A DNA stretch of 64,000 nucleotides, from contig OZ218955.1 in assembly GCA_965112735.1 (NCBI GenBank), positions 2,108,001-2,172,000 of the forward strand, in the 5' to 3' direction. Made by a program: the position numbers and the translations under genes. This DNA is from Phaeosaccion multiseriatum. Its lineage: Eukaryota > Protista > Ochrophyta, other classes. The notes below the pieces were generated by a model, which saw only the letters and a program-made list of their open reading frames with translations, was not told the origin of the DNA and did not search any database. Of this stretch, positions 1 through 64,000 are shown piece after piece (the first letter of the stretch is position 1; every line of letters begins with the position of its first letter).

Positions 1-253
1 GGAAGGAAGGATGGAAGGAAGGAAGGAAGGAAGCAAGCAAGGAAGCAAGCAAGGAAGCAAGCAAGGGAGAAAGGGAGGAAGGAAGGAAGGAAGGAAGGAA
101 GGAAGGAAGGAAGGAAGGAAGGAAGGAAGGGAGGAAGGAAGGAAGGAAGGAAGGAAGGAAGGAAGGAAGCACGGAAGCACGGAAGGAAGGAAGGAAGGAA
201 GGAAGGAAGGAAGGAAGGAAGGAAGGAAGGAAGGAAGGAAGGAAGGAAGGAAG
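1..253. repeat. (GGAA)n microsatellite in dynein intron
   Basis: Direct reading. Confidence 0.95.
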
Positions 254-360
254 TGAGTAAGTGAGACCAAGTCAGTTATTCAGTCGGCCCAAGTCAGTCA
301 ACACCATAGCACTGGCACTAACACCAACACACCACAACACACTCGCACGCACGCACTCAC

Positions 361-30745
<30,385 letters not shown>

Positions 30746-31060
30746 ACTGCAGTGTAGCCTCCTCGACTACCACAAGAGCAGGACCAGAACCTGACCTCCA
30801 AGTCCAGGAGGGTCTCCCCTCCTTTAAAGCCGCGTGCGCACAACACGGTTCTCGATGCCTCTTGGTGCGCTCCCGCCCCTCTGGTTAGGCACTGCTTTCT
30901 CTGTGTGCTCTGCTTCCAGCTGTCTGACGCTTCACAAAAATCTAGGCTACCTTACTGCAGGACTAAAAATCTTATCTACGCTGTGCCCGCGTCTCTCTGT
31001 TGTAGCTGGATGTGGTGTCTACACCGCAATTGCTCAGGCGCCGGTTTCAGCAGTTTGAGT

Positions 31061-31110
31061 TTCTTTTTGGTCGACTTCGATTTTTGGTCGACATCGATTT
31101 TTGGTGTCGA
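31061..31110. promoter_or_regulatory. Putative promoter element upstream of dynein: tandem TTTTTGGTCGAC(T/A)TCGA
   Basis: 17-bp unit x2.5 about 320 bp upstream of the dynein ATG; function is inferred only. Confidence 0.35.
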
Positions 31111-31672
31111 GGCGCGACGCCAATCGCCTTCTAGGTGATTGGTCTCGGAGGTAAGTGAGCTCTCTTAAGGGCTATCCCTGTCTCATATCCATCCGTCCGT
31201 ATCCGGCCGATCCCATCATGTATTTGGGCTTGCGTCGGGCAAGTGAGTCAGCCGCCCTCTCTTCGCTGCTGCTCCTGCCCTGCTGCTCCTGAAACTGAAT
31301 TTGAAACCGACGCGAGCAGCCAATGCCCTCCTTCCTCTTGCCTCTCACAACCTCACAATCAACCCGATGAACGCTTACAATGGGAGCCCGATGAAAGCTA
31401 GGACGCTAGGCTTGAGTGACACTCTCCTCACGGCCAATACAATTCATTTCATCACTTTCCATTACAGTAATTAAAAAAAAAAAAAAATAACTAGCTTCAG
31501 TCTTACATTGTACCTAGGCACGCCCTTGGACGGAGAGCGGCAAGAGAAAGAGAGAGAGAGAGAGAGGGGGGGGGGGGGTATAGTGTGTGTCACAGAGAGA
31601 GACAGAGAGAAAGCGTCACAAAGAGAGTATCACACGTGTGCCACACATTTGCACAGAGAGAGCGGGAGAGCA

Positions 31673-32898
31673 TCACACATTGCTCTTCCTCCTACCCACG
31701 ATGAGGCTACTTTCCTCATCGTCATTCGCCTCCCCAGGGACCCCATCCACGTCATCACGCCCGCCCCCCGCCCCTCCTCCCGTCCCAATGCTGTCAGGCA
31801 TGACCCACCCTACCAGCAAAAGGCCGGGCAGACTCAGCAGTGCCATGAGGGCGCAAGCCAACGGGAAGGAACTCATGCACTTGGCCACGACCATCTCTTG
31901 CGTCACCGCAGCGCCCCCCTCGTCCTCTGTCATGTCATCGTACTCCCCTCCCCCCCCACCAAACCCTGGCCCTAGACCGCCCAAGCCGGCCATCCCACCG
32001 ACTCCCAAGCCATGCAACCCTGCAGAGGTGGGGCCTTGCCCTCCCCCGAAGAGTCCTCCTCCTCCTCCTCCTCCTCCTCCACTATCGTCGGCCATGAAGT
32101 CGTCATCGATCATGCCGTTCTCCTCCCGGGTGGTCCCCAGCGCGCCCGTTGTGAGTAAGCCGAGCGCCGCCGCCGCTGCAGCTGCGGATTCCACCCCTTG
32201 TACGAGCGTTGCTGCTGCTGCTGAGCCTACCGTGCCTATTGCCGCCGCCCCTGTCTGAAGAGCAGCACCCACTCCTTCCCCTCCTCCCCCTCCTCCTCCT
32301 CCCCCTCCTCCCTGCTCTGCTCCCCCTCTGCCTATTGACTCCACCGCATCACCCGCTTCCTTGGCCAACCCAACCGCTGTGGAGCCTGCTGCTGCTGCTG
32401 CGACGGCCGCCTTGCCCGCTCCTTGTGCTGCTTGTGCTGCCTGTTCCGCTGCTGCTGCTGCCGCCGCTGCAAAGCTCTTGGCGTGAGTCATGGCACAAGA
32501 AGGTACCCGCACGCGAGGGAGAGAATCCAACACTGCTCCTCCTGAAGGATGGGTACAAGAGAGCCCAAAACAAAGAGGGGAAGGGGGCGGGCAAGATCAG
32601 AGAAGGGCACACACACGCAAACGAGCAAGTTGGTGATACGCAGGGATGCAAGTTGCGCAAAGAGAAAGAAACGCCCACAGCACAACCTCCCTACGACTTA
32701 CATACCCTTACACACCCTTACATACCCACCCACCCACCCACCAAGCATGGGTCCCAGGGCCTCCCCCAGTCCGATGGAGATGGAGTGTAAGGAGGCTACA
32801 GAGTAGTCCGCGCCTCTGCCCAGGAAGGACGCGCTGTTCTGCATTGCCGTGAAGGAGGGCACCGCCGCTAATGCGCTGCCAATCTGTATGGGGGGGGG

Positions 32899-32933
<35 letters not shown>

Positions 32934-35609
32934 GAGGAGGAGGAGGAGGAGGAGGAGGAGGAGGAGGAGGAGGAAAGGGTGGAGGTGGTGGAGGAGGATA
33001 GCATGGATGAAGCAATGCACAGCACAGGCAAAGAGGACAACAAAGCAACGCAAAGCGGTGAGTGACGACACCGAAAGTTGGGGGCAAAACAGTGATTTGA
33101 GTAGAGAGACGTATTGAACTTGTTGGTGCAACGCAGGGATGGGGCTCTATTCCGATTAAGATGGACCGCCCATCCACTGCCATCCCCCCCCCCCCCCCTG
33201 ACACAAACGTACCTGAAACATGACTAATCCTAGTGAGATGAGCACCCTCAACGCTGTCGTGCTCTCGTACACCCCAGGGGGTACGAGGAAGGGCGGGTAA
33301 GGACCAAGGAAGAAGAGACTGATGCTGAGCACAAGGAAGCCCCACAGCATGGTGCGCTTGACACCGAGGGACTCTACAACGGTGCCTGCCTTGGCCGCCA
33401 TTATGCTGTACATGAGGTTGGGAAGGATGAAGAGGAGGCCTGTCGGGGGGGGGGCAGGGCAGGGCAGGGCAGGGTAGGGGAGGGTAGGGTAGGGGAGGAG
33501 AGGGGAGAGGTTACGGTACCTAACCCTTAGAAGTATCCCATACCCCATACCTATCTCACCATATCCCACCCGTAAATAAAATACATAACCTTACCTATGT
33601 TCCCCGGGGAGGTGGCAAGGCTGCGCTCCAAGTGGGGAGAGAGAGACACTTCCAAAAACCCTGTGCCATGCCATTGCAAGGAGCGAGGGAACAAAGGAGA
33701 TGAAGATGGAAAACAACTCACTGCTCACTGCTGTATCACCAACTGCTGTAATACCATCGACTGTATTACCAACTGCTCAATTTCCAACCACTTACCTATG
33801 AGCATATAGTTGTATGCGGTGATGACGGCCCCGCCAACCACCCCCCTCGAGCGCATCACCGTTCGGAGGGACACTCCCGCCACCTCCTCCTCGTCCACGC
33901 TGAACTCCTGTAAGTCACATGGAGGCATATGGAGGCATATGGAGGCATTATCATCATCACACACAGACACACACAGAGAGAGGAGAGAGACAGAGCATCA
34001 TCAGCATAAGGACATGAGGACACACAGACGAACACAGGCACATACATACGCGTACACACATATACACGCGAAAACATGCACACACACGCGCACACACATA
34101 CACACGCACACACGCACACACACACATACAAGCAGCGAGGACACCGAGAGGGAAGGCACATTGGGTTGGTTGTCGCGTCTCTTTTCACGAAATGTAGCGC
34201 GCTTCCTCTGACCCATGCACTGACTGCCCCTGACGTAAGCAATGAGCAACCTGTGCATACCACACTCTTGGTCTTACATTAGATAGTGCGAGTTTGGCGC
34301 GCACGTAAGGGCCCAGGAAGCACAGACTGAAGGGGAAGAGGCTCATGATCACGAACACGCCCTCCACGCCCCTGTGAGTGTGTGCAGGGGCAAGAGTGTG
34401 AGGTGTGAGGGGTGAGGTGAGCACCAGTGGGACCGGGGTGAGGGCGGGGACAGGAAAGGCACGAGAGGAGCAAGCGGGAGATGCGTAGGTCAAGCAAGGA
34501 GGAAGCAAGGCGGCCATCAATCACACACACACGCACGGACGGACGGACGGAGGCCACCCTCACCAGAAGGAGTGGACAAAGCCTCCCAGAGGGGGCCCTA
34601 CGACGAGCGCCAGTCCAGACCAGATCTGCACACAGACACAAGGGGGAGGCGGGGGAGGGGAACGGGGTGAGGTGGGGGCCGAGAAGGGGGGGGGGCGAGG
34701 TGGAGTGGGGTGGAGTGGGGTGGGGTGGGGTGGGCAGGGGCGAGCTGTCAGGACAGACGTGAGCTTGAAGGATGCGATGCCAAGCGAGGGGCAGGAGCGC
34801 CGACGGAAGGAACATGGAGCATTGGTGTTTGTTGGCACCCGCCCCCCCCTAGCTCCTCCCCTCGCCTCCACTCCATTCTATTCCACTCCATTCCACTCCG
34901 CTCCATTCCACTCCCTTCTCCTCCTTTCCTCTCAGCAAGCGAGAGGACCACCGCACGTAATACATGAGCGTGCGTGTGTGCGTGTGTGCGTGTGTGAGTG
35001 CGTGTGTGCCTTACGTACCTCGATACCCCCCATGGCGTCTGTGAGATTGTCAGGGAAGGCCGAAAGCAGCGCCAAGCTACTCACGTGCACGAAACTGAGG
35101 GGCAAAGAAAGCACAGCCATGACACAACAAGAGGGGAGGAGGAGGGAGGAGGAGGGAGGAGGAGGGAGGAGGAGGGAGGGCGATGGGTGAGCACAACGAC
35201 CAAAGAAGGGATACTTCGAAATACTTTGAATGGCGAAATGAATGAGAGAGAGAGAGAAAGAAAGAGAGAGAGAGAGAGGGCGCCAATAGAGGGCGCCACA
35301 CCACACCACACCACACCACACCGCGTTCCGCCCACCTGAGACTCGCGCCATGCATGCCGCTGGCGAGGTAGAGGCCTGTGACGGATGATGTGAGGCCGTA
35401 CATTGCCGTGCCAGCTGTGAGCAGCACCAGGCCCACGAAGAGGAGGTTCCAGTTGCCAAAGCGCCGCATGAGATAGCCTGAGGGAGGGGGGGAGTGAGAG
35501 AGTGGGCGAGTGAGTGAGTGAGTAAATGGGTGAGTGCGTGAGCGCGTGAGCGCGTACGTTCGTTCGTGTGTGCGTGAGTTCGTGAGAAACGGCCTGACTG
35601 ACTGGCTGA

Positions 35610-35640
<31 letters not shown>

Positions 35641-36663
35641 ACTGACTGACTGACTGACTGACTGACTGACTGACTGACTGACTGTCGCACTGACGCACCG
35701 CAGCACGGCGAGGTGGCAATATTGACGACGGGGTAAGCGCTCATTATCATTCCTATCTGCGTGGGGCTGCAGCCGAAGCGTGTTTCCGCGTAGAGAGGGA
35801 AGAACGGCCCCAGCGCCCCGTAGGTAAGGGCATTGGAGAAGGCCACTGCGGATGCTGTCATGTACAGGAGGCGGTAGGCACCGCTCTTCTTTGTCTTCTT
35901 GTTGTTGATGGCGATAGAACCAGAGCCTCGCCCTTGCTTGAGCCTGGCGAGGAGAGTCAGTCAGGGTGGGGTGTGGTGTGTGGGTCAGCGTCTAAATGTC
36001 CCTTCAGAGCCTCTCTTTTGCTCTCTCTCTCTGCTCACAGTTTCTCTTTCGCTGCCCCTCTCTCTCCTCGCTCTCCCTCCCTCTCGCCTCTTCCTCTCTT
36101 CTCTCTCTCTCTCTCTCTCTGCTCGCTCGCTCGCTCTCTCTCTCTCCCACACCGACACACCACACCGACACCCGTCATCGCTCACCTCTGGAGCGTCCTT
36201 GAGCAGGAAGCCAAGCACCACGCCAGAGACCTGTGATGGAGACGCCTCTGAGCGGGAGAGAACTTCCCGCTACTGCTATTGCTGTTGCTATTGCTATTGC
36301 CAGCCGCAAGGCCACTGCCGCTGCCAACATCGTGGGTAGGCAGACTGGTCTGCACGGAGGGCCGCCTGCTGGACACTTTGCTCTTCTTTCCGCCCACCGC
36401 GGCGCTCGTGCTGACGGAGAAAGACGGACCCCGCGGCAAGTCTCCGTCCTGTGAAGCACCCTGCGCAGGGAGGAAGAGGAGGCCGGCCAAGAGAGGTGGA
36501 AGGCAAGGTGGTTTTGGGGTAACGCGCGTGACAGTGTTCTTCCGGCTCTTTTCATCCTACTTACCCGAGTTCTGCTTCTCCTCTTCATCTCAAGAGGAAT
36601 CTCCTTCTTCTTTTTTGTCCTCCATAGAGGCCATCCCTCCCCGAACAGCCGCCCGCTGCTCAT
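31673..36663 (-). CDS. MFS transporter, SLC18B1/vesicular amine transporter-like (~12 exons)
   Basis: In-frame spliced exons 36663-36565, 36460-36186, 35943-~35699 (YGALGPFFPLYAETRFGCSPTQIGMIMSAY), then AFPDNLTDAMGGIE/IWSGLALVVGPPLGGF, GFLEVSLSPHL, IGLLFILPNLMYSI and IGLGEALGPMLGG. Stop at 31673-31675. The start exon is less certain. Confidence 0.82.
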
Positions 36664-37016
36664 GCTACCGCCTATCCTCTGCCCCCCCTTCTTCTCCCGT
36701 GCGTTCCCCTCCTCCTCCCCTATCTATCCTCTGCTGATGAAGAGCACCTCCGCGGCATCATGGCCAGCCCTGCTGCGTCAGGAGCAGGAAAGGACACCAC
36801 TCAAGCGATGAGTCTCTCTCTCGCTAACGGCGTTGTCGAGAGAAAGGAGGTGTTTGTAACGCTTCCGGCCCGCGTACCCGCCACACGAGGTTAACGAGAG
36901 AGCTCCCCTACAGATGCTGATGTTGCTGCTGTTGGTGCTTTCGTTCTCAAGCGTGTGAGGAACTATAAAAGAGAGGGCGGAGGCACAAAAACTGGAGTCG
37001 CCTTCGCACATTCCGG

Positions 37017-37167
37017 ATGGCAGCCAGTGGAACAATGATGACGAGATTCGAAAAAAAAACTAGATGGGAGAGGGACGCCATGGGACAGGAGGCTGTCGGT
37101 CTTAGAGCCAGAGGAAGGGTGAGAGGGGCAGGGGCAGGGGCAGGAGTAGAAGGGGGAGCAGGAGCGG

Positions 37168-37204
<37 letters not shown>

Positions 37205-38438
37205 GAGGGAGGAGGAGGAGGATGTTCAACGGCAGCAGGGGGAAGAGAAGTGGTGGAGGGACAAGGAAGGGTATGCCATGCGTGTCCCGAGATCGATGTG
37301 GACTACGCCCAGTCCTGAAGGGTCCCCCTCTACCGGGGCGGCGCCGGTGAGGGGAGGGAGGGAGTCAGGAAAGGTGCCCGATGTGTGCACCACTCCTCCC
37401 ATGGACAGCAGCGAGGGCTGGAACCGCGATTGGGACGGCAGCCTCTCGCCCGAGAGGCCCGATCTCCGCACCCCCATCGACAGCAGCGAGGGCCGAAACC
37501 TGATTTGGATATTTTTGAAGCTCCTCTTTTCCTCGGCGATCTCGGCCTTCATGTGGGTACCCGCAGTGGTGGTCCTTTCACTCCAAGCGAAGCGCATCAA
37601 GCGGCGGCATGCCCAGTACCAACACTACGTGTACGGCCGAGCGTTCCCCGAGAATCAGCCGGAGGATACAGGAGGTGACGGCTTCCGTCTCAGCCCTCAG
37701 AGTGTGCGTCGCAGGGGCAGCAGCGGTCGCATCGGAAGAGATCCATCCACCAAAGCGGCAGAGAAACCGAGAGGAGGAGCGAGAAGTGGAAAGACACACG
37801 GGCCGCCTCCGCTGCATCCTTCCTTCCTTTACTGCTATGTCATCGTACCCACGCTGCTCTACTTGTTCACGCCTGGAGTATACTATATGGCCGTGTTCGT
37901 CGTGGTGTTCTTCGGCTGCTGCGCACCCTTGCTCGCCCTTTGGGCCGCCTCCCTCTTCCACTTGTGCGAGGGTATGGAGAAGCGCCCCTTGGTGACGCTG
38001 CTCAAGCTTCCCGTTGCCCTGGCCCTTGTGGGGGCCCTTTCCGGGGTCCTGATTGCGGTCCTCACTCCCGTGGTGGTGGTCATGCTGACCATCGCGGCGT
38101 TTTGGGGTCTCATGGAAGCGCCCTTTTGGTACCTCCTGGCGCCCCTCCTCTACGCCGTCCTGCTGGCAGGCGGAAACATTGAGGCGATGATTTTTGAGGC
38201 CTGCCCCATCCTAAAGTGGGCGCCCACCCACACCCTGCTACCCGAGAAGGGCACCTTTCCCTCGCACCCCAAGCTGCTAAAGCTGGAGGTGACCACGGCC
38301 ACGGCGGCAAGGCCGTGCCTCGTCGCGGTGCTCAAGGTGGTGATGAAGGTGTACAACGAGACGCTGCTGTTCTTTAACCGCATGGGCTTCAGCCTCGTCA
38401 TGCTGAACTTGAACGAGTTCTCGGGGTTCCTTGTGTAA
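37017..38438 (+). CDS. Hypothetical multi-pass membrane protein (473 aa, apparently intronless)
   Basis: Long ORF free of microsatellites, with coding-like GC3 and several hydrophobic helices; no family recognised; the start could be 37035 or 37080. Confidence 0.65.
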
Positions 38439-39799
38439 GTAGCCCTGGCGCTGTGTGGCTTTGCCCTCCTCTGCGTGCCTCACCCTGCTCTTCTCGTAGA
38501 GGGAGGGTGATGTAACGGAAGGAGAAATTTTTGTGTGTGTGGGTGAGTGAGTTTAGTTTGTCTTCCTTCTCCCTTCTCCCTTCCCCTTCCCCAAACTTGT
38601 TTTGAGGGAAAAGGTGGGGCGAGAGAGGAGAAAGAGAGACCCCGCGGGGGGGAGGGGGGCAGGGGGGCGGGGGGAGGGGGCAGGGGGACGGGGCAGGGGG
38701 CAGAGGAGCGGCTGCAGCCCCCCATCTTCGGAGTTTTGTTGGCCTGCCGATCAAGCCCATGCCACGCAAGTGGGATCTCCGAGAGGGGCCCCCCAGCTGG
38801 TACGATTGGCCATTTTAAAGAGGCGAATCGAGCTCGAGGAGGAGCAAAGGCATCATCGGGAGCGCACGAGGACCGACTTTTGCCGTCTTGTGTCCGGCTG
38901 CGTGGGTGCGTGTGTGCGGGTGGCCTCGTGTGTGTGGGGGGGGGGGGTGTTAATACATGTATGGATAGCATCGCTTCGACGGGACGATTTATCAGCGGCG
39001 TGCCCTACCTATAGGGCTCTACCAGCAGCAGGGGTTCTCGTGTTGATCGACGATCGATATGCTTCTACGTCCTTGTCCACTCGGGGCTTTTCTGCTGCTC
39101 TGCCCATGGGGAGAAAGGACTGTGGAGGACGGGGGCTGTGCCCTGCTCTCTCTCTCTCTCTCGCCTGCGGCAGCGTGCCTTATCTGCTTGCAAGGGACGA
39201 TGTTGTTGCAGTCCGTGCGGTGGCGGCAGAGCGCGATCGGTGAGGCGGGCGGGTAGTCAAGTAGTCGAGCAGTCAAACAGTCAAGTAGTCAGACAGCCTT
39301 GAACAAAAGGTGATCCTGTTGTGGAAGGGAGGGTTGGGGGGGAGGGGGAGGACAGAGCTCCGTAGCAGGACAGCACAGCGCAGGTCGCCTCCAAAGGCGC
39401 TCTACATGTGGCTCTCGGAGTTTGGGGGGGGGGGGAGGGGCTCAAGGAGGGGAGGAAGGGAGGAGGGTAGATGCACGGGTGTGCGGTGCGGGGAGGGCAG
39501 GGCGCTCGGCCCACAAATGTTTTTTATGAATGTTTTGAATGTAGGAGAAGGGGCTGAATAGTAAGGGCCGTCGTTGGGTCCAAACAAAATGCTCTATAAA
39601 AGTTATGTACAAAAAGAGATGCGGTAACACAATGCATCCCTGCCCTACTTGGGGGATGTATGTGTGGTATGGTAAAACTATGCATCCCCACTCTACCTCG
39701 CCCCCCCCTCCACCCTCCACCTCTCTCTCTCTTGGTGAAATGGTATGTATGTGCGTGTAAAAGAGGACGACACAAGAGATGTCTCTCCCAGCGAAGACA

Positions 39800-39846
<47 letters not shown>

Positions 39847-39872
39847 CCCTGTGTGTACCTTTTGTACTATCT

Positions 39873-42791
<2,919 letters not shown>

Positions 42792-43117
42792 CCACTCAAG
42801 CGCGGAGAGGGCTGAAGTTTGAAGGCACGAATAAGGAGAGCCCCTCCCTCGCTATCGCCTGCCACCTCCTGTCCCACCTTCCTCCTGATACCCTGCTGCT
42901 GCGGATGTCATGTTCGACACACCTCGCCTCACAGCAACGACAGGGGCACCACGGCCACGCGACCGAATGTTGCTTTGCGCGTACGAATTGGGATGAATTG
43001 GCGGGTGTGGCCATGCCATATGTCGCCCCTTGAAATTGTCATTGGAAACTGTTTTACTATTATACATTTTCTTTTTTTTGGACACCTCATCCTCAATCAG
43101 GGCCTACGAGACAAAAG

Positions 43118-44936
43118 ATGGGCAAGCGGCGTCTGCGCTTGGTTTGCCTCTCGTGCCTCGCGTCCCTGCCAGGACTGCAGGGATACGTGCTCCGGCCGTC
43201 CATCCAGGTGCATGGAGTCCACCGCGGGAGAAATAGACGGGATGAGGGAGGACAAGGTGGTGGCGTGGGCGGGAAGCGGAGGACGCGTCGCTGGCTGGTG
43301 CCCGTTGAGAAGGCGGGGATAAGAGAGAGGGCGACGCTCGATGCATCTCCTGGTCAATTGATACCGAACGCAGAAGGCGCCACCGCCGTGCCATTACGAT
43401 CATCGGGGCTGGTAGAGGACGGAGTATTTCCTGTAGCGAGAACTGCAACAGACCACCTTCCCGATGGACAACAGGCCTTGAACTCTTCCTTCTACATCTT
43501 GATGGGCCTCCTCTTCTCGGTAACGCTCATTGGCGCCCTCGGTAAGCAGCAAAGCAGCATCTCGGCCCCTTGGTGGGCACTGCGTTCCGTTTCGAATATG
43601 CGATTCCCAGCCTCCCCCCCTGGTGCACCACTGCTAAGACGCCCCTTCCTCTCACGCCTCGCACCTCGCGCCTCAGACCGGGTGGCCATGTCCGTGGCTA
43701 TTCTGCCCATGGCGGAGCAGTTCGGCTACTCGGACACCACCAAGGGCCTCATTAGCAGCATGTTCAGGTGTCATCCCCCCCTCCCCCCTCTCCATGTACC
43801 ATACCCCTCTTGCTGCTTCTTGCCTGGGCACAGCTTGCCTCCCCCCTCTCACAACCCACCCCCTGCCCCCGCTGTGCCATTCACCTGCCTCCCTTGTCTG
43901 CATTCATTGGCTGTGGTGTCGCTTTGCTTTCTCGCCTTCCGTAGCTGGGGCTACATGGCAGCCCTTCTCCCCGCAGGCTTGAGCGGACTGGTGTTCTCCC
44001 CCAAGGTAGTCATGAGTGCAGGAGTGGCCCTGTGGTCGGTAGCACAGATGCTGAGCCCCTATGCCGCCGGAGCGTCCTTCCCAGCCCTGCTCGGAGCGAG
44101 ATTCGTTATGGGGGCGTCAGAGGCTGTTCTCTTACCTACCATCCAGGTGAGTGAGTGAGTGAGTGAGTGAGTGAGTGAGTGAGTGAGTGAGTGAGTGAGT
44201 GAGTGAGTGAGTGAGTGAGTGGGTGAGTGAGTGAGTGAGTGAGTGAGTGAGTGAGTGAGTGAGTGAGTGAGTGAGTGAGTGAGTGAGTGAGTGAGTGAGT
44301 GAGTGAGTGAGTGAGTGAGTGAGTGAGTGAGTGAGTGAGTGAGTGAGTGAGTGAGTGAGTGAGTGAGGGAGTGAGTCTGTCAGTCCAGTCAGTCAGTCCT
44401 GCTTTGGTGGCTGGCTCTCAGCCCTCATGGCAGTCACCTCATAGGCACCATGAGGCTAGACCGGGCTTGCTTGCTTCGCCCCGCCTCTGACGCGCCTCGT
44501 CTCACGCTCTTTCACTGCCATCGTCATCCACTGCCATCCTCATCCACTGCTATCCCACCCGTCCCCATCCTCTCTCGCAGGGTCTTGTGAGGGACCGCGT
44601 GCCCGCAGACCGCCGCGCCTTTTGGCTGTCCATCATTGTCAGCGGCTTTCAGTTCGGCACGGTCTCCGCGTACTTGTGCTCTCCAGTCATCATGTAAGAG
44701 AGCGACGAAGAGAGACTGATAGAGCGGGAGAGAGAGAGAGAGGGATGGAGGGAGGGAGAAAGATGCTGAGAGAATGAGGTGAGGGAGAGAGAGTGAGCGA
44801 GAAAGGGGGGGAGTTGGTGCATTAGAGGCGTGCCTGGTGCTATGCTCCACTGCCCTGCTGGATGCCACCTCCCGGCCGGTGGACGGACAGCAGTTGCCCG
44901 TTGTTGCCCGTGTCTACTTACACACCCCTTCTTCGC

Positions 44937-45006
<70 letters not shown>

Positions 45007-47100
45007 GCTGTTGCTGCTGCTGTTGCTGTTGCTGTTGTTGTTGTTGTTGTGGTTGTTGTTGTTATGGTTGTTGTTGTTGTTATTGTTTTGCTTATTCGCT
45101 GCATACTTTCCTTGTAGCTCGAAGTTGGGGTGGGAACTCCTTTTTGTGACGTACGGGCTTGTGGGGTTTGCGTGGCTGGCGCTCTGGGTCCCCCTCATCA
45201 AGGGAAAGGCGGCACAGACCCCACCTCCCCCACTGCCAGCCTCACTGCCAGCCTCACTGCCAGCCTCAGACTCAGACTCTCTCCTACCACCGTCACAAGT
45301 GTCACAAGCCAGTAGTAGTAGCGGTAGGAGCAGTGAAAGGGAAGCAGTCCTTATGGCGGCAAGCAAAGAGGAGAAGCAAATCAACGGGGAGGTGGCGCTA
45401 GGCCAGCCAGGGGCTGTGGGTGTGGGTGCGGGTGCGGACAGCAGCGGGAGCAGCGGGAGCAGCAGCAGTAGCATGGGCGCAGAAGCAGCAGCAGAAGGCG
45501 TCGGTGGATTCCGCACTGTAATGAGTCAATTGGAGGGGGTGCCTTGGCGGCAAATCTCCCGAGACAGGCGCATTTGGGGCATCACAGGGGCCCACATTGC
45601 TCACAACGTGGGGCTGTACTTCCTCCTGGCGTGGTTGCCCAGCTACTACTATCAGACGTTCGGTATGTCGCTTGCACAGAGCTCTAACGCCAGCGTCGAG
45701 CCGTGGATAGTCGGTGCGATTACAGGCACGACATCGGCGTGGTGTGTCGATAAGGTAGGTGTGTGCATCGGTGCGTGGATGTTGGTCAGAGTGTCTTGTC
45801 TTCGACCCTCTGTCTCTCCTGTATTGCCTCTTGCCTCTTGCCTCTTGTTTCTTCTCACTCCCCTCCTTCTCTTTTCTATCTCTCTTTGTTCTGTGCTCTG
45901 AGGTACGACGAATGTGCCGCACACCCCCCTCCCTCACTTGTCCCCGACCCCCCGCCCCCCTCCCTCCCCCTTCCCTCGCCGCCTTTCAGCTCGTCAAGAC
46001 AGAAGTACTGTCTCTGACAAAGGCACGCAAGCTGTTTCAGACGGTCGGCATGCTCGGACCAGCCACGTGTATGGGCCTGCTCGCTCAGGTGGGTGTGTGT
46101 ATGTGTGTATGTACATACGTATGTATGGTGTGTGTGTATGTGTGTATGTACGTGTGTATGTATGTACGTATGTATGTATGTATGTATGTATGATTGTATG
46201 TATGTATGTACATATTATGCTGCATGTGTGACTTGGGCTGACGATCCACAGTAACGGGTGCTAAGAATCCCCTCGCCCCTCTCTCTCTCTCTTGCGTGCT
46301 TCATTCGTGCACCCCCTGCCACAACCCAAACACATACTCTCTGCTGCTTACCTGCATGCACGCACGCACTCACGCACGCACGCACGCCCTTCCTCACTCT
46401 TTTAGGGAGCGGCCACCCCCGATAATGCCTCAACCCTCTTCACCCTCGCTGTGGGCCTCGGAGCGGTGAGTGGGTGTCAGGACAGTGAGTGGATGTCAGG
46501 ACAAAGGGTATCAGGACAGTGAGTGCAAGTGCGGTCCGCTTGCGCGTGACCCCCTGACACCCTGTACTGGAAGCAAGGGGGCTGAAGGGGCCCAGCACGC
46601 TACAGCCCTGACTCTCCCCTCCCTCTGCCTTGACCGACTCTGCTCTGCTCTGCTCTGCGTGTCCCTCTCCTCCCTCTTGCCTCTCTTGCCTCATCTTCTT
46701 GCCTTCTTCCTACCTCCTCCTCTCTACAGGCCTCCACCGCCGGGTGGGGGGCTTCTGTGCAAGACCTACAGACGCGGTGAGAAGCAAAGCGAAGCTCAGC
46801 TCGCTATGGGCCCCAGCCATCCCCTGCCGTCCTGACACGTTTAATTCACGCACCTCCCCCCCTGCCCATCTCCTGCCATCCCTTGCCAGCTACACGACCG
46901 TCATCTACTCGCTGACGTCAGTCGCTGCCGTGGTGTGCGGCTCGCTGGGCACCTATGTGACGGGTGTGATTCTCGACAACACCCACTCCTGGGACAGCGT
47001 CTTCAACCTCGCAGCAGCCGTGTATTTGTTTGGCTTTGTGGCCTACACAAGCCTCTACGAAGCTAAGCCTTTTGTGGTGGAGGGAGAGGAAGAGGCATAG
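43118..47100 (+). CDS. Anion:cation symporter (SLC17/ACS family), PHT4/ANTR-like, probably plastid-targeted
   Basis: Exons include 43118-43541, 43677-43767 (DRVAMSVAILPMAEQFGY..KGLISSMF), 43945-44146 (WGY..RFVMGASEAVLLPTI), 44581-44693, 45118-45754 (LAWLPSYY), ~45990-46088, ~46406-46465, 46730-46776 and ~46890-47100 (HSWDSVFNLAA). N-terminal signal ..PGLQG-YV. Confidence 0.88.
44147..44370. repeat. (GTGA)n microsatellite beginning exactly at a 5' splice site
   Basis: CAG|gtgagtgagtgag... Confidence 0.95.
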
Positions 47101-47962
47101 GGGAAAGAGGGCACTCCATCTCCATAGCACAAGGTGTGATACAAAAGAGAGAAGGGAGAAGATAAAAGCAGCACCACAGCCACAGGCACCAACCAGAGTA
47201 CGATGTAAGCCTACCTCTCTCTCTCTTTCACGGCTCGGCTCGGGCCAGGCAAGGGGCCGAGGACGGGGGGGGGGGGGGCGGGGGGGAGGGGGTGATCGAG
47301 GAGCAAAAGGTGAGGGAGAGGATGAGGCCCACGCTTAGCGAGAGCACGCTCGGCCATCGGATCCATAGATACATACACTCAATGCAATGGAGTCTCTCTG
47401 GTCCATGTTGCTTTCCTTCCCCCTCCGGGACTCGACTCTTGGGTTTACTCACTGTGGGACGTAACTCACTCGGGGGCGGGGGTTGGTGCTGGCAAGACTG
47501 CGAACAAGCCCACCGGGGAAGGTGGGGAGAGAGAGGGTGGGGAGGAAGGCAGTGGATGATCGGTGATGAAGGTGGGGAGAGGCAGTCAGTGGATGGTCGG
47601 TGATGGACGTGTTACGAAACTACTCGTGGAAGGTCAAAGGTAAAGATTCGCCTTTTGTTGTTTTGTTTCTTCTTCTAACGAGCCTCTGGCTCCCACCCAC
47701 CACCCACTAGCGATCACCGAACACTCGTCCACCTCGGTGCGCCAGTGAAGCAGTAAGGCAGTGAAGTGAAGAAAGATAAGGCTTGCGTGCTCTCTGCCGC
47801 TCCGCCTCTGAATGTAACGACAAGTAACGGTCGAATGAGTCAGACACCACAAAGTGCCGGTTTCACAAAGCCAAAACACACAACAAATGCAGCATCCCCC
47901 CTCTCTCACACACCATACCACACGCATGAATCAAAAACGGAGAGTGAGTGACTGATTCACTT

Positions 47963-49255
47963 TTATGTTGCCGTCTCCATTGCAGCAGCGGCCGCAGGAA
48001 GGGGAGACGCAGCAGGCTCTGCAGCAGGAGCAGGTGTAGCCTCTACAGGCGCCTGTCCCCCGCTGTCTTTGCTGCTGTCTCCAGTAGCCAAGCTGTGGCC
48101 GTTCTCCCCCTTCCCACCTGCTGCGTCTGCCGCGCCTGCTGCGCTATCCCCCTCCCCGCCCTCGCCGGCCTGGAGTATCCTGCGAGACAGAGCGGCGGCG
48201 GTGGCTGCTGCTGCTTCTGCTGTAGTGCCTGTGTTGTTCGTGCTTCCTCCCCCTCCCGGTGTGATCTCCCCCTCCTCGGCTTCGCTCTCTGCTCGGCTGC
48301 GCTTGGCGGAAGGCTCGTCTCTGCCCCTCTCTCTTGAGCTTCCTCTGTCCCGCTCCTTGTCTCTCTTACGGCTCTTTCGCTCGTGCTTGCGATCACCGTG
48401 TTTCCTGGAGTGGTGCTTCTTCCGCTTCTTGGAGCTCCTACTGCTGTGCTTCCGGCGGCTGCTCTTCTTCCGACTCCTACTCCTGCTGCGACTCCGGCTC
48501 CGACTGCCCCCCCCTCCCCTCCCTCCGCCCCCGTCGCTCCGGCTGCGGCTGCTGGACCGGCTGTAAGAGCTCCTGCTCCGAGAGCGGCTTCTACTGCCTG
48601 CCCTCCCCGCCCCGCCCGCCCCTCCTCCTACACACACCTCGCCCTCCTCTGCTGCCTTGGCTGCTGCAGCGGCTCGGATCTCCTCCTGCCGCTTCGCCCG
48701 CTTGTCCGCCTCTGCCTGAAGGAGCCCCATGTGCTCCTCGAACATTGCCTTCGATGGGTAGGTACATCGCAGAGGTCGATAAAACAAGAGTGAGAGGGGG
48801 GGGTGAGCGTGTGCGTGTGTGGGTGGGGGTGGGTGGGTGGGGGTGGGTGGCGTGCGTGAGGGTTGAATCGCCTGGGTGCCTCACTACCTCGCTCGTCCAC
48901 TGCCATTCACTGCCTTACTCTCTCACTGCCTCACTGCCTTACCTTTGCTGCCTCCTCGGGGGCGTTTCTATACGCAGAGTGGCCAGACAGCTTCTGCATC
49001 GCCTTCTCCCACGAGTAGCCCACCTACACACACGCACGTTGCGCGCGCACACAAATGCCGCAAGTAGGGCAGACAGGAACAGGAGGGTAAGAGAGAGGGC
49101 CAGTGTCAAGAGTGAGGGGCAAGAGGGAAAGACAGAGCGCCAGGTTTTAGGGTGACATGTGGCAGGTGAGAAAAAGGGGTAAGCAGCAGCAGCAACAACA
49201 GCAACAACAACAGCAACAACGACAACAACAACAACATAAAAAACAACAACATAAA

Positions 49256-49317
<62 letters not shown>

Positions 49318-52300
49318 TCACAAAAACTGCGTTGTCCTGACGGACGGACGGACGGACGGACGGACTGACTGACTGGCTGACTGACTGACTCACATGGTCA
49401 CTCCTGTAAAAGTAGTCGTCCAGCAGCAAGCGGAAGGCCTTCTCCATCCTCTCCCGCTGCCGCTCCTCCTGCCTGCGCAGAGTGATCGCCTTATCCAGCA
49501 GGGCGTCAAAGGCGAGCTGAATGTTCACAGGTCGTGCCGCCGTCATGATTGTGTACGGGCGTGCAATGCTCATGTCCTTTGCAGCGGGGGGGCTCTTGTT
49601 GCTGTGGTCGCCGGCATTACTCCGGTCCGACTTTGATCCATCTTCCCTGTTCTTGTTTCCTTCTCTCTCCCCCCCCTCTCCTCCCGTATCTCCTCCGCTC
49701 TTCTCCTTGTCCTTCTCCTCCTGCTCCTGCTGCTCCTGCTGCTCCTGCTTGATTCGCCTCTCTTCTCTCCTATTCTTGAGCGTCTCCTCCACCTGCGCAT
49801 CCTCCGATGCTTGCAAGGCGGCGGTGAAGTCCTTTATGGTCGACTCCGGCTTGACAACAAAGCCTGCTTTTGCAAGCATCTTCTCAAGCTGCCTCTTGTC
49901 GTCTCCGAACTGCTTGCGCAGGTCGTCGAGGATCTCGTCAAACACGTCTCTCCGGTCGGTGCTGGCCATTGCGTGCTTCTCCATGACTGTGTAGGCGGGC
50001 TCGTGCTCGATGGCAGGCTTGAGCTCGGACCACTTGGTGTCCGCGGTGATCATCCCACCCTCCACCTGGGCGTACATGGTACACAGCAGTACACAGTACA
50101 CATATACACAAAAGCGTGGCCACAAACCAAGGCAAGCAGGCAACATGAAGGCAGTTTAGCTTGCGTGTGTGTCGCACACTGACTGGCGCCGGATTCCTGA
50201 CTGATTGGCTGATTGACAATACTATCTGACTGACTGCCTGACCATCGACCTCCCTTCCTTCCTTCCTTCCCTCCGTGACTGCCTGGCTGACTGACAATCG
50301 ACTTCCTTCCTTCCTTCCTTCCTTCCTTCCTTCCTTCTTCCCTTCCTTCCTTCCTTCCTCCCTTCCTTCCGTCCTTCCTTCCTTCCTTCCTTCCGTCCTT
50401 CCTTCCTTTCTTCCTTCCTTCTTCCCTTCCTTCCTTCCTCCCTTCCTTCCTTCCTTCCTTCCTTCCTTCCTTCCTGCCCGTATGACTTCCTGAACGCACC
50501 TTGGTGCGCAGGAACTGCCTGAACTCCTCCCGCTGCTGCCATTCCAGCGCGAGTTGCACCTCCCTCTCCCTCTCCTTCCGCTCCTCCTCGTCCCTCTCCA
50601 GCTCGCCCACGTAATCGAGGAAGGCCGAGCGCTGGTGGCCCTCGTCCAGCTCGATGAAGAGCTCGCGCTCCTTACGGTTGGCCAATCGCAGTACCAAGTC
50701 GCTCACCTGCACAGAGCAGAGACAAGAGGGGGGTCCAGTACGTCAAGGGGGGATGGAGGGCACGACAAAAGGTTTAGGCGCAGCATGCGAGGACATGACA
50801 CTCCCCGGCAAGTGCTGAGCAGAGCAGTGCTGCCCATGGGGTGGGGGAGGGGGCTCCTGCCTCCTTCCATTCTTTCCCACGGAAATCTGACCGACTGCCT
50901 GCATCGACTGAATGTCTTAGACTGCGTAGACTGACGGACTGACTGGCTGCCTCCATCCATTTACCTGCGACCACTTGGTCTTCCACGTGATGCCCAGTTC
51001 CGGGCACTCCCTCAGGAAGCGACGAAAGGCCTCCAGGGCTCTCTCTATCACCGCCCTCCTCGCGTCCTTCTCTGACTTATTGAGCTGCGCCACAAATTCC
51101 ACAAAGTGCTCCTCCCTCTCTCGGTCGTCCTCGATGGCCAAGAAGCGCTGGTCCGAGCCCAGCATATCCTTGGCTTCTGACCAGCGGGTGCTGCCCGTGA
51201 TCTTGTCGTTCATGGCGAGCATTTGCACAAACTTCTTGGCAGCAATCGCCGCCGCCTTTCGCTTCTCTGTTATCCACACACACCACACGGTCGGGGAAGG
51301 GAGGGAGGCCATGGGGCGAGCAGAAAGACGCACGAGGAGGGGGGGGGGGCGATTCCACAGCCGCTCAGACGGAGATTTGTAGCAAATGGCAGCGGCCACC
51401 ATAAACTGACACTTCCCCAAAGTCTTTGAGTACATTCCCGAAAAAAACGAGCGGTACTCTTGCCCCCCCCCCCCCACACACACACACACAACTCCCCTCT
51501 TTACTCCACTCTACCCTCCTCTACGCACCCGTCTTCTCCTGCTTGGCTCTCTGCGTCTTGTACTCCGTGTGAGCCTGTCGCTTGGCCCCCGCCTTGAGGG
51601 CCGCCCAAATGGGGTGCCCGCTGCACAACTTCTGCACCTCACTGAAGCTGAGCTTGGAGCTCACGTCACAGTCCGCTAGCATCTGCTTGAAGGCCGCCAC
51701 GGCCTCTGCGTGGTTGGCGAACTTGGTTTTCACTGCCCCCGCCCCTGCCGCCGCTACAGCCCTCGCCGCTGCCGCCGCTTGAGCAGCCCCTGCTGCTGCC
51801 CCTGCTGTTGCTCTTGCCCCTGTCCCTGCTCCTGCTCCTGCTGTTGCTGCTGCAGGAGCATTGTTCGCGACCGTCACTGGCGGCGCTGCTGTTGCCGCTG
51901 CGACAGGAGCCGCGTTTGACACCCCTCCGGCGACCGCTGCAGCTGCTCCCAAGCCCTTCATCTGATCAGAAGCTGCAGACCCGTTAGCTACTGTGGCCGC
52001 CGCGGCCTGAGCCTGAGCGGCTGCCACGCTGTCGGACGCGGCGCCAGGAGGCAGACTGCCCTTGGCTTTGCGGGCTTTGGCGGCAGCGACTGCCTCCTCG
52101 TAGGCAACCAACTCGGGAGGCTTGACCCATACAGAGTTGACCCCGTCGCTGTAATATGCCTTGCCGTTGGGGCCTGTGTACGTCTTCCATTTGCAGGGGG
52201 GAATACCTGCCTTCTTGTCCTCCGACGCTTGCACCACCGGCGGCTTTTCGTACGTGCTCACCTGTTGAGTGAAAGGTAGAGGGGGGAGTGGGAAGGATAC

Positions 52301-52997
52301 AAAGGGCTCGTTATGAGGGTGACGGGTGGTGCAATGGTGAGGTGATGTGCTCAGCTGAGGGTGTAGGGTGCGGCTTCACGGCGGGGGGGGGGCGGGGGGG
52401 GGGGGACAACAATTCACCGACCTTTGTGACTGCATTGTAATAGTAAGGCCGACCATCGGGGGACTTGTAGGTTCCCCAATCCTCCGCACGGGAGCCAGGA
52501 GCCCCCCCCCCTGGCACTGCTGCTGCTGCCGCCGCTGCTTGTGGCTGCTGCTGCTGCTGGGGCTGCTGCTGCTGGGGCTGCTGCTGCTGCTGCTGCTGGT
52601 GCGTCTGTTGGTGTTGCTGCATGTGCTGCGGCTGCTGCATACGCTGCTGCTGCATTTGTTGGTGGTGCTGCTGCTGCATGTGTTGGTGGTGCTGCTGCTG
52701 GTGTTGCTGGCCCTGTTGCATTCCCATACCCAGGCCAGGCCGAGCACGTCCACCACCCATCGCGGTCGGCTGCTGCTGTTGCTGCTGCTGCTGCTGCGGC
52801 TGGGCCTGCTGGCCCCATCGATTTGGCCTTCTCCCAGTGGGGGCACTGCTACCGCTTGCGGAAGCCCCTGCTCCCGCTCCTCCCGCTCCCTGTAAGCCAC
52901 CTGGCATCGACAGGCTCGGCGCCGCGGCCGCTGGGGTCTTCACCACCCCAGCTGCAGTCACAGGAGCTGCGGCCTCTGGCCCTTTGCCCGACGTCAT
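47963..52997 (-). CDS. PRP40: Pre-mRNA processing factor 40 (WW + FF domains, RS tail)
   Basis: WW1 DWGTYKSPDGRPYYYNAVTK|VSTYEKP; WW2 KWKTYTGPNGKAYY..SVWVKP; FF repeats (AFKQML.., ITGSTRWSEAK, ITWKTKWSQ, ITADTKWSELK); C-terminal RS/K-rich tail with EEGEI; 7 exons. Confidence 0.9.
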
Positions 52998-53776
52998 CCA
53001 AGCGGGGAGGGTCTGCGCTCGCCCGCGCCCCCCTCCTCGGCCGCGGCCCGCCTGTTATCGCACAGAGAAAGCAGTACGAAGGAGGAGTGGGAGGGGGGAG
53101 GGAGGGAGGGGCAGAGACGCGCAACGGAGGCGGGCGGCAAGGCATTGAGGGGGGCGGTAGAAAAGTGGGGAGCGAGTGGCATTCCCCTCGTCGGGAGGGG
53201 CAGGTCTATCAGCATGGCAAGTGAGAGAGGTGGCGGTCAGTGGAGAGAGAGAAAGGCGAGGGGGAAGACGGGGGGGAGAGGGCGGTAGGGACGCAAGGAT
53301 TTGATACAAGTTACGGGTCGCACCCACACCAACCATACTGCAGTGGAAACTCTTAAAGGATCCATAGAAACAGTACAAGCACAGTATGGGGAAGCAGAAG
53401 GGCAAGAGTCCACCTCTAGATTCGAATAAACCCCCCACCGTCCACGCCAAATTTGATCTCACCATGGTGATTCAGCACCAGCAAGCGCAGTGCGGCGAGT
53501 CTCCCAGCACTGGACACGAAGAACCTTGGCGACTCGCCAGATGAGTTTCTATAAGAAGCGGTTGTAAATAGAGAGAGAGAGAGAGAGTGGGAAAGGGACG
53601 GGGATGGTGTGAAAAACCCGCACCCGCTGGGGAAGCTCGATTTTTTTCGTCTACTACATCGAATTTTAATTGACTCCATCTATTTTTTTTCCTTCCATCC
53701 CCTCCCGCCCCACCCCTTCCTCTCCACTTCAAAGCCAACCTTTAAAGACTATTAAATAATAACCCGCAGCCCTACT

Positions 53777-56252
53777 TCACCCATAACGATTCTTCGTCTC
53801 CTTCTTTCTCTCCTCCGCCGCAAGCTCCTCCTCCGTCAACGGCCGAGGCTCGAAGGTCAGCGACGCCCCATTGAGGCAGTAGCGCAGTCCCGTGGTGGCT
53901 CGAGGTCCGTCTGTAAACAAGTGCCCCTCATGCGCTCCGCACTTACTGCACGCTACCTCCATCCTGTTGAACATGAGGCCTTGCTCGATGTTCTCCTTCA
54001 CAGCCTCTTCTCGCACGGGCCCGTCGAAGCTGGGCCAGCCCGTGCCAGAGTTGAACTGTTTGACGCACACAAAGTACGTGGGTCGTGGTCATGGCCATAG
54101 AGTCAAGCAGTTGCGCCGATCGATTCGGGGGGGGGGGGGGTGAGGAAGAGGATGAGGAAGAGAAGAGGGGCGGGGGGGGGGGGAGGTAGAGTCGTAAAGA
54201 GACGTATCTATCGCACAACCCTGCTCGAGCCCTTTCCCCCTCTGGAACTCTCACGCACACACACATACATAGGGAGAAGCTTACTTTGCCCCTCTTCTTC
54301 TCTCCTGTCTCAACACAGCCCAATACAGTTTGGCATTGCACCCGCCACCGACCTTGGAGGCGGATGTGAACATCTCCTGGCCGCAGCTCGCGCATTTGTA
54401 CACACCCTCCCGCTTCTCATAGTTGTACATGCTGGGAGAGTGAGAGAGTGAGAGAGGGGGAGAGGGTGAGAGAGGGGGGGAGAGAGGGAGAGGGTCGGAG
54501 AGTGAGGCACAATATGTAAGTAGAGGTCGCAGGCGGAGGCAAAGGCGGAGGCGGAGGGGGGGTGGGGAAGGAGATGATGAGTGGTGGAGCGCGAGTCATG
54601 CATAGGGAGCACGGCAAAGTGTGCGGCTGTCTCCCTCCCCCACCCCCTCAACCCATCCCTCACCCTAGCCCTCTCCTCCCTCCCTGTGTCACACACCTCG
54701 TCCACGCCAGTTCAGTCCCAGAAAGACGCATGACGTAATACTGCAGGGGGTTCAGCAGCTTGCCGCCCTTGCCCTCAGCATCGCCCGCCTTCATCACAGG
54801 GATCTCCGCCAGCAGGTCCGAGTACGCTCGCTTGGGAGCGTCGGTCTCGGCAATGACCTGGCGGCGCAGCGGGACGAATCAGCGAAGGGGATAGGAAGGA
54901 CAAAGGGAGGGTCGAGCTTCAGAAGTCGCAGGAGTCATTTCTGTTGTTCTCCTTCAATCCAGGAGCGACCCCCGTCCGCCGTCGCTTTCGAACGGAGCGC
55001 GACGAACTAACTAACCTCCACGACCTTCCCTCCTTCTCCTTCTGTTCGAGACTCCGCGAAGGCGGCCACGGCCAGCTTGGCGACCTGATGGGATGGGCAG
55101 ACAGACAGGCAGACAGACAGGAGACAAGAGAGAAAAGAGAAGCAAGAGCCAAGACAAGAGGGATAGAGAGGCAGACAGGCAGACAGACGCAGAGACAGTT
55201 CGCAATCGCAAGGGTGGGAGAGACGGGAGGGGGTGCTGTGTGAGGTGCCCACACCGGCACGATGTTGGCAATGCTCCACGCACCTGCAGCCGGCTGACCA
55301 GCCCCCCGAAGGTAGAATCTGAGGGCATTAGTTTGGCATTGTGAGTGAGCTCGAAGTCGTCCTCGGGCTTCTCCATGCCCCCTGGCCGAATGATAGTGTA
55401 GGGGATGCCGCTTGCTTGCAGGGCCAGCTCCGAGTCGTGCTTGAACTGCCGGGGGGAGGGGAGGTGGGGGGGCTTGAGGGTCTGAGAGTCAACACCCATA
55501 GACGTTGATATTGGATGGGCCACCAACAGCCACGCTAACTGTCTAGCTGTGTATGAGTGACTCGCTGAGCCATCGCCTCACCTTGAGCACTCCCCAGAAT
55601 AGGTTCAGCACAGAGGCGGGGAACCCAAACTTGCCCGCGCCCAGCGACGACACTAACACGATGTGCTTCACGCCTCCGTTCTTCCTGCGGCACATCAGGT
55701 GCAGAGTAGCGAAAAAAGAGGAGTCAGAGGAGTTGGGCGGATGGCGAAGGCCACACCAACGCGTTTGTGCACCGTGCTCACTAACCTGGCCGCCTCGATG
55801 ACTCGCTGTGTCATGACCCCGTCCACTTTGTAGGGGCCGAGTGGGTTGAAGATGTCGGTCTCTAGAGCGCCCAGCGCAATAGCCACGCCATCACAGCCCT
55901 CCATGGCTTTGGCGATGGTCTCTGCGTCGGCGCTCCCCAAGTCCATCTCGACGACCTCTCCCTTGCCAGGCAACACGTCCTTGGCTTTCTCGGCGCTGCT
56001 GGGGCGGACGGCACACTTCACCGGAACCTTCTCGCCCACGAGCTGACTCACTATCCTCCTCCCTGATCTCCCTGTCGCCCCGGCAACGAAGACTTTCGTC
56101 GCGCCCATGGACATGTCCCCACGTCTTTTTCCCGTGCTCCGTCGACTACTCACAGCTCTGTTGCTGCGCAGCTGGAAGGCCTCAGTGGGTTTCCTGGCGC
56201 AGAAACCCGCCGCAACAAACAGCAGAGACAGAGGCAAGCGTGCTCGTCTCAT
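53777..56252 (-). CDS. msrB: Predicted plastid fusion protein: Tic62-like NAD(P)-binding Rossmann domain + peptide-methionine (R)-S-oxide reductase MsrB (~439 aa)
   Basis: Exons 56252-55786, 55684-55582, 55445-55284, 55084-55016, 54857-54697, 54431-54353 and 54055-53777 are all GT-AG, in phase and total 1320 nt. Tic62-like motifs: VFVAGATGRSG, GPYKVD, LVSSLGAGKFGFPASVLNLFWGVL, YTIIRPGGME, KVVEVIAETDAP. MsrB motifs: QYYVMRLSGTE, CASC, KFNSGTGWPSF, CSKCGAHEGHLFTDGP, RYCLN. Confidence 0.9.
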
Positions 56253-56399
56253 GGTGACCCCTCTCGTCGCGATCGCTCTATTCTTTTTAATTTTTTTGTC
56301 AGCGTTTTGCCTTTTGCTCACGTGTTTCGTGCACATGTTGGTGGTACTTTAGATTCACAGCTGGAACATCAAAAAAACAAAATCAAAAACATCAAAACC

Positions 56400-56707
56400 A
56401 TGGGCATGAGACGGCTCCTCGTGCCGGTGCTAGTTCTTCGGTCTGTCTGTGCTTTCCCTCATACTTTGTCTGTACAGAGGAGGCTTAGACTGAGGAGCGG
56501 GGCGTGTAGATGTAGTAGCCGCGGCGAAAAGGACTTCTTCGGCTCAGCAAGGCGGCTGTGGGGGGTACCTTCCTCCTTGTCGTCCTCCTCCTCCTCGGCA
56601 TCCTCCTCCTCCTCGTCATCCTCCTCGTCATCCTCCTCCTCCTCCTCCTCCTCCTCTTCCTCTCCGTCCCCCTCCTCCTTCTCCCCCTCCTCCTCCTCCT
56701 CCTCCTC

Positions 56708-56744
<37 letters not shown>

Positions 56745-58416
56745 TCCTTCCCTTATTCTGGAAGTACTGCGGCTACGCCTGAGAATGATCATCAAGCCAG
56801 ACCACCCCGGCTCGAGTCCGTCATCGCACCACAGGAGTGGGCAGGTTGGGAGTGCTCCTTCTCCTCAACATCTGGCGAGCGGCTGGCCATTGACGAGAGT
56901 TACGTGCCGGAAGCGCTGAAGGAGTGGGAGGTGGACATCTGGGGCTTCGAAACGCTGACGAGTGAGAGGGTCTTGCCCCCCGACGCAGACCAGCTTGACG
57001 CTGGTGTGGACGGTATGCTCTATCGAAAGCGAGGGAGGATCTACCCAGAAGGTGCGGGGGTTGTGAATGTACAAGGCAGGGCGCCTTACGCAGTACACTT
57101 TGCTAAAGGCTTGACTCACATAACGGACCCTCTGCGCCTCGCGTTCCCGTCATCACGTTGCTTGCTTCCCACGTGGCTGTGTTCAGCCGGGTGCGGACTC
57201 GACAACTTGTACGTGGGAGTGCACTCCTCCACGAGGGCGATTCGCATGCTGCCCAGAAAGGGGGAGCGAAGCCTCGGAAGCGGTAGAACAGGTATGGAGA
57301 GGCTGGTACATGGGTGTCAGGTGTCGCTAGTGCGGGGTGTCAGGTTGACAGCGAGGGTGAAAGGGAGGGGCATCATTCCGCTCGCTGAATGTAAAGTATG
57401 TTTTGTCTTTGTCTCGGGCACAGAAGCAAGTGGAGACATTCTCGAGATGGCCAGCAGTAGCAGCAGCAGTAGTAGCAGCAGCGGGGAGGAGGGTGGCGGA
57501 GGGACAAGCTTTACCCTGGACGAGGACAAGCCGTGGGCAACGCCACGGTTGTCTCTGGAGACAGTGCTGACAGGGGCGCTGCCCGGCTCTGCCAAGGAAG
57601 AGGGGCGGGTGAGAGTGGGGCTGACGGTTTCGCTGGACTCCTCCGCCTCAAAGGTGGTCATTATCGTCGCCCCAATCTCAGTCACAAGGGAGCGAGTGTA
57701 CGCCGACTTTAACGACGGGAGCGTGTACCAAGGTGAGAGAGGTGGGGGGTCCTGTCACCGGTGGAAGATGACGAGGGGCGGGGCTTGGGCCGAGAACAGG
57801 AACAAACGTCCTGAAGGAATCCATGAAAGTCCTTCCCTTCCCTTCCCCTTGGGGTACCCTGTGCCTTATCGCCCCATGTCTGTTCTACTTGCTTGCTGCT
57901 CCCACGGCTCTTACTCCGCTCCAAGGAGGAGGGCTCGACTCACGGACTGTAGGCAAGTTGCTGGCCGCCAAGTGCTTCTCCGAGACCGAAGAGCCCCTAC
58001 CCTTGTCCGAGCTCCCCCCTCCTCTCACAGCAGGAGCGGTGACCGCATCTGCCCGGGGAGGAGGAGATGGCAGCGGGGAAGGACGAATCGCCATGTCCAC
58101 GCTCACTGGAGGCAGGGAAGTAGGGGCGTCAGTCACATCAGCAGCAGCAGCAGCAGCAGCAGCAGCGGTTGGACCAGGTGCCTCGGCCTTCGCCTCCGCT
58201 GCAGGGGACGACTGGGCCTTGGAGAGTGCGGTGAGCATCGCAGGGGGCGTATACGTGAGGTGTTACCGGGCCGCCGACCACAGTGCCACCAGTGCGAGTG
58301 CTAGTGCCAAGGACGTCCTGCTGGAGGTGGGGTGGGCGGGTCGAGAGGTGTGTGTGCGACGCATTGACGGGGTCTCCGGGGACATCAAGGAGGTCGGATG
58401 GGCAGGGCGGTCATAG
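56400..58416 (+). CDS. Hypothetical plastid-targeted protein (4 exons), resembling uncharacterised plant plastid proteins with an EW.G..F...G....PE..VPEA..EW motif
   Basis: ATG 56400 with signal ..SVCA-F; exons 56400-57051, 57187-57291, 57424-57732, 57926-58416; motif EWAGWECSFSSTSGERLAIDESYVPEALKEWEV (family resemblance from memory). Confidence 0.7.
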
Positions 58417-59037
58417 ATGGGGATAGATTGGGCATCAAGACGAGGAGGGGTGGGTAGGGGGGTGATAGATAGATTGATAGATTTGACATCAAGACGACGA
58501 GGCGGATTGGGGAGGAGACACGGTTTGCTGCCTGCCGAGGATTTATGCTTCCAAAGCAGAGAGAGGTAGTGAGTGCTGCTGCCGCTGGTGAGCTTATGAG
58601 ACGCCAACACAAACGCTTCTCAGTCATGAGTGGGCCGTCGCCGAACCAGCTGACGAGGCAAGTTGTCGAATCTGTTGTGTTTCCACTTACTTCACACTCT
58701 GGCTCTATTGATTTTTAAAACTGAATCTTACACGTATACAAGAGTCAAGCAAGCAAGGGCTTCCTCATATCACTTCCCCCCTGGCCCTCCTCCTGGGGAG
58801 GGGCAGAGCCAAAGACTATTCACACATTCACACGCCATTGAAGCGCTGAGAACACACATGTACAGTTGGCTTTCTCCCTTCTCTCGATCTCTCTCGATCT
58901 CTCTTATTCTCTCTCTTACACGCACACACACTCTCCCTCTATTCTCTCTCTCTTCTCTCACACACACTTTCCTCTCTCTCTCTTTCTCTCTCTCTGTGTG
59001 TGTGTGTGTTTGGGTGGGAGGGTGGGTCCAACCCTGC

Positions 59038-62817
<3,780 letters not shown>

Positions 62818-63490
62818 GGTATTGATGCCCCCCCTTTTCCTTGTTAATGAGTCTTCTGTACTTGATGAGGGCTAGCTTCCGCAACACTACAGGCCTATCC
62901 CTCCCTCTACACCCAGCTTTCCCCTCTTCCGCGGCCGCTAATTGTCCCCTACTCCTTCAAGCGAGCAGCGATCACAAGGTTATGTCAGTGAGTCGCCTAC
63001 ACCATCCCGTGCAATTCTCTTGTCCGACGGCATAATCTGAAACGTGAATTTCCTGCCCGCCTTGTGTGCTTGTGCCGCGTGCCTTCAAAAGGACCACTGC
63101 GGAGCATTACAGCAAAGAACGCCAAAAAAACTGGAGAGTGATAGCGCCGAAGGAAATCCCGGGCTGCTCCTTACAAAGTCAAGGAAGTAACATCGTTCTC
63201 TGAGAGAGGTGGGCCCAAGGAGAGGGGAAGGGGTTTCTTCGAGGAGGTGGAGAGGTGCGATTGGAGGGCGTGGAGGGGAAGGGCGCAGGAGGAGAGCTGA
63301 GGAACGGGCTTGTCCGAGTGCTCCCAGTACTGCAGTACTGGCCACAAACAGAAGAGAAGGGGGGAGGGGAGACGGGGGGAGGAACATAGTGAAACCCCCC
63401 CCCCCCTTCTTTCTCCGTGCCCTTGCGGTACTCGGTTTGAGACAGGCAGGCGTCTCCTTGCCTTGCAGGGGCAGGCAAGAGGTGGGGTAA

Positions 63491-63967
63491 ATGGGGCAGA
63501 CTCTCTCTTTCTCGATCGACCTGATCCAAGCGAATGGGCCGGAGAGTTATTTGGGGGCGCTTTCCGATGGTGCGGCGCAAAGCCTGGCGACAGCTCTAGA
63601 GAAGAGCTTCGAAGACGCATTCCAGTCCCTCTGTGAGAAGGGGGGGGGTGTCGAAGAGGGGACTGAGAAAGGTATGCCGCCAGACGGGAAGGCTGCTCCT
63701 GTTGCTGCTGCCGCTCTGGCCTCCGTACTGGTGCAGCAGCTTGGAGTACGAAGGATTGAAGTGGACGACTTGCCAGTCTTGGCGGGCCTAAGCAAACGCC
63801 AAGCTGGCAACGGCAAAGACCAGGGGCAGAAGGAGAAATTGTCCCTGTACGTCCTTGGCGACACCTTCTTTGAAAAGAGAAGTCCGGCCGCGGCGGGGAT
63901 GCTGCAGCCGATCAACGACCCGAATAGTCAGGACGCGCAGGGGGCTGTAGGCACCAAGACCATCCTC
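63491..63967 (+). CDS. Partial exon of an unidentified gene continuing beyond the window
   Basis: Repeat-free ORF (MGQTLSFSIDLIQANG..) ending at a GTAAGG donor at ~63968; true start unclear. Confidence 0.45.
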
Positions 63968-64000
63968 GTAAGGTGTGTATGAAACTCAACTCGTCAAGGT

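Follow-up and report, generated by a model that had tools for sequence, protein, structure and literature searches.

A Phaeosaccion multiseriatum gene predicted to encode a plastid-directed fusion of a Tic62-type NADP(H)-binding module with a 1-Cys MsrB, conserved among ochrophytes

The window, i.e., the whole stretch of 64,000 nucleotides of Phaeosaccion multiseriatum DNA that was analysed, carries a seven-exon gene on its minus strand. The gene was rebuilt with six introns, all of the GT..AG type, resulting in a coding sequence of 1320 nt with an open frame and a product of 439 amino acids. The product begins with a putative signal peptide and a Ser/Arg-rich stretch; a Tic62-type NAD(P)-binding domain follows, and a linker of 13 residues connects it to an MsrB domain. 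The coordinates of the exons and of the main features are collected in Table 1, in the order in which they are read on the minus strand.

Table 1. Exons and features of the fusion gene, given as positions in the window.
Feature	Position	Strand	Description
Whole coding region	53777..56252	minus	7 exons, 439 codons + stop
Exon 1	55786..56252	minus	Presequence and first half of the NAD(P)-binding domain; alone NAD_binding_10 E 1.1e-12, NmrA E 4.4e-07
Putative signal peptide, aa 1-25	56178..56252	minus	MRRARLPLSLLFVAAGFCARKPTEA, with TEA before Phe26
Transit-peptide-like stretch, aa 26-48	56109..56177	minus	6 Arg, 1 Lys, 5 Ser, 1 Asp; putative transit role
Dinucleotide-binding motif GATGRSG (GxxGxxG), aa 58-64	56061..56081	minus	Near-invariant in the fusion family
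Exon 2	55582..55684	minus	Both joins gap-free against orthologues
Hydrophobic patch FGFPASVLNLFWGVL, aa 175-189	55585..55629	minus	Corresponds to positions 216-230 of Brassica TIC62
Exon 3	55284..55445	minus	Tic62 group I type motif MEKPEDDFELTH at 55341-55376
Exon 4	55016..55084	minus	Joins gap-free against orthologues
Exon 5	54697..54857	minus	End of the Tic62-like domain, linker 54759-54797 (13 residues), start of MsrB
Exon 6	54353..54431	minus	First Zn-binding pair CASC 54383-54394; SelR profile positions 22-46
Exon 7, first part	53777..54055	minus	GTGWP 54032-54046; CSKC 53939-53950; HEGH 53921-53932
Exon 7, second part	53777..54055	minus	Catalytic RYC 53876-53884, then charged tail and stop; SelR E 1.3e-25

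Pfam searches on single exons placed NAD_binding_10 in exons 1–3 and SelR in exons 6–7, with E values far beyond chance. Exon 5 runs from VIAETDAPKRAYSDLLAEI, at the end of the Rossmann domain, into LLNPLQYYVMRLSGTE, at the start of MsrB, without a stop. The preliminary description of this DNA had placed both domain borders inside one exon, and the rebuilt exon 5 has identical coordinates. Its further claim that the fusion is not a merged gene model was borne out by colinearity with about 30 orthologues, transcriptome-derived ORFs among them. One stop-free exon across the junction together with colinear orthologues indicates that the fusion is not an artefact. Four public runs containing this DNA are genomic contigs of one sample; compared over 2,801 bases, they are identical to the window, with the introns in place and no spliced form. 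As the public runs for the alga are genomic, the gene model is confirmed as DNA sequence and the transcript is predicted. The window's own protein was not found in the protein collections searched.

At the N-terminus, the Kyte-Doolittle mean reached 2.4 over residues 6–19, which form the hydrophobic core of the putative signal peptide. This core is followed by TEA|F26; an ASAFAP-type presequence would have Phe, another aromatic residue, or Leu at +1 of the signal-peptide cleavage site and a transit-peptide-like region behind it. The cleavage site is uncertain, as the c-region, CARKPTEA|F, carries charges. In the alignment, orthologues with complete N-termini likewise had xAF or xSF behind a hydrophobic stretch. 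The residues of the proposed signal peptide plus TEA-F presequence are present, and the Phe after the putative signal peptide is kept across orthologues. The window protein is putatively directed to the plastid through a bipartite presequence.

The N-domain has the Rossmann module with GxxGxxG that is expected of Tic62 group I (NAD_binding_10 E 1e-12). Gly58, Thr60, Gly61, Arg62, and Gly64 were near-invariant across the fusion family in the alignment, and so was Arg83 (56004-56006), which follows strand 2, where binding of NADP predicts an Arg. Both the fusion and TIC62 lack a Tyr at the fourth position ahead of the conserved Lys, so the N-domain is an atypical SDR. Among the matches scored, the unfused sequences nearest to the N-domain were plant TIC62 proteins, the best of them annotated as TIC62, and the N-domain was colinear with pea and Brassica TIC62 until MsrB begins. 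The group I motif was taken as E-R-P/A-T-D-x-Ar-K/G-E-T-H, with 10 specified positions (Balsera et al. 2007, PMC1847441). The window, with E-K-P-E-D-D-F-E-L-T-H, fits it at 6 of these positions, and orthologues such as E-R-P-T-D-D-Y-E-L-T-H fit at 8. The hydrophobic patch at residues 175–189 was near-invariant in the fusion family and had low pLDDT in the AlphaFold2 models; the corresponding 217–233 region of atTic62 has been proposed as a membrane or Tic-complex attachment site (PMC1847441). With the nearest unfused relatives being TIC62 and a group I type motif and the patch common to the two, the earlier naming of the N-domain as Tic62-like holds. From the motif and the best matches, the Tic62-type module is probably of group I.

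The Ser/Pro-rich FNR-binding repeats of TIC62 are absent, and in the alignment MsrB occupies their position. MsrB begins exactly where vascular-plant TIC62 enters its Ser/Pro-rich region (PMC1847441), in agreement with the preliminary description. As these repeats are confined to vascular plants (PMC1847441), their absence does not exclude group I. The N-domain has a single well-conserved Cys (VVCALGA, 29 of 32 family members). It was considered as an intramolecular resolving residue and ruled out, because the window has Ile at this position and unfused plant TIC62 carries the Cys as well.

For the C-terminal half, exon 7 alone scored 90.0 bits against SelR (PF01641; cut-off 24.9) and exon 6 scored 22.8 bits on profile positions 22–46. 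The MsrB part matched the solved MsrB 3cez at E 2e-21. The window protein has CASC at residues 334–337, GTGWP at 351–355, CSKC at 383–386, HEGH at 389–392, and RYC at 405–407. Arg405, Tyr406, Cys407, and Asn409 make up R-Y-C-x-N, and His389, His392, and Trp354 provide the His pair and the Trp of GWP. The two pairs Cys334/Cys337 and Cys383/Cys386, which define the Zn-containing subclass, were invariant in 31–32 of the 32 family members, both CASC cysteines in all 32. The resolving Cys of the 2-Cys subclass is replaced by Thr352 (GTGWP vs GCGWP), so the MsrB is of the 1-Cys type. All of these features, i.e., both Zn-binding CxxC pairs, the catalytic RYC, and the missing resolving Cys, had been named beforehand and were found again in the rebuilt protein. 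The MsrB half is thus a predicted Zn-binding, Thr-type 1-Cys methionine-R-sulfoxide reductase B, as judged from its residues.

The resolving position carried Thr or Ser in all aligned fusion orthologues and likewise in 119 of the 120 nearest unfused MsrBs listed. Those 120 matches were led by proteobacterial and algal Thr-type proteins (61–72% identity); plant MSRB1 was not found among them. GTGWP itself was present in 117 of the 120. This result indicates that the Thr-type site predates the fusion and is not linked to it: a 1-Cys state that evolved because of the fusion is ruled out. As the closest unfused MsrBs are also of the Thr type, recycling by an external thiol is the default expectation. 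The HEGH motif, described earlier as unusual, is indeed present in the window. However, HLGH was found in all aligned orthologues and in 120 of 120 listed unfused relatives, so the Glu in place of Leu between the His pair is a private substitution of this lineage and not a feature of the family.

Searches with the single query and with a 17-sequence profile returned the same set of about 31 protein clusters with NAD_binding_10 and SelR in the same order. These came from Phaeophyceae, Xanthophyceae, Phaeothamniophyceae, Raphidophyceae, Chrysophyceae/Synurophyceae, and metagenomes. The fusion was seen in Chattonella subsalsa MMETSP0947, Fibrocapsa japonica, Hydrurales sp. CCMP1899 MMETSP1177, Mallomonas, Tribonema minus, and T. 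gayanum (Trinity), and further in Ectocarpus, Pylaiella, Scytosiphon, Undaria, Ascophyllum, Discosporangium, and Phaeothamnion; the ORFs of Chattonella, Fibrocapsa, the Hydrurales sp., and Tribonema gayanum are derived from transcriptomes. The 109-residue exon 1 query gave weak matches in a representative search (best 48% identity) and found an orthologue (P0004) with NAD_binding_10 at residues 51–257 and SelR at residues 298–412. The window protein aligned with the fusion orthologues end to end at 44–56% identity (best BLASTP E 2.5e-131), its residues 11–417 with the Chattonella transcript ORF. The exon joins were gap-free, and GxxGxxG, Arg83, both CxxC pairs, GWP, HxGH, and R-Y-C were conserved. 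The linker measured about 6–13 residues across the family. Examples of the fusion are already deposited (KAG5191104.1/A0A835ZI62 and A0A6U1QLD2), the Tribonema orthologue under the UniRef name 'Peptide methionine sulfoxide reductase B1, chloroplastic'. The architecture is thus conserved across at least five ochrophyte classes by these alignments.

The single-query and profile searches each scored the 8000 candidates sharing most words. Among these the fusion was not found in named diatoms, pelagophytes, eustigmatophytes, haptophytes, or red and green algae, which does not prove its absence from them. An ESM Atlas feature search gave unfused NAD_binding_10 clusters only (score 0.87), with the value of a lead. 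In named taxa that bear the fusion, unfused group I type matches were limited to short models of 215–281 residues, one of them labelled partial, from Choristocarpus, Chrysoparadoxa, and Laminaria.

In the protein tree, the PX and raphidophyte sequences stood apart from the chrysophyte ones (support 98/94), and the window protein grouped with the PX/raphidophyte sequences. This split agrees with the accepted arrangement of the named classes, in which chrysophytes and synurophytes stand outside the group of the PX classes and raphidophytes, and the tree therefore shows the fusion to be old and vertically inherited. The intron after SRLQ (exon 3) is common to the Ectocarpus gene. The junction lies inside one exon in Tribonema as well, and Ectocarpus has an intron within the linker. 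The branch of the window protein was long (1.83), and at 12 positions that are near-invariant in the family the protein deviated from the consensus, the change from HLGH to HEGH included, so its activity could differ from the family norm.

AlphaFold2 was run on the Chattonella orthologue in full-length and trimmed form. Both domains had high pLDDT, and the pTM values were 0.65 and 0.69, about the value expected from the larger domain alone, so no defined inter-domain interface is supported. The predicted MsrB part superposed on solved MsrBs at about 1.2–1.3 Å. The best solved relative of the N-domain was At5g02240 (E 1.3e-10, TM 0.76, 25–26% identity), and none of the fold matches was a solved chain spanning both domains.

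Taking these results together, we lean, by a little over even confidence, towards an intact nuclear gene for a plastid-directed Tic62-type and 1-Cys MsrB protein, which represents a conserved ochrophyte family in this alga, with a proposed role in NADP(H)-tuned repair. The MsrB domain would reduce peptide Met-R-sulfoxide through Cys407, and the resulting sulfenate would be recycled by external thiols (glutathione/glutaredoxin or a thioredoxin), as in other 1-Cys MsrBs. Plant MSRB1 is said to be recycled by Grx/GSH (work attributed to Tarrago, 2009). The Tic62-like module would bind NADP(H), and the NADP+/NADPH ratio would set the place of the protein (membrane vs stroma) or its partner, as for plant Tic62, whose shuttling reportedly depends on NADP+/NADPH (work attributed to Stengel, 2008). 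Plastid redox state would in this way position or tune the repair capacity, and NADPH would not be the direct power source. The coupling proposed at the outset, of Met-SO repair to NADP(H) status or to membrane shuttling, would be a possible mechanism, and the tethering or sensing role would be carried over by analogy with land-plant Tic62.

The two halves might instead do independent jobs, with the fusion securing joint targeting and equal amounts and with no regulatory or electronic coupling, which we consider rather unlikely. Such simple co-delivery would agree with the inter-domain arrangement left unfixed by AlphaFold2, with the presence in other lineages of unfused forms of each domain that have identical key residues, and with the Ectocarpus intron exactly in the linker, as for two joined modules. 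However, the same order and the short linker have been retained over the PX/raphidophyte and the chrysophyte/synurophyte groups, the only unfused group I type matches in named fusion-bearing taxa are the short models, and long retention of such a fusion usually points to a functional link. Another reading is a self-sufficient reductase in which the Rossmann domain passes NADPH equivalents to the Cys407 sulfenate, directly or via a bound cofactor, and so replaces Trx/Grx in the manner of the thioredoxin domain of bacterial PilB. A 1-Cys MsrB needs an outside reductant, the NADP-type motifs are strongly conserved next to a short linker, and the fold neighbours include true NADPH-dependent reductases, e.g., biliverdin IX-beta/flavin reductase. 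Nevertheless, neither a flavin domain nor a redox-active Cys relay is present, the only well-conserved N-domain Cys is the one that is Ile in the window and occurs in unfused TIC62, and the SDR catalytic Tyr is missing. In addition, the Thr-type site did not arise with the fusion, and the pTM values give no interface. We know of no case in which a sulfenate receives hydride from NAD(P)H without a flavin. We regard direct NADPH transfer of this kind as improbable, and a similarly small chance is given to the wider reading of a self-contained NADPH-powered Met sulfoxide reductase or an MsrB cycle gated allosterically by the neighbouring NADP(H).

The long branch and the changed near-invariant positions, several of which lie in MsrB (ERPW to ELAW, HLGH to HEGH, RP-TG to RATTG), could also mean that the MsrB half is drifting to loss or change of function in this lineage and that the gene is kept for its Tic62-like half. 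The invariance of HLGH among the listed unfused relatives adds to this. However, the catalytic Cys, Arg405, both His, Trp354, and the four Zn-binding Cys are kept in an intact frame, and an unfused algal MsrB (P0230) is also acidic at the changed position (HDGH). Private changes in the N-domain are comparable, so the whole protein is fast-evolving and not the MsrB half alone. Such drift is quite improbable. A mere continuity in the DNA of two neighbouring genes or alternative transcripts, for which the purely genomic nature of the public runs leaves room, is less probable still: the junction exon is stop-free, the six canonical introns preserve the frame, and ORFs from the transcriptomes of four other species show the same architecture in colinear form.

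On the novelty of the architecture, the preliminary description was partly right: the fusion is not unique, being present in at least five ochrophyte classes and in databases already, and no paper describing it was found in the searchable literature. No paper there combined Tic62 with methionine sulfoxide reductase, or NAD_binding_10 with SelR. The main text of Dorrell 2017, which deals with chimeric plastid proteins of ochrophytes, is silent on the fusion, and papers on stress in brown algae name generic Msr genes only. Entries now called 'unnamed protein product', 'Mss4-like protein', or 'MsrB' merit a two-domain description.

As the fusion is kept in brown algae, xanthophytes, raphidophytes, and chrysophytes, it is a 'Rosetta stone' that predicts a functional link between the modules. 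To our knowledge, the positioning and recycling of plastid 1-Cys MsrBs are known for land plants only. If the NADPH-powered or NADP(H)-gated reading were true, a 1-Cys MsrB would be regenerated or controlled without thioredoxin or glutaredoxin, and by the Rosetta-stone logic the NADP(H)-binding half of plant Tic62 would gain a long-missing role as a partner of plastid MSRB1. If the fusion served co-targeting only, the result would be a tidy but minor annotation.

Among known systems, land-plant TIC62 (pea, Arabidopsis At3g18890) shares the NADP(H)-binding atypical-SDR module at 40–47% identity over about 250 residues, with GxxGxxG, the SLGT.KFG.PA..LNLFWGVL.WK patch, a motif of group I type, ME(R/K)P.D.Ar..TH, and an identical module end, EV.AET.AP...LL. 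It is a plastid protein, a location that is predicted for the fusion. In contrast, vascular plants have the Ser/Pro-rich FNR-binding tail where the fusion has a complete MsrB, and the fusion presequence is bipartite (signal peptide and transit-like part), for a complex plastid. Plant plastidial MSRB1 and other Thr-type MsrBs are likewise Zn-binding, with two CxxC pairs, R-Y-C, and Thr for the resolving Cys; by analogy, recycling by Grx/GSH or particular thioredoxins would be expected for the fusion, which unlike them is not stand-alone and in the window has HEGH in place of HLGH. In the bacterial MsrA-MsrB and Trx-MsrA-MsrB (PilB) proteins, MsrB is also joined to a redox partner in one chain, and solved bacterial MsrB fusions were among the fold matches (3e0m, 5fa9, 7e43), but the partner in the window is a pyridine-nucleotide-binding Rossmann domain and not MsrA or a thioredoxin fold. 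The atypical-SDR sensors NmrA, HSCARG/NMRAL1, and At5g02240 resemble the N-domain in fold class and in the missing catalytic Tyr (NmrA Pfam E 4e-07), whereas the kinship is distant, as the low identity to At5g02240 indicates, and a sensor function for the window protein would be by analogy. A Tic62-type module with another C-terminal appendage is found in green-algal LHC-like/Tic62-like fusions, seen in Chloropicon mariensis (P0266) and in metagenomic proteins (P0186, P0210, P0212, P0256). Their appendage is of the chlorophyll a/b-binding type (PF00504), a membrane anchor or pigment-binding domain and not an enzyme. This fits the view that the Tic62-type module may be a reusable unit whose tail decides what sits at the membrane.

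The minus strand of 53500-56600 was read and candidate exons were joined by a script, giving seven exons (see the table) with a coding sequence of 1320 nt and a product of 439 residues. All six introns were GT..AG. Exon 5 came out with exactly the boundaries of the preliminary description and, as claimed there, it carries the domain junction without a stop: the last Rossmann helix (VIAETDAPKRAYSDLLAEI) is followed by a 13-residue Gly/Lys/Ala-rich linker and the first MsrB helix (LLNPLQYYVMRLSGTE). In Pfam comparisons of single exons, NAD_binding_10 matched exons 1-3 (48.7 bits and E 1e-12 with just exon 1), the NmrA and Epimerase profiles also matched exon 1, and SelR matched exons 6-7 (90 bits and E 1e-25 with just exon 7). 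The stretch was present in four public runs from one sample, with contigs identical to the window (2,801 letters compared) and genome-colinear with introns. Introns 3 and 6 hold C/T-rich parts in which long runs of C and CT/CTGT repeats occur; many unrelated contigs reach both parts via the repeats. Intron 5 is also of CT-rich low complexity. The short-read contigs of sequencing runs X3 and X4 break within the intron 6 part.

Features of the fusion gene and its neighbours (window positions)
Feature	Position	Strand	Remark
Exon 1	56252-55786	-	joined model
Exon 2	55684-55582	-	joined model
Exon 3	55445-55284	-	joined model
Exon 4	55084-55016	-	joined model
Exon 5	54857-54697	-	joined model, domain junction
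Exon 6	54431-54353	-	joined model
Exon 7	54055-53777	-	joined model
Intron 3, repeat part	55090-55190	-	
Intron 5	54432-54696	-	
Intron 6, repeat part	54100-54270	-	
Head-to-head ORF, likely start	56400	+	
Interval between the two starts	56253-56400		147 bp
Downstream neighbour	51521-52997	-	Gln/Ala-rich; WW domain E 1.4e-05, FF domain E 4.6e-07

The fusion was found in many other ochrophytes. When the mature portion of exon 1 was compared with 1.84 billion representatives, we obtained P0004, a related protein of 435 aa in which NAD_binding_10 covers aa 51-257 and SelR covers aa 298-412. About 31 clusters had both domains in identical order, and the same set was returned by P0004 as query and by a 17-sequence profile. 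By source names and cluster members, the fusion occurs in Phaeophyceae (Ectocarpus, two species; Pylaiella, Scytosiphon, Undaria, Ascophyllum; Discosporangium, a 268-aa model with both domains), Phaeothamniophyceae (Phaeothamnion), Xanthophyceae (Tribonema minus, KAG5191104.1 / A0A835ZI62; T. gayanum), Raphidophyceae (Chattonella subsalsa; Fibrocapsa japonica, A0A6U1QLD2), Chrysophyceae/Synurophyceae (Hydrurales sp. CCMP1899, Mallomonas annulata) and many freshwater and marine metagenomic contigs. Laminaria and Choristocarpus gave N-domain-only fragments. Several of the sequences are ORFs from assembled transcriptomes (MMETSP, Trinity), two or more of them labelled 'type:complete', which shows that no fewer than four species transcribe the two domains together.

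The spliced window protein showed 44-56% identity to the fusion orthologues, with both domains covered in all; its best match was a Chattonella transcript ORF (aa 11-417, E 2.5e-131), and the alignment ran ungapped across all six exon joins. The junction lies within one exon in Tribonema, as in the window, and Ectocarpus has an intron inside the linker. The window and Ectocarpus have the intron after ..SRLQ in common. The earlier view that two gene models had not been merged thus holds, given the same-order orthologues, the transcriptome ORFs, the ungapped joins and the exon that spans the junction. This comparative evidence is strong and allows a merged gene model to be discarded. Among the 8000 best word-sharing candidates scored, the fusion was not found in named diatoms, pelagophytes, eustigmatophytes, haptophytes or red and green algae, and its absence from these groups is taken as a lead. 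The lack of matches in named diatoms agrees with Thalassiosira, in which group I Tic62 was not found (Balsera et al. 2007, PMC1847441).

When 30 fusion proteins were placed in a maximum-likelihood tree, a group of raphidophytes, xanthophytes, Phaeothamnion and brown algae, to which the window sequence belongs, separated from chrysophytes, synurophytes and two deep environmental lineages (split support 98/94). This agrees with the accepted grouping of the named classes, so the fusion is old and vertically inherited, and it dates at least to the common ancestor of both groups. The chrysophyte-clade fusions (e.g. P0004, P0151, P0154-P0162) conserve a tail motif, ..(E/D)Q..K(I/L)A(S/N)RLD.., after MsrB, which is absent from brown-alga and raphidophyte sequences; the Glu/Lys-rich tail of the window protein is unrelated to it.

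The window protein starts with basic residues, which lead into a hydrophobic core at aa 6-19 (Kyte-Doolittle mean as high as 2.4) and then into ..TEA|F26; the 23 residues that come next include 7 Arg/Lys, 5 Ser and just one acidic residue. Orthologues with complete N-termini have xAF/xSF directly after the hydrophobic stretch (MAF, PAF, SAF, IAF, KSF, NAF), as is characteristic of the bipartite plastid presequences of ochrophytes. The c-region of the putative signal peptide is unusually charged in the window. Judged by these residues, plastid targeting is likely. An in-frame ATG lies at 56336, 84 nt upstream (ORF of 213 aa), and would put 28 basic residues before the signal peptide (56253-56336), burying it; 56252 is favoured as the start because the orthologue N-termini are short. 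The head-to-head ORF begins MGMRRLLVPVLVLRSVCA|F, a signal peptide then Phe as in the fusion protein, has long poly-Ser runs and gave no Pfam match. As the starts are so close, the two genes may have a bidirectional promoter in common for two plastid-directed proteins. The downstream neighbour is predicted to encode a PRP40/FBP11-like product.

Exon 7 aligned with solved MsrBs of Burkholderia, human (MsrB3), E. coli and Neisseria. The active-site reading of the preliminary description was borne out: both CxxC pairs (C334/C337, C383/C386) and the catalytic R-Y-C are present, the resolving-Cys position is Thr (GTGWP, against GCGWP in 3cez and GSGWP in MsrB3), and HEGH stands where solved MsrBs have HLGH. 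W354, H389, H392, R405 and C407 are likewise kept. Thr or Ser replaces the resolving Cys in all aligned fusion orthologues, in every plastid-type unfused algal MsrB of the first search and in 119 of the 120 best unfused MsrBs among the matches listed (117 Thr, 2 Ser), which are proteobacterial (Ramlibacter, Polaromonas, Sphingomonas) and metagenomic with 61-72% identity. The fusion protein thus inherited its 1-Cys chemistry from this MsrB subfamily, and an origin of the chemistry as a consequence of the fusion is ruled out. Among 147 unfused MsrBs examined, Leu between the active-site His was invariant except in P0230, a metagenomic algal MsrB of 364 aa with HDGH, the only acidic case like the window.

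The fusion is an intact, conserved two-domain gene whose predicted product holds all residues required for NADP(H) binding and MsrB catalysis. The protein would enter the plastid, where Cys407 would reduce peptide Met-R-sulfoxide and itself become a sulfenate, to be resolved by glutathione/glutaredoxin or thioredoxin, as is reportedly the case for other Thr-type 1-Cys MsrBs. The Tic62-type module would more probably be an NADP(H)-binding sensor or tether. Plant Tic62 is reported to shuttle between membrane and stroma depending on NADP+/NADPH, and the redox state could likewise place the repair enzyme at the envelope or thylakoid membrane or free it. We consider the chances slightly better than even that the MsrB is recycled by thiols and positioned by an NADP(H)-sensing or tethering module.

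Pure co-delivery of the two domains, in favour of which the structure models speak, is an unlikely alternative. AlphaFold2 models of the Chattonella orthologue had both domains well folded (full-length with 17 sequences: mean pLDDT 80.7, pTM 0.65; trimmed to the mature part with 27: 86.3 and 0.69), and a fixed inter-domain geometry is unsupported, since the pTM is about the contribution of the larger domain alone. Foldseek matched the C-terminal part to MsrBs (rmsd about 1.2-1.3 A) and the N-terminal part to atypical SDRs, and returned no solved chain spanning both. A self-sufficient reductase driven by NADPH is improbable; the module is without flavin and catalytic Tyr, and the window copy also lacks the Cys of ..VVCALGA.. 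that most relatives have. Functional drift of the MsrB half in the window lineage is more doubtful still. The window protein has a long branch (1.83) and differs from its family at 12 near-invariant positions of the consensus, among them Ile for that Cys and Phe for Trp in ..WK.. in the N-domain, and ELAW for ERPW, HEGH for HLGH and one extra residue ahead of ..TGLRYC in MsrB. HLGH was found in all 120 closest listed unfused relatives and all aligned fusion orthologues, so HEGH is private to this lineage. An artefactual fusion is hardly credible.

The suggestion that the architecture was undescribed held in part. The searchable literature gave neither Tic62 with methionine sulfoxide reductase nor both Pfam names together, brown-alga stress transcriptome papers give generic Msr genes only, the Tic62 family paper (PMC1847441) is older than the algal data, and the fusion is not mentioned in the main text of a survey on chimeric plastid proteins in ochrophytes (Dorrell 2017). 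Databases nevertheless contain many entries of it, with names that say little ('unnamed protein product', 'Mss4-like protein', 'MsrB domain-containing protein', 'peptide-methionine (R)-S-oxide reductase'). The fusion is therefore rated an undescribed combination of known domains and no new kind; it may serve as a Rosetta-stone lead to the function of the Tic62 NADP(H) module.

After the fusions, the next profile matches were land-plant TIC62 and green-algal homologues (E about 1e-80 to 1e-84), with 40-47% identity to the window N-domain over ~250 residues. Pea and Brassica TIC62 were colinear with the fusion N-domain throughout, and both have GxxGxxG, an Arg after strand 2, which in SDRs would typically point to NADP preference, the block ..SLGT.KFG.PA..LNLFWGVL.WK..E.., the motif ME(R/K)P.D.Ar..TH and the module end ..EV.AET.AP...LL.., in agreement with the Tic62-like assignment made earlier. 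The ME(R/K)P motif resembles that defining group I, the true Tic62 subfamily (PMC1847441); of its 10 specified positions the window sequence matches 6, and fusion orthologues match up to 8. Across the fusion family the hydrophobic patch FGFPASVLNLFWGVL (aa 175-189) is near-invariant; it is the sole low-confidence loop of the AlphaFold2 models and equals atTic62 217-233, proposed as a membrane or Tic-complex attachment site (Balsera et al. 2007, PMC1847441). In both TIC62 and the fusion the Tyr four residues before the conserved Lys is missing, making the N-domain an atypical SDR. Comparison with solved structures gave no Tic62; the nearest protein was At5g02240 (E 1.3e-10; TM 0.76), and next came biliverdin IX-beta/flavin reductase and uncharacterised YwnB/YlbE-like proteins. 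In P0266, from the green alga Chloropicon mariensis (MMETSP1309), and in metagenomic clusters P0186, P0210, P0212 and P0256, the module precedes a C-terminal chlorophyll a/b-binding-type domain (PF00504), another appendage that is apparently undescribed. This fits a reusable module with a varying C-terminal appendage, which would be FNR-docking repeats, a membrane domain or MsrB. As stated in the preliminary description, MsrB takes the position of the land-plant tail: plant TIC62 goes on into its Pro/Ser-rich region exactly where the algal proteins begin MsrB.
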